From: Octopus vulgaris | Taxonomy: Eukaryota | NCBI GenBank assembly: GCA_951406725.2 | Contig: OX597830.1 | Location: 75,082,001-75,146,000, forward strand | Direction: 5' to 3' | Length of the DNA: 64,000 nucleotides | Shown here: positions 1-64,000 of the stretch, piece by piece | How the letters are laid out: each line of letters starts with the position of its first letter | Position numbering within the stretch: position 1 is the stretch's first letter | Translations under genes and position numbers: made by a program | Notes under the pieces: model-generated | What the model was told of the DNA's origin: nothing | The model's database searches: none | What the model saw: the letters and a program-made list of their open reading frames with translations, nothing else

Positions 1-230
1 TATATATGTACATATATATATGCGTGTGTGTTGGTGTTTTAAGTGTATGCGTGTATATTTATATATGCATATGCATATGTCTATACATATGTGTATGTAT
101 AGATGTACATAGGTACATATATATTACAGATATACATGTGTATATATATATGTGTATATATATATATGTGTATATATATGTATATATATATGTGTGTATA
201 TATATATATATATATACATACACATACACA
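1..230. repeat. (TA)n/(TG)n compound microsatellite
   Basis: Directly visible dinucleotide runs; the overlapping ORFs (YIYI/CVCV) are translations of it. Confidence 0.95.
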
Positions 231-713
231 CTTCCTTCCCACACATACGCACATATATTTTTTTGTGTTGTTGGTGCGTATGCATGTATTTGTATTTATG
301 TGTAAGTATTTTGTACACATATCAGTGTGTGCATAGAGGTTGAAAGCCACGACTGCAAGTATGTCTGAATATATTCGCGTGAGATGAAATAATCCCATTA
401 CGCTTAATTATAGTATGGTTCACCTCCACAGATTTCTGCATCAACTTGTGACAATTAGCCTTGCACGGCTTTCCTAGAAATCAGTGCCTGGAATAACTCA
501 GCTAATAATTTTACTTGTATTACTGAAACATCCTGCTCAAGAGACATGGTTTTACTTCATTTTTTTTACAATAATTCATATTTGGGCTTAAATTTTGGCT
601 ATGATCTGTGATCTAATAGGGAAGCTATCAACTATAGTTGATACTTTCCCAATGAACTTGACTGCACATCGAAACCACGTGCACAGGTATACGCTTATAA
701 GCATCAATTTTGA

Positions 714-791
<78 letters not shown>
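714..791. repeat. (ATT)n microsatellite forming the (TAA)n 3' tail/target of the adjacent Dong-like LINE
   Basis: Near-perfect ATT run abutting the 3' UTR of the minus-strand element at 792. Confidence 0.9.
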
Positions 792-2012
792 CGGTAATTT
801 TATTTTTTATCCCGTGCTTTCATGCACTACCGAGCGTATTTATGCTGTGTGCCCTGGATATATTCTTCGGTTTGTTGTGACGCTCTTATTTTCACACTCT
901 TGAAAGTATTTTATGTAAAATGTGTGCGGTGCCAAGTAGTGCTATTTTCTGTATTTTATATACCTGTCAGTCCCGGTGTTTTTGTTATGTATTTGTCTGA
1001 ATACTTTTTATCGTACCTAATGCTCCTCCTATGATAGGAATTGTTTCGATTTTTAGACTCCACATTCGAGTTATATCTAGTTCGAGGTTTTTCTATTTTG
1101 AAGGTATCTCCGTTTCATTTAGAGAAATATTGTCATCAGTTGTTATTAATACATCGATTAGAAAGCATTTTTTTTCTTGGTGATCCCTGACAATTAAATC
1201 CAGCCTGTTGGCCTTAATTTCTCTATCTGTGTGTATTCGCATATTCCAGAGTGTGGATTTCTCATTTTGTGTGACATTTTCTGGCCTGGAGTTATACCAT
1301 CTTTTTCTATTGTTATTCCATACTCTTGGCATAGCTTCCAGTGTATGTAGGTCCCAACTCTGTCGTGTCTGTGAATATATCCTTTCTTAGCCAAGACTGG
1401 GTAGCCAGAGATAATATGATTTATTGTTTCTTGTCCATCCCCACATATTCTGCAGTAACTTGTATTTCTTTTCATTACATGTTTTTAGTCATTTCTGGTG
1501 GGGATGATTTGATCTGGTGCTGCAATTAAAAATCCTTCAGTCTCTGCTTTGAGTCCTGAGCTTCTTAGCCATTTTGGAGATTTTGTTTTGTCTATTTCTT
1601 TTCTGTTTAGTTTAACTCAGTATTTGCCATGAAGGGGCTTTTCTTGCCATCGTTTTATCATGACCCGTTGCTGTACCAGTTTTAGTTTGAATTTCATTTG
1701 TCTTAACAGCATTTCTTTCTTCTTCTTTTTCTTCATAGTTGTTAGGTTCTATGATTCTTTTTTGTATTTGTTAGCCTCCTGAGTGAAAATAGTTTTTTGT
1801 TTTGGACTGCATGTATTAGCTTTCCTTGCTTCTGTAGTAGTTATTTCTGAAGTCTTATGATGGTTATTTTGTAATAGCTTTCTCTCTCTATTAGACCTCT
1901 ACCACCTTCGATGCGTTGTATATGTAACATTTCTTTGTCATATTTTGTGTGGGGCAACCTAAATCTTGTCATTACTTTTCTTGTTTTTCTGTCTATTTTT
2001 ATTAGTTCATTT
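792..2012 (-). mobile_element. 5'-truncated, frameshifted R4/Dong-type non-LTR retrotransposon (post-RT region, CCHC knuckle, restriction-like endonuclease, 3' UTR)
   Basis: Minus-strand translations: IDRKTRKVMT...EGGRGL; CRICGDGQETINHIISG.PVLAKKGYIHRHDRVG (CCHC/RHD); ANRLDLIVRD...FLIDV (PD-D/ExK-like); C-terminus IQKIALLGTAHILHKILSRV* (stop 892-894); ends in (TAA)n. Confidence 0.88.
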
Positions 2013-2029
2013 AGAGCTTTTTAAATAGA

Positions 2030-2158
2030 GATCGATAGAATAAGTGCTACGCTTACAAAGAATAAGTCCTGGGGTCGAATTGCTCGACTAAAGGCAGTAC
2101 TCCAGCATGGCCACAGTCACTTGGCTGAAAGATTTAAAAGTGTAAAAGAGTAAAAGAG
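2030..2158 (+). mobile_element. SINE family B, 3' half
   Basis: gatagaataagt...cttacaaagaataagtcctggggtcg...ccagcatggccacagtc...taaaagag matches the other B copies (38205, 40545). Confidence 0.85.
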
Positions 2159-2749
2159 TCAATACACAATACACGAATACGATATGAAAACACCTCTTAA
2201 ACATAATTTTAGAAAATACATTACGTAAGACGACAAATTAACACTAGTACCGTACTAGAAGAATCATAACGTTTAAAGATTCAGTCTCATATCCGCAACG
2301 CGCCGCAAATATGAAAATGAAAGTGTATATTCCCAATGAGCAACGCTTTTATAAGTAGGATAGCAAACGAAACTTCACGTTACAAGTTATATATTAGCCA
2401 TACAAATACAAAACATCTCGTCAGCTCCACATGCATTTACAAACAAAATGGCAATTAATTACTATCGTCTGGAGTATACGACATAAAACTAGATTATACA
2501 GAAATTCCAAAAGAAAGGGTCTTTGAAACTGATATGTAAAATACAGTTTTACCGAAATGGGCTGATCTATACAATAGTTTGTATTCGATTCTTTCAAGAC
2601 ACTAAATCAGAGCTAGCAATTATTCTCCTGCAGCAATTCCATTGCGTGTTTGCCTTGCTAGCCATCTTTTATATTTTGTCGTATACTTCTTCTATTCATT
2701 GAGGCTGTAACAACGCTGTTGCAACTTCTTTAAGGTGCTTTGGTCCAAC

Positions 2750-2869
2750 AAATCGACTGCCAAACCGTTAAGTTGCGGTTACGTAAACAAATCAACACAG
2801 GTTGTCAGGCGGTGGCAGTACAACCTTCGATATACGAACAAGCACATACGCAAACACGCGCACGCACAC

Positions 2870-2904
<35 letters not shown>

Positions 2905-3295
2905 GCACACACACATGACGGGCTTCCACAGAGTTTCCTATTTCTTTATTGCCCACGATGAGCTAAACATAAAGGGGACAAACAAGGGCAGACAAACGGA
3001 TTAAGTCGATTACATCGACCCCAGTGCGTAATTGGTACTTAATTTATCGACCACGAAAGGATGAATGGCAAAGTTGACCTCGGCAGAATTTGAACTCAGA
3101 ACATAACGGTACACGAAATAGCGCTAGGCATTTCGCCCGGCGTGCTAACGTTTCTGCCAGCTCGCCGCCACGGAGTTTCCATCACTTGAATTCACTCACA
3201 AAGCATTGGTTGGGTCAGGGCTATTGTAGATATCACTGCCCCAAGTTGGCGAACACTGGACCTGAACCAAAACCTACGAGCTTGTTAACCATAGG
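2750..3295 (-). mobile_element. Diverged SINE family B copy interrupted by a SINE-A insertion
   Basis: B-type body (gacgggcttc, ttcactcacaaagcattgg, internal (CA)n) split at 2939-3169. Confidence 0.75.
2939..3169 (-). mobile_element. Full-length SINE family A (tRNA-like head, Tx1-type tail)
   Basis: Head ggcggcgagctggcagaaacgttagc (A box), gagttcaaattc (B box), core gcc.ttcatcctttcg.ggtcgataaattaagtacca, tail tttgtc...gggcaataaagaaata; flanking repeat ccac(a/g)gagtttcc at 2926-2938 and 3168-3180. Confidence 0.92.
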
Positions 3296-3639
3296 CTTTT
3301 GTAATCCCTATTAATGGCTACATAAAAGACCTCAAAAAGACCCATCAATTCAAGATACGTTTTGATCATGGGAAGGAATTCATTGCTTCTAATGATTTTA
3401 ATTGGGAGTCTATTGGTTTTATGCTTTCTTTATGATGTTAGAAATATTGATACTTGGTTGTTCTGAGATAGACCAATGGAAATGTTCAGTTAATAGTTTA
3501 TTCACTTTTGCAAATGTTTTCTTTTGTGTCAAGAAAGGGTTAAATGTGGTGAGACTATCAACTAGAATTCATGAATCTTTAAAAGTATGTGTATATGTAT
3601 AAGTTAAATAGGTAGACAGATCAACAGACAGAAAGACAG

Positions 3640-3680
3640 ATAAGCAGATGGATAGATAGACAGTCAATCAGAGAGACAGT

Positions 3681-3755
<75 letters not shown>

Positions 3756-3824
3756 AGAGATGCTGATATAACACACACATACACACATATACATAGTTAT
3801 ATATACACATACATACAAATACAC

Positions 3825-3866
<42 letters not shown>

Positions 3867-3901
3867 GTGGGTGTATATATGCATTATATACATACACACA
3901 C

Positions 3902-3956
<55 letters not shown>

Positions 3957-3960
3957 CATA
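3640..3960. repeat. (GATA)n, (TA)n and (CA)n compound microsatellite
   Basis: Directly visible. Confidence 0.95.
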
Positions 3961-3970
3961 CATAGAAATA

Positions 3971-4425
3971 CAGCGTAGGCGAGAAAGATATGCCATAATA
4001 TATATCTGGAAGATCCTAGAAGGACTTGTCCCAAACTTTGGCATCGAGAATTACACAAATACTAGAACTGGGCGTCACTGCACAGTGCCAAGGACTCCAA
4101 ATTTGCCATCAAGATGTAGGACAAGATACTGCGATAGCCTGGGCTTCCGAGGCCCACAGCTCTTCAATATCCTCCCGAAGAACCTGAGAGACCTGCATGG
4201 GGTGGATGCAGATGTCTTTAAAATAAAACTGGATCTCTTCTTGTCAGGTGTCCCAGATGAACCAACTTCACGGCAGGAGGTGCAGATGAGGGCAGCTGCA
4301 TCGAACTCTCTCATGCACCAAATGGCATTCGTGAAGTAAAATCATGCAGCAGCACCAAATGGCGGTGCCCCAGCATGGCCACAGCTTGTGAGCTGAAACT
4401 AAATAAAAATAAAAAATAAAAAAAA
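3971..4425 (+). mobile_element. 3' end of a CR1/L2-group LINE (ORF2 C-terminus, 3' UTR, A-rich tail)
   Basis: Open frame QRRRERYAIIYIWKILEGLVPN...GPQLFNILPKNLRDL...FKIKLDLFLSGVPDEP...* (stop 4339), typical of CR1/L2-group post-RT C-termini; tail ggcggtgccccagcatggccacagc...ctgaaac(taaaaa)n. Confidence 0.82.
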
Positions 4426-4949
4426 TACATATATACAAGAATATATGTGTAGATAGGTTGATATAAATGTATATATACACATAAATGTCTGTTTGTGTGT
4501 GTGTGTGTAGTCTCGCATTGGCATATGTTTGTCAGTGTATGTACATATGCATGTATGTGGTTATATTTTCCTTTTCGTTAGAAATATACGTAGAATTTTA
4601 CCCATATTAATTACACTATCTGAAAAAGATTGAAGCGGCGATTAGTCTGTTATTCGTCTTTGATTCATTTCCAAAGTCTGGAACAAACATGCTGCCTCAG
4701 TGGAAACATTAACAATTTCTTATTATAAGCCAATAATCTCAATAATCCCACAAACTTCCTGTATTACCAGCGGAGAAAATAGGAAATAAATATCTGGTAA
4801 TCACCAACACAACGAAGATCCTGATCCTTTCTTTAACTTTAGAAGATTCCTATGCTATATTTGGTTGTGTTACTTCCCTATGGAATATTTTGTGTCACTC
4901 TATAAGGATAAGGTATAATATATATATAGATAGATAGATATGTATATAT

Positions 4950-5067
4950 AGGCGCAGGAGTGGCTGTGTGGTAAGTAGCTTGTTTACCAACCGCATGGTT
5001 CCGGGTTCAGTCCTACCAAAGCCTTGTGAGTGGATTTGGTACACGGAAACTGAAAAGAAGCCCGTCG

Positions 5068-5124
<57 letters not shown>

Positions 5125-5215
5125 GTGTGTTTGTAATAAGTCCCGTGGTCGAGTTGCTCGATTACAGGCGGTGCTCCAGAATGGCCGCAGTCAAATGCCT
5201 GAAACAAGTAAAAAA

Positions 5216-5218
<3 letters not shown>
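4950..5218 (+). mobile_element. SINE family B copy with internal deletions and internal (TA)n
   Basis: Head ggcgcaggagtggctgtgtggtaagtagcttg...gggttcagtcc; body accaaagccttgtgagtggatttgg...aagcccgtcg; tail ggcggtgctccagaatggccgcagtcaaatg.ctgaaacaagtaaaa. Confidence 0.9.
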
Positions 5219-5312
<94 letters not shown>

Positions 5313-5436
5313 TTATCTGCTGCAATTTTTGCAACTTGTAATAAAGCCTGTCTTTGTATGAAACAATTGTACTAAAAACTAATCCATTCTTGTTGCTTCT
5401 TTCTCGTATATATATATATATATATGCATACGATTG

Positions 5437-5579
5437 GGTGTGTGGTAAGTAGCTTACTTAAGAACCACATGGTTCCAGGTTGAGTCCCACTGCGAGGCAC
5501 CTTTGGCAATTGTCTTCTACTATAGCCTCGGGCTGACCGAAGCTTTGTGAGTGAATTTGGTCGACGGAAAGAGAAAGAA

Positions 5580-5580
<1 letters not shown>
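5437..5580 (+). mobile_element. SINE family B, 5' half
   Basis: gtgtggtaagtagcttac...ggttccaggttgagtcccactgcg...cttctactatagcctcggg matches the B head. Confidence 0.85.
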
Positions 5581-5614
<34 letters not shown>

Positions 5615-5995
5615 TATCGTTGCTGTTATGTCAAACTGTCGTATGTCCAAATCTGGCCAAATGCGTTTTTGTTAATACTTAATTTTGCTTGCAATAGCCG
5701 GTTCTTTTGGTCAAAGTGTCGTATCTCCAGCTGCATCAGATGAATACTGTCAAAGAGTAGTACAGTGGTTTGATATTTTTCAAAAGTGTAGTAAGTTACA
5801 CGACAATGTTGCAAAAATATTTCTGACTGAAAATACCATTCATGCACGGAGTTATGAGTCTATGGACCCAATAAAGTATTATTGTTCAGCTGAAACTGTT
5901 GCTAATGTAAAAAGAAATGGAATGAACCTATTTTCCTGTTTTCTGAAACAGCAACGTTTTGGATTTAGACAATTTTGCATAATAGCAATGACATA
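5615..5995. mobile_element. Non-autonomous DNA transposon (MITE) with ~27-bp imperfect TIRs, in (TA)n
   Basis: Left tatcgttgctgttatgtcaaactgtc vs reverse complement of the right end tatgtcattgctattatgcaaaattgtc; related shorter copy at 38719-38953. Confidence 0.7.
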
Positions 5996-6098
5996 CATAT
6001 ATTTATATGTATGTATTTATATATATATATGTGTATATATGTAGCATATGTTATAATTATAAAGAGGGAAAATTTTAGCCATTGTGTGTGTGTATATA

Positions 6099-6167
<69 letters not shown>

Positions 6168-6343
6168 ATAAATATTAGGGAATAAATCCAAATTTACAGG
6201 GAAAAATCAGATTTAGGATTAAATCCAATTTTATAGTAAAATATTATATAATATTAATTAGAGACAAAACCACTATTTTGCAAAACAAACAAGGAAAGAC
6301 TTAATCAATACATAAAATTTTAATAAAAAGTTTAAAAAAACCG

Positions 6344-6384
6344 CCACTACAATTGTTTCATGTCTAATGACGATCTTCAGGTGG
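6344..6384 (-). ncRNA. Minimal type I hammerhead ribozyme motif (minus-strand arm)
   Basis: Minus strand CCAC-CTGAAGA-tcGTCattaGACat-GAAAC-AATT-GTA-GTGG: stem I CCAC/GTGG, intact core, palindromic stem III. Confidence 0.75.
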
Positions 6385-6442
6385 ATTTCCGATTTTCAAA
6401 TCAGTTTCAATTTATATTGAAACTGATTTGAAAATCGGAAAT

Positions 6443-6483
6443 CCACCTGAAGATTGTCATTAGACATGAAACAATTGTAGTGG
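6443..6483 (+). ncRNA. Minimal type I hammerhead ribozyme motif (plus-strand arm)
   Basis: CCAC(6443-46)-CTGAAGA(6447-53)-tTGTCattaGACAt-GAAAC(6468-72)-AATT-GTA(6477-79)-GTGG; predicted cleavage after 6479. Confidence 0.8.
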
Positions 6484-6507
6484 CGTTTTTTAAACTTTTT
6501 TTAACTT

Positions 6508-6552
<45 letters not shown>

Positions 6553-6609
6553 TATATACACACTTGGAAGATGATGCGTGGCGTTCAGTCATATAATACT
6601 ATAATATAT

Positions 6610-7125
6610 ATATGCATGGATGTGGGCACAGGACGTCATGAAACGTGTATAACAAAAAATACGAAGCACGAGTACATGGAACCTGAACTATTGTATCGAA
6701 CAACGAATGACACAAATGTAAAATAAAACAAACAGCATAAAGGACAACCCTTCATCAGTTGTTCGCTGTTTTTCTAGTCTCATATTTCGAGTATTTATCA
6801 ACAATAAACACTTTCGAAAAAAACAATTGCACCCGCAAAGTAAATTAAATAATATTCAGGATCTTGCGGACGGTCAAAATTGGTAACACAAACAGGACTG
6901 TGAAAACAAACAGGAAGGGCTGCTAAGCCTAAACGAGGTAGTGGTGGTGAACGCATAAATCAAGCTAGGTCAGGAGACAAGCAAGAACTCGTATATAAGG
7001 ATATGGCAATCACAAAGGAACAAACGATAATCGTATGTACTTCATTAGCTTACAGCTGTTTCCACATAATGATGTGATGGACGCAAAGTTGAGACCATAC
7101 CGTCTTAGAGTTTCATCAGGATTTC
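6610..7125 (-). mobile_element. Probable Penelope-like/non-autonomous repeat remnant with degenerate hammerhead
   Basis: Minus strand CTGATGA (7119-7113) ... GAAAC-AGCT-GTA (7062-7051) with palindromic stem III; stems I and II imperfect; bounded by TA-rich DNA. Confidence 0.45.
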
Positions 7126-7783
7126 ACATATGAAGTGCAATTTATTTGGGAAAAAAAATACATTTAAGGATTCATAAGGGAAAATAAATACACACACATG
7201 CACACACACACACACGCGTACACATATACACACAAAAGAAAGGAGATAGCGAGAAAGAGAGAGAGGGAGAGAGAGACGGAGAGAGGGACGGAGATAGAGA
7301 GATGGAGAGAGAGAGAGAGAGAGAGGAGAGATATATAGATATAGATATGAATATATAAGTATCTGCATATATATATGTGCGTGTGTGCGTGTGTGAGTTT
7401 GTGTGTGTGTGAGTGTGTGTGTCTGTGTGGTAAGGTTCGTCGGTCAGGGCTATTGCACCTTCTGTAAATGTGACGTCTATATTTGATTGGAGTCCGTTAG
7501 CATAATAATTTAGTCTGAAAGATCTGTCTGTGCATGTACGTACGTAAGTATGTATGTATGTATATGCGCCTATATGTGTATATGAATGCATATGTGTATA
7601 TATACATTTATACATATGTATATATATATAGATATATATACATGAATATATATATTACAAGTATATATACATATATATACTATATATTAATATAATATAT
7701 ATATATATGTATATACCAACATATATCTATATTTATCAATCTATATTTATTAATTTATCCATACCATTCTCTCTCTCTCTCTC

Positions 7784-7859
<76 letters not shown>

Positions 7860-9192
7860 AATGTACGCCAACCTACATATTTATATATAACTTATATTCA
7901 TACTTTCTTCATTGGAAATTATAGATATTTGTAGGAGTATGATGTCGAATATTAATCTGTGGTGGAGCGCTAAGCATGAAGTTCTTTTTACGGTCATACG
8001 TTATGTTATGTTATGTTAGCCAACCACGTGTCCAGTGATTAGCGCAGGTTTTCATTTGGAAGTAATGGGTATTGACTTTAGATTTTTATCTTGTAAAAGA
8101 TTCCCATCTTTTTCCTCATCTGTTTCCTATCAACCTCAATATACACAGTACTAATATTACATTTATATCACTTGGCATTTTTAAGAGAAATTCTAAGCAG
8201 TAGAGGTGGAAATAAGGTTGCTTTGGTAAGCTGTTGATGACGATGGCAATGGCGGCTGTAGCGGTGTAGTGGTGTAGCGGTGGTGACTTTTGGCGGTAAT
8301 AATCATAGTAGTGGTGGTGATGACGTTTATAATGGTGGTGGTGGCGGTGGTGGTGAAACTCTTACCTGAAATGCAACGCGGACTTTAATTTCCTTTCTAT
8401 CAATATGCTTCACATGTTCTATAGAAAAATGTCAGCAGATGAGTACCGCATAGATTTTTGTTCATGTTTGAAGTTGTGTAGTTCCTAATTGTGGCAACTC
8501 TATCGAATCTCCATTTGTGAAGAATTATTTATATATTCAATTCATCCACTGGCTGCTCTTCACCCTGAACAGGTCATGTAATACCATTTTACTCAATTCC
8601 ATCCAACTATCCATCCATCCACACATCTATCCATTCATTCAACCATCCATCCATCCATCTATGTATCCTCAGAGCGGAGAATATTCTATGTATTTGATTT
8701 ATGTACATGCTACAAGTGATGAGAGCTCGCTTAACACTGTAACAACCAAAGTAGCAAATGAAGAGGCGTCTACGTGGTCATTCGACGAGGTAAAAATAGT
8801 AGCTAAATCTCCATCGAATTACACTGTGCTATTTTTAAAGGAATGAAGATCATGTTGTACAGTATACATTTTTATATACAAAATTAGTGTAATGTCACGG
8901 TTGGAACGACTATTATCATAGATCTGAAACTGTCGGATGAAACTGATATTACTATGCTGGGTTGAGTTGTGCTCTCAATAAACACTTGAATAACGAAATT
9001 TGAAGTGACAACCCCACCCACGCATACACTCACCAGTTGAGTGTTACTTCAGAATTAATTATATAATCAAAATGTTTTAATTTGAAAGACGTTTTCTCTT
9101 CAGAGAAATTATAAGTTTTGAGTAATTAAATAATTTCTGTAAGGTTATTAAAACCGAAGTAAAGCTCTAATAATGAGTGTGATTATTGACAT

Positions 9193-9239
<47 letters not shown>

Positions 9240-9315
9240 GTATAAATGTGTGTGTGAGTGTGTGTGTGTGAGCGTGTGTGTGTATACATGCATGTATGAA
9301 TGCATATATAGATAT

Positions 9316-9394
<79 letters not shown>

Positions 9395-9427
9395 TAATAA
9401 TAATAATAACAACAACAACAACAACAC

Positions 9428-9580
9428 TTAGATGGAATTTATGAATATTTTAATTTATTGCTACACGCGTTTCTACAAATCTGGATTCTTAAGATCATAG
9501 TCCGTATTCCTTGGATGATTACATTACACTCCGTAGTACACATGGACATCGGGTAGATCATCTTCATGCACTCATTCATT
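9428..9580 (-). mobile_element. Probable Penelope-like pLTR fragment with mutated hammerhead
   Basis: Minus strand TGC-aTGAAGA...GAAAC-GCGT-GTA-GCA-ATAAA; stem I TGC/GCA; first core base C>A. Confidence 0.45.
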
Positions 9581-9744
9581 CGGACTGTAAATATATATAT
9601 ATGTATGTGTATGTATATATATATATATATATGTATTCATGTTTGTGTATATACGCATATATATATATAAATAAATGTAAAATATATATATGCATATGCA
9701 TATATGAAGGTATTATATACGTATACATCTACCTATGTGTGATG

Positions 9745-9985
9745 GGTGACGGGGTCTCAGTGGTTAGCGAATTCGGCTCATGAATGTAAAGTGTGTGCTC
9801 AATTCCCTGCGGCAAGCAGTCTTAGAGCAAGATACTTTATTTGAATTTGTTACAGTCTACTCAGTTGACATGAATGTATCTATAATTGAAAAGTACTAGC
9901 CTTCTCGGATTCTTTTTGACGCTGAATCTGCCCGAAAACTACGTTAAGTGCATGCGTGTCTCAAGAATGCTCAAATTTTTTGCCT
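9745..9985 (+). mobile_element. Old degenerate tRNA-derived SINE with family C type tail
   Basis: tcagtggttag head, gagcaagatacttt, and gacgctgaatctgcccgaaaactacgttaag similar to 10715-10750. Confidence 0.55.
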
Positions 9986-10476
9986 ATGAGATGGATAACA
10001 TGCCGTGTACCCAATATACATGTATGTATTTGGGCAGTGGTATGTCACGAAACAGCGAACAAAAACAAAGATTCATTCAACTGTGCAGCGCCACCGAAGA
10101 TTCCTGATAAAATAATATAGATGATACCATTATACATTAAGCCAGCAATAAGTATAATTTAACGGAATGAATCGATCAATCTATCCATACATGATACGTA
10201 CATGAGGGTAGTACTAATTTATCAGTTGCAAATGACATTGCTTTACTAAAAGCTTTCGGCATCCACATAAGCTTGAATTCATGTCTCTAGTTCCTTGTTA
10301 ATACGACATCACATGAAGCACTCTATATATGCTTGCACACATATTATGTGTTTGTGTGTTTGTGTATGTCTGTGTGTGGAGCGGTTGATGTTTCTTCCTA
10401 CGTCGGTTCTTGTTGAAGAGCGCTACGTCTAAAATTGTAGCAGACATGATTGATCATCTCGTCATTTATTTCTCTC

Positions 10477-10864
10477 GTGGAGGCGCAATGACCCAGTGGT
10501 TAGGGCAGCGGACTCGCGGTCGTAGGATCGCGGTTTCGATTCCCGGACCGGGCGTTGTGAGTGTTTATTGAGCGAAAACACCTAAAGCTCCGTTAGGCTC
10601 CGGCACGGGATGGTGGTGATCCCTGCTGTACTCTTTCACCACAACTTTCTCTCACTCTTACTTCCTGTTTCTGTTGTACCTGTATTTCAAAGGGCCGGCC
10701 TTGTCACTCTCTGTGTCACGCTGAATACCCCCGAGAACTACGTTAAGGGTACACGTGTCTGTGGAGTGCTCAGCCACTTACACGTTAATTTCACGAGCAG
10801 GCTGTTCCGTTGATTGGATCAACCGGAACCCTCGTCGTCGTAACCGACGGAGTGCTTCCCATCC
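10477..10864 (+). mobile_element. Full-length SINE family C (tRNA-derived), tail type 1
   Basis: Head gtggaggcgcaatg.cccagtggttagggcagcggactcgcgg...ggtttcgattcccgg; perfect 14-bp TSD catttatttctctc at 10463-10476 and 10865-10878. Confidence 0.93.
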
Positions 10865-10911
10865 CATTTATTTCTCTCACGTCATGTACTTAATATCATA
10901 TTATAGATTAA

Positions 10912-11102
10912 TGCTGCGAGCTGACACAATCGTTAACACACCGAGCAAGATACTTAGCGACATTTCGTTCGTCTTCTTGTTCTGAATCCAAATTCGACTT
11001 TGATTTTCATCCATTCGGGGTTGAGAAATTAAGTACCAGGTCGATGTAACGCTTTAACCCCTCCTCGAAGTTGCTGGCCTTGTACCAAAATTTGAAACCA
11101 AT
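10912..11102 (+). mobile_element. Older SINE-A variant (A') with ggccttgt.ccaaaatttgaaacc tail
   Basis: Same head and core as SINE-A, different tail. Similar copies at ~11570-11770, 23015-23205, 26400-26570, 28180-28350(-), 32600-32830 and 34490-34690(-). Confidence 0.8.
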
Positions 11103-11931
11103 TAAAAATTTATAATATTCATTATCTGTCAAGAGTTTAAAGAAAAAAGGTATATTTTGTTTGTATCTCTTGCAGATTGTGTAACCCCATGGTAGTTTTC
11201 TTCCCCGTCTTGTTTCACTTGCTATTATTGCACAAAAGTGGTCACTTTGGAGGTTCTGCTATTGGCTTCACCTGGTTGCACTTTCTAGCAAATCAACCAA
11301 CTATGTCTTACGATTTATTGATGCATTTTCTCTCCTCTTCCTAGTAAGTACATCAAAGATATTAGAGATATTGTGTTGCAAATATTGAGATTTAGCAAGT
11401 ATCTTGAAGTTTTGGTATTTTTTAAAAATATAAGTGTATTTTCTAAAAGACATTCATGGAAGACTGGACCTATTATTGTCGCAAAAATCATGTCAAATAT
11501 TCCAAACCCAAATCTGTGATCAGAAATATAAATGCTCATTAATTGTTGAATATATAAGGACGACGAACTGGCTGAATCGTTAGCAGAGTGAATGGAATAT
11601 TTAGTGCCATTACTTCCGCCTTTATGTCCTGAGTTCAAATTTCGCCGAGGTCCAGTATGGCTTTCAGTTCTTTTGGGGCAATAAAGAACCAGTTAAGCAA
11701 TGAGCTCTATGAGACCGTCAACTAACGCATCCTTCAAAAATTTCAGACCCTTTACCTATGTTGAAATGTTAGGATATATATATCTATCCAAATATTATTG
11801 AAAGATATGTGTATCACCTTCGTGAAAGAAACGCAAGGAAGCAAATTTAAATAAATGGTTTCCATACCACGCATATTTTCCTTAAAAAATAAAAATGGTA
11901 TACTTTATACATTATGTCATTTATATATGTA

Positions 11932-11991
<60 letters not shown>

Positions 11992-12300
11992 AAATCATAC
12001 ATGCATAAGTAGCCTAATATATATATGCTTATAACTTAAATGTGTTTAAATTATTACATCATTCGTGCAATATATTTAAAACATACATATATTTAAGGGA
12101 TATATTTCACTGTTCTGTTATATTTTGTGTTATTTTACAAAGGATATTTATATACACTATTAAAGAATAAGCGGTAACAAAACTGTATTATGTTTATACA
12201 GAAATCCCAAGACCGATAATCTTCTTTCCATTATCTCTGGAGTAGATACGATATACATATATATATACATATATATATATATATATGTGTATGTGTATGT

Positions 12301-12354
<54 letters not shown>

Positions 12355-12699
12355 CGTACATACATATATATCCGGAATGTTCGCATTTTCAAACTTATCG
12401 GATCCAAAAACAGGAGAAACGAAAATACAAGACAAATCGAAACGAACATAGTGGATCGGTGGATGATACGAGGGGAAAAAAATGAAACATATATGGATGC
12501 AAACATGCGTACACAGAAATTAAGAAATATGTACATACAACAAATGCACGCACAAGATCACAAACAGATCCACACATATGGCAATACGGATATGTATACC
12601 TATGTGCATGTGTGTATGTGTCTGTGTGTTGTTATGTGAAAGACAAATGCGGGATGTCGTATAAGATAAAACTAAGGAAGCTTTTATCTTTAATGTAGA

Positions 12700-12946
12700 A
12701 ATATGTATATACATATTATATATATATGTGTGTGCATGTATATGATTATGTATATATGTATATATATATATATATATATGTATGCATACATGTATATATA
12801 TATAAACATGTATACATATATATGCTTGTGTATTTATGTGTGTATATATATGTATATATATGTATATATATATATAAACTTATATTTATATGTATATTTA
12901 TATGTATATATATACATATATATATATATATATGTATATTTATATG

Positions 12947-12983
<37 letters not shown>

Positions 12984-13068
12984 GCATAAAATATTGCATG
13001 TGTTTGAGGAAAATTTCAAACTTCATGTTAAATATTTCCATTTAAAAGTAGAGAAATCTTGGAAAAGG

Positions 13069-13118
<50 letters not shown>
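12700..13118. repeat. Degenerate (TA)n/(TATG)n tract
   Basis: Directly visible. Confidence 0.9.
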
Positions 13119-13122
<4 letters not shown>

Positions 13123-13309
13123 TGGTGTATTTTGAAATCTTTTTGTTTGTTCCGTTTATATTTAAATACATTCCAAATATCTGTTGTTGTTGTTGTTTAT
13201 TTTTGTCTGTTTCATCTTCCTGAAATAGGGTACTGCATTTTAAGATGTCGATGACGATTATTTCTGCTAGTATTATCGTTATTATCACACACCTACAACA
13301 GCAACAACA

Positions 13310-13627
13310 GTTATCATCAACATCGTTTTCATCTCTATTTTTATCACTATCATCAACGTCATTCTCATCATCATGATCATTATCAACATCATCATCATCA
13401 TCCTCAACTCCATCATCGTCGTCGTCGCTGTCGTCGTCGTCATCATCATTATCGTCATCTCCTACATCATCATCATCATTATCCTTAACGCTGTCAGCAA
13501 TACCACTCTCATCATCATGATCCCCATCTTCTTTATCAACATCATCATTGTCGCTTGTATCATCATCCACCACGCTGTCGTTGTCATTGTCATCAGCGGC
13601 AGTAGCAGCCATGTCATGATGATGATG

Positions 13628-13689
<62 letters not shown>

Positions 13690-13738
13690 AAGAAGAAGAA
13701 GAAGAAGGATGATGATGATGGTGATGGATGATGATGAC

Positions 13739-13773
<35 letters not shown>

Positions 13774-13777
13774 CGAC

Positions 13778-13813
<36 letters not shown>

Positions 13814-14230
13814 AATCAACGAAAGTAACAAAGTCACCATCAAGAGCAACAATGTCACCAACCTCATAGTCTTCATCATTATTATCATCATCAATATCAT
13901 AATTATCCTCGTCTGACAAGCGTAATTAGCGCTAGACGAATAAGACTTATGCATCATCACTATTATCACCATCATCATCATAATCATCCACGTCACCGTC
14001 GTCATCATCGTCATCATAGTCGTCGTCATCGTCATCATTGTCACCCCATTGCGAAAATATTTAACTAAGTTTTACTAAAACTGACATAAGCTTCATTAGC
14101 TTGTTTATCGCAATAATCCACTCCAAATATACCCACCACCACCACCACCGCCGCCGCCATCCTCACCATCGCTAAAGTTGTCACTGGTTTCATCGTTGTC
14201 GTCATCTTCATCATCATCATCATCATCGTT
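13310..14230. repeat. Compound trinucleotide block (CAT)/(AAT)/(AAG)/(GAT)/(CAT)/(ACC)
   Basis: Directly visible; produces the spurious 338-aa ORF 13028-14044. Confidence 0.92.
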
Positions 14231-14329
14231 ATAGCCATGGTTGGCGTTATAACCAGTGTTGTCATGGACATAATTGTTGAGTATATTATTTACACATGCA
14301 TATATGCACACTGCCTTCCATTAAGGCTC

Positions 14330-15296
14330 GCTCCCAAGCATGCACACATTTCCATATACGTATATACCGCTATACATACACCGATACATGCATACAAACA
14401 TACATACATATATGCATATATATATATGATAGACAGTTATATATATATATATATATACCTTCACATACACCCACACATATATATGCAAATTTATATGTAT
14501 ATACCTCTCTACACACATCGATACATACATACATATGTATGCATATAAATATATATATATATAAATATTTATATATGTATATATACATGCATACATATAT
14601 ATATACGTATATGTATATGACTATGTACATGTATGTTTGTGAGACATATATATATATATTTATATAACAACATGCGTATATATATGTATATATTTATAAA
14701 TTAATATCATATATATATATATATATATATGTATTTGTATATGTATATGTGTGTGCGTATATGTGTATATGTATATATCCTCACACTTTATGTAGCTCTT
14801 GTACGCGCTAACATACACGTTTATCAAAATAAGAATTTATCTGATGTTAGATATACGTAGTAAGATAGGATTGCTAAATGGTAAGATACCGATGGAACAA
14901 AAACACAAAATGGAAGAAGGAAAATAATTCGTTTCATCCATCGTCTTTCACAAAACGAATTCGAAGAGGTTTAGAGCCAAAGAGTAAAGTGAGTAGATTT
15001 AGAAGACAAGTGACATCAGAGCGTTTGATATAAAAGCAGGAACTCCGATAGAAATTCCACGAATAGTGAGAAAACATTTCGACAACAGCGACAAGAACAA
15101 GAGAAACACACTTAGTGGAACGAGAATTAGTAGAGGGAAATTTATTGTGTATACATGTATATACATACATATGTAAATATATATATATATATATGAATAC
15201 GAACACACACACACATATATATATATATACATGCATACATATAAATATAAGTAATTATCTATTAATCTCTCTCTCTCTATGTATATATACATATAC

Positions 15297-15363
<67 letters not shown>

Positions 15364-15525
15364 CATATGTATATATATATGTATATAATATAAACATATA
15401 TGTATACATATTGTATATAAATACATACATATTAATGTATATATATATATACATATATACATACATATATATGTATATATATATATATAAACATATATGT
15501 ATACATATTGTATATAAATACATGC

Positions 15526-15569
<44 letters not shown>

Positions 15570-15640
15570 TATGTATATATGCAGATAGATAGGTAGATAG
15601 ATTGATGGATGGATGGATGGATGGATGGATGGATAGATAG
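14330..15640. repeat. Long TA-rich microsatellite region with (GGAT)n
   Basis: Directly visible, interrupted by ~350 bp of non-repetitive sequence. Confidence 0.85.
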
Positions 15641-16805
15641 ACATTCGTGCATATATATGTATACTATTTATATGTGTGTTTATAAATCCCTGCGCGTACG
15701 TGTACATGCACAATACTCGCTGTTTTCTGTGTTTGGTCAGAATCAAATCGAATTATCGCCAACGATTAGAAAGCAAAATATAAAGATGTAAATTAAATTG
15801 ACACAAAATTTTTAAATCATATATAAAAAAAAACAGTATGTGTAATATATATTTTTGCGGGTGTATGCGTGCGTGTGCGTGCGTGTATGTGTGTGTGTGT
15901 GTGTGTGTACATATTTCTGCGTGTGTGTGTTTAAATATGTGACAAATTTTATACAAAGTTTATTACAAATTTTCTCACCAGCCTGTTTACACAATCACTT
16001 CAGTTGATCATATCCTCAAGATATGAAATTTTCCGCTAAGAAACTTTTAAAATATTGTTTTCATATTTTCAACAAAATAAATAAATAAATAAAATAAAAT
16101 AAAATAAAAAATGAAAACCTATCTGTTATATGACAATGTTGTAGCTCTTTTCTCTTTGTATCTTTAATTTTTAAGGGTGGATGTTTGTTTTAATAGCATG
16201 GGGTGTTGTTGGTGTTTGTTTAAATTATCTTCTTTGCAAACATCGTTGTTGTTATTGTCTTCCATACTTTGCTTGGTAATTTTTATATTTTATTATTAGT
16301 TCTTTTTTTCTTCACTTTTACTGGTCGTTGTTGACACAATCTTTTTGTAAAATCTATTTTGTATTTGATGGAAGATAAATTGACATACAAACAAGCAAGC
16401 ACAAAAAAGATGTTTAGATTTTGTAAAAAAAAAATTATTCTTAATATCTAATCTAATTCTTTTTCGCTTCTTATATATTCTTCCTTTAAACGGAAAATAT
16501 TAAATAACAAACAATATATATATATAAATGTTTTAAAAACAAAACGCACAAACAGATTCTGATGATACAAAACAAAACAAAAATAGGTATTTTAAAAATA
16601 CAGATAGAATATTTCGCCAAAAAAAAACAAAAAAGAAAATGCATTTCCTTCCATCACTAAAATTAAGCTTAAATACACACACACACACACACACATTAAA
16701 AAAAACATGCATGCACACACAAACACACCGCACACTACATCCATATAAAAATACGCTAGCACACACACAAAACACTTCCTGAATACAGACGTACTTACAT
16801 GTACG

Positions 16806-16858
<53 letters not shown>

Positions 16859-17018
16859 TATATTTGTGCATATTTATGAGCGTGTGTGTGCGCATGTATA
16901 TGCGTGTATATATATGCATGCATGTATGTATATATATATATATATATACACATATACATAAAATATATACTTATATACATAAATACATATATACATATAC
17001 GTATACATATATACATAT

Positions 17019-17066
<48 letters not shown>

Positions 17067-17462
17067 TACATCAATATATATATACGTCAATATATATATA
17101 CATCAATAATATATATACATCAATAATATATGTGTACGAATGAGTGTGTGTGTATGTGTTTGTGTGTGTGCGTCCTATGTACCTATGTACGTATTTCTGT
17201 TTGTTTCTACAATATAAATAATTTTATAAGCAACGTAAAAATTTGTTGATGATTTTCTCATCAGTTTTATATAAATTATGATTGTTCATATGTGGTGATG
17301 TTCTTTGTGCATCTCAAGACAAATAAGGATTTCCATTTTAATGATGTAGACAAAAGCACACATACAGTTAGACAGATATATAGATAGATGGAATAACAGA
17401 CAAATATAGCTTTATATATATATGTATTTATATATTATAAATATATATATGTATATATATAC

Positions 17463-17526
<64 letters not shown>

Positions 17527-18029
17527 CCCCATACATATATGTTACACATGCATATATTTACAAATATATATGTAGACAAACAAACGCATATATCCGTGTT
17601 TCTAAACCAAGATGCAAACATCAGCTTTATTAAAATTTTAAGTATTATATTTTCACTTATTTTTCAAATTTTTATTTTCTTTCTTGTAGATTTTGCTCCT
17701 GCTGCTGCTGCTGCTACTAGTCTCCATATTGTCTGTGGTGTATTAAGTAAAATGGTGATGGTGTTGGTCGTAGCTGCGGTTAGAATTTCCTTATAAAATT
17801 ATTTAATTTTACAGCAGGAAATTTAACAAAACATATTGACTCATTTCATTTGCGTTTAATTAAATATTTATTCAGCTTTTCCGTATTTTACAGTTTTTAT
17901 TACTTTCTTAATTTTATTGTCTGTTAATTATGATTGTTCTTTTTCACATTCTTTGTTTTTTTTCATATTTACTCTTTATTTAGGAGAATTTACTTTATAT
18001 ATATATTGGTGTGTGTGTGTGCTATAAAG

Positions 18030-18072
<43 letters not shown>

Positions 18073-18236
18073 TACATATATAGATAGATAGATAGTTAGA
18101 TACATATATATATACGTACATATATATATATATAAATTTTTAGGTAAGTATATAACCATATGTGTGTATATATATATATATATACATGTATACATATATA
18201 TAATACTGTTTGCTGCGATTAGGAAAGTATATAACC

Positions 18237-18282
<46 letters not shown>

Positions 18283-18655
18283 TCATATATACAGGCGCGT
18301 AAACATTGAACTCCGATACTCTATTACAATTCAGATATTTAGACTAACTGTTTATATATAACCAAGAGAGCAAAAAGTAAACGAATATATATACTACTAA
18401 TTGTTTTGGTTAATTGTAATTTCCTTGTAATTAAAAAAAATGTTTGCTTCAATAAATAATAAGCTTACATGATTATTTGTAGTCTTCATATAGTTTTTAT
18501 CTCCTTTGTTTATTCTGTACATTGAATAATTGCTTACATAAAAACATTGTGTAACAGGAGTCGATCCTTGGGCAATGTTCCATGCGTAATCTCTCTCTAT
18601 TTTCTCTCACTCTTTGTATACGAACTGGCCTATATGAATGCGTATACTTGTATAC

Positions 18656-18738
<83 letters not shown>

Positions 18739-18748
18739 AATGTATATC

Positions 18749-18781
<33 letters not shown>

Positions 18782-18893
18782 ATATATATTCTCGTTTTGT
18801 CTTAACTATTTGAATTCTTCCTTAGGAAGAAAGAAGTGGATTCTAATAAGGACACAGAACTCCATCGTTAGACTGTAGATAACGAAAACAATG

Positions 18894-19447
18894 TCACATT
18901 TTAAACCTGACAAAAGTCTTGCACATCTTTACTGTTCCACTCACAGATTGCATTTGTAAAGTCCGAGTTTTTTGGTTGATTTCTTTTTCCTAAAACCAGA
19001 GCTTGTCCATATTGTCAATCACACATTGAATCACAAAACCCAGTGTACCAGTTATTATTGATGTGTGTATAAATTTATAATCTGCTTATAGAAGCTGAAG
19101 GTTTCGCAGAAGGTGTCCATAGTTATACTCCTTTCCTTTGATTATTAGCGATATTCAAAACAGCAGGACAGTTCACATCTGTGTCGGTACATAATTTTAA
19201 TTCGTTTGTCCCGAACAACAATTTTCGGTCAGTTATATTTTACACTTGAGAGTTGTTTTCATGCGAATGTAACAAATATGTGCATTTTGTTTAGGTTTGT
19301 GTATGCATTCAATAACAAGGGAATTCTCTATATTTATTCCAATATTTTTTTTTTCCGAATGGCGTTGCATACTGTTTTTGCAACAACGTCGTATCGCATA
19401 GGGAGGTAGTATTCTGATGACATTTTTAGGCAGCTGCCAATCACATG
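18894..19447 (-). mobile_element. Degenerate RLE-type non-LTR retrotransposon C-terminus (R4/Dong-related group)
   Basis: Minus strand HVIGSCLKMSSEYYLPMRYDVVAKTV (knuckle/RHD region), NYGHLLRNLQLL, IITGTLGFV, RTLQMQSVSGTVKMCKTFVRFKM*; many stops and frameshifts. Confidence 0.75.
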
Positions 19448-19616
19448 TGTGATATGTATATATGTATGTAATTATGTATGCATATATGTGTGTATATGTA
19501 TGTATGTATAAATATACATGAAATTATATATAATTCCGTACAAAAATATACAAACACAAATACAAGCATATACGTTACATACACGCACGCAAACACATAC
19601 CTACATACATGCATAA

Positions 19617-19706
<90 letters not shown>

Positions 19707-19899
19707 TGAGAGAGAGTGAGAGAGAAAGAGAGAGGGAGAGTGATAGATAGATAAATAGAGACATAAATGGATAGGTATACCTATGTATATATACACATAT
19801 ACACACAACAAAAGACATATACCTATATACTTATCAATTCATTGGTAGCTACTATATGTGTGCGTTTGTGTATACGTGCGTCTATCAGTGTGCGTTCGC

Positions 19900-20225
19900 T
19901 TCTGCGCGTGTCTTTGTGTTTGTACTCGTGCCTCCCTCTAACACTTGACAACCGTTGTTGGTGTGTTTACATCTCTGTGATGCAATAAGGGTGATGGAAT
20001 AAGTACGAGGATTAAAAATGTACCATTCATTTTGAGGTCGAATCGTTCGAATAAATCTCTTCAACACGGTGCTGCAACATGGCCACAGTCTAATGACTAA
20101 AACAAGATAAAATATAAAAGATGAAATATAAAGGGAGCTGCGTGGCTGTGTGGTAAGAAGCTTGCCTCCGAACAACATGGATCCTGGTTCAGTCCAACAG
20201 CGTGGCTCCTTGGGCAAGTGTCTTT
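19900..20225 (+). mobile_element. SINE family B 3' half followed by a second B head
   Basis: cttgacaaccgttgttggtgtgtttac...cggtgctgcaacatggccacagtctaatgactaaaacaag; then tggctgtgtggtaagaagcttgc...ttgggcaagtgtctt. Confidence 0.8.
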
Positions 20226-20326
20226 TAGTGTGGCTTCATTCATATATATGTTTGTATGTATGTATGTATGTATGCATATGTATATATATCTATATCTATA
20301 TCTGACTAACTATCTATCTATCTATC

Positions 20327-20358
<32 letters not shown>

Positions 20359-20396
20359 CGTGTGTGTGTGTGTCTATATATATATATATGCGTGTG

Positions 20397-20464
<68 letters not shown>

Positions 20465-21152
20465 CGGATATGTTTGTAAATTATATGCATTTGAATACAA
20501 ATGAAGTGACAGAATCATAAGTGATTACGAACCTACGGAGTTAAAAGATGGTAATTTCGTAAATAGAAGTGGAAGTTGTCTTAGCACTCTTCTCTCATCG
20601 TGATAATTTCTTCTGAGTTGGATCAAACACAAAATAAAATTCTTCCTTGAGATAAAAAAAAAATGTGAATATTTTTTTTCCAATGCGTGTGTAAATGTGT
20701 ATATGTGTGTATGTGGGTGCTTGTGTGTGTCTGTGTGTCTGAGGGCGTGTAAGCTTATTTTGAAAATGTCAGGGGGGAAGCACAAACGCATACATACATA
20801 CGTTGGTACGGACGTACGTACATACACAGAAACACACACTCGCAAGTAACATGAGGAAATACCAACGTGGAGTCAAAGTGACGGACGTATATCATTATAG
20901 TCACTTTAAAACCAACGGATATATAACCGCATGCCCACATACATTCATACGTTCATACGTACACAGATGCATACATACGCACATAGAGGTATAGACGTAC
21001 ATGTACACATATATGCGTAAGTACGTACGCATCTATATCACTAGGTATTATGTGTATGTGTAATACACTCCCTGCTGCTCTACTCACGGTATTTACTTCA
21101 AATTTTATGGTGTAAGTTTATGGAATACTCTAGGTTTGACTTCAAGTACCAG

Positions 21153-21186
<34 letters not shown>

Positions 21187-21565
21187 AATCCTCACCGTCG
21201 TTATTATCATCATCGACATCATCATCATCAACGTTGTCGTCGTCATTGTCGTCACCATCATCATCAGCAGCATCGTCATCGTAATGGCTACTAATATGTT
21301 CTCCATCAATGTCATTTTCCCAAGCAATAGCAATACCACCACCACCACCACCACCACCACCACCAGCATCACCATCACTACCACCACCACCACCATTACC
21401 ACCACCATCACCACCAACAACACTACCACTACCACCACTACCACTACCACCACCGCCACCACAAACGCCACCATTAACATCACCAATACTACCAACACCT
21501 CTACCAGCACTGCTGCTGCTACTGCTACTACTACAACAACAACTACTACTACTACTACTACTACT
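21153..21565. repeat. (ATC)/(ACC)/(ACT) compound microsatellite
   Basis: Directly visible. Confidence 0.92.
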
Positions 21566-22369
21566 TTTTACTATTAATTATTCTTCCTCTTCACATTGTA
21601 TCACACGCCTCACCAACTCTTCCCTGTCATTATTATGAGAATCGTTAGCAGGGCCACACAAAATGCCTTACACGTCTTGTTTGAGAGTTTTACCTTCTAA
21701 CTTCAAATCCTTGCTATTTCAATATTCAAGCTTGAATAAATTTAACTTCCACCCAATAGCATGGATCATTATCATCGAGTACTTCACTTACTAAAGTTTG
21801 CGGCCTCGTCTTTATATAACTCGACTGTAGAATCTGTGTAGTACTTTATAGAAGTACATTACGGGAAATTTCCAACCTTCTTAATCCTGGAAGGTTTACA
21901 TCAGTGCATTGCTTGTTCGTCCTGCATTATAGCAGCCTGACTGTGTTAGGATCAACAAAAGCAATGCATCCCGGTCACACAGTCCTTCAATATTCATGTG
22001 CTTTCGATTTCTAAGTTTATTTCGAAATGCTGGGTTTCTCATTTCAGATATGTCTGGATATAAATTGATATATTGTCTGTAGTGTGAATCGGATTACCAC
22101 TTCCATTTAACAAACAAGAGCGAGTAGTCGAGTAATTTTTCATTATCTGATGTACGTTTATAGTGGACATGGTTGAAATTTCTGTGTATTGGGCCATTAC
22201 ACCCATATCTTCATCAAGCACCATTTGAAAAGAGAGGTGATATCTCTCTATAAAATTTGTGAAAGTTAAGTCTTTCATTAGCCACGTGCCCTTCCTGTGT
22301 GCAATGCTTGGCTTGAGAAGACTCACCGGTTCCCTGTGTGTTTTACTGCATGAATACAATCACCCAAGT

Positions 22370-22620
22370 TCTTGGTTCCTATATATTATTTGATGTCATC
22401 AATTTCTAAACGTTTCTGGCGGCCTTTTAGTCTCTTGCCCTCAAACACTTCTAGTCATGATTATCTTGGGCCGTGATTAGTTGTAAATTGTATATCCAAA
22501 TTTTATGAGCTTTGTGGGCCTGACTGGAATTGCTAAATTGACTTACATTTACTATGTCGTGCAGCCTGGGGACACTGCGAGGAATCACGGTGATAGTTTG
22601 ATGGTTTAAAAATACATCAA
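22370..22620 (-). mobile_element. Highly decayed RTE-clade LINE ORF C-terminus
   Basis: Minus strand VFEGKRLKGRQKRLEIDDIK resembles the RTE terminal motif GK.EG.R.RGR...W.D.IK. Confidence 0.45.
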
Positions 22621-22837
22621 TTCTTTCTCTTCAAAGAAATGCTCAGTTTGGAAAAGAAGCATAAATCATTTCAGTTAAATTACTTGTTTCCTATGTGAAA
22701 GTTCATTATCAATACTTACAGCATCTAGTTTTGTTATTTCATAGAACATCTCTTCATCTATCCTTGTAGTAATCTCGTAAAATCTAGATGTAGTGTTCAC
22801 TGTTATGCTGTGTGTTTGCCATAGCATTTGTTTTACG

Positions 22838-23015
<178 letters not shown>

Positions 23016-24458
23016 CCGCTGGACGAAATGCTTAGCGGTATTTAACCCGTCGCTACGTTCTGAGTTCAAATTCCGCGGAAGTCGACTTTACCTTTCATCC
23101 TTTCGGGGTCGATAAATTAAGTACCAGTGAAACACTAAGACCAGTGTAACAGAATTATCCTTTCCCTCAATAAGGCTGCCTTTGCGGCAAAATTTTAAAC
23201 CATTGTAATTATTAAAAGAATTATTTTCGCATTCACCCCTCCGTGATAATGATATAGTATGGGTTTAGTATATCTTGGAGTTGTCGCCGACAAACTAAAC
23301 CATTTAAAACTAAGTAATACGTAAAATTAAAAATAATTATAAAATTTCCTCTTCCGTTTGCGTTGTTATTTTAAAATCATTGTTAATGCGCAGATCATAA
23401 TTAGTTTAAGGAAGAATGAAATGAATATGGTATTTAGTCACATTGTCATTTCAAATCAGGCCAAGGTCGAAATTCGCCTCCCTACAGGGGTCTGCAATTT
23501 AAGTATATTTTGCACGCATCTACGTGATAGATTTTTCCTTCCAGAAACATCAGAATCCTTGCTCGATGGGACTGACCCGCGTATAGAGATTGAACCTGAA
23601 TCAAACGCGTTTACAAAGCGAGCTTTTTTATCTACATAACCATGCCTGCGCTTAACCACAAAGGAAAACTGATTTAAACACCCTAAAACCTATAGACCTG
23701 AAAGAACTCTAAAACCCTTGAATTAATGTTTTGAACATGGCAAAATAGTTTCTAAGAATTGCAGTACTGCCAAAGGAGGAAGTAAGTCTTTCCGGACGAA
23801 ATTTTTACGAAAACGTTTTGGAAATGCACATTATTAATTGACTAGAATGAAAAGAAATTCTTTAAACTACAAAAGATATCTGTAATACGATTATAATCTT
23901 CAACATATTTTTATAGTATATGGTAGTTTAAAGACTTCCTGATAAAGAACAGTTGTTTATAGTGATGTTAATTTAAGCGTTGTAGTCAGGTAATTGTAAA
24001 TGTACCAATGAGATTTCATAACGAAAGATGTAAACGTTGAGAATAATGGAAAATATAGTTGATTGAACGAGTATACGTAATTTGAAGTAAATTAAAGTCA
24101 GATAAATTTTGGAATGATCATCAATTGTAATATATTTGTAAATTGTGATTTTCAATGAGATCTTTGCCTTTTGATGTCTTATAGCGATATATGTTTGGTA
24201 GAAAAATTAGAAGTTATTTCGATTTATGGTAGAATAATTAGGGTGACTTTAAAAAATATAGATCTGGATAATGAAACAACTTAAATAAAACTAATTCTAG
24301 AATTATTTCTAGAAAGAGGAATGCTTATCATACATTAGTTCTTAAAATATAATGATTTTTTAAAAATAATTTTTTATACTGATTTAAAGAAAAGTATATC
24401 TATTTAATGAAATATGATATAAAACAATATAGAAAAAGTAAGATTCATTATGACATAT

Positions 24459-24673
24459 CGGTTTCAAATTTTTGCACAAGACCGACAATTTTGGGGAAAG
24501 ATTGAGTCGATTACATCGACCCCAGTGCTCAACTGGTACTTATATTATCGACCCCGGTAAAGGATGAAAGGCGGAGTCGACCGCAGCGGAATTTGAACTC
24601 GAAACGTAAAGACGAGCGAAATACAGCTAAGCATTTTGCCCGGCGCGGTAACGAGTCTGCCAGCTCGTCGCCT
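24459..24673 (-). mobile_element. Full-length SINE-A' fused downstream of the 5S pseudogene
   Basis: Minus strand ggcgacgagctggcagactcgttacc...gagttcaaattccg...gcctttcatcctttaccggggtcgataa...ggtcttgtgcaaaaatttgaaacc. Confidence 0.88.
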
Positions 24674-24690
24674 GAAAAGTGTAGGAGTTA

Positions 24691-24807
24691 CTTATACCAC
24701 CGAGGTTTCCCAAGCGGTTACCCATCTAAGTACTAACTAGGCTCCACATTGCTGAACCTCGATAATCAGACGAGAACCGGTGTATTCAACATGATATGGA
24801 CGTAAGC
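24691..24807 (-). pseudogene. 5S rRNA pseudogene (near full length)
   Basis: Minus strand GCTTACGTCCATATCATGTTGAATACACCGGTTCTCGTCTGATTATCGAGGTTCAGCAA...GTTAGTACTTAGATGGGTAACCGCTTGGGAAAC...TATAAG aligns to metazoan 5S with many transitions; isolated, not in an array. Confidence 0.9.
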
Positions 24808-26289
24808 GATTTATTACGACCTATTGAACTATGAATTAAGACATCATCGTTGCAAAAAAGGATTTTCTAAATGTTATAAAGACCTTTTCTTAAATATAAC
24901 GAACGATGTATGTGATAAAAGTGTGTTAAGATGTATTGGGGAAAATTAAATCACTGTAATATAAGAGTCAATGGATGTATGATGCATCATCATAATTATA
25001 TACATTAATCTGATACTTCTTAATTGTTATTAGAATAGTCTCTTGGACAAATAAACCTAAAAATAAGATTTACCTTCCCTTCAAACGACTTTGTCGGTCA
25101 TACAATGAATGTCAAATATACTAGAACTTGTGTTTACACCAGGAGTTCTAACTACTTTTCATCTATCGACCCTTTTGACTATTATTTTATTCTGGTGGCC
25201 CTCACCATAGCCATTCGATGTTTAAAACTAATTTTATGGATACTTCTTTCAAAATTCCTATTTAGTATTTCACGCGTTCACTTGACCTATGTAAAACATA
25301 AGAGAAAGAAATCGAGCTGTTTCTTTCAATACATACATTTAAAACAATATTTTTTAAGGGGCTCTTAAAATACTATTGTGGATCCCCAATTTGCTATTGT
25401 GTTGCATGGACCCTCAAAAATCTTATATGAACTGTGGTTGAGAAACAGTGGTCTACACAAAACGCTATTATAACCTGGTGCGCTTTAACACACTTTCTGT
25501 GCATAATTTCATTCACATATTTATGCAAACCGTATTTCTATGTATTTCTGCATTTTTATAACAATGCCTAAAAAGTCCCACAATGAAAAAAGTATTTAAA
25601 AACCGTCAAACTTGAAGTCATTTTAGTGTATTCATTTTATTCCACTTTATCTATGCCTCTTGTTATTTAAATTTTATCTTACATTTTTTTCTGAGATTTA
25701 AACCTTCTTTCAAAATCATTGTAAACATTCAAATATTTTTTAAATCGTTATCTTCAATGAACTAGTGGACGATAATGATTTCCCCTTCTCAAAACGTATT
25801 TGTGAAGATAACAATGAGGTTTTGTTACAGAGATAATGGAATAGACATGATTACATAAAGTAAGATTGCAGAGATAAGCTCGATAAAAGTTTAAGTGATT
25901 ATAAATACCAGTATATTCGTAAATAGTATTTTGCGATGAGACGTTTGGTGTTGAAATAATATAGGGATAAAGTTAGTATAAACATCATAAACCATTATGA
26001 AGTATTGTAAAACATTTAGTCGTAAGTTCAAAAAACAGTTAAAAGTGAAGAATACAAATATTATAAATAAAAATAATTTCAGAAACTATTTAAATGGCTA
26101 AGAAAAGAAAGCGCAGTGAATACACTTCTAAATGTTTAACAATCGTTACTAATGTTTTCTTTTATTGGCGACAAGGCCCCAAGACAATAAGGATAACATT
26201 GAAGTACGAAATGGAACACAGAAGCAAGTAGGGGTCTCATAATCAAAGGGGAAAACAACAAAAAAGACATAGAAAATATTAGAATTCAG

Positions 26290-26346
<57 letters not shown>

Positions 26347-26725
26347 CGGTAACAGGGCAGCCCACCTATGATCGTTAGGGTAAAATCCCATACAAAAATT
26401 CTAACATTCCGTCCCGTGTTTACGTTCTGAGTTCAAATTACACTGAGACCGACTGTGCCTTTCATTCTTACAGGGTCGACAGAATGATTACCAATTGAAC
26501 ACTTAGGTCAATGTAATCGACTGAACCCATCCCCCAAAATTGCTGGCCTTGTGTCAAAGTTTGAGACTTTTATTGTTATAGTTTATCAAAAATTAATAAT
26601 GATATGTGTGTGTATGTATATAAGCATATTCATATATACACAGACATATATATATATATACATGCACATATATCTAAAACACACACATATGTATACATAT
26701 ATGCATAGATACATACATGCGTACA

Positions 26726-26795
<70 letters not shown>

Positions 26796-27687
26796 TACAT
26801 GCATACATACACATAAATACATATATACGTACACATATATATATGCATAGATATACATATATACATATATACAAGCATCCATACACGTAATATACATATA
26901 TACATGCATATACATGCATACATGCACGTAAGTGTGAGAGTTTATATAATATAAAGATTAAAATATCTCGATCCCTTCTATTCTCCAAGAGTCAAACATT
27001 GATCAACCATGATTAACTTCAGGGGAGAGCAACATGAGGAAGCTTTAACATTCCTAAACTCGTTAATTGCATGAAACTGATTATGTAATGAAGTTATTTT
27101 CAAAACTACATAATTAAATAATCTACGCAATATATTAAATAAATAGCATCGAAGACGAATAGGTCACATTTCCGGATTTTTGTCACATTACTTCCGCTTT
27201 TCTCGACAGGAAATATTTCAACCTTCCCCCAACAAATAGTCTCATAGGAGTTACTTATGTAGACTCTCCCTCTCGTTTTTATTTTTTACTTTTTGTTTTG
27301 TTTTATCTGTTCGATTTGTATTTCAAATATTTTTATAAAAGGTTTCCATAGAGTTTTCGTCTATCTTATAAACTCACAAAGTATTGGGCGGTCTTGGGCT
27401 ATAGTTATAGATGAAAGTACTGTGCAGTGGAACAGAACCCGATACCACGTTGTTGCCAGCCAGCTTCTAAACTAAACAGCCATGCTTGAGTTAATAGACC
27501 GCTCTTTGGATTTTTCTTATATTTGATCAATAATAGCAAAAATTGAAAGGTAGTTGATGGGCCCAAAGCAGAACCAAAACCTCCTCACGATAAACCATCA
27601 AAAGCATATGATGAATAAGAATAGAGTAAATACAGAATACGTGGGAAATGGTAAGAAATAATCACTTTATGACTGAGGTCTTAAACT

Positions 27688-27910
27688 TATTGCTTTATTG
27701 CCCAGAAGGGGCCAAACATAGAGGAGACAAACAAGGACAGACGAAGGGATTAAGTCGACGACATCGACTCCAGTACGTAACTGGTACATTAGTTATCGAC
27801 CCCGAAAGGAAGAAAAGCAAAGTCGACCTCAGCGGAATTTGAACTCAGAACGTAACGGCAGACGAAATACCGCTAAGCATTTCGCCCGGCGTGCTAACGT
27901 TTCTGCCAGT
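27688..27910 (-). mobile_element. SINE family A with Tx1-type tail
   Basis: Same head, core and tail as 2939-3169. Confidence 0.88.
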
Positions 27911-28355
27911 TAGTACCCAATCTTAGTACCAAACTTAATTCTTCAGACATGGCAGAGTTCGGGTATACATACACTAGACAGTATGACAGCATTATGAAAT
28001 ACCAATAGAAAAGAGACGGCATAGATGCTGAACTGGTACTTATTTGATCGGCCCCGAAAAGATGAAATGTCGATTTGACGGAATTTGAACTTAGAGCGTA
28101 AGGACAGACGAAATGCCGCTAAGTATTATACCCGGCGTGCTAAAGATTCTCAACTTACCACCCTAATAATAATGTTTGTGGTTTCTAGTTTTGGCACAAG
28201 ACCAGAAAATTCTGTTAAGTCGTTTACAGTCAATTGGTACTTACTTTATCAACCCCGAAAGGATGAAAAGCAAAGTCGACCTCAGCGAAGTTTTAAATCA
28301 GAATTTGAAAATAGGTAAAAATACAAGCTTGCTAACGAGTCAGCCAGCATGACGC

Positions 28356-28584
<229 letters not shown>

Positions 28585-28928
28585 CAGGTCACCCTTACCT
28601 GAATGAAATAGCTGTTATAATTTCTTAACAAAGATATAAATGTTCTTTGTAAAAGCATTTCAGCTTGTTTCTGGCAGACAGAAAGGCACGTGCTGAGAGA
28701 GGAATATATAAGAATCAATAACATTGTCATTAACACTAACACACGAAACATAATTTGACTACAAGGAAGGGAGCCACATGCTAGAAATAAGCATCTATAT
28801 TAACCACAGTTTTTCTTCTCACTGGTAAGGGGTACGAGATTGAATTGCATTTTATCCATCTTGTGTCCGAGTCTCAACCAAAGACCTAGGGCATTATTAT
28901 TATCATTATTAATATTATTATTATTATT

Positions 28929-29467
28929 GAGTGAGAGAGCAGTGCATGCCATCAAAGTGACACTGGGGTAAAGAATACGAAGCCCAATATACCCATCATG
29001 ACTACCCATCTGATAATGGTACACCAGGCACATGCATCACAACCATATGTGCGTGACATGGTGATCTCATATCAAGATAAACAGCACATGACCTTGCAGG
29101 TGGGGCCCAGTTAGAATTTTCTTCAGGTTGAGTAGCCCATCCCGCTCAAAAGGTCCCTGAATAAGGGTTGTTTAAGGATGTTGAAAGAACCACCCATGTT
29201 TCCCGAGGTGAATTATTCAAACCCCAAAGAATCCCTCTCAACACATGGCTATGATGCTCCCCCACTACTTCTGCTCGTGATCAGAGATGCACATATCGTC
29301 AGCCACTAAGGGACATGCTCAACTGGTTAAGGTCAAACAACTGGCAAGCAAATCTGTGGTATTGAGCAGAATATTTGCTGTAGCCCATCTTTTATACCAA
29401 GACAAAACAATGTACATGATAACACTTCCAATCAGTTAAGATCAGAAGCCATGAGAGCCATTGCCTG
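28929..29467 (-). mobile_element. ~540-bp non-coding insert within an (ATT)n tract; probable TAA-targeted non-autonomous retroelement
   Basis: Higher-GC complex sequence with sharp ends, ATT repeats on both sides, no credible ORF; minus-strand end ctgctctctcactc(aat)n. Confidence 0.6.
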
Positions 29468-29492
29468 TATTATTATTATTATTATTATTATT

Positions 29493-29534
<42 letters not shown>

Positions 29535-29560
29535 ATTATTATTAATATAATTATTATTAA

Positions 29561-29633
<73 letters not shown>

Positions 29634-30016
29634 TATTAAAACATATAAATAAATAAATAAATAAATAAATAAATACGATAAAGATAGACAAGAAACGATA
29701 TGATCATCGAACAGTGATCAATATTGAAATGAGCTTCACATGTAGCAGTATACAATACAACGACTAAACGTCTACGAAGGCGATGATGACGGTGACGAAA
29801 GTAGCAGCGACAAGACCCTGAAGTAAATGTGACAGAAAAAATGTCTTAATTTCTCTACTAAACTTCCAATATCACATTCATTAATATTTTTACAGATAGA
29901 GATTAAACTTCTTATTTCCTCTCGTCTCTTTCTCCCTGTCTTTTCTCTCTCACTTCACACACACACATACATACACACGTGCATACACACACAAATATAT
30001 ATATATACATCTATGT

Positions 30017-30100
<84 letters not shown>

Positions 30101-30565
30101 CTATATAATAATATATCATAATAATATATAATCTCTGACATTTATATTTAAACTATTGACTGTTTTATATATATATACATAGATATAGATATATAGATAG
30201 ATATATATACATTTATATATATACCAACATATATGTGTGTGTATGTATGCGTATATATGCATATATATGTGTATAGATGTGTGTGTGTGTGTAAGTATAT
30301 ATCCACATTTCCATATATATACGTACGTACACGTCACACACACACACACACACACAAACGTATATATGGAAAAACATCATATTCCCATTTATAAGTTAGT
30401 ATCCATAATAAAAATAAATACACATATCATAGAAGAAACATTGATCAAATTATTCAAGACTTGTCTGGCATCGGTAAATACATACACGCATACATACGTC
30501 TATGTATATATTTATGCGTGTATGTACATATGTACATATATATACGTATGTATATATGTATAAAT

Positions 30566-30655
<90 letters not shown>

Positions 30656-31167
30656 CCGGATACCAACATGAAACCAGTATACATATTAAAATTACATTAA
30701 AACCTTTAGTGAGGTGAGCTAGTTGGCACCATGGTAAGATGATATCATCTATTTGGCTGAGAATTCTATAAAATAACTTACGATTAGCTTATTTTATGTT
30801 ATGGAATTTTTGGTCTTTTTTTATGATTTCTATATGTTTGGCAATACAATATGTTGACGAAAAACCCTTACTTAATAGATGCCGTTCAGACTGAAGTCTT
30901 AACCAAAAACATCAATGGACAATAAGGTTTTGTATCTGAAGATGCGAACAGGTGAGGTGCCTTGTAATTGGAATCACAGATACCTGTTGTGGAAAAGACA
31001 CAGAGTGAGTATGGTTGCATTTTCACTCTACATAGAATATTTGTGATACACGTAAGTATGATCTTTGGTAATTCTTTTATTTTGGGACTAACATGTATAA
31101 CTATATACATGTATGCTCCACTTGGCTGCATTCAAAGTGCACCAATAAAGTGGGCAATAAAGAAATA

Positions 31168-31266
<99 letters not shown>

Positions 31267-31308
31267 CATTATTATTATTATTATTATTATTGTTATTACT
31301 ATTATTAT

Positions 31309-32222
31309 ATGAAAACTCTCAAAATATTTTGTTTGCTATGATGGAAAGTCTCAGCTGTCCACATCCAGTAGACTAAGGTGACACTTGTATACTGGTCATG
31401 CTTCAAGAACCTTGCAAAAATTCTTGCAGTTCCAAGCAAAGCTGACTTTTGTAGGTGTTCTACCTTCACACTTGCACCAATCTTTTTCAGCCATGCTGGT
31501 AGTTGAGTGCTGATACTTCCAAGCGCACCAATTAATATTGTTATCACGTCTACTCTCTTCATTAACCACAACGTTCGTATTCCCCACTTTAAATCGTAGT
31601 AGGTGTCTAGGCCAATTGTAGCAATCTTCATTGTTATTGCCAGTTGTAAAAGACAACGGCCTCCCCCCTTTCTTGGCAGATAAAGTCGTTCTGTATCTGC
31701 CTTAGGGTGGTGCATTCTATGCATTGTCAACAGTTTTCGTATTTTTCTGTCGAGCTGACATATTTCAGTAATTGACCAGTTAACGATGTTGAAACTGTAA
31801 GTCACGACTGGTATGGCTAATGCATTGATCGTTTCGATCCTGTTTCTTGCATTCAGCTCTGTCTTGAGTATTGCTCTCACTCTTCGATAACATTCTCTCC
31901 TGATCCTTTCCTTCATCTCTGAATGCCTTATTCCGTCCCCTTCAATTACGCCTAGATACTTGTAGCTCTCCGCTGGGTCTAGTTCTTTTATGACATTCTG
32001 CTGGTCAAGGTTAACGTTAGATGTTTCTGTCATTTTTCCTTTGATAAAGGTAGCTTTTGCACAATTATCGAGGCCGAATTGCATTTTGATGTCGTCACTG
32101 AATTGTTTGACTATCGCTAGTAAGCCCTTGAGTTGTTGGTCATTTTTTGCAAATATTTTGATCAAACATTTTATATCCGTACTGCGCGTCATTGAGCGGT
32201 TTTGAGAGAGGTATTAAGGCTC
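31309..32222 (-). mobile_element. R4/Dong-type LINE fragment with two internal deletions, flanked by (TAA)n on both sides
   Basis: LIPLSKPLNDAQYGYK...FAKNDQQLKGLL..VKQFSDDIKMQFGLD.CAK...YKYLG...MHHPKADTERLYLPRKGGGR fused to DLKWGIRTLW...IGALGSI...LQKSALLGTARI; ATT runs at 31169-31308 and 32223-32391. Confidence 0.9.
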
Positions 32223-32262
32223 ATTATTATTATTATCATTAATATTATTATTATTATCATCA

Positions 32263-32326
<64 letters not shown>

Positions 32327-32328
32327 CA

Positions 32329-32362
<34 letters not shown>

Positions 32363-33884
32363 GATCATCATCATCATCATTATTATTATTATATTACTTC
32401 TCAGAGCGCTCTGTATTGTTTACTCTGGTAGATTCTCTGAGAGCGGACAGCAGCTTGCTGTCAGAAGCCTTACAGTGTCTCTTTCGGTGCAATATAGCTT
32501 TGATACTTCGTTTTAGATTATTGTGGGAGACATTCAACATCCAAGTACCAATCTTAAAATCATAGCTGTCCGCTGCAGAACAGCTTTTGCGGCTTACTCT
32601 GCTCTCAATTCCGATTTCTCTGATAAAATGACAATATTCGTTGAAGACATCATTGAGCTGGGTTTTACGCAAAATATTTATCGGCCATTTTCTCGGTTGT
32701 ACGCTCTCAGATAAAATTCGAGTTCGGTTTCGTCTTTCTTCATTTCGGGTTGATAAAATTACTTGTGTCAATGTAATCCACGTTGCTCCATGCTCTGTCT
32801 ATAATTGTTGGCTTTGTGCAATAATTTGAAAGAATCTAAAAGCATATTTAGTTAAAGAAATTTTACTTTCAAATTTCAAAATATGCCGATATCAGCTTTA
32901 TCGTTCATATATCTTGGCGTCTATAAATTTAATACCAATCAAAATCTGAGATTTATTATATGGAATGTTCTATTGACTAAAATATGTAGCTTATCTGCGT
33001 AGCTGAAAATTTATTTTGTTTCCTTACTAATTGTTTAGCCCTAGGTATGCTCTGAGTGGGTAGATCAATACTCAAAAGAACTCAAGCCATGACCCTCCCA
33101 TCCTACTCTCAGTCACTTTTTATTTATAACTTCATTATCTGTCCATTATGTCCATGTCTGTTGAAGATTAAAAATGTAATAGAGTTTTATAGATATCGCA
33201 TTTTGTAATTATTATTGTAGCTGTTGTTATTGATGTGGTGGTGCTTGTGACAGTGGTAGTAGCGGTGATGTATGGTGAGATGAGACTTCTGCTTTTTAAA
33301 AGAGAGTTTCGGTTATTTATGGCTTGTGAATCCATCAGAGAATGTTACGCTTTTGATAGCAAAATGGAATTATTCATTATCATGATGATGGTAATGTAAG
33401 TACATCTACATACGTAACCGAAACACTGCGAGTTCTTTCTCTCATTACCAATGAAACCTCTTACTTTACTTAATTAAGTCACTCACATATCAGCGATATC
33501 AAACATACCTCTGAAAGAATGAAATAGAAGATGTAATAGAGAAAGACGGAGAGAAAAAGGAGCAAGAAGATGATAGAGGAAGAGAGAGATAAAAGTGAGT
33601 TGTTTTCTATTGGGTTGCCTAACATGCAACGTGACATCAATATCAGTCAGTAGGTTTTCATGTTCCTCAGTAGAACTATATGATCTGAAGATAAGCAGCA
33701 ATTAGATAGCCAATGTTCCTCAAATCATACTCTTTGGACTTTAGACAATGGGTAAGTTAGAAAATGTAAGACCGGGATTTGAACTCAAAATTTAAAGAGG
33801 GAATAATGCCGCTTGACATTTTGCCCAGCATACTAAAGAATATGCCTTAACAAGAATACGTCTTAACAAGAATAGTAATAACCC

Positions 33885-34462
33885 TTTCTTCTAAAGGCCA
33901 AAAATCTTAAATTTGTTTGGAAGGGATTAGCCGTTTACACCTATCCAAGTGCTTCACTGGTATTTAATTTATTGACTCCGAAATGATGAAAGGCAAAGTC
34001 AGCCTTGGCGGAATTTGAACTCAGAATGTAAAGACAGACGAAATACCTATTTCTTTTCTACCCACAATGGGCTAAACACAGAAGGGACAAACAAGGACAG
34101 ACAAACGGATTAAGTCGATTATATCGACCCCAGTACGTAACTAGTACTTATTTAATCGACCTCGAAAGGATGAAAGGCAAAGTCGACCTCGGCAGAATTT
34201 TAACTCAAAACGTAGCCGCAGACGAAATACCTATTTCTTTACTACCCACAAGGGGCTAAACACAGAGAGGACAAACAAGGTCAGACAAACGGATTAAATC
34301 GATTATATCGACACCAGTGCGTAACTGGTACTTAATTTATCGACCCCCGAAAGGATGAAAGGCAAAGTCGACCTCGGCGGAATTTGAACTCAGAACGTAG
34401 CTGCAGACGAAATACCGCTACGCATTTCGCCCGCGTGGATATGATTCTGTCAGCTCGCCGCC
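33885..34462 (-). mobile_element. SINE-A tandem composite (two Tx1-tailed units plus an older A' unit)
   Basis: Junctions gacgaaatacc|tatttctt at ~34047 and ~34231; the last unit has a different, older tail. Confidence 0.88.
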
Positions 34463-34844
34463 TTAAAAAATAATAATATTAATGTTTTTTTTTAATTTTG
34501 GCACAAGCCCATCAACTTTGAGGTTGGGCTTTAGTCGATTACATCGATCTCAGTGCTCGACTGGGCCTCACTTTATCGACTCCGAGAGGATGAAAGGCAA
34601 GGTCGATCCCGGAGGAATTTGAACTCAGGATGTATAGGCAGACGAAATGCTGCTGAGCCTGGTGCGATAATGAGTCTGCCAGCACGCCGCTCTAACAATA
34701 ATAATAATCGTAACAATAATTCTATAAAATGAAACGACTATGAGTGCAACAATAGCAACAAGAATACAGAATAACACCAAAGTAAAAGAAATATACAGTA
34801 ACTGCAGCGCACAATACATCACCACCACCACCAACAACACCACC

Positions 34845-34876
<32 letters not shown>

Positions 34877-35261
34877 CAGCAACAGCAGCAGCAACAACAA
34901 CAACAGTAGCAACAACAACACCACTACCACCACCACCATCATGAAAACCGCTTCGTCTGCAACAACAACAATAATAGCAGGAATAGCAAAAACAAAACGC
35001 CAACAAGAACAACAACCGGTGGTAAGAATAGAAATTACCACCAATGACACACACAAGAATAAAACGGTAAGACCATGTCACACATCACCAGAAACATCAC
35101 AACATCAAATCAACTACCAGATCAACAATAGCATAGTAATAACAATAGGAAGAAGAAGAAGAAGAAGAAGAAGAAAACAGGGTCTCAATCTAGCAAAGAC
35201 AGCACCAACAACAACAGTGGCAAAATGCAAAAATACTTTCTATAAAATACAAACAAACAAA

Positions 35262-35478
35262 GACGGCGAGCTGGCCGAAACGTTAGCACTCCGGGCGAAA
35301 TGCTTAGCAGTATTTCCTCTATATTTACGTTCTGAGTTCAAATTTCGCCGAGGTCAACTTTGCTTTTCATTCTTTCGTGGTTGATAAAATAAGTACCAGT
35401 TGCTTTCTGTGGTCGATCTAATCGATTGGTCTCCCTCCGCAAAAATTTTGGGCCTTGTGCCTAGAGTAGAAAAGAATA
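35262..35478 (+). mobile_element. Full-length SINE-A' with gggccttgtgcctagagtagaaaagaat tail
   Basis: A head and core; 14-bp TSD aaaatacaaacaaa at 35244-35257 and 35479-35492. Confidence 0.88.
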
Positions 35479-37282
35479 AAAATACAAACAAAAATTAAGA
35501 AAAAATGTATTGTGTCTGCCGTATTATGCCGTATATTATCAGCACGACCACCCCGACAGACAGTACTCAATCAACAACAACAACTATGTTAAAACCAACA
35601 ATAACAATTATATACGCCTTCAAGAGCAATACCACCACCACCAACAACAACAACAAGAAGAGCAACACCATCATCAGCAACAACAGAACACCAACAACAT
35701 TGGTATTCTGAATACAGAACACCAATAACCACATTCTTTTTTAATAACACCCACACCACGCTAACATCACCACTTACACCACCGCCACCGCCGCAAACTC
35801 CACAACATCAACAACAACAGCAACAACAGTATGTACACGGGTTACAACAACAGTAGGTACTACAACAATAAAAAAAGCAACGTTATGAACACACAAGTTA
35901 GTTTAAAACTCATGGTATTTTTCGCTCTGCTATAATATTTCCGAGCAATTCTCACTTATCAATGTAAGATTAGACTGAATTTAATGGCGGTTACTTAGAC
36001 TTTCTTGTCATAAAATTGTACCCACTTAGGGCGTTAAGTGGGGAACAGGGTTTATTGGCAAAATTGATAGCTTTTTACTTCTACTTATTGATATAATATA
36101 TTCACTAGGTGAAATTAATTATGTTTTTTACAGTGCGTATGTAGATGCGGATGTATCTATATATGTATGAATGTATGTATGTATGTATATATATATATTT
36201 ATGTATGTGCGTTGGTGTTTGCGAAGAGAGAATGCGATTGTGTGTGCTATTTTCTTTAGTTTTTTTTAATTTCTCTCAGTGTGTTGGTGGTGGCGCTGGG
36301 GTCTCTTGCGAGGGAGAGCATGGGTTTTTGTTGTTTGGTTTGTGCTTGTTTTCGTATAATTATTTATGTATATCCGTGTGCTACTGTAGCAATGTATGAG
36401 TATCAGTGTAAGAATTTTTGGTGTAAATGTGCGCATTCATTTATATGGTTATATATATAGATATATATATGTCAATATCTATATCTCTATATGTCTGAAT
36501 GTCTGTGCGCATGTGTGTGATCTTGTGTAATTGCATATGTTTTACCAGTTTTACTATCGCGAATGAAAACAAAACAAAACAAAAAACAACAACAAAAAAC
36601 ACTTTTGCTTTTTTCTTTATATAAAGTATTATTATAATTTTTTTATCCTAAAATATGCTGCTTTTAAGACTTGGCACATTTTAAATTTATGTATTTCCAT
36701 TTACTATTATTTATTACTTATATGTGTCTGTCTCTATATAACCGAGTGTATATTCGTAAATTTGCATGTAGAAGCATTGATGTATATGTATGAACGTAAG
36801 AGTGCGTTAGAGATCATATTTGTAAGAATGTAAGAATGAGAATGTGTCAAGTTGTTTTTGTAGGTGTATATGTGTGTGTCTATGTATGTATGTATATATG
36901 TATGTTTGTGTGTGTATATGTCTGTCTGTGCTTCTATGGGTATGTACATCGGTCTAACTGTACAAAGTAGCGAAACGTCTGTTAACCATTTTAATGTTGA
37001 GCTATACATATTCTCCGACTGTTTTACTGTTTATTATATGACTTTAATATCAAAAATTCGTTTAGACTTGCAAAGAAGAGGCTTTTTCGTAGTGATGACC
37101 AATTAAAATATAACTACCAAATATTCAACGTGACTATAACTAGTTTAGTATCTACTAACCAAGACCTATATCTATATTGAATCAGTGGTATTAGTTTTAC
37201 ATAGGTATTCATTCAGTTATTACGTTTATTAAGGAATGAAATTGACTATTTATTGAGCATTTTGTTTCATGCCTCCAATGCG

Positions 37283-37336
<54 letters not shown>

Positions 37337-37637
37337 GTATGTAGAGGTAGTTGAGCCGAAAACTAGTCTGATCGACTAAAACATTTCAAGTAGTGGTCTC
37401 CGCATGAACGCAATTCAATACGTAAAACAAAAAAGCTAAATACGAATATACAATCTCATATTAAATCGGACAAATTCACAAGGGCAAGGAAATATAAAGG
37501 GAATTTTTACCTGGCATACATACAAATATATCTACATATATGTAAATTGTATAAGATTAGGCAAGACGAGCTATAAAAGTTTTTAAAGTTTCGTACATAG
37601 AGAATGGCTAGGTTGAAACTGTGCAAAACACTGTGTT

Positions 37638-37688
<51 letters not shown>

Positions 37689-37960
37689 CTTTTAATTTAC
37701 TGAGTAACTGAAGGCCACGCATCCCGACTTTTGTTAACATTATATATATATATATATATATATATCATACTTTTACGAGGAAGAAGTTTCGGTCAAATCG
37801 TTGAAATCACTCCCACCTCGTTCTTGTAAACCTATACTGTTAGTAAATATGTGCTGTACAAAAATTCTGGTGTAATTATTTAGTAATAATTTATAATAAT
37901 TCGACGAACATTAAAATGCACATATCTGTATTATATATAGTATAGTCATCTCTCTCTCTG

Positions 37961-38036
<76 letters not shown>

Positions 38037-38204
38037 TAGACATGGCCTAGACCATTCTTTGGTCGAAACATATCTAAGTTTATCTAAGTTTATATATATA
38101 TATATATACACATATACATACATTCATATATATATATATATATTACAATGAGGTAGTTTTGGTAAAACATTGTGAAGTATAACTTTACACAATAACCGTC
38201 TTTC

Positions 38205-38612
38205 GTGGATGTGGGCTAAGAAGCTTACTTTCCGACCACCTGTTCCTGGGTTCAGTCTCACTTCGTCGCACCTTGGGCGAATGTCTTCTTCTATAGCCTC
38301 GTGGAGACCAAAGCCTTGTGAGTAGATTTGGTAAACGGAAACTGAAACAATCCCGTCGTATAAATATGTGCCTGTGCGTGTGTGAACGTGTGTGTGTGTG
38401 TGGGGGGGTATTTGTGTGTTTGTCCCATCACATCGCTTGACAACCGATGTTGATGTGTTTATGACCCTGTAACTTAGCGCTTCGGCAGAAAAAAAAAACC
38501 GATAGAATAAGTACTTGTCTTACAAAGAATACGTCCTGGAGTTGATTTGTTCTACGAAAGGCCATGATCCAGTATGGCCGCACTAAAATAACTGAAACAA
38601 AAGAATAAAAGA
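38205..38612 (+). mobile_element. Near full-length SINE family B with internal (TG)n
   Basis: Head, body and tail all match other B copies. Confidence 0.88.
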
Positions 38613-38718
38613 ACATATATATACACAGGGATATTTATGCGTAAATATACACACACAAACACACACACACACATATATATGTATATCATATATAATATCT
38701 ATAATATATATATATATT

Positions 38719-38953
38719 TATCTAGTTGCTGTTATGTTGGTCAAATTCTTTTGTTACAATAATTATTTTTGCTTGCGATAGCCAGTTTTTTGGCAAGCTA
38801 TTGTATCTCCAGCTGCTTCAGATCCCAAGATATCAAAAATTGTTCAAGTGTTGTACAACGTGTTTGCTTTGGAATGGTGAAACTATTTTTTATTGTTTTG
38901 AAAAAGCAATGTTTTGAATTTACGACACTTTTGCATAATATCAACGATACATA
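38719..38953. mobile_element. Internally deleted copy of the 5615-5995 MITE
   Basis: Shares ttttgcttgc.atagcc.gtt, gtatctccagctgc.tcagat and the right TIR ttttgcataata.caa.ga. Confidence 0.7.
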
Positions 38954-39189
38954 GAGGTCATAGTCTATCACCATCCTACATTGTAAATCCATGGTTGTAT
39001 TCCAATTATTCTCTCTGTTACAGATGAAGGTAAAAATAATCCGCCATTAAACATAGAAAAATTTAAGTTGTCGATTCACCTACTCTAATATAATCCATAA
39101 CAACTCATCCATCTTAAATCAAATTCTACGCTGTCTTAATGTGATAACCTACACTACTTTCGATTATATAAAATTAGGTACACAACATG

Positions 39190-39531
39190 AGCGATTGAAC
39201 AAGAAGTTTCCTTTGCAGTTATAAAGCCTCGTGTTCCATCCTATTAGTGGAATCTTAGGCAAGTTTCTTTTACCATTGCCTTAGTTTAATCCAAGGATTG
39301 TGAGTAGAACTGGTTATACGGAAACTGTACAGAAACCCGTTGGATAAATTGAGGCTGTAATTCAAATATAGAGCTTTGTAGCACACTGTATCACGCTGGT
39401 TCTACCAGAGAATCCCTTTATAGAAGGTATCTGTAGAATGTCTAACTGAACCGCTAATAGTATAATTCAATGGATAGATAATTCGATTGATCGAATAACT
39501 CGATGCTCATCATTGAAACCGACTGAGAGCC
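39190..39531 (+). mobile_element. Old chimeric SINE: family B head and body with family C type 1 tail
   Basis: tcttaggcaagtttctt...gtgagtagaactggttatacggaaactgtacagaaacccgt (B), then cactgtatcacgctg...gattgatcg...aaccgactgagagcca (C tail). Confidence 0.5.
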
Positions 39532-40544
39532 ATCAACTTTACTTACGTATTGATTACACAATGCATGGAGGAAAAAACGATAAGAATGAACGAACCGTAT
39601 TTCATCGTAGTTTTATTCATTCTCGGCTAACCTGGGGTTATGCAAGAATAAAACAATATTCTGTAATATATTCTATCAATTTCCAGAAGTTGTACAGCAG
39701 CTATCCTCATGTTTCACTCATCTCTGAACCAAGATAGCTTGGTACGGTCAGTGAGAATCATATTACGCTTATCGTGGATTGATCTGCGATAACACGGGTC
39801 GGCGATCAGTGAAAATCTGGTTGGATGGCAAACGAACTCTCCAGCGATCATTCACAATGTTCAGGATAACTTAGAATTTCAGAACGAAACCTATTTTCTC
39901 CACATGTTCTTTTATTCATTTATCAGTGATTCACCTAACACGTTTTCTGTTTTTGTTTTATTATGAAACACCCGTGATAAATGAGGATATGTGTATTACA
40001 AATAAGTCAAGGATTGAACATATCTTCTATAACACGTCATAAGTTTACATAACTCAGAATGGACTTCTGACAACTAATTCAGATGTTGTTTTGAGGAGTT
40101 ATATGAGATTAAATATCGCTCTATCGCGTCGACTAACTATGCATGTATAAAATACAGATATTAAAACGCACTGCACTACATAGCACAATAGAAAACAACT
40201 CAGAAATCTTTTCTTGGTAAGTTGGTAAAAAGGGTGTTATCACAGATCGACAAGCGATGTTAATGTGCTATTCCGACGGTCTAGCTCTGCAAACTAGACC
40301 GATAGAATAAGTACCAAACTTATAAAGAAAATAAGTACTGGTGTAGATCAGTTCGACTAAAAATCGTCAAGGCGGTGCCCCAGCATCGCCGGATAAGAAA
40401 TAAAAGAAAAGATGACGAAAAAATATAATTAAAAATAAAATGTGTAGAAAATAAAAGTTACACTGAGGCAGTTTGCGGGAAAAAGAACAATTAAAATTAA
40501 TAAAATTAATATTGTAGATATTAAAAATCTAACTAGAAATAAAT

Positions 40545-40884
40545 ACTCTCTTTTACTCTTTTATTTGTTTCAGTCATTTGACTGTGGCTATGCTGGAGCA
40601 CCGCGTTTAGTCGATCAAATCGTTCCCATGACTTATTCTTTGTAAGCCTAGTACTTATTCTATCGGTCTCTTTTGCCGAACCGCTAAGTTACGGGGACGT
40701 AAACACACGAGCGTCGGTTGTCAAGCGATGTTGGGGGAGGGACAAACACAGACACACAAACATATACACACACATATATAATATATATACATGTATACAT
40801 ATATACGACGGGCTTTTTTCAGTTTCCGTCTACCAAATCCATTCACAAGGCTTTGGTCGGCCTGAGGCTATAGTAGAAGACACA
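40545..40884 (-). mobile_element. SINE family B, 5'-truncated, young
   Basis: High similarity to B body and tail. A further B 3' fragment lies on the plus strand at ~40245-40410. Confidence 0.9.
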
Positions 40885-41424
40885 TATAAAATAAATAAAA
40901 CAAACGCAAAGAATATTAGCCAATGATTGATATGTTAATTAATTCCATATGACAAAGCGTGAACATGTTTCGGTCTAAGAGTAACATCGTCAGAAAAGCC
41001 CGATATAGATTTCAACGTACGTATCGAAGTAGATTATCGGAAAATTATTAAATAAATATGGTAAGTTTCTTGAATAGCTTGATACGTTTTGTGCAAAATG
41101 CATTGCAAAATTAATGAATTAATGTTACATTCTAAGGATTAATTAACGCCAGTGATAATGGTCAAATTGTTTCGCAATTTCTAAAAGAAGCCAGTCATTA
41201 AAGTTTAGAAAAATGTTTTATCATCATCGTTAACATCGTCGTCATCATCACTGTCAACGTCACCGTCACCATCATCATTTCCATCCTTCGGCTCCTCGTC
41301 CTAGTCGTTTTCGATGTCGTTGTCCTCCCCTCCTCATCATCATCTTTGTCATTGACGTCATCGTTGCCATCATCGCCACGTCATTGTGACCATTGGCGTT
41401 ACCGTCGTCTTTGTTGTCGTTGCC

Positions 41425-41453
41425 ATCATCATCATCATAATCCTCCTCATCAC

Positions 41454-41519
<66 letters not shown>

Positions 41520-41535
41520 TATCCTCCTCCTCATT

Positions 41536-41621
<86 letters not shown>

Positions 41622-41622
41622 T

Positions 41623-41663
<41 letters not shown>

Positions 41664-41668
41664 TATCC

Positions 41669-41720
<52 letters not shown>

Positions 41721-41721
41721 A
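41425..41721. repeat. (ATC)n microsatellite
   Basis: Directly visible. Confidence 0.96.
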
Positions 41722-41919
41722 TTTATCATTACTGCAACAGTAACTATCTTTAGCATATCAGTTGTAGTTGTTGCTGTTACTGTTCTTAGAGTCCTTGCGG
41801 TAGTTATTTAGCCTCCAACCACCACCACCACCACCACAAACAATAACAACAATCCTTAATCAGCCCAGTCCCAGTACACGCGACACATGGTCCAAGACGT
41901 TTCTCACGTAGCAACGCAA

Positions 41920-42308
41920 GGCGGTGAGCTGGCAGAATCATAAGCACGCCGGGCGAAATGCTTAGCGGTATTTCGTCTGTCGTTACGTTGTGAGTTCAAA
42001 TTCCGCCGAGGTCGATAAATTAAGTACCAGTTACGCACTGGGGTTGATGTAATCGACTTAATACCTATGTCTGTCCTTGTTTGTCCCGTCTATGTTTAGC
42101 CCCTTGTGGGTAGTAAAGAATTAGGTAGTTCGTCTGCCGTTACGTTCTGAGTTCAAATTCCGCCGAGGTCGACTTTGCCTTTCATCCTTTCGGGGTCGAT
42201 TAAATAAGTACCAGTTACGCATTGGGGTCGATGTAATCAACTTAATCCCTTTCTCTTTCCTTGTTTGTCCTCTCTACCGTTTAGCCCCCTGTGGGCAATA
42301 AAGAAATA
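41920..42308 (+). mobile_element. SINE-A head-to-tail dimer
   Basis: Unit 1 ends gggtagtaaagaatta, resumes at ggtagttcgtctgcc; unit 2 ends gggcaataaagaaata. Confidence 0.9.
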
Positions 42309-42851
42309 TATAACACCAACACAACAGGACTTATTTTCCCTATATGTCACTTCTCTGTTTTTGACAATAATGCGTGTGTGAGATTAATATGTCTGCAATT
42401 TTCAGTAGGATCGAGTCACTATATAAACGTTGTCCGCAAGAATTTCAAGTATAGGAATCTTAATATTTTATCTGAAAGCCACATAACCAACTTACACATT
42501 ATTGACGAATACGATTTTTTTTTTCTCCTAATCTATATTTTGGAAATAAAATTGTAATTCCATCGACATTTTGTAGTAAACTAGTTTTCCTTTATTCATT
42601 TATTTATTTTTTTGTTTTTGCAAACGTCGCCACAAAAAGTCAAAAATAAAAAAAAAATGATGCTGTAAACAAAAACATAAGGAATATAAAAAACATATTA
42701 AAATATAAATATATATGTGAAAAAAATATAAATAAATATAACGAATATTAAAATAAAAAATAAATATAATATATGTATGCTATGAAATATATATGTATAT
42801 GTGTGTACGTTTGTGTGTGTATGTATATATATCTTATGCTATATTAAATGA

Positions 42852-42886
42852 TGATAATAATAATAATAATGATAATAATAATAATG

Positions 42887-42917
<31 letters not shown>

Positions 42918-42947
42918 TAATAATAATAGTAATAATAATAACAATAA

Positions 42948-43041
<94 letters not shown>
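42852..43041. repeat. (AAT)n microsatellite
   Basis: Directly visible. Confidence 0.96.
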
Positions 43042-43043
<2 letters not shown>

Positions 43044-43319
43044 GATCAAGTAAAAGAGCAAAAAAAAATAAAAGAAAATTAAAAGGAAATGGAAGAAGAA
43101 ATGAGAAAAGAAGAGAAAAAGCTGCTGCTATCATAATTGAATTGCTCACAACACTGAATTTTGATATGGCAGTATATGAAATGATATCTCGTGGAAAAAT
43201 CATATCATTCATTTTGATATGATTAAGTGGTGTGTCATAAATTAGGAAGCATTTTATTTGGTCACTGAGTCGGATGTTCTATGATGTGGTTTGATACACT
43301 TTGTAATTTCTGACGGTTG

Positions 43320-44110
43320 GCAGGAAGGGCGGAGAAGGAAGAAAGGAAGGAATGAAGGAAGGAAAGCTATGTAGGGAAGAAACCTGTGAACGAAAGAAGA
43401 CAGAACGAATGGAATGGTAAAATCAAAGAAGTGGAAAGAAAGAAAAGAAGGAAACATTGGCATCTAAGAAGGATGAAGTAAAAAATATTTAAATAAGTAA
43501 TTGAGAAATAAATGAAGGAAAATGGAAAGACTGAAGGACATATGTGTTGAAGGAATTCAAGAAGGAAAACTTAAGGAAAAGTTAAAGAGGTAAGATAAAA
43601 AAAGGAATAATGAATGGGGAAAGACAGAAAAGAGATAAATGAAGGAATGAAAGAAATAATGAAGTTATAAAAGGGGAATGTACAAAGAAAAAGTGAAAAT
43701 AAAATGGAGAGTGAAAGAAGGAAGGAAAGCAAATAGGAAGAGATTAAAAGAAATGAAGAAAGTAAGAAAGAAAGAATGAATGAATGAAAGAGGAAAGGAA
43801 GAAAGACGACAAAATGCATAGCAATGCAAAATGAAAAAGGAAAGTAAAGAAGAAACAAAAGAATGGAATGAATGAAATAGAATGAAAGAGTAACAGCCGG
43901 AAACTGAATATGATGAATGAAAGGTTACTAAAATAAGATACGGGGGAAATGTGCCAAAAAATAGTAAAAAAAATAAAATAAGAAAGAATGAAAAATTTAA
44001 ATAAAATGAGAAAGACTATAAGACAAAGAAAGGAAAGGAAGAAAAGGAGTAGAAAATAGCGGGAAATAAAAATACAAAGACAATACGAAAATTTTAGGAA
44101 AGAAATCAAA
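43320..44110 (+). repeat. Purine-rich low-complexity tract (degenerate GAA/GGAA/GAAT)
   Basis: Strong A/G strand asymmetry over ~800 bp. Confidence 0.8.
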
Positions 44111-44267
44111 GAGATATTACTGAATGTTATATGAGTATAGCTCTTGGGGTCCATAAAAGAAACACTTGTTGAATATTGGGGCAAGTGTAATCGAATTCCC
44201 TGAAATTGCGGTCCTTGTACTATACTTGTGCCACAATTTGAAACCAACGTTCGGGTGTAGAATGTAT

Positions 44268-44662
44268 TGTCTATTCTAGGCACAAGTGCAGAAATTTTTG
44301 AGGAATGTCCCGATCAGTAAGATCGATTTCAGTACGGAAACTGGTATTTAATTTATCGACCCCGAAAGGATGAAAGGCAAAGTCGACCTCGGCGGAATTT
44401 GAACTCACAACGTAAAGACAGACGAAATATATATTTCTTTACTACACACAAGAGGCTAAACACAGAGAGGACAAACTAGGACAGACAAAGGGATTAAGTC
44501 GATTACATCGAACCCAGTGCGTAACTGGTACTTAATTTATCGACTCCGAAAGGATGAAAGGCAAAGTCGACCTCGTTGGAATTTGAACTTAGAACGTAAA
44601 GACAGACGAAATACCGCTAGGCATTTCGCCCGCGTGCTAGCATTTCTGCCAGCTCGCCGCCT
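44268..44662 (-). mobile_element. SINE-A/A' composite inside one TSD
   Basis: Tx1-tailed unit joined at the tatttcgtc site to a unit with the gtgcctagaatag tail; 10-bp TSD tagaatgtat at 44258-44267 and 44663-44672. Confidence 0.88.
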
Positions 44663-44820
44663 TAGAATGTATAATAACTTATATAAGCATTCAAATGAAT
44701 GTTCATATGAATTTCTTTGGAGGAAGAGTCCTTGAGGAAGAGTGTATGTGTTATACTGAAGTGATGTATATGTGGATAAATTGGCATTAAACTGGTACGC
44801 TTACGTTTGGATATTAATAT

Positions 44821-45132
44821 CACCATGATCACCGTGACCGACCAGGCAATCAGATGTTGCTACACATCGCTGGTCACAATGCGCTTCGCATTGTTTTAGC
44901 CTTCAAATGACGCCACCCCGCTGGCTAAGCGAGAAGGCCAACAGAAGAATGAGTCAGAGAAAGCTGTGGCGAAAGATACAGCAGGGATTGCCACCACCCC
45001 CTGCTGGAGTCGCGTGGAGCTTTAAGTGTTTTCGCTCAATAAACACTCACAACGCCCGGCCTGCGAATCGAAACCGCGATCCTACAACTACGAGTCCGCT
45101 GCCCTAACCACTGGGCCATTGCGCCTCCACGA
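44821..45132 (-). mobile_element. Full-length SINE family C, tail type 2
   Basis: Head and core nearly identical to the 10477 copy; tail ggctaaaacaatgcgaagcgcattgtgaccagcgatgtgtagcaac...; 10-bp TSD atattaatat at 44811-44820 and 45133-45142. Confidence 0.92.
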
Positions 45133-46314
45133 ATATTAATATACTCGTAATTAAACCACTAGGAAATCTTCCTGTGAATGAAACTAAGCTGAGGATCGAA
45201 GAGGTATTGAATACTTATCAGATGTATCTTACTCTTGCAAGTCAGAAACAGAGAAGCAACAGGTTAGAAAAACTATGAGAAATTATACGATTGTACTAAA
45301 TAGCATATCAGTACATTCGCTTGTAGTGCGTACTGAGTTATTAATAAGCAGAGTGACAGTGTGAATGTGGATAAATTGCAATTAACTTCGTATACGTACG
45401 TTTCGATAAATGTAACTTCAATCTCACCGAGGTAGCAAACTTCGCAATCATACAAGAAGGATGTCTCTATAAATGAAACTAAATAACTAAGTGTGGGAAA
45501 CGAATTATTGCCTACTTATTGAATGTATCTACTCCGGTTAGTCGTAAAGAGAGAGGCAACTTGGAGCTGCTTAGAAGTAAAATGCGATTTTACTCAAAAG
45601 AATAACAATACATTCGTTGACAGCGTGTATTCAATGGTTATATTCTCTAGACAAATTGTATAAATTCACATAATTAGGCTCAATAAACGTAGACCCATAA
45701 ACAGTTTTACAAACAGGTAACAAAACGCTCGAGTTAAGACATAGGGATATTAAAGCAGGAAGAACCTCAGAACAGCTTGACTGGTTTCTACCGTTATGGC
45801 GGTCTTATCAAAAGCGTTCACTCTCATTCGTTCTGTAAGATAGCGGAAGCAACTTCGAGCTACTTCTAAAAACAACAACAAAAATGCAACTGCATTATAT
45901 ATACACCGCGAGGCTGAGTGATTATTTAATAAACGCACGCATGTGAACTCATCACGAATTTATTGATTTATTTTCATAATCTTTACTGAAAACAGACATA
46001 CGATCGTTTGTTACTGTTGCGGTTATTGTTGATACGAGAATTGAGGTTGTTGGTTTGATACCGTTGATGTTTTCGTAGTTTTTAGAGTTAGCTTCAGCTG
46101 TTGAAGAAACAGTAGTAGCTGTTTTTGTTGTTGTCTAAAGTTGTTGGTGTTGCTAAAGATGTTACTGTTGTTGGTGGTGCTGTTGTTGTTGTTGTTGTTA
46201 CTCTAGTTTTATTTTTTTCTCAATTTAGACGTTCCAGTTTAGTTTTTCACTGTGCTGGTTACCGGAGTTGCTGTTTCCACTACTACGACTACGATTAGCG
46301 ACGTCTTTGATCTT

Positions 46315-46662
46315 ATAGTAGTAGTAGTAGTAATAGTAGTAGTAGTAGTAGTAGGAGGAGGAGGAGGAGGAGGAGGAGTAGCAGTAGTAATAATAGTAGT
46401 GAGAGGAACAAGAAAAGAAGGAAGAACGTGAAGAAAAAGGGGAAAATAGAGAAAAAGTAGCAGATGATGATGATGATGACGATGATAATGATGATGATGA
46501 AGCAAGAAGAAGAAGAAGAAGAAGAAGAAGAAGAAGAAGAAAGAGATGACAATGAAGGAAGCTGAGGAGGAGGAGGAGGAGGAGACGAGAAGGAGGAGAA
46601 GAAGACGAGAAGGAGGAGAAGAAGACGAGAAGGATGGGTAGTAGTAGTAGTAGTAGTAGTAA
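46315..46662. repeat. (AGT)/(AGG)/(ATG)/(AAG) compound microsatellite
   Basis: Directly visible. Confidence 0.92.
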
Positions 46663-47389
46663 CTGTTGTTGCTGTTGTTTATTTGTTTCCGACATTTGAA
46701 TCTGGTTCTCAGAAACCAGTGGTTATTGAAGTCAGTTCCTACCACTCACACAACTTAAACTACACCTAACGTTGCTGTTCAAGTTCTCCATGTTCCTCTT
46801 CTTGGAAAACATTAGTAGTATTAGTAACATTAGTAGTAGTTGCCGTTGTTTATCAATTTAGACGTTTCAGTATAATGTTTCTTTATTTTATTTTATTTTG
46901 TTTTTCTCTCTGTTTTCTTTTTTTTTTTTATATTCCCTGAGACTTGCTTGTCAGAAATGCTGTCGAAAATGATTTTATTATTGTTGTTGTTTTTATTGTT
47001 TTTGTTGTTGTTTTTTTTTATGAATTTAGACGTTTGAAGATGTTTTTCATCGACTTGTTGTTAGTGTTGCTGTTTCAACTACTGCCAACACCGTTTGTTG
47101 TTGTAGTTGTTGTTGTAGTTGTTGTTGTAGTTGTTGTTGTCGCTACTGCTGTTGCTGAGGCGAATGTTTATCAGGTGAGACACTCGAAAATGTCTTTAGA
47201 CATGTTCTAGCATTCACACTACTTTTTGATAGAGCCATCACCATTTCCACTACTAATTTTACTAATACTACCACCACAACCACCACCAACACTGCTACTA
47301 CTACTACCACTACTACTACTACTACTACTGACAATAATAATAATAGCACCACAGTTATTATTAATTATTACTACTACCACTAATAATCT

Positions 47390-47795
47390 TTTCTACTATA
47401 AGCATAAGGCTTGAAATTTTCGGGAGGGTTACAGTCGATTACCTCAAGCCCCAGTACTCAACTGGTACTTATTTTATCGACCCTTAAAGGATGAAAGGCA
47501 CATTCGACTCCGGTGGAATTTGAACTCAGAATATAGCGACGGCGAAAACACCTATTTCTTTACTACCTATTTCTTTACTACCTACAAGGGGCTAAACACA
47601 GAGAGGACAAAGACTGACAAACAGATGAAGTCGATTATATCGACGCCAGTGCGTAACTGGTACTTATTTAATCGACCCCGAAAGGATGAAAGGCAAAGTC
47701 GACCTCGGTGGAATTTGAACTCAGAACGTAGCGGCAGACAAAATACGGCTACGCATTTCGCCCGGCGTGCTAACGATTCTGCCAGTTCGCCGCCT
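47390..47795 (-). mobile_element. SINE-A/A' composite
   Basis: Young Tx1-tailed unit joined at ggcgaaaacacc|tatttctt (~47552) to an older A' unit, with a 15-nt tail stutter. Confidence 0.85.
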
Positions 47796-48113
47796 TAACC
47801 ACCACCATTAATAATTCTAATACTACAACCATCACAACCAAAGAAACCACCACCACTACTACTGCTGATACTTTTTCTAGCAAGGAAATCGGGACTGATT
47901 TAAATGTAGATCAAAAATCAGATATCCTCAATCTGTGTCCCTTTCGACAGAAAAAACACCACATGGATTAAAATACTCTCAATTATTCTTAAGGTAGTAC
48001 GAGAAAAGAACTAGATTTCCTTGCAGACTTGTAACAATTTGAATAACAGAGCATAAAAGCTCTCTCGACGGATAATCATTTTGTTGTTGTAATAATGGCG
48101 GTGACAACAGCGA

Positions 48114-48169
<56 letters not shown>

Positions 48170-48291
48170 AAAGTAATAGTAATAGTAGTAGTAGTAGTAG
48201 TAGTAGCAGTAGTGGCAGCAGCAGTAGTAGTAGTAGTAGCAGCAGCAGAAGCAGCAGCAGCAGTAGTAGTAGTAGTAGTAGTAGTAGTAGT
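48114..48291. repeat. (AGT)n/(AGC)n microsatellite
   Basis: Directly visible. Confidence 0.95.
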
Positions 48292-48710
48292 TGCTGATGC
48301 TGTTTTTGTTGTTACTCTGCAGTTGTTGCTGTTGTTGGAATTTATTAATCTATACCCGCGATTCTTGATCAAAACGTGAAGATCCCTGAGAAAATATAGA
48401 GGAATTGGCGAGTGAAAATACTTTGTGGAACTGGAAAGCTCTTTACCATTGCACTTGAGGAAAGGCGGACTGTCAGTTAAAACGCAATCACTTCTGGGAT
48501 TTTTTATCGATTAAGATCATTAGTAGTGAAATTATTAAATGAATTAACTGACTTCTAGCTTTGTCAAAGTGTTTTTACCACAAACTGTGACGTCATCCAT
48601 GAAAACTGCTTCTCTTACTCCTTCTTTCAAGGAATCATTCCCAGCTCATTGTTTACATTTCGGCTTCTAATGGTTTATTTTATCCAGTTTGGTATTTATC
48701 AGAGGGTGAA

Positions 48711-49574
48711 GGCGGCGAGCTGGCAGAATCGTTAGCACGCCGGGCGAAATGCGTAGCCGTATTTCGTCTGCCGTTACGTCCTGAGTTCAAATTCCGCCGA
48801 GGTCGACTTTGCCTTTCATCCTTTCGTGGTTGATAAATTAAGTACCATCTACCCACTGGAGGTCGATATAATCGACTTAATACCTATGTCTGTCCTTGTT
48901 TGTCCTCTCTGTGTTTAGCCCCTTGTGGGCTGAGTTCAAATTCCGCCTGTGTTTAGCCCCTTGTGGGTAGTAAAGAAATAGGTATTTCGTCTGCCGCTGC
49001 GTTCTGAGTTCAAATTCCGCCGAGGTCGACTTTGCCTTTCATCCTTTCGGGGTTGATAAATTAAAGTTCCATCTATGCACTGGGGGTCGATGTAATCGAC
49101 TTAATACCTATGTCTGTCCTTGTTTGTCCTCTCTGTGTTTAGCCCCTTGTGGGCTGAGTTCAAATTCCGCCTGTGTTTAGCCCCTTGTGGGTAGTAAAGA
49201 AATAGGTATTTCGTCTGCCGCTGCGTTCTGAGTTCAAATTCCGCCGAGGTCGACTTAGCCTTTCATCCTTTCGGGGTTGATAAATTAAGTACCATCTACG
49301 CACTGGGGGTCGATGTAATCGACTTAATACCTATGTCTGTCCTTGTTTGTCCTCTCTATGTTTAGCCCCTTGTGGGTAGTAAAGAAATAGGTATTTCGTC
49401 TGCGGCTTCGTTCTGAGTTCAAATTCCGCGGAGGTCGACTTTGCCTTTTATCCTTTCGGGGTTGATAAATTAAGTACCATCTACGCACTGGGGGCCGATG
49501 TAATCGACTTAATACCTATGTCTGTCCTTGTTTGTCCTCTCTGTGTTTAGCCCCTTGTGGGTAGTAAAGAAATA
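48711..49574 (+). mobile_element. SINE-A tandem tetramer
   Basis: One head, then junctions aaagaaata|ggtatttcgtc at 48981, 49205 and 49390; TSD ggtatttat(c/g)agagg at 48691-48705 and 49575-49589. Confidence 0.93.
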
Positions 49575-49851
49575 GGTATTTATGAGAGGCTTATCTGGTG
49601 TTCGAACACGGTTTTCTACATTTAGTCTCCCATTTAGTGACGAATTTAATGAAGCTAATGCAAAAATTAATATTTAATGCTCATGTTATTGCATGAATTG
49701 TCTTATTATAGAAGACTAAATTAATTTTCACTTTTAAGTGTGGTTGTGCTGGATTCCGCATTCGTAAAAATGTTGCACGAAAACAATAGGAAAGAGTTTA
49801 AAAATATTGGATTAAACACTAGACGTGCGCATGTGTGAGATACAAATATGC

Positions 49852-49960
49852 GTGAAGTGTTTTGCTCAAGAACACAACGCGTCGCCCGGTCCAGGAATCG
49901 AAACCGCAAACTTACGATCATGATGCTGACACACTAACCGCTAAGCGAAGCGCCTCCACA
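49852..49960 (-). mobile_element. SINE family C-related head with CORE-like segment
   Basis: Minus strand gtggaggcgcttcgcttagcggttag...ggtttcgattcctggaccgggcg...ttcttgagcaaaacacttc. Confidence 0.75.
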
Positions 49961-51024
49961 CAGGTCTCTCCTATGTGTACAATTTTGTAAACCCTATTTG
50001 TAAATGAAACACATGTAATAGTGAATGAATAATAAAAAAAAATTACCCAATCTTTTGTTTTGAAATGTAATTACATCGCAAAAAAAATGTACAAGAAAAT
50101 TTATCCCCAAGGTGCTGTGCAGTGCAATTGAACCTCAAACCTCGTAGTTGCAAAGCAAATTTTCTAAACATACAAAAATGTAGGATAATGATGAAAAGTA
50201 CTTCAGTTGTGCCGAGTATGTTTTTCTATACGCAGGGAGCGGTTAACTACATCACCGAATGTATTATTTTCCAAAAGGAACCAGAATGATGTAAGGAGAT
50301 TGGACTACTATTTCTAGCAGATACAAAAATCACTTAGAGTCTCTCCCATTTCTTGGTGATGATCGTAGTGGTAATGGCACTAGTAATGTTGTTGACTTAT
50401 CTGCTGTTATGTATCAATTATAGTCTAAGTAAATTTTAAGTAACTTACGGTATATGGTTAAGAAATCTCTCTCGAGAACACTTCTCCAAACACTGGATTA
50501 TAATATATTACCGGGGGAGATATCAGCCTATGTTATTACTTAGTAGCAGTGGGAAACAAACAAATCTACCTCGCCCAAAAATAAAATCAGTCTCATATGA
50601 CGAGAAAACGCTTATAAATTTGTGCGTGTCTGCCTGTCTGTGTGTGTGCGTGAGTGTGCGTGTGTCTCTGTGTGTGTTTTTGTGCCACACAGTAATTATA
50701 TGTTAAGTACAGTTCCTTTTAAGATATATGATTAAGTATATCAACAGAACATTTGCTATTAGGGAACTCAATGATAAGAGCAGAGGAAAATTTGATGCAA
50801 ACTTCATCATAGCAGTGACTTCGTATTTTACCTAATGGTTTACCAAAGCAATATATATGCAATCATACGCATACGCACACGCAAATTCATTCGGAAACAC
50901 ACATATATGCATACATAAATGAATTGACAATAGATATTAATTCTGATGCATTTGTATACACACACAGACATATGCATGTACATATATATATGTATATAAG
51001 TAAATATATATATATATATATATT

Positions 51025-51151
51025 ATTTTATTCTTTTATTCTTTTATTCCTTTCAGTCATTTTGACTGCGGGCATGCTGGAGCACCGCCTTTAGTCGAGC
51101 AAATCGACCCCATGACCTATTGCTTGTAAGCCTAGTACTTATTCTATCGGG

Positions 51152-51203
<52 letters not shown>

Positions 51204-51373
51204 ACACACACACACACACATATATATATATACAACGGGTTTATTTCAGTTTCCGTCTACCAAATCCATTCACAAGGCTTTGGCCGGCCCGAGGCTATCG
51301 TAGAAGACATTTCCCCAAGGTGTCACGTAGTGGGACTGAACCTGGAACCATGTGGTTGGTTAGCAAGCTACTT
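51025..51373 (-). mobile_element. SINE family B, 3' part, split by the Tx1 LINE
   Basis: Continues exactly from the head fragment at 56757-56795. Confidence 0.92.
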
Positions 51374-51601
51374 TATTTCATATAATTTGCCATTTAGGCA
51401 TTTACAAAGAGGGGACAAACAAGGACAGACAAATATAAAGGGTGAAGTAGCTTAACACAGTTACAATTTTCGAATGAAATTACGGATAAGATTATAAGCA
51501 ATGAATTTTACGAAGGCAATGTTTAAAAATATTAATGATCATGTCGAAGGAGGGACATCCAGCCATCCGGGTAGAACCTTTACTTTCTGATCCGGTCACA
51601 C

Positions 51602-54600
51602 TTACCTGGTGCCAAACATACCCATCTTGTATGCCACAGGCTTCCATCTTTTCACAAACATATCTCGTGACAGACACCTCTTCTCCAGCCTGATTTTGCT
51701 ACTGAGGTGATAACTAAAAAAGTTAATCAACCCCTGGCCGGAGACAAAGGTGCCTGTCACTATACCTTTCGTACGCGTCTTCCATACTGTTTCTTTCAGT
51801 ATGGCTACTACACAGAAAAAACAAGCCTTTCTTTCCCTGTTAAGGAAAGGGGGCGGCACAATCTCGATGATAGACTCAGCTGATAGCTGTACTCTTCCCA
51901 TCACTGACAACAGTTGTTCAACAAAAGCTATCAGTCCCGATAACTCCGGACACTCCACGAATGCGTGCAAGACGGTCTCCCTATCCTGCTCACATCGCGG
52001 GCATGTCGGCGAGACGGCACTACCGTGCCTTGACAGCTTGTCGCGAACAGGTAAAGCCGCACGGAAACACTGCCAGGCCAGGGATTTCTGGTAATTATCC
52101 AGATACCCCGGCCCGAACGTCCTCCGGAACAGGTTGACCAACTGATTTTCATCGTAGCCCAGGGTCTCCCCAAGGCGTCTTCGGACTTAATCTCCACTAA
52201 CCCGCTATAGAAATCCGTGGTGGAACTCCTGTTGCCGGCGTTGCCCACCCGAGATAGTAGCTGGAGCGCCTGACGGCACTCCAAATGCCATTCACTCAGT
52301 TTAGGTCTCCGCTTGATCCATGCACCGTTAGGGATGTTAACTGGGGAAGGTAGAACCGGACGTGCGGTGACCACACCTGCTCTCCATCCAGGTAAAGCCA
52401 GAGGTGCCTCAACCTTAACGCGAGTTTTCGCATCCTCAGCCAAGGCATCCCTAGCCCACCCTTTAGCGGTTTCTGGCAGCAGACAGAGCGCTTTACAAGT
52501 GGCTTTCCTCCTTTCCACAAAAATCGGAAAAGGATTCTCTCCAACTTGTTCAGCCACAAATCGGGGCAAGGCACCACGGTCAGACGGTAGGTGATTACTG
52601 ATGCTATAAACATCTGCACCACCTCCGCCTTCCCTAGCAGGGATAACGCCCGCCCAGACCAGGTCTGGGTTAGAGCGGTCACCTTGTTGGCCACCTCACT
52701 CCAATTTTTCTCAATCTGGAGGTCTGGCCCGAACCAGACTCCGAGCAGCTTAACAGGACCTTCCGTCCAACGCCCTACGACGTTATTGGACGGCATCGGC
52801 TTGCCCCTCCAGGTGCCGAGTTGCAAACCGACCGACTTGTCCTTGTTAACCTTTGCTCCTGCCACCGCCTCGTAGCATTTGATGGCCTCTTCCACCACTG
52901 GAAGCTGTCACCCGCATACGCCGTAGCTCCTCTTCCACACCATAGATCATGCGGCGCGCCCCCTAGTGCCTCCAACTTCCGCAGCAAAGGCTCAAGAGCC
53001 AATACGTATAGGAGCGAGGACAGGGGACACCCTTGACGAACTGAACGCTCGATCCTGAACGGCTTCGAAAAGGAACCGTTCACCTTGACTACAGACTCGA
53101 TGTCGCTATACAAAGCAGCGATCCAACCTCGAAAGGTCGGGCCTAGGCCAGCCTCTCCGAGGACCGCCGCCAGGTACCGATGGTCGACCCTATCAAATGC
53201 TTTGGACTGGTCTAAATGTACCAGTGCTCCCCCTACGCCAGAAAGCTTCCCCACCCTCTCTAAGGAGTAGCGTATAAGGTGGAGATTGTCGTGGATCGTT
53301 CTGCCGGGGATAGCGCAAGTTTGTCCACGACCCGCGCCAACCTTTTTGCTAGCACCTTGGCCAGAATCTTTAACTCTGTGTTTAACAGAGTTATGGGCGT
53401 GAAGTTCCCTATCTCGTCCCCCTTGTTCGGGTCCTTCCTGATCAACGTCACCGCCCCCCGGCTCGCAGACTTGGGAATTCTCCCATTCTGCTGCCAGTTG
53501 GCGTAGACGCTAGCCAGCAGGTGCCCGAACAAGTCTGGCATACTTCTATAAAATTCATAGGGCAGACCATCGAGACCCGGCGACTTCTCCGCGGGGCACT
53601 TGCCCAACACCTCGATTACTTCCTCGGCTGTGATTGGCCCTACACAGCACTCAGCCTCTCGTGTCGAGAGGCGCGGGCCACCAGACAGGAAGTCCCTAAG
53701 GGCCTCACCATGATCCAGCGTCCCGCACCTCCCGAACAACTCGGCGAAGTGCTTGTGAAGTGCCTCACACATCTCGTCCCGCTTCTTGATCGTGCATCCG
53801 TTTTCATCAACAAGAGACCCAATTGTGGCATCGTTTCCACGCTGTGTTTCTATCGTACGGGCCCATCCGGCAACATTAATTCCCTCACGGCCCAATGCTC
53901 GTACTTTAGCCCGGACTCTACATCCCTCATGTTTGGTTTTGAGGTGACGGTCTAATGCCGTTCTCGCCGCTAAAATGTGAGATGCAGAGCCCAACCTCAA
54001 CGCCTCCTCTAAGTTCTTAACTAGTTGCCCTTCTATTCTAGCCCTATCTAGTCTTAGTTGTTTACTAAATCTAATGGACTCGAATCGAATGGCTCTTTTG
54101 GGGTGAACCACCACCGGTTATTAACCACGGCTCCGGTTAACGCCCTCTGCACTAACACCTTAATCCGGCTACGGTATGCCTCGCGTGTCAAAATAGACTT
54201 GTTCAGCTTCCAGTAGCCGGTTCCTATCTTAAGTGTGCTATCTATGTCCAGTCTACACGTGACCATTCTATGGTCAGTATAGGGCACCTGGACGAGCTGT
54301 GGACAACTAAAACTAGACTTATCTCTAGTTCTTATCACTATCCTGTCTAGATAAGACTTGAACCTTCCGTCGCCACTCATCCAGGTCCACTCTGGGACGT
54401 TCGGATGGTCAAGTCTGTAACGATCTGCCAGCTGAAACCGCTTAAGCAGATCCACGAGACGTGAGTTCACTTTCCTATAGATCGAGCCAACGCTATCGAT
54501 GTGTACGTCAACGATAGCATTAAAGTCCCCTAATATCACTAAAGTCTTCGACGTCACGAGAAAGCCCTCTAGGCGCCGATAAAAATCAGTTTGGAAACCT

Positions 54601-54947
54601 CTAGCACAAGGTGCATAGAGTCCGATCAACCTGAAGGCCTTACTGCTGTATGTCACATCAAGGACGACCAGTCCACCTTCTGGGTCTACATAGATTGTAC
54701 TTGTCTGTAGAGCCAAGTCTTTACGGATCAGTACCACTACGCCCCCTCGCCCTCCGGTCTGGCCAGGAGACATGATTTTCTCGTAGCCATTCAGGAGAGG
54801 CGAGAAGGTTTGTAGGCTGTCCAGCTTGGTCTCTGTAGCAACCATCACATGTATATCATGTGATCTGAGGTCGTCGAGGAAACAAGCCTGCTTCCACTTC
54901 GAACTCAGACCACGCACATTTAAACAACCAAGGTTAAGCGAAGCCAT
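51602..54947 (-). pseudogene. Tx1-like ORF2 (APE endonuclease, reverse transcriptase, C-terminal CCHC), about five frameshifts
   Basis: MASLNLGCLNVRGL, GDFNA, YLDRIV, TDHRMV, GYWKLN (APE); KSPGLDGLPYEFY, PITLLNTELKILAK, LDQSKAFDRVDH, VRQGCPLS (RT); AYA truncated before DD; CPRCEQDRETVLHAFVEC. Confidence 0.93.
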
Positions 54948-54964
54948 TACAAAAAGTAAAAGTT

Positions 54965-56391
54965 CTACTTACATTTCGTTGGAGAGGTGGGGGCCGATCT
55001 CACCACACGTTTGTGGGCCCCTTCTTTCTCCTCTTTCTTCAGATAGTCCGGCAAGTTCGCGATATGCCGGATGGCGTTTGGGTGTCTGTCTTTTAATTGT
55101 TTGAACGTTGTTTCCGCAATCCACGCGTGTCTATTTCGATCTTTGTATTTGTTGTACAGTCTTGCTGACTGATGCTGAACCACAATATCGTTTATGTATT
55201 TGTCTTGTGTGTCGAATTCAATTAATATGAGTTCATTTTCTTTTTTGTCTTCTTTTTCTGGGCCAGTTGAGCGGGATTTTTTTTTCCGTGTCTGTGGTGT
55301 GTTTTTGTTTTTATTATTTTTTGTAGGGGATGTGGACGGGGATGCTGCACGAATTCTTTTACGAACTGGTGTAAATCCCCCCTCTGATACCTCCATGGTA
55401 TCGTCTGGGGTAGCAATAGTTTGTTCGGTAGGCGCCGCAGATTTTAGGGGGGTGGGAGGTTTTAATAGTGTAGGGGTTTGTGAGTGCGAGGGCTGGGGTT
55501 TTTCTTCAGTCTGTTTTGGGGTTGGCACCGTAACAGCAGGAGTGGGATTTTTTGTTTTTGTAGGGGTATGTGTGTTTGCAAGGGTAGGGACTTTTTTATT
55601 ATCTGAGGGGCCTGGTGTCTGCGGTTTCTTTTGCTTGTCTGGACAGTCTACACGAATGTGGCCCTTTTTGCCGCAGGCGTAACAGGTGGGTTTTCGGCCT
55701 TCGACCTGTACCCTGAGGGCTACGTTCTCGCCCACGAGCACCCTCTCAGGAAGGAGCTGCAGGTCCTCCGCTGTTCCTTGAATTAATATATTAATGTTAC
55801 GCCCGAGCCAAAATAGAGGGGCAGAGCATGTTACTTGTAGTATTTTTATTTTGTCCGCCCTTTTATATAACAGGGCGGCCACTACCTCTACCGGATCTAC
55901 TTCCGGCGGGGCTTCTACAATCCTGACCCGGGACGTCCTGCGTCTCCTATAGCTTGGGAAAAGTACCACCTCCTTGGTTTTTAGGGGGTTCACAGAATGC
56001 CCGCGGGCCATTTCTTCCCCGAGAAGCGGACATCCACAGTGCCATATGCCCGTCCCCTGGCGAAGTACACGATGTCCTTCCAAATCGGGGACAGGCATTT
56101 CTCGATGGTGCTTTTTTCAAAGTGTTTGAACCTTCTGCTTTGTGGACAGAAAGTTTTAAACACTACGGTCCGCTTCTCGGTCTCCACGATACTGGCGGAG
56201 GGTGATATTTTAACATCACCACCCTCCTCTTGTATTCTTTTAAATAGCTCGACGAGCTGGTTGACATCGATGTCAATGTTCTCGGTAGCCAATGCGGCTA
56301 CCGCAGAAAATTTTTTAACATTGCTCTCCTCAAGAGCACTACTTTCGTGAATAATTTCAACAGACATTATTCTGTTGAAATTAGACAACAC
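54965..56391 (-). pseudogene. Tx1-like ORF1 (gag-like, zinc knuckle), one frameshift near 55990
   Basis: ORFs 55990-56391 and 54965-56098 overlap in different frames; CYACGKKGHIRVDC knuckle, then a Pro/Thr/Lys-rich linker; ends 17 nt before the ORF2 ATG. Confidence 0.85.
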
Positions 56392-56756
56392 AAAAATTAC
56401 GAGTATTGGTTTCCCACAAAACTGGGAAACCTATAGAAAGTTTTTCTTCCAAAGTAGTTCAAAAAAGCAGTTCAAAAATTCCAATTCCCACCCCCATTCG
56501 GGGGAGGGGCACGAAAATAGTCTGGCAGGACTATATATAGTCACGTAAATAAAAAGCCACAGTGGCTAACAGTTCAACGGTAAGAAATTATTCAATTATT
56601 TCCCGGTAAATCCGGAGAACAAGACAGTTCAGCAACGTTTAAAGGCAAATTTTCAGTAGTAGGAATTCAACAATTAACAACACAGCAAAACTCTTACCGG
56701 GAAGAAAACGCGTCCAAACCGTAGTACGGTAAGCAAAGTCACTCTTCTGTCAGTGA

Positions 56757-56795
56757 GGTTAGCAAGCTACTTACCACACAGCCACTCCTGCGCCT
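56757..56795 (-). mobile_element. SINE family B head (5' of the Tx1 insertion)
   Basis: Minus strand aggcgcaggagtggctgtgtggtaagtagcttgctaacc, matching the head at 4950. Confidence 0.92.
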
Positions 56796-56804
56796 AAAAT
56801 ATTG

Positions 56805-56894
56805 TGCCCCAGGTGAGGATCGAACTCACACCCTTCAGAGTCGTCTGACTTTATTCTTGATTATGAGACTGACGCGCTGCCTAATGCGCTACCG
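56805..56894 (-). pseudogene. Elongator tRNA-Met(CAT) pseudogene with 21-nt insert at canonical intron position 37/38, lacking first ~4 nt
   Basis: Minus strand cggTAGCGCATTAGGCAGCGCGTCAGT-CT-CAT-A[atcaagaataaagtcagacga]CTCTGAAGGGTGTGAGTTCGATCCTCACCTGGGGCA followed by caatatttt; 5' acceptor bases replaced by TATA. Confidence 0.85.
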
Positions 56895-58065
56895 TATATA
56901 TTTGTATGTACGTATTAATAAACACAGTATATATTTTTATGAGCTGCTAATAATTTCATGCGATAGAAACATCCCAGACAGCATTTTGAACACGCCTGGT
57001 GCCATCACTCAATACTCAGGCTATGCCCACATGGCAAAAGAAAATAAAACTGGATGATAGGATGAGAAAAAATCGCGAAGAGGCGAAAACGGATTAGATG
57101 TGAAACGTGGAAGGTTGAAAATCGGTAAACGAAAACGAAAAGAGAAAAGAGAAAGAGGAGGAAATAGAGTTATGCCCCTTTTCATCGTAAGGTCATAAGG
57201 CTGAATGGATAGTGCCCTACAATCTGTGTTACAGCTGCTCAATCTAGAGTGGGTGGTATTTTCCACCAGAAACTTATCCATATATTTACAACCGCTGAAA
57301 ATTTCAGATCTAGAATTCAGTAGAGAGGTGGAGGGCTTAGATCTGAGAAGTATTTGTGCGTTTCAGCAACGAATAGCGTCAATTTGTTTTATCTGTTGAT
57401 ATATATTGAAGACGTTTCAACTATTTTCTACTTTATTGAATGTGGTGTGTCGTTAGACTTCAAACCCTCATACGTGGCTTTACTTTTCACCCTGTGTCAG
57501 AAAGAAGATATGTAGTTAGCATAACGATTTTTGAGATCGCATTCATTTAGCCTAATGTAGCTCTTCTTTTCGGTTACGTTATCAGCTTGCATTGCTGTTA
57601 AAAAATGTAGTCTGGGATGTTTTCATCGCACGAAACCATAAACAACACTTAGAAATATAAAATGACTTGGAAGAACAACTTGACATTTTTTATCTGCAAC
57701 AAAAAAAAATAATATCAAATAGTCCTTGTGGAATTCTTCTGTAGTGTAGACTGTAATTGCAACGACATTAAGGAGCTTTTTGCAAGGTTGTTATGCATGG
57801 AAATGCAAATCATCATGTAAAAAATTCCTCTCTCTTCTTACTCTGTTGCTGAGCAATTAATTGGCAATGATGGGAAGAAAAGTAAAAGGGAAAAAAGTTC
57901 GATGAATGCTTTTTAAAATATGAATTATTTTTTATTCTGTAAGGATTGTCAAACTTTGTAAAATATTTAATTTAGCATAATTTATTTGTTTTGCCTTATA
58001 CCATACTGATGAATTCAAATAAGGATGAAATAGCGCTTTACATAGCTACCAATGACTAGAAATAT

Positions 58066-58475
58066 TGGTTTCAAATTTTGACACTAGGCCAGCAGTTTTA
58101 GGGAAGAGGCCAGGTAAAATAAATCAACCCATGCTGAAATAATACATATTTTATCGACCCTGAAATTCAACCTTGGCAGATTTTGAACTGAGAACGTAGC
58201 GACGAATGACAGACCACTAAACATCTTGCCAAACGTGCTAACGATTCTTATTTCTTTATTGCCCACATGGGGTTAAACATAGAGGGGACAAACAAGGACA
58301 GACAAATGTATTAAGTCGATGATATCGACCCCAGTGCGTAACTGGTACTTATTTAATCGACCCCAAAAGGATGAAAGGCAAAGTCGACCTCGGCGGAATT
58401 TGAATTCAGAACGTAACGGCAGACGAAATACGGCTACGCATTTCGCCCGGCGTGCTAACGATTCTGCCAGCTCAC
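58066..58475 (-). mobile_element. Young SINE-A joined to the A-box region of an older A' copy
   Basis: Junction cgtgctaacgattct|tatttctttattgccc at ~58248. Confidence 0.85.
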
Positions 58476-58649
58476 AAGCTTAACAACTAGAAATATTAAG
58501 ATGATTATAATATGAAAGAAAAACAAATTCAATGTAGATATTCTCTGCACTTCTTTTTTATTCATTTATTTAAAAGTCAAACGACTAATCAAGCCCTAAC
58601 TTAATGTAGAAGGTTTCTGTCTTCCCTACGATACCATGAATATAAACTT

Positions 58650-59826
58650 TGCATCATCTATTATTTTTGTAGTCATGCAGTGGTTATTTTATTATAATTT
58701 TCAAATTGAAAAAAATTACGAGGTTTTAATCGTAATAGATAAAATATCGCTACAATATTCTCTGCTAGGTATTGCAAATAATCTCATTATTTTATTATTT
58801 GCCAGTCTAGTCGTATTAATTAAATTATTTTTTAGTTGAGACCATTGTTACTAAAAGTTATTGCTGTAATTTCTACAGTACTGATAAATATTATCACAGA
58901 TTTAATCAATTCAGATTTGTATTACATGTTAATCTGTAATATTCCTTTCAAAACTATTTTTCCCAGTCGTATATGTTAGTCATTGCTTCCTAAGTATGTG
59001 TAATTCTGCGTTCGTTGTATTTTTCTTATCTTTTTTTCTTTATCATTATATTAGTGTCCCTCCACTCTACAAAAATTGCTTCGGCACATTTCCCAAATCA
59101 GAATGTCAAATGAATTTCCTGGATAAATTTATGCACTATCTGAAGTAGTGTTTCTGGTTGTTTATCGTCTGCAGCAAATATGTTGTGATAGTCTTTATAG
59201 ACCGGACGGTGGTTGGTTTTATTTCCATATCATTTACACCTGAATCCATTTTGGTTGAACATGATGATTAAAGATGTTAACGTTGGGTAGAATTTGACTT
59301 AAAAGAGAGGGAGAGAGAGGAAAACCCATTAGAATATTATTTTTCTAATAGACATGATGTTAATTTCATAATTCTATTAAATGCTTGTATTTGAATTTTA
59401 AACGTTTATCAATGAGTTAATGTGGCGCTTATTTGCTAACTCAATCATGCTAATATTTCCAAGATACTCGTATGATGATGCTTGGCATTAATATATATCC
59501 GGCAATAAAATTGCAGCTAAGAGGATCTAAGCTCTATGCAACCATGTTGTAGGTCAGTAGTTTTCAGTATTTGCTATTTACTTAGCACTGAGGCTTAAGT
59601 AAGCAATTTACGTGTTGTTTTTACATATTTCAGTCATTTTATTAAATAATTTTTTATAGTATTTTCAACGTGATACATGCATACTTACAAACATACATAC
59701 ATGCATGCATACAAGCGCACACGCACAAACAGACACAGTTACACAGACACAGTTACACAGATACACACGCATACACACACAAACTCACTCTCTCTCTCTC
59801 TTTCTTTCTCTCTCTTTCTCTTTCTT

Positions 59827-59858
<32 letters not shown>

Positions 59859-60600
59859 ACATATATAGGAAAATAATGTCATTCTGAAAGGCAACAGAAA
59901 TGTTATTATTTCCTGGTGATTTTTCTGCAATTTCATTTTCTGTTGCGTTCGCACTGCTTCTTGAGGTAAAATAGTTTCTCCGATTTCTCAGAGACTACAA
60001 TTTATTCTTTGAACATTCTCATTCTTGGCAATATCTCCGGTGTCCATACTGCTGCCTGGAAATCTTGTACAGCTGTTGCTGTTGACGCTGAAATGATTTC
60101 TGCTTTATTTTTTTACCCAGTTCTTGATAAATCGGTTTGGGTTGAAGTCGAGCTGTTTGTTTTGTTCAAAAGAATCATCGCCTCTTTTCATAAAGACGTT
60201 TTCTTTGCGATTTTGTAAAGGATTCCTGGTTTCGTGCATTCTTTGATTATTTTGAAAACTTTTCTCTTTTTGTTATGCTATATTTCTCTAGCATTTGTCT
60301 CTAACGTTTTTTGTGCCTTTTCCTTATTGATTTCATTGCAGATTAAGAGACCTTTCATTTTCCTTTATTATTTTTTCGTCTGTTTGTTCTCCACAAAGCA
60401 TTTTCACATTGCTATGTCATTTCTGTAAACAACTACACTGGATGCCTGACGGTATTGCTCTTCGCATCTGTTTTTATTCAATCATCATTGACCATATTCG
60501 TGCATTTAGTCTTTTATCATACTTATGCTTTAGAATATTGGTTTTACTCTTCAGATATATTTTCCTTGTTCCACAGGAGTAATTTCCGTTGATTTTAATT
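58650..60600 (-). mobile_element. Old, heavily decayed R4/Dong-type LINE (pre-RT and RT region), interrupted by (CA)/(CT) microsatellite at ~59690-59860
   Basis: Minus strand QNKQLDFNPNRF and AVQDFQAAVW (pre-RT motifs); TNH..VYKDYHNIFAADDKQPETLLQIVHKF...GKCAEAIF and YTYLG align with the RT text of the 31309 copy. Confidence 0.6.
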
Positions 60601-60978
60601 TTTGGAAATTTCCACGAGTTATTTCAATATTCGAAATGTCAAAATTTAACATTTAATATGAATGAATTTTTATCACATACCGATTTAATCATTACTTAAT
60701 TCGTATTACTTTGGTTCAAATTATGGAACTCAAAATTCTTTTGAAATTGTTTCAGGTGTGTGTTTGCGGTAATTACTTCTTTTTCCTTGCATTCCATTAT
60801 TTTCTGTATGTTTTTTAAAAAATTATTTTGGCTTGTATTTTAATATTCCTACATAACATTCCTTTTTCGTAAATTCTTCAATTGCAGCTTTTTACCGTTA
60901 ATCTACGGCGATCCAAAGTTATTTCTAGATTATGAAACATGCTCTCCCAAAAACTTTGCTCAATTATTATTATGATTA

Positions 60979-61182
60979 TTATTACCTCCGCCGAGGAAGG
61001 AGGTTATGTTTTCATCGGCGTTGGTTTCTCTGTATGTCCCTCTGTGTGCAAAATAACTCAAAAAGTTGCAAACGGTATTCAATGAAACTTGCACGAAAAG
61101 TTGGTAATGACACAAGAAACAGATTTTAAAATTTGTGTAGTGATCTGGGAATTTTTATGGGTTCTTGAAGGATTTTTCATTT
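60979..61182 (+). mobile_element. Helentron-associated non-autonomous element (HINE/DINE-1-like), 5' part
   Basis: ttattacctccgccgaggaaggaggttatgttttcatcggcgttgg...ataactcaaaaagtt...atgaaacttg: short hairpin start and core recognised from memory of this repeat class; 3' end not found. Confidence 0.65.
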
Positions 61183-61195
61183 GTTATATTTACTT

Positions 61196-61272
<77 letters not shown>

Positions 61273-63121
61273 CCTCCACTGTGTTGTAGTTGTTTTCTGT
61301 CTTAGTTTATTTCTGCTAAAAGAGTGGCAGCATAATAGAATTATCCTGTCTGTTGAAAATCTGTATTTTTGCTACTGTAGATGGTGCTGTATTTCAAATT
61401 GATCTCATGATTGCATTGTTCGATAAATGGAGCCGCCTGAAACGGCCGTAATGCTCTAATGCCTTGACATCCTTGTTACTTATTTGATTTTTATTCATTT
61501 TACTTCGAGCTGTGCGGATAATACATTAGCTTATCCGTATTTCATCTTATATTTTTCTAATCATCATCAGTCTGACTGACTTGGTGCCTCAACTTAAGTA
61601 CCTAATTCAACTGAATCTTAATTATTTGCTAATATATATGTAAATTTGATTGTTATGGAAAAGGAGACAGAATCGTCTTAAAAGTCTGTCTTGTTATTGT
61701 TATTTATTTTGATTTTATAGCAGTGAGGTGGTGAAATTGTTAGCGCAGCGTACAAAATGCACACATATTTGAAATATGATATCAAAATATTATGTACGTT
61801 TGTAAAGACGTTAATGTTTATTGTAGACTACAAACAAATAAATATTTAGTAAATGGAAATACACAAATATTCAGCATGCGAATGATGGAATTTTATCTGG
61901 TTGCTAAAAAAATAATTCTCCCGTCATTTAAGCCTCATTCTCTACAAAAGAAAGTGTCTGAGTTAGTGAGTGAGTGTGTGAGTGGAGTGTGTGTGTGAGA
62001 GATAGATTTACATTTAGCAATGTTATCTTAGATAATCACTCGAGTTCCCTCCACCTGTGCCTAGCTAGACTGATGATATCACTGAATATTTGTGTATGTT
62101 TAGTACTCATTGCAGCACTCGCTTTTCCTCTTTCACCTATGTAGCTACTACACCAAATAACTGCAAGTTTATCCAGTATCACAGCAAAATATTTTAATTA
62201 CACTTTGAGGAATTTTTCTTCTATCAAACTCAAGATATATAATGCCAACTGTTTTATTTTCACTTAGAAAATTCTATGTAGTTATGTCAAGGAAAATGTC
62301 AAAATGTTCACAAATGGTGTCTGAACTGAAGTTTACCGGGTTGAATTATTTAAAAAAGAAAAGTATCACCTAAATACTTATTGCAGGAAAATACTTCTAT
62401 TTTATTTCTCCTGCTGTTATTTTCATTGATTACACAGTACACCATTGATAAAATGCTTCTAATTGAGTTTTAATCGTTCAGAAAGTGTCCGTTATCACCG
62501 ACTGTCCAAGTTGATAGATGTTCATTGGAACGAAATACATTTCTTTGTAAGTTCTAGCTCAAGTTTCCGGCTGTAGATACGTCACAAGTTCCTTTCTAGA
62601 TCAGGTTTCTCCCTTGAAGACATCATATTAAATAAAGGTAGTAAAATGCTTAAGCAGTGAAATACTTACAATAAAACTTGGAGCATCATACAGTTCCAAT
62701 ATAGAAACATGGCGACAAATATCAAAACAGAATAATGAAGTAAATTTTAACGAGAACGCTCAGTACGAAATAAAAAAAGCTCTTGTTAGAAAAGGAATTT
62801 AGAGCCGAAATTAATCACGTGTCTTATATTAAAAATATCTTAAATAATTCTAACGAAATTATTTTCTTGATTTTTCAGTCAATCAATTTGTTTAATTAAA
62901 TTTACATTAGCTTATTAGTATTTCATCTTATATTTTTCTAATCATCATCAGTCATCATTCATTATTCATTGTCAACTATAGCAGCAACAACCAGTGATGC
63001 AGACCAACGTGAAAGTGGGCACACAATCGTAGTATTAACAAAAATACTTGGTAACAATACTCCAACGCTATACCTTAGAATATTAATATTAATACTAATA
63101 CTACTGCTAATAAGAATAAGA

Positions 63122-63224
<103 letters not shown>

Positions 63225-63451
63225 TAAGAAACATTAACAAAGTAAGTTAGGAACTATATGAATAAATAAGTAAATAAATAACGAAATACATATATGAATA
63301 TAAAAAAATATAAAATAAAAAATAATTATATTTTCAGAGAACAATGTTATCAGGAGTGTTTTCAAGTGAAAGAAAACAATGTTTTGAAATGAAGAGGCAA
63401 AGAAGAAAACTTATATACATATACATACATACATACATGCATACATATACG

Positions 63452-63483
<32 letters not shown>

Positions 63484-63488
63484 CATGA

Positions 63489-63525
<37 letters not shown>

Positions 63526-63540
63526 TGTATGTATATATAC

Positions 63541-63576
<36 letters not shown>

Positions 63577-64000
63577 TCCGATATATACTAACTACACACA
63601 AACACACACATACACACTTATATGTGTATATACTGATGAAATAGCAAACACAAAATGAACCACGTCGACGACAACAATAACTAGAACGACAGCAACAACA
63701 ATAACGAAGAGAACAAAGGAAAGAGAAGCAAGAGCTATGACAAAGCACTTTTGAGCATGAAAACTTCTGAAAAAATACATACAACAAAAAGTTATCTACA
63801 ATAAACTTATCTCAAAAATACGAAAAAAAAAAGTCCTTAAAGTATAATATATAATAAATATAGATAAAAATAATATAAGAAATGAATTGAAAAAGGAATT
63901 TTGATCAATAGATTGATAAACCGAAGAAGAATCAAATAAATTATCCAAAAAGGGCAAGGGTAACAAAGAACGTCGACATAAACACATCAACGAAGTTATA

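Follow-up and report, generated by a model that had tools for sequence, protein, structure and literature searches.

Several systems in which a small RNA is joined to a SINE or LINE have been described. Doucet et al. 2015 (PMC4476161) reported U6/L2 and U6/Mon-1 chimeras in platypus and U6/AnolisSINE2 and U6/RTE chimeras in Anolis. Chimeras of 5S and of tRNA with LINE-1 are described in human (PMC13174262), and the U6/L1 chimeras of human cells are described as products of the RtcB ligase by Moldovan et al. 2019 (PMC6789731). A SINE-like 5S retropseudogene of Dictyostelium was, by the title of the report, formed when 5S was joined through template jumping by a LINE (Szafranski et al. 2004, cited in PMC6740152). 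In addition, SINE3 and those Deu-SINEs that have a 5S head (for example AmnSINE1) are amplified families in which the junction is uniform (PMC4824008, PMC4494074, PMC7245038), and the test of Kojima separates a true family of this type from summed chimeras (PMC4494074). The kind of chimera reported here is thus already known from U6/L1, U6/Mon-1 and U6/AnolisSINE2.

The octopus locus lies in the window, which is the whole stretch of 64,000 nucleotides of Octopus vulgaris contig OX597830.1 that was analyzed. The original prediction, made from the sequence of the window, described a 5S copy, a trailer ending in TTTT and a complete SINE on the same strand, enclosed together by one target-site duplication. 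All of these parts were found, with small shifts in their limits. In the order in which the minus strand is read, the features are:

24808..24824, no strand assigned: target-site duplication, copy abutting 5S nucleotide 1 (flank comparison and organism E allele at 24817)
24689..24807, minus strand: full-length 5S rRNA retrocopy, 119 nt, decayed (Rfam RF00001, 80.7 bits)
24675..24688, minus strand: 5S precursor 3' trailer ending in TTTT, class TCTCACACTTTT (23 dispersed class copies among 68 pattern matches)
24459..24674, minus strand: full-length tRNA-type SINE ("SINE-A", older-tail subfamily), 216 nt (family comparison)
24442..24458, no strand assigned: target-site duplication, copy abutting the SINE tail (flank comparison and organism E allele at 24446)

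The 5S copy (24807-24689) covers RF00001 model positions 1-120, with 80.7 bits against a cut-off of 38. It had been located correctly, and its real end is 2 nt beyond the predicted end at 24691. The 5S genes of the tandem arrays score 105-114 bits, so the window copy is decayed. The trailer, 24688-24675, is the 14-nt sequence ACTCCTACACTTTT, with TTTT at 24678-24675. The SINE, predicted at 24673-24459, is full length as proposed and its start shifts to 24674; it begins with CAGGCGAC and is judged complete because this start corresponds to that of solo SINE-A copies, which begin with AAGGCGGCGAGC. The two duplication arms are identical at 14 of 17 positions and touch both ends of the insert, which reproduces the coordinates and the score that had been predicted. 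The two parts of the insert are of the same age: the 5S part has 17 differences in 119 positions (14.3%) from a consensus of 11 copies of the same trailer class, and the SINE part has 28 in 214 (13.1%) from a consensus of 23 older-tail subfamily copies.

A functional 5S rRNA gene was considered for the locus and ruled out by the 86% identity, the score of 80.7 against 105-114 bits, the unique flank and the dispersed position. Several of the 17 substitutions in the 5S part lie at positions 50-63 and 89, in the type 1 internal promoter that would form the head of the unit. Four T residues are sufficient for Pol III termination, which is assumed to hold for octopus. The window copy is likely dead, because there are mutations in its promoter region and because Pol III would stop at the T run and not reach the SINE.

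About 25 related pieces of the SINE-A family occur within the 64-kb window. SINE-A often forms tandem multimers in which each new unit resumes from the same internal site (33900-34700, 41900-42310 and 48700-49580), and elsewhere in the genome a 5S chimera (L076) is inserted at about that restart site of another SINE-A head. The window also holds a second chimera, at 56899-56757 on the minus strand. It consists of a tRNA copy (Rfam 32.4 bits, 56894-56810), with CAT as its anticodon and an insert of the size of an intron, then a trailer ending in TTTT and, from 56795, the initial 39 nt of a SINE-B head. With ARAGORN, neither the window nor 30 loci with CR1 tails gave a tRNA, although Rfam reported tRNAs.

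Taken alone, the window duplication is moderately above chance. Its score was reached by 0.9% of 1640 swapped flank pairs from SINE-A chimeras, and in a looser test with a chance level of 3.4%, five flanks among 87 unrelated upstream ones were at least as good a match to the A+T-rich downstream flank of the window insert. The orthologous locus was available in contigs of organism E (DNA runs X11, X12 and X14, from three studies). These contigs carry T at 24446 and T at 24817, so two of the three mismatches between the arms are removed; A at 24814 is one new mismatch, and the third original mismatch is not among the differences listed. The first trailer position holds T, the base of the trailer class. 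One contig spans 24589-25266, which includes the SINE front, the trailer, the 5S and the upstream flank, and a second covers 23900-24483, with only 25 nt of the SINE tail; no single contig spans the whole insert. Both parts are present in organism E and therefore both are older than the split from it. The comparison with a related species that the original prediction had proposed thus returned both the 5S and the SINE and neither part alone, and no empty or half-filled site was found in the organism E contigs.

The same duplication test was applied to other chimeras. Among 41 5S/SINE-A chimeras, a duplication around the pair was found in 18 (swapped-pair null 0.9%) and the other 23 were below threshold; with an intact 5S 5' end the figure was 17 of 27. 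For all partner families together a duplication was found in only 11 of 87 (null 3.4%), in a test that excludes low-complexity duplications by design and so misses insertions into microsatellites. For most SINE-B and LINE-tail partners, the case for one-event insertion is one of position and orientation only. For the window, insertion of the 5S and the SINE in one event is supported, because the two share a duplication, no duplication surrounds the SINE alone, the two parts are of equal age and both are present in the orthologue. This part of the original prediction was upheld.

Accidents of this type number in the hundreds in this genome; 5S, U6 or a pre-tRNA stands in front, and the partners come from at least eight families of SINEs or LINEs. 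A 26-nt pattern taken from the 3' end of 5S had 237 exact matches in the 2.8 Gb genome; the window copy itself is too decayed to match. The first 100 of the 237 matches (C1-C6) were examined, of which three were in the tandem array on C4, three were in the cluster on C5 and 94 were dispersed. A SINE or LINE piece on the same strand started within 30 nt in 87 of the 94 dispersed copies and an antisense piece in none, while control positions gave 127 sense and 135 antisense pieces for 2376 window positions and 90 and 80 for 1316 upstream positions (5-7%). None of 135 array gene ends had a partner. The predicted enrichment of co-oriented SINEs within 30 nt of dispersed 5S copies is therefore large, at 87 of 94 against a background of 5-7%. 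The partner library contained 22 sequences, partly drawn from the chimeras, with self-matches excluded and with solo copies from the window as the SINE-A exemplars. Six of the seven copies missed by the library also show a partner by eye. The partners of the 87 were SINE-B or its tail (40), a CR1-like tail (20), SINE-A (10) and five other families (17). A second 5S pattern shared nine of its 32 matches in the listed range with the first, and from this overlap the total of dispersed 5S copies was estimated by hand at roughly 800, as an order of magnitude only.

The partners include LINEs. At L245:262-4205 (C4 near 61.486 Mb), a 5S with a trailer of the C4-array type is fused to a 3.8 kb LINE, in which the endonuclease and RT domains lie in separate frames. 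At its 3' end this LINE has the 50-nt tail that follows 20 of the 94 dispersed 5S copies. This tail has 1936 exact matches genome-wide. In a sample of 30 such tails (L278-L307), 21 have a common starting site, roughly 50 nt before the 3' end. A Pol III passenger was confirmed in two of the 30 and may be present in up to four: Rfam, applied to 20 of the 30 loci, identified U6 in L278 and a pre-tRNA-Leu with an intron in L285, and by eye L298 and L288 resemble tRNA. In L307 the front of a SINE-B is present. A LINE with the SINE-A tail at its end was found neither in the best 30 of 150 RT loci nor among 61 tail matches in the fetched DNA. The 30 best RT loci are, judging from their motifs, what we take to be RTE-like and CR1-like elements. 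For the insertion signature described for RTE (PMC6007223), 18 duplications were inspected by eye; many start at or near T-A-T, and no clear T stretch was seen 10 nt upstream.

The trailers allow some of the captured RNAs to be traced to their source genes. Two clusters of 5S genes, C4:35.21-35.33 Mb and C5:16.41-16.50 Mb, are of mixed orientation, and each has its own 5S variants, trailers and upstream flanks; the fetched stretches contained 123 gene ends on C4 and 12 on C5. Over 7 nt, the trailers of 27 of the 94 dispersed copies show no difference from those of genes in these clusters. For example, the 5S variant with the trailer TCTTTCT has genes on C5 and 28 dispersed copies among 30 of 38 matches read, and these copies have at least seven partner groups. 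The trailer class of the window, TCTCACACTTTT, had 23 members among 68 pattern matches, all 23 dispersed and none a source gene. The original prediction asked whether the window trailer matches real 5S gene spacers: the trailer does belong to a recurrent class, and source genes were found for other classes and not for this one. No source gene was found for the commonest class either, TCACACA (23 of 94). In seven of 169 chimeras (L013, L074, L118, L120, L068, L119 and L167), an A-rich linker stands in place of a genomic trailer, which represents either oligoadenylated 5S or untemplated bases.

Other Pol III RNAs were captured in the same form. Thirty U6 loci were read of 48 listed; six were gene-like, and the other 24 comprised 22 with a sense partner, one with an antisense partner and one with none. 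Thirty tRNA-Leu loci, of 56 found, comprised 10 chimeras, 19 gene-like loci and one ambiguous locus. All 10 tRNA-Leu chimeras have a trailer up to the T run and none has CCA. Seven keep intron sequence, two are spliced and one is of an intron-less type, and in two (L308 and L311) both leader and trailer agree with those of genes L309 and L333. The captured molecules are precursors and not mature RNAs, because they have genomic trailers, lack CCA, keep introns and match gene leaders.

An end-to-end template jump onto the nascent oligo-U end of Pol III precursors is probably the best reading of these data. The LINE protein would nick the target and prime on the SINE tail. The reverse transcriptase would then run off the SINE 5' end, as the completeness of the SINE indicates, and would take up the U-rich 3' end of a nascent, untrimmed Pol III 5S transcript, as suggested by the trailer ending in TTTT. 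Copying would continue to 5S nucleotide 1, and repair would leave the 17-nt duplication that is observed. In 9 of 10 SINE-A and 31 of 40 SINE-B cases, the partner sequence begins at the 5' end of the element or close to it. R2 proteins make template jumps in vitro, and in cells form 5' junctions to U6 and snap-back junctions; the R2 report leaves jump and ligation undecided for its junctions (PMC11371274). In the octopus genome, a snap-back-like inverted self-copy of at least 4 nt was found at 14 of 64 full-length 5S ends, a count that is inflated by (AT)n targets and compares with 7 of 64 in the neighboring register and 0-1 in five others. No such copy is present at the window 5S. In L007, L268, L014, L017 and others, the inverted copy consists of 5S nucleotides 10 onwards and lies directly before nucleotide 1; it is exact over 4-8 nt and longer with one mismatch, and the partners are mostly other than SINE-A.

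The structure could also have arisen in two events, with a 5S pseudogene inserted first and a SINE later entering its T-rich trailer, by chance or through targeting of Pol III genes. SINE-type repeats are dense enough that, for 5-7% of random positions, a repeat on the same strand has an edge no more than 30 nt away, and the window duplication is imperfect. However, the organism E alleles bring that duplication closer to perfect and the two parts are equally old. A separate duplication around the SINE, which the original prediction named as evidence against a joint insertion, was seen neither at the window nor in any of the 41 5S/SINE-A chimeras, and no partner was found in antisense orientation (0 of 94) or at real genes (0 of 135). 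Two events are thus extremely improbable. The original prediction also allowed that the two RNAs were ligated first, by an RtcB-type reaction as for human U6/L1, and that the joined RNA was then retrotransposed. This reaction has been demonstrated for U6/L1 in human cells (PMC6789731), and U6 has the same partner set in the octopus genome. In addition, the 21 of 30 CR1-like tails that begin, by eye, at one site do so as a cleaved 5'-OH RNA would, but the short CR1 tails are mostly without a passenger, which would also be expected of a stop site of the enzyme. Variable trailer lengths and the extra A-rich bases in some linkers also weigh against ligation. Pol III transcripts such as pre-5S and pre-tRNA would end in a 3'-OH, and a 5'-triphosphate is expected on the full-length SINE RNA that is represented at the window and in most SINE-A and SINE-B chimeras. 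RtcB is described as joining a 3'-OH donor or a 5'-triphosphate acceptor poorly, so both ends would be poor substrates (PMC6789731). Between the two routes that were predicted as alternatives, the jump is favored because the partners are full length, the precursor ends are poor for RtcB, A-rich fillers occur (7 of 169) and snap-back ends are present; ligation is unlikely.

A different possibility is that the window copy belongs to an amplified composite family with a 5S head, of the SINE3 or AmnSINE1 type, that was transcribed and copied as a unit. Four sets of two to three chimeras do have the same linker, and TTTT is missing in 58 of 87 linkers. Also, two 5S/SINE-A chimeras (L002 and L005), which lie at separate sites within separate duplications, have in common an unusual linker lacking TTTT and a set of 5S variants. 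No gene with their trailer was found and the pattern finds only these two copies; this pair is a candidate for a re-copied chimera. Against a composite family, the 169 distinct 5S chimeras in the small loci fetched have 163 different junctions of linker plus partner family, and the window junction did not recur in the 30 loci that were read among the 40 best matches. Each main trailer class pairs with five to eight partner groups, and the TCTTTCT variant occurs both as C5 genes and with its several partner groups. The SINE variants differ among three copies whose linkers are identical. Trailer classes were not grouped in a tree of 35 SINE-A parts (25 changes, against a mean of 24.7 after shuffling), in an analysis of little power since the tree is star-like with 2 of 32 branches supported. 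The window chimera lacks the uniform multi-copy structure of SINE3, and its linker has a terminator, TTTT, between head and tail, where SINE3 has none. It is therefore very unlikely that the window copy is a member of such a family. Because 163 of 169 junctions differ, the 5S chimeras arose independently of one another and do not form an amplified SINE3 family, and Kojima's test (PMC4494074) thus comes out as summed chimeras. The original prediction saw in the window chimera a plausible route to 5S-headed SINE3 families. At most the first step of that route is present; the events are independent, TTTT stands between head and SINE in the window copy, and no daughter copies were found.

The template jump could be extended to the whole set. 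LINE reverse transcriptases of several clades might routinely finish insertions by jumping onto nascent oligo-U Pol III transcripts, whether pre-5S, U6 or a pre-tRNA with its leader, intron and trailer, and units without a terminator, for example L002 and L005, might already have been re-copied, in which case a 5S-headed SINE family would be seen at its birth. This extension is possible and rather doubtful. If it is true, the genome holds thousands of ready-made units consisting of a promoter head plus a LINE tail.

The significance of these results lies in the genome-wide set; at the window locus there is only one probably dead copy, and its kind is known. The origin of the Pol III head of SINEs is usually inferred from finished families, and a template jump is the step long proposed for the birth of a SINE. 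This genome holds several hundred dated intermediates, with trailers traceable to source genes. Thus, it can now be counted whether jump or ligation made the junction (the jump is favored), which form of the RNA was captured (nascent, not mature) and how often a family was founded (rarely or never so far). For annotation, most dispersed 5S and U6 matches and many tRNA matches are retrocopies and not genes. In the main texts of the literature searched, no report was found in which full-length 5S copies in sense orientation, with their trailers, are joined to full-length SINEs, or of such a scale. The part of the literature covered gave no report of such chimeras in cephalopods, or of precursor trailers in them, and none of precursor substrates, full-length SINE partners and this scale in an invertebrate.

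The comparison with the known systems can now be drawn. The analogy with mammalian U6/L1 chimeras that had been proposed for the window locus holds for each mark that could be checked: a small RNA on the 5' side is joined directly to a retroposon on the 3' side of the same strand, one duplication surrounds both parts and the junctions differ between copies. The RtcB-made U6/L1 chimeras have the same product layout and differ in that the ligase needs a 2',3'-cyclic phosphate and a 5'-OH, which are not expected on nascent 5S and full-length SINE RNA (PMC6789731). The Dictyostelium case is, again by its title, a single retropseudogene (PMC6740152). The human 5S/LINE-1 and tRNA/LINE-1 chimeras are, like those of octopus, single insertions with a duplication, independent and usually not propagated (PMC13174262). 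However, the 27 human cases are described as typically antisense and truncated, whereas the octopus 5S is sense in 87 of 87 copies with a detected partner and has a complete 3' end and a trailer, in a sample that was selected on the 3' end. The SINE3 and Deu-SINE families have uniform junctions; in contrast, the octopus chimeras have heterogeneous junctions and no master copy was found. A close parallel is with the chimeras of PMC4476161, in which a small RNA likewise stands before the end of a same-strand SINE or LINE in one insertion. As described there, genomes with stringent LINEs retrocopy small RNAs almost only as chimeras, and some partners have a short duplication or none, so that the platypus L2 parallels the octopus families other than SINE-A. 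The cases in that account are of U6 only and from vertebrates (40 in platypus and 16 in lizard), and the platypus U6 is mostly 5'-truncated and placed on a short L2 end. In octopus, 5S and pre-tRNAs are captured too, with unprocessed trailers and often at full length, on full-length SINEs and in hundreds of copies.

Follow-up and report, generated by a model that had tools for sequence, protein, structure and literature searches.

The octopus repeats considered here have their closest described parallel in the SINEU-3/Tx1-Mar system of crocodilians, in which a Tx1-type LINE moves a SINE, about 90% of the insertions lie at one site within another repeat, and tandem copies are common (PMC4494074). 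Statements on published systems, here and below, refer to the cited portions of the sources. For SINEU-3, 313 of 347 copies were found beside one transposon (Kojima 2015, PMC4494074). Annealing between template and target at the nicked strand has been reported for the LINEs R2Ol and SART1Bm and cited for R1Bm; in these elements base pairs form between the nicked target and RNA letters that are either internal or derived from read-through, and the pairing sharpens a site that the endonuclease has already chosen rather than choosing it (PMC6795142, PMC7265360). Tandem repeats of partial SINEs with a leading head are known from squamates, where a SINE-derived satellite is defined by at least four middle monomers made of part of a SINE (PMC10702118), and from bivalves (PMC11481361). 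In the double insertion described by McGurk and Barbash (10.1101/158386), site preference gives rise to dimers that can expand. Members of the MetaSINE superfamily combine a tRNA-like head, a conserved 66-bp Meta domain right after it, and exchangeable LINE tails (Nishihara 2016, PMC4824008).

In this study, we describe a SINE subfamily in a window of 64,000 nucleotides of Octopus vulgaris DNA (contig OX597830.1; the window is the whole stretch analysed, and all coordinates are positions within it). We call this subfamily tagt, and its sister subfamily caat, after letters in their tails. As far as sequence can tell, tagt copies stand almost always before the motif GGTATTT, mostly at the boundary between head and body of copies of their own family. 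The tagt system is thus a target-specific SINE variant with its own family as the target, whether the cause is RNA pairing or an endonuclease. It resembles SINEU-3, but the target of the latter is a foreign Mariner element; the specificity of SINEU-3 is common to its LINE, whereas the LINE in the octopus window, a single copy, lies at another site; and SINEU-3 tandems keep their 5' ends and a sandwiched duplication, whereas the octopus units are headless, in register and free of it (PMC4494074). Of the two, only the octopus system includes an untargeted sister subfamily, whose tail is nearly identical. R1Bm, R2Ol and SART1Bm are autonomous LINEs whose endonuclease picks the site (PMC7265360, PMC6795142), whereas the octopus SINE is non-autonomous and its RNA would bias the site. 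The squamate and bivalve arrays are attributed to recombination and concern a few percent of copies or subtelomeric loci (PMC10702118, PMC11481361), whereas in the octopus one fixed junction dominates a dispersed subfamily with unrelated hosts. The dimer junctions of McGurk and Barbash hold the duplication of the locus (10.1101/158386), whereas the internal junctions of the octopus array hold the SINE's own letters. The architecture may be like that of MetaSINEs, for which the cited portion names neither an octopus member nor a Tx1-type tail (PMC4824008). The O. vulgaris annotation leaves most active SINE families unclassified and, in the portion cited, makes no mention of nesting (PMC13282606); the corresponding portions of PMC4758252, PMC5804259, PMC5786205 and PMC3414825 hold nothing on this SINE. 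The literature searched contained no self-targeting SINE and no tandem SINE of octopus; Repbase, Dfam, SINEBase, and Ohshima and Okada 1994 lay outside the search and may describe it.

The SINE family and its partner LINE

The window is AT-rich, with abundant microsatellites, and contains about 20 loci of a short, non-coding SINE family in which a conserved central domain follows a tRNA-like head. We take this domain to resemble the Meta domain of the MetaSINE superfamily, and the A-box-like and B-box-like stretches were assigned by eye from box consensus sequences. ARAGORN predicted no genes on the SINE and Rfam gave no hits. The family is dispersed in many copies, as seen from these loci and from its very high summed depth in the sequencing runs X1 and X9. 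Several alternative tails occur within it, among them the tagt and caat types, which are only a few letters apart. In X1, an intermediate 'taat' tail accounts for about 9% of the depth at 49564. Target-site duplications measure 15 bp at the array described below and 13 and 15 bp at two caat copies; clear duplications were absent at 27688 and 31167. An apparent caat tail at 11676 was rejected as a look-alike, being really a decayed central domain. Searches with the tail patterns returned no loci in viral contigs and none in metagenome contigs.

A LINE with a homologous tail lies 1.8 kb from the array.

51374..56756, - strand: L1/Tx1-group LINE, frameshifted, near full-length

Its Pfam domains are Exo_endo_phos (an APE endonuclease), RVT_1 and zf-RVT, with a zf-CCHC zinc knuckle in ORF1. 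Among solved structures the nearest is human L1 ORF2p (E 6e-17, vs E 2e-3 for R2). A LINE endonuclease in the window shares 84% identity with a protein of Octopus bimaculoides. The label 'Tx1' is a tentative assignment. The last 60 nt of the LINE are homologous to the SINE tails and share their gaaata end; over the terminal stretch 51374-51432, 41-45 of 57 letters match (41 to tagt, 45 and 41 to caat), so the LINE is no closer to tagt. The LINE interrupts the head of another tRNA-like SINE, directly behind its A-box-like stretch, and is flanked by a 16-bp duplication. The first-pass annotation had asked whether Tx1 LINE insertions share GGTATTT; the single LINE in the window speaks against it, as its 16-bp duplication does not start with that motif. 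Among the non-tagt insertions carrying this tail, three of six lie inside SINEs, a hint of a general taste for SINEs. A piece of another LINE-like reading frame, with ATT microsatellites on both sides and no Pfam hit, occupies 31305-32213 on the - strand.

In the window, GGTATTT follows tagt tails and does not follow caat tails

Tagt-type tails end at ten junctions in five loci, comprising nine motif matches and the second copy of a duplicated tail end at 47553; three of the ten are internal junctions of the array and non-independent events. Directly behind these tails, GGTATTT is exact at six junctions (48981, 49205, 49390, 49575, 34231 and 34047), has one mismatch at two (42124 and 47552) and two mismatches at the remaining two (44431 and 47567), which amounts to 8/10 within one and 10/10 within two mismatches in the window. 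For random flanks the expectation is 1e-4 for an exact match and 0.02 within two mismatches. None of the five caat-type ends in the window (2939, 27688, 42308, 58249 and 31167) has the motif within two mismatches. Counted by loci, the motif follows tagt in 5/5 and caat in 0/5 (Fisher p 0.008, post hoc). A further motif match at 18034 was dropped as a microsatellite edge. In four of the five tagt loci a family copy lies behind the last tagt tail, well over the 20% in one repeat by which a target-specific SINE is recognized.

The caat copies served as controls.

2939..3171, - strand: caat copy with a 13-bp duplication, not GGTATTT
27688..27915, - strand: caat copy without GGTATTT in its flank and without a clear duplication
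58050..58481, - strand: caat unit inserted in register into an old head of the family, at another position, with a 15-bp duplication

At the last of these, the head shows four differences in its first 16 letters, followed by the 15-bp duplication and then by young sequence; the insertion, at 58249, is at position 17 of the old head. In-register joining is therefore not peculiar to tagt. At 31150-31167 there is a very short caat tail fragment beside an ATT microsatellite.

The central observations of the first-pass annotation thus hold up well. Its coordinates for the array and the tail ends are correct, and so is its contrast between tagt tails, which are followed by GGTATTT or a near variant, and caat tails, which are not; the end at 31167, which it lacked, fits the same rule. 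Joining at GGTATTT, with insertion into independent family hosts at the head/body boundary, is likewise borne out, and the refuting result of random flanks at solo tagt copies did not occur, the solo copy having GGTATTT.

A four-unit array with one head and one duplication

The locus on which the subfamily was first noticed is made up as follows.

48691..48705, + strand: 5' copy of the target-site duplication, starting GGTATTT, 14/15 identical to 49575-49589
48709..48757, + strand: single tRNA-like head, with an A-box-like stretch at about 48721-48732
48758..48980, + strand: unit 1, with a B-box-like stretch at 48783-48793, the conserved central domain and a LINE-derived tagt tail
48930-48968, + strand: extra 39-bp piece in unit 1, reading as a further unit with two deletions
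48981..49204, + strand: unit 2, starting at GGTATTT, its start like unit 3 and its end with the 39-bp piece of unit 1
49205..49389, + strand: unit 3, 185 bp
49390..49574, + strand: unit 4, 185 bp, tail ending gaaata
49575..49589, + strand: 3' copy of the target-site duplication, followed by unique DNA

The flank at 49575 had been described as unrelated genomic DNA whose duplication begins with GGTATTT, and we agree: no other site in the window matches the 15-bp duplication at 13/15 or better. Four changes are common to all four units and occur in 0/9 other units; a fifth is common to the four and present in one other unit. The internal junctions read ggtatttcgtc, the SINE's own letters, and not the duplication of the locus. 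Double insertion at the locus duplication was for this reason ruled out as the origin of the array. Because its units share private changes and have no locus duplication between them, the array most likely arrived as a multimer, in one event from a multimeric template with one local duplication rather than in four landings; unit 2 is the likely product of that duplication. The same two facts tell against the proposal that such arrays are built by successive insertions. With four units in all, two of them middle ones, the array falls short of a SINE-derived satellite.

The letters at 49569-49582 and at like junctions read almost as a palindrome (gaaata gg tatttc). Neither the tagt tail nor any of three junctions folded better than shuffled sequences, and we therefore claim no structural role for the palindrome; the tail hairpins of one caat copy and of the LINE gave z of about -2.

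Composite loci with independent hosts

Elsewhere in the window, tagt units are joined to other members of the family.

33870..34464, - strand: one diverged head, two tagt units, and body and tail of another subfamily
41918..42308, + strand: one head, tagt unit, caat unit
44260..44663, - strand: one head, tagt unit, and body and tail of another subfamily
47375..47796, - strand: young-type head, tagt unit, and strongly diverged body of another subfamily

Compared with one another, the units that follow the final tagt tail at 34, 42, 44 and 47 kb show a likeness of 71-79% over their whole length and of 57-69% in the tails; among tagt units it is 86-98%. Tagt units thus precede different subfamilies at one position, and we therefore reject a single dimer master; the downstream units are not identical, as an origin of all composites from one such master, named in the first-pass annotation as a refuting result, would require. 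At 34, 44 and 47 kb the first letters past the last junction are of the host type from the start.

All five nested loci, the four of tagt and the caat one at 58249, have a single head, a point on which the earlier description was silent. At 34.4 kb the head carries 6/43 differences and the body 5/151. The head is older than the body there and at 58.4 kb; at 42 and 44 kb this age difference is slight, and it is reversed at 47.8 kb, where the head is of the young type (1/44 differences) and lacks a host-type duplication. To account for the young head at 47.8 kb, either an old head must have been replaced or the whole composite must have moved. A 1-nt deletion is common to the heads at 34.4 and 44.6 kb, and the downstream units of these two loci share a variant that is found in no tagt unit.

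Two details of the composites may be recorded. The tail end at 47553-47582 (- strand) is an exact 15-nt doubling that starts with a GGTAGT word and could stem either from slippage on the template or from in-register insertion of the element into its own tail. At 34205-34270 (- strand), a tagt-enriched T>C at unit position 18 could pair with an A>G of the tail across the junction; this is a single candidate pair, and the run consensus past the junction keeps T.

Contigs of sequencing runs

Contigs of X1 and X9, guessed to derive from RNA, were aligned to 49519-49638 at 95% likeness; four of the 24 listed runs were used, the other two being the raw-read runs X22, with no reads on this stretch, and X23, with 45 reads of a different tandem unit, and runs of low word share were excluded from the evidence. 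Summed depth in X1 stays in the millions through 49582 and drops 100-fold in the next bin, X9 behaving alike, while the unique flank behind the array has a flat depth of 47.6 in X1. Division of the former by the latter gives tens of thousands of copies, a rough figure, as depth is not a copy number. Across end treatments, 69-96% (X1) and 70-98% (X9) of the tail weight continues through the 7 nt, with 0.2% expected by chance; these shares are back-calculations from summed contig depth, which does not equal copy number. With unclipped word ends the share passing GGTATTT is 0.96 (X1) and 0.78 (X9), with overhangs of 2-3 letters it is 0.69-0.85 (X1) and 0.70-0.83 (X9), and one setting gave an impossible share of 1.08. 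Among the matches listed, 64 of 134 partly aligned contigs in X1 and 45 of 57 in X9 leave behind 49581 into SINE body. In X1, at least eight, at least six and at least nine contigs diverge after 4, 6 and 10 matching letters, respectively, into long, heterogeneous flanks. The presence of GGTATTT behind tagt tails is therefore confirmed and extended beyond the window to the contigs of X1 and X9.

Discussion

The reading that we favour, with a probability of roughly 0.55, is that tagt RNA reads through its tail into the downstream site and pairs with ends nicked by an L1/Tx1-group LINE. The first step is what the sequence shows, namely the homology of the SINE tail to the LINE 3' end and duplications of 13-16 bp. 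Termination by RNA polymerase III needs a run of T residues, and in its absence the polymerase reads through. Four consecutive T residues are absent from the consensus unit; within the array they occur once, through a change private to unit 4, and past the array end they do not recur for 38 nt. As the only four-T run of the array is private to one unit, polymerase III would read through, and, in the second step, the RNA of a nested copy would carry GGUAUUUCGUC... behind its tail. Given that most tails stand before a family body, most tagt RNAs would carry target letters in this place. In the third step, the extension would pair with the nicked strand and favour GGTATTT, for which family copies would be both the best and the commonest sites, and every nested insertion would become a new guided template. 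In the fourth, the upstream target end would anneal in register to the homologous cDNA without addition of a second head; we propose this step because each composite has one head, which fits such joining. Lastly, arrays such as 48709-49574 may arise from multimeric RNA in one event and be lengthened by local duplication.

The first-pass annotation had instead proposed an RNA that ends in GGUAUUU and primes by pairing. Priming by pairing is plausible from the sequence. An RNA end at GGUAUUU is unlikely, because the site has only three T residues, in a context shared with the internal site, past which transcription has to continue, and the consensus unit has no TTTT; a read-through RNA is the likelier form. 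Points against pairing are that the LINE of the window is no closer to tagt than to caat, that in R2Ol, SART1Bm and R1Bm the endonuclease chooses the site, and that the near-palindromic junction, in a predicted self-fold that does not exceed shuffles, could hide the pairing letters.

Less likely, although it deserves a serious hearing, is that a particular Tx1 family with a GGTATTT-specific endonuclease mobilizes tagt and that RNA pairing is incidental. Tx1-clade elements are often site-specific, SINEU-3 being 90% in one transposon, and target choice is reported to be mainly set by the endonuclease (Kojima 2015, PMC4494074); for O. vulgaris, 13 L1-Tx1 families have been catalogued as recently active (PMC13282606). 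Such specificity explains the solo GGTATTT site equally well, and the LINE in the window, too, landed in a SINE head. However, it needs a switch of partner through a handful of tail substitutions, and it has to accommodate an intermediate taat tail, and one LINE with a homologous tail and five of five caat copies at other sites. That the LINE and the caat copies, whose tails are only a few letters from those of tagt, lie elsewhere points to the RNA rather than the enzyme.

A reading without any targeting appears improbable: a few pre-formed dimer or multimer masters with older tails would have spread whole, and arrays would have arisen by unequal crossing-over, like SINE-derived satellites. 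The private changes common to the four array units, the recombinant look of unit 2, the older subfamilies at the outer ends of the composites at 34, 44 and 47 kb, and the arrays known from reptiles and bivalves (PMC10702118, PMC11481361) would suit it. However, the downstream units come from different subfamilies, the array closes at a tagt tail with a duplication starting GGTATTT in unique DNA, and X1 contains long unique flanks after partial GGTATTT matches. Template switching at a terminal GGUAUUU redundancy, or recombination of a 185-bp circle into family copies, would explain why several units share a single head and a single duplication, and template slips are indeed suggested by the doubled tail end at 47553-47582 and by the extra unit with its two deletions, but we give this very little credence, because a circle predicts young-type letters past the junction where host-type letters are found, and because either route leaves the genomic GGTATTT at 48691 unexplained.

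Beyond read-through and pairing as such, we put forward, with some reserve, a wider picture in which the SINE, through its own read-through RNA, dictates where a borrowed LINE enzyme of loose specificity lands. A chance self-insertion would have started a self-reinforcing loop, leading to tens of thousands of copies at one family position, to bodies overwritten behind existing promoters and to the spread of multimers. If pairing is true, a passenger element steers its own landing, a natural case of RNA-guided retargeting of target-primed reverse transcription; if the endonuclease is the cause, the passenger's own family is still a new target for a Tx1-type system. The endonuclease is regarded as the main determinant of where non-LTR elements insert, and two sister subfamilies with nearly the same tail, only one of them targeted, make the share of RNA pairing in site choice directly testable from an assembled octopus genome. 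Through in-register insertion, an old SINE promoter can be taken over by a new body and tail, and SINE tandem arrays can be started; module exchange and the start of such arrays are both treated as open questions in the literature cited here. For repeat annotation, composites of this kind inflate the counts of SINE families.

Two observations touch on the reach of the family and its tails. In a pattern search, an unrelated metagenome contig (L001:560-770) was found to hold a 26-nt piece of the same central domain behind a tRNA-like head. Among raw reads of the run X23 on 49519-49638, 45 come from a short tandem unit that consists of the tail alone, of the taat type, followed by ggaatt.

Follow-up and report, generated by a model that had tools for sequence, protein, structure and literature searches.

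Chimeric retrocopies in which a U-tailed RNA lies 5' of a LINE or SINE have been described as U6-L1 in mammals, as U6-L2 and U6-Mon-1 in platypus, and as U6-AnolisSINE2, U6-L2, and U6-RTE in anole (PMC4476161). Human pre-tRNA retropseudogenes made by L1 (Schmitz et al. 2004, cited in PMC4476161) derive from reverse-transcribed precursor tRNA, implying nuclear capture; fusion to SINE heads or LINE tails is not described for them in the available text of PMC4476161. Human tRNA/LINE-1 chimeras, for which twin priming has been proposed, comprise 21 loci in which the tRNA was co-inserted with the retroelement, typically at half length and mostly in antisense (PMC13174262). In Magnaporthe, WEIRD-MGL and WEIRD-Mg-SINE carry cellular RNA 5' of a LINE or SINE, with preferred switch sites and double jumps; this partner is a long non-coding RNA, and the word tRNA is absent from the available text of PMC2104539. 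SINEs with snRNA heads are related (PMC4494074), and template switching has been proposed as the origin of SINE heads (PMC4476161, PMC5786205). Among the SINE classes of a recent repeat annotation in octopus are 5S, U, and U-L1 (PMC13282606); its available main text never uses the string "chimer," and such families may be present in the supplements.

We analyzed a tRNA-Met/SINE-B chimera of Octopus vulgaris that belongs to this known class of LINE-generated chimeric retrocopies (U6-L1 type), showing a direct same-orientation fusion, an RNA-derived 5' part, and an independent origin per copy. As in the U6-LINE/SINE chimeras described in PMC4476161, octopus chimeras consist of a U-tailed RNA polymerase III (Pol III) RNA joined 5' and in sense to a LINE or SINE, arise in one insertion with common flanks, involve several LINE clades, and include short partner pieces with short target site duplications (TSDs) where the LINE recognizes tails. 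Unlike those chimeras, as far as the available text of that paper describes them, those of octopus often begin with a 5S precursor or with a pre-tRNA (~17 types) that still has its leader, intron, and trailer, their joins frequently coincide with an intact SINE start or with a set position ahead of a 3' hairpin, and the host is an invertebrate. The octopus chimeras also share co-insertion with the human tRNA/LINE-1 loci, precursor copying with the L1-made retropseudogenes, and a cellular RNA placed 5' with the WEIRD elements, but their tRNAs are near-full-length sense precursors. Such partners at this scale, together with tRNA-plus-tail "instant SINEs," appear to be new: our literature search, outside which most subscription papers lie, returned no report of sense pre-tRNA-SINE chimeras, which does not prove absence.

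The window (i.e., the whole 64,000-nucleotide stretch that was analyzed, G000:C17:75082001-75146000 in a 2.8-Gb genome) includes the following features, where SINE-A and SINE-B are working labels:

3965-4420: 5'-truncated LINE, ending in a two-hairpin tail common with SINE-B
24689..24807, minus strand: 5S rRNA copy with trailer, joined to a SINE-A head (sister case)
51017..51024, no strand: AT-rich outer flank within an (AT)n run, weak TSD candidate tatatatt
51025..51357, minus strand: remainder of SINE-B, with the two-hairpin tail and short A-rich repeats at its end
51358..51373, minus strand: 16-bp target duplication of the inserted LINE, second copy
51374..56756, minus strand: 5.4-kb non-LTR retrotransposon with a zf-CCHC ORF1 and with endonuclease, reverse transcriptase (RT), and zf-RVT in broken frames (Pfam)
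56757..56772, minus strand: 16-bp target duplication of the inserted LINE, first copy
56757..56795, minus strand: SINE-B 5' head, abutting the T-run directly, 100% identical to other heads
56796..56804, minus strand: 3' trailer caatatttt with four terminal T (Pol III terminator remnant), CCA absent
56805..56894, minus strand: retrocopy of elongator pre-tRNA-Met(CAT), positions 5-73, intron kept (Rfam hit, alignment to intact genes)
56841..56861, minus strand: 21-nt tRNA intron at the canonical 37/38 position, after A37 (alignment with intact genes)
56895..56902, no strand: AT-rich outer flank, weak TSD candidate tatatatt

The tRNA part matches the Rfam tRNA model at 56810-56894 with 32.4 bits (cut-off, 29) and differs at 7 of 90 positions from the closest gene (G000:C17:78.92-78.94 Mb). 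A first-pass annotation of this DNA, made from the letters alone, had described a 21-nt insert at 37/38, the loss of about four 5' nucleotides, a trailer caatatttt without CCA, and a direct join to the first base of a co-oriented SINE-B, and all of these features were found. Intact Met genes at G000:C17:78.92-78.94 Mb carry a near-identical 21-nt intron (ARAGORN i(37,21)), and the insert is, judged from this alignment, a true tRNA intron. Intact genes start with GCCT, 4 nt that are missing from the copy (56894-56805, minus strand); the trailer of the copy runs from 56804 to 56796 on the minus strand, and the SINE-B head starts at 56795. The same annotation expected a parent gene with the trailer caatatttt; none of the 33 genes listed has it exactly, and the nearest trailers begin catttt... 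or caatttt.... The upstream flank, whose homology to a real gene flank would speak for duplication at the DNA level, is identical to that of the best parent gene at 11 of 30 positions, both being AT-rich, and is not homologous. Beyond the T-run there is no gene sequence (i.e., the 5' part ends at the U-tail). The intron, the trailer up to the T-run, the lack of CCA, and the gene-unrelated flanks thus indicate that the 5' part copies RNA. A functional tRNA gene at 56805-56894 was ruled out, given the 4 nt absent at the 5' end and the 0 genes called there by ARAGORN at default settings, as expected for a decayed copy; folding of the copy gave a z of 0.46, and the locus itself is an inert pseudogene.

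Introns (12-22 nt among those parsed) occur in every elongator tRNA-Met gene seen in this genome, and the genes lie in four clusters:

G000:C17:78.85-78.94 Mb: Met gene cluster
C11:39.90-39.92 Mb: Met gene cluster
C8:23.318 Mb: Met gene cluster
C14:15.42 Mb: Met gene cluster

To our knowledge, tRNA-Met introns are unusual in animals, and a literature search for a paper on Met introns in animals found none. Lys-TTT-like copies with inserts occur as well (L049, L063, and L100).

On the SINE side, SINE-B is interrupted after 39 nt by the 5,383-bp LINE, which is flanked by the 16-bp duplication and probably entered the head after the chimera had formed. This LINE, which we take from its motifs to be Tx1-like, is target specific: each of the 20 5' ends that were fetched from its 88 matches comes after one and the same 16-nt site in the SINE-B head, and three of them stand in tandem after another LINE-like end. 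When 4 of 24 public sequencing runs were compared with 50500-57900, repeats dominated, and the joints across the LINE derived from other SINE-B copies. The sole word common to the outer flanks of the chimera is an 8-nt AT-repeat match; the pair of tatatatt proposed earlier as a weak TSD is present at 56895-56902 and 51017-51024, but both copies lie in AT repeats and are not diagnostic. Folding of the tail hairpins gave z of -1.76 and -0.96, not significant taken alone. A self-cleaving ribozyme in the tail, considered by eye, was dropped; Rfam returned none in the window or in 100 loci.

The locus is not alone. A second Pol III RNA-SINE chimera with another SINE family, also claimed in the first-pass annotation, is present as the 5S/SINE-A unit, the whole of which is bounded by an imperfect ~13-bp duplication (2 mismatches, by eye). 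The genome-wide census of pseudogenes abutting SINEs that was proposed there yielded sense joins for 14/16 dispersed Met, 22/25 dispersed U6, and 11/12 dispersed 5S copies. For U6, the best 30 of 48 matches were taken, 5 clustered and 25 dispersed; of the three dispersed copies outside the sense-fused set, one has an antisense SINE tail nearby and two have no SINE. The 47 matches to 5S include 12 dispersed places, and the 11 sense-fused copies keep their parental trailers. The twelfth (L189; G000:C25:5354954-5355202) holds two trailered copies head-to-tail, 130 nt apart and outside the 5S cluster; this tandem, possibly a double jump, precedes an open RT-like frame that is presumably Penelope-like.

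The Met census (40 scored of 76 candidates, plus 37 exact hits) resolved into the four gene clusters and 16 dispersed places, all of which were fetched. By eye, 14 of these show a sense join, the partner being a SINE head in 9 cases (one variant head counted) and a LINE/SINE 3' tail in 5; the split becomes 8 and 6 if an RTE-like case and head variants are sorted otherwise. One chimera (L034) is joined without a T-run. The two exceptions are L023, which is likely a solo gene and is also the best-matching parent of chimera L022, and L032 (G000:C3:65637278), an unspliced 3' half of tRNA-Met between short inverted repeats and without a SINE, possibly a repair-type capture. Chimeras and parents match over intron plus trailer at 30/30 (L035), 29/29 (L007), 28/30 (L036), and 27/29 (L022) positions, and L007 and L019 have a 4-nt leader in common with their parents, with divergence beyond it. 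Because the chimeras match different parent genes, they represent independent events. A search of the genome for spliced junctions (up to 1 mismatch) gave one place, a spliced, trailered copy joined to a SINE-B head, and turned up no intronless Met gene as a possible DNA donor. Among the 32 clustered Met copies listed, none has a SINE after its T-run (at least 3 further cluster hits were not fetched); one clustered half-copy is broken by an antisense SINE-B, an ordinary insertion.

Other tRNAs were found with junction patterns. The SINE-B pattern (exact T-loop, 8-30 nt, TTTT, and SINE-B head) gave 35 hits genome-wide vs 2 with a permuted T-loop, in a genome with 47,633 exact SINE-B heads; the SINE-A and 3'-tail patterns gave 28 and 33 hits, the permuted control having been run for the SINE-B pattern only. 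Of these 96 hits, 88 were fetched and 8 were not. Rfam placed a tRNA at the join in 49/88 (SINE-B, 16/30; SINE-A, 17/28; 3' tail, 16/30), compared with 0/12 unselected SINE-B loci; the other 39 fall below the Rfam cut-off, some being truncated and some chance hits. Since ARAGORN made spurious calls at relaxed thresholds, Rfam was used for counting, and the ARAGORN labels, some of them unreliable, serve only to name types roughly (~17 amino-acid types). Measured up to the last T-run, the median trailer length is 13 nt, and CCA occurs near position 73 in 2/49 copies, both times within a longer trailer. The same trailer can stand on different partners (L109/L110 and L129/L145). Of the confirmed joins, 33/49 lie at intact SINE heads, and in tail-only chimeras the join precedes the first hairpin by 2-5 nt; by eye, ~4/103 tails in unselected flanks look tail-only, a rough comparison of different patterns. 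Capture is rare per SINE (on the order of 1 in 2,000 exact heads, a lower bound) and usual per dispersed copy. The recurrent appending of U-tailed Pol III precursors to SINE 5' ends, suggested at the outset from two instances, thus holds genome-wide but is too narrow in its partners, which also include ~55-nt LINE/SINE 3' tails and truncated bodies. Some trailers record termination: the RNA either read through a first T4 and ended at a later T-run or stopped after only 1-2 U (L035, L029, and L192).

Whether the two parts entered together can be read from the flanks of 42/49 confirmed chimeras (i.e., those with the 3' end found). The longest word common to the outer flanks averages 7.98 nt vs 5.29 (sd 0.29) in shuffled pairings, a value reached in 0/10000 of them, and AT repeats inflate a few of the values. 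Between the trailer side and the downstream flank, where a SINE inserted later after the T-run of an existing tRNA gene copy or retrocopy should have left its duplication, the average is 4.43 vs 4.37 shuffled (3556/10000). Exact 10-17-bp duplications surround the whole chimera in 9/16 SINE-A cases and stop 0-7 nt short of tRNA position 1, consistent with short leaders; 12-14-bp duplications accompany 2/3 U6 and 1/2 5S fusions to SINE-A. Clear duplications are few in SINE-B and tail chimeras, as they are, by eye, in unselected SINE-B copies, so that the strong TSD signal of the class comes from the SINE-A cases. Chimeras L048 and L194 cleanly split an older SINE (paralogous empty-site evidence), and in a flank-continuity BLAST of 50/88 loci, L048 was the one clear case, with L066 and L121 as weak ones. 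Across the class, the TSD flanks chimeras as wholes rather than the SINE alone.

A history of two DNA-level events would draw on a T/A-rich target preference, and SINE-B does prefer AT-rich sites, many joins read as a T-run followed by A, and the tRNA-Met/SINE-B locus has no diagnostic outer TSD. Chimera L133 even lies inside a tRNA gene cluster, between two Ala genes; however, it is a Glu copy, and a duplication of 13 bp or more encloses its tRNA and SINE together. Together with the lack of a trailer-side duplication, the 0/32 clustered Met genes so hit, the near-complete sense bias, and the near absence of dispersed retrocopies without a partner, this makes two events very unlikely, and at the tRNA-Met/SINE-B locus a single insertion is, in our view, highly probable.

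For that single insertion, the best reading, and a probable one from the sequence, is an end-to-end jump of the RT from the SINE onto a U-tailed pre-tRNA. SINE-B RNA would have been reverse transcribed to its 5' end in one LINE-driven insertion; the enzyme would then have jumped onto the 3' U-tail of an unspliced pre-tRNA-Met, presumably nascent and captured in the nucleus, and copied all but the first 4 nt of it; and both parts would have been integrated at an AT-repeat site, with a different LINE inserting later into the SINE head. Template jumps by a non-LTR RT have been observed in vitro (PMC8857657). Capture of a pre-tRNA during SINE retrotransposition, as first suggested for this locus, is supported by the genome-wide census, the RNA marks, and the independent parents, and the joining step is what we infer.

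The pre-tRNA and SINE RNA might instead have been ligated first (RtcB type) and the fused RNA retrotransposed in the same single insertion. Sense orientation and joins at T-runs fit this order of events equally well, unspliced pre-tRNAs encounter the tRNA ligase complex (textbook knowledge), and the joins of tail-only chimeras gather 2-5 nt ahead of the 3' hairpin, as they might at a cut RNA end; partners that are tail-only or truncated would, if made by cleavage, offer 5'-OH ends fit for ligation. The pre-tRNA is expected to bear a 3'-OH and SINE primary transcripts a 5'-triphosphate, whereas for ligation the U-tail of the pre-tRNA would have to end in a cyclic or 3'-phosphate and full-length SINE RNA would have to start with a 5'-OH. 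Ligation before reverse transcription has been shown experimentally for human U6-L1, but RtcB ligates far less efficiently when the donor has a 3'-OH or the acceptor a 5'-triphosphate (PMC6789731). The human L1 census also holds few tRNA partners (21), half-length and mostly antisense (PMC13174262). The 33/49 joins at intact SINE starts, which would carry the triphosphate, and the poor RtcB ligation of the expected ends favor the end-to-end jump, and prior ligation is rather unlikely, with the caveat that sequence alone cannot separate the two. Also in favor of joins at intact SINE starts, and hence of the jump, an AT before the SINE-B head is kept in 9/16 SINE-B chimeras and precedes 22/30 unselected heads, although it could be target DNA instead of the SINE start.

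Amplification of a composite master, i.e., a tRNA gene reading through into a downstream SINE and spreading as a new dimeric SINE family, is hardly credible. SINEs with added small-RNA heads exist (PMC4494074), and some octopus chimeras are alike in tRNA type and tail type (L118/L121). Against this, joins, introns, trailers, and partners vary by copy and trace to different parents, in no parent gene is the terminator followed by a SINE, and a second copy of the tRNA-Met/SINE-B junction was not found in the genome.

The enzymes for the jump would come from more than one LINE. The two-hairpin tail of SINE-B is common with the LINE at 3965-4420 of the window, a presumably CR1-like element (from its motifs) with 1,649 candidate copies, a LINE whose copies encode endonuclease and RT. 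The SINE-A 3' end has ~30 bp in common with the 3' end of the 5.4-kb LINE, whose 16-bp duplications match the SINE-A TSD lengths. A third tail type, assumed to be RTE-like, ends four chimeras (L021, L164, L179, and L187). At least three LINE machineries therefore seem, from these shared ends, to capture U-tailed RNAs.

Accounts of how a tRNA acquires the 3' tail of a LINE and turns into a SINE usually rely on old consensus sequences, and the octopus genome offers dozens of single, datable products of such joining with precursor ends preserved. Under the template-switch model of SINE birth, a tRNA head on a LINE 3' tail is the predicted product, and 16 octopus examples are confirmed by Rfam; they differ from the model's SINEs in being unamplified single events, with a tRNA terminator between head and tail that would block full-length transcription unless weakened. 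A broader proposal, offered tentatively, is that several LINE machineries routinely jump onto whatever U-tailed Pol III transcripts are nascent, starting from the 5' end of their cargo or from a 3' hairpin core of ~55 nt that is protected by protein, hence the chimeric state of nearly every dispersed tRNA, U6, or 5S copy. The tRNA-plus-tail products might then be ready-made SINEs, one weakened terminator from activity; some SINE families may have been so born, and the genome might be a fossil library of SINE births. The interest thus lies in the genome-wide class, the single locus being inert. The set makes jump vs ligation testable, as pre-tRNA and intact SINE ends are likely poor RtcB substrates, unlike mature U6, and the internal terminator does the same for one-off vs founding SINE. 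The chimeras also record pre-tRNA leaders, terminator read-through, and processing order. A warning for annotation is that dispersed tRNA, U6, and 5S hits in this genome, even high-scoring ones, are in many cases retrocopies and not genes.

Some chimeras are located within or close to clusters of tRNA genes: L133, already mentioned, and L007, which is 13.5 kb from the C8 Met cluster and has an intron of the C17 type despite this location. Two on C17 (L034 and the one in this window) are within 4 Mb of the Met cluster. Such positions may hint at capture near Pol III sites. In addition, an 18S rRNA 5' fragment (L139:2875-3058) is located ~1.3 kb from a tRNA-SINE-A chimera.
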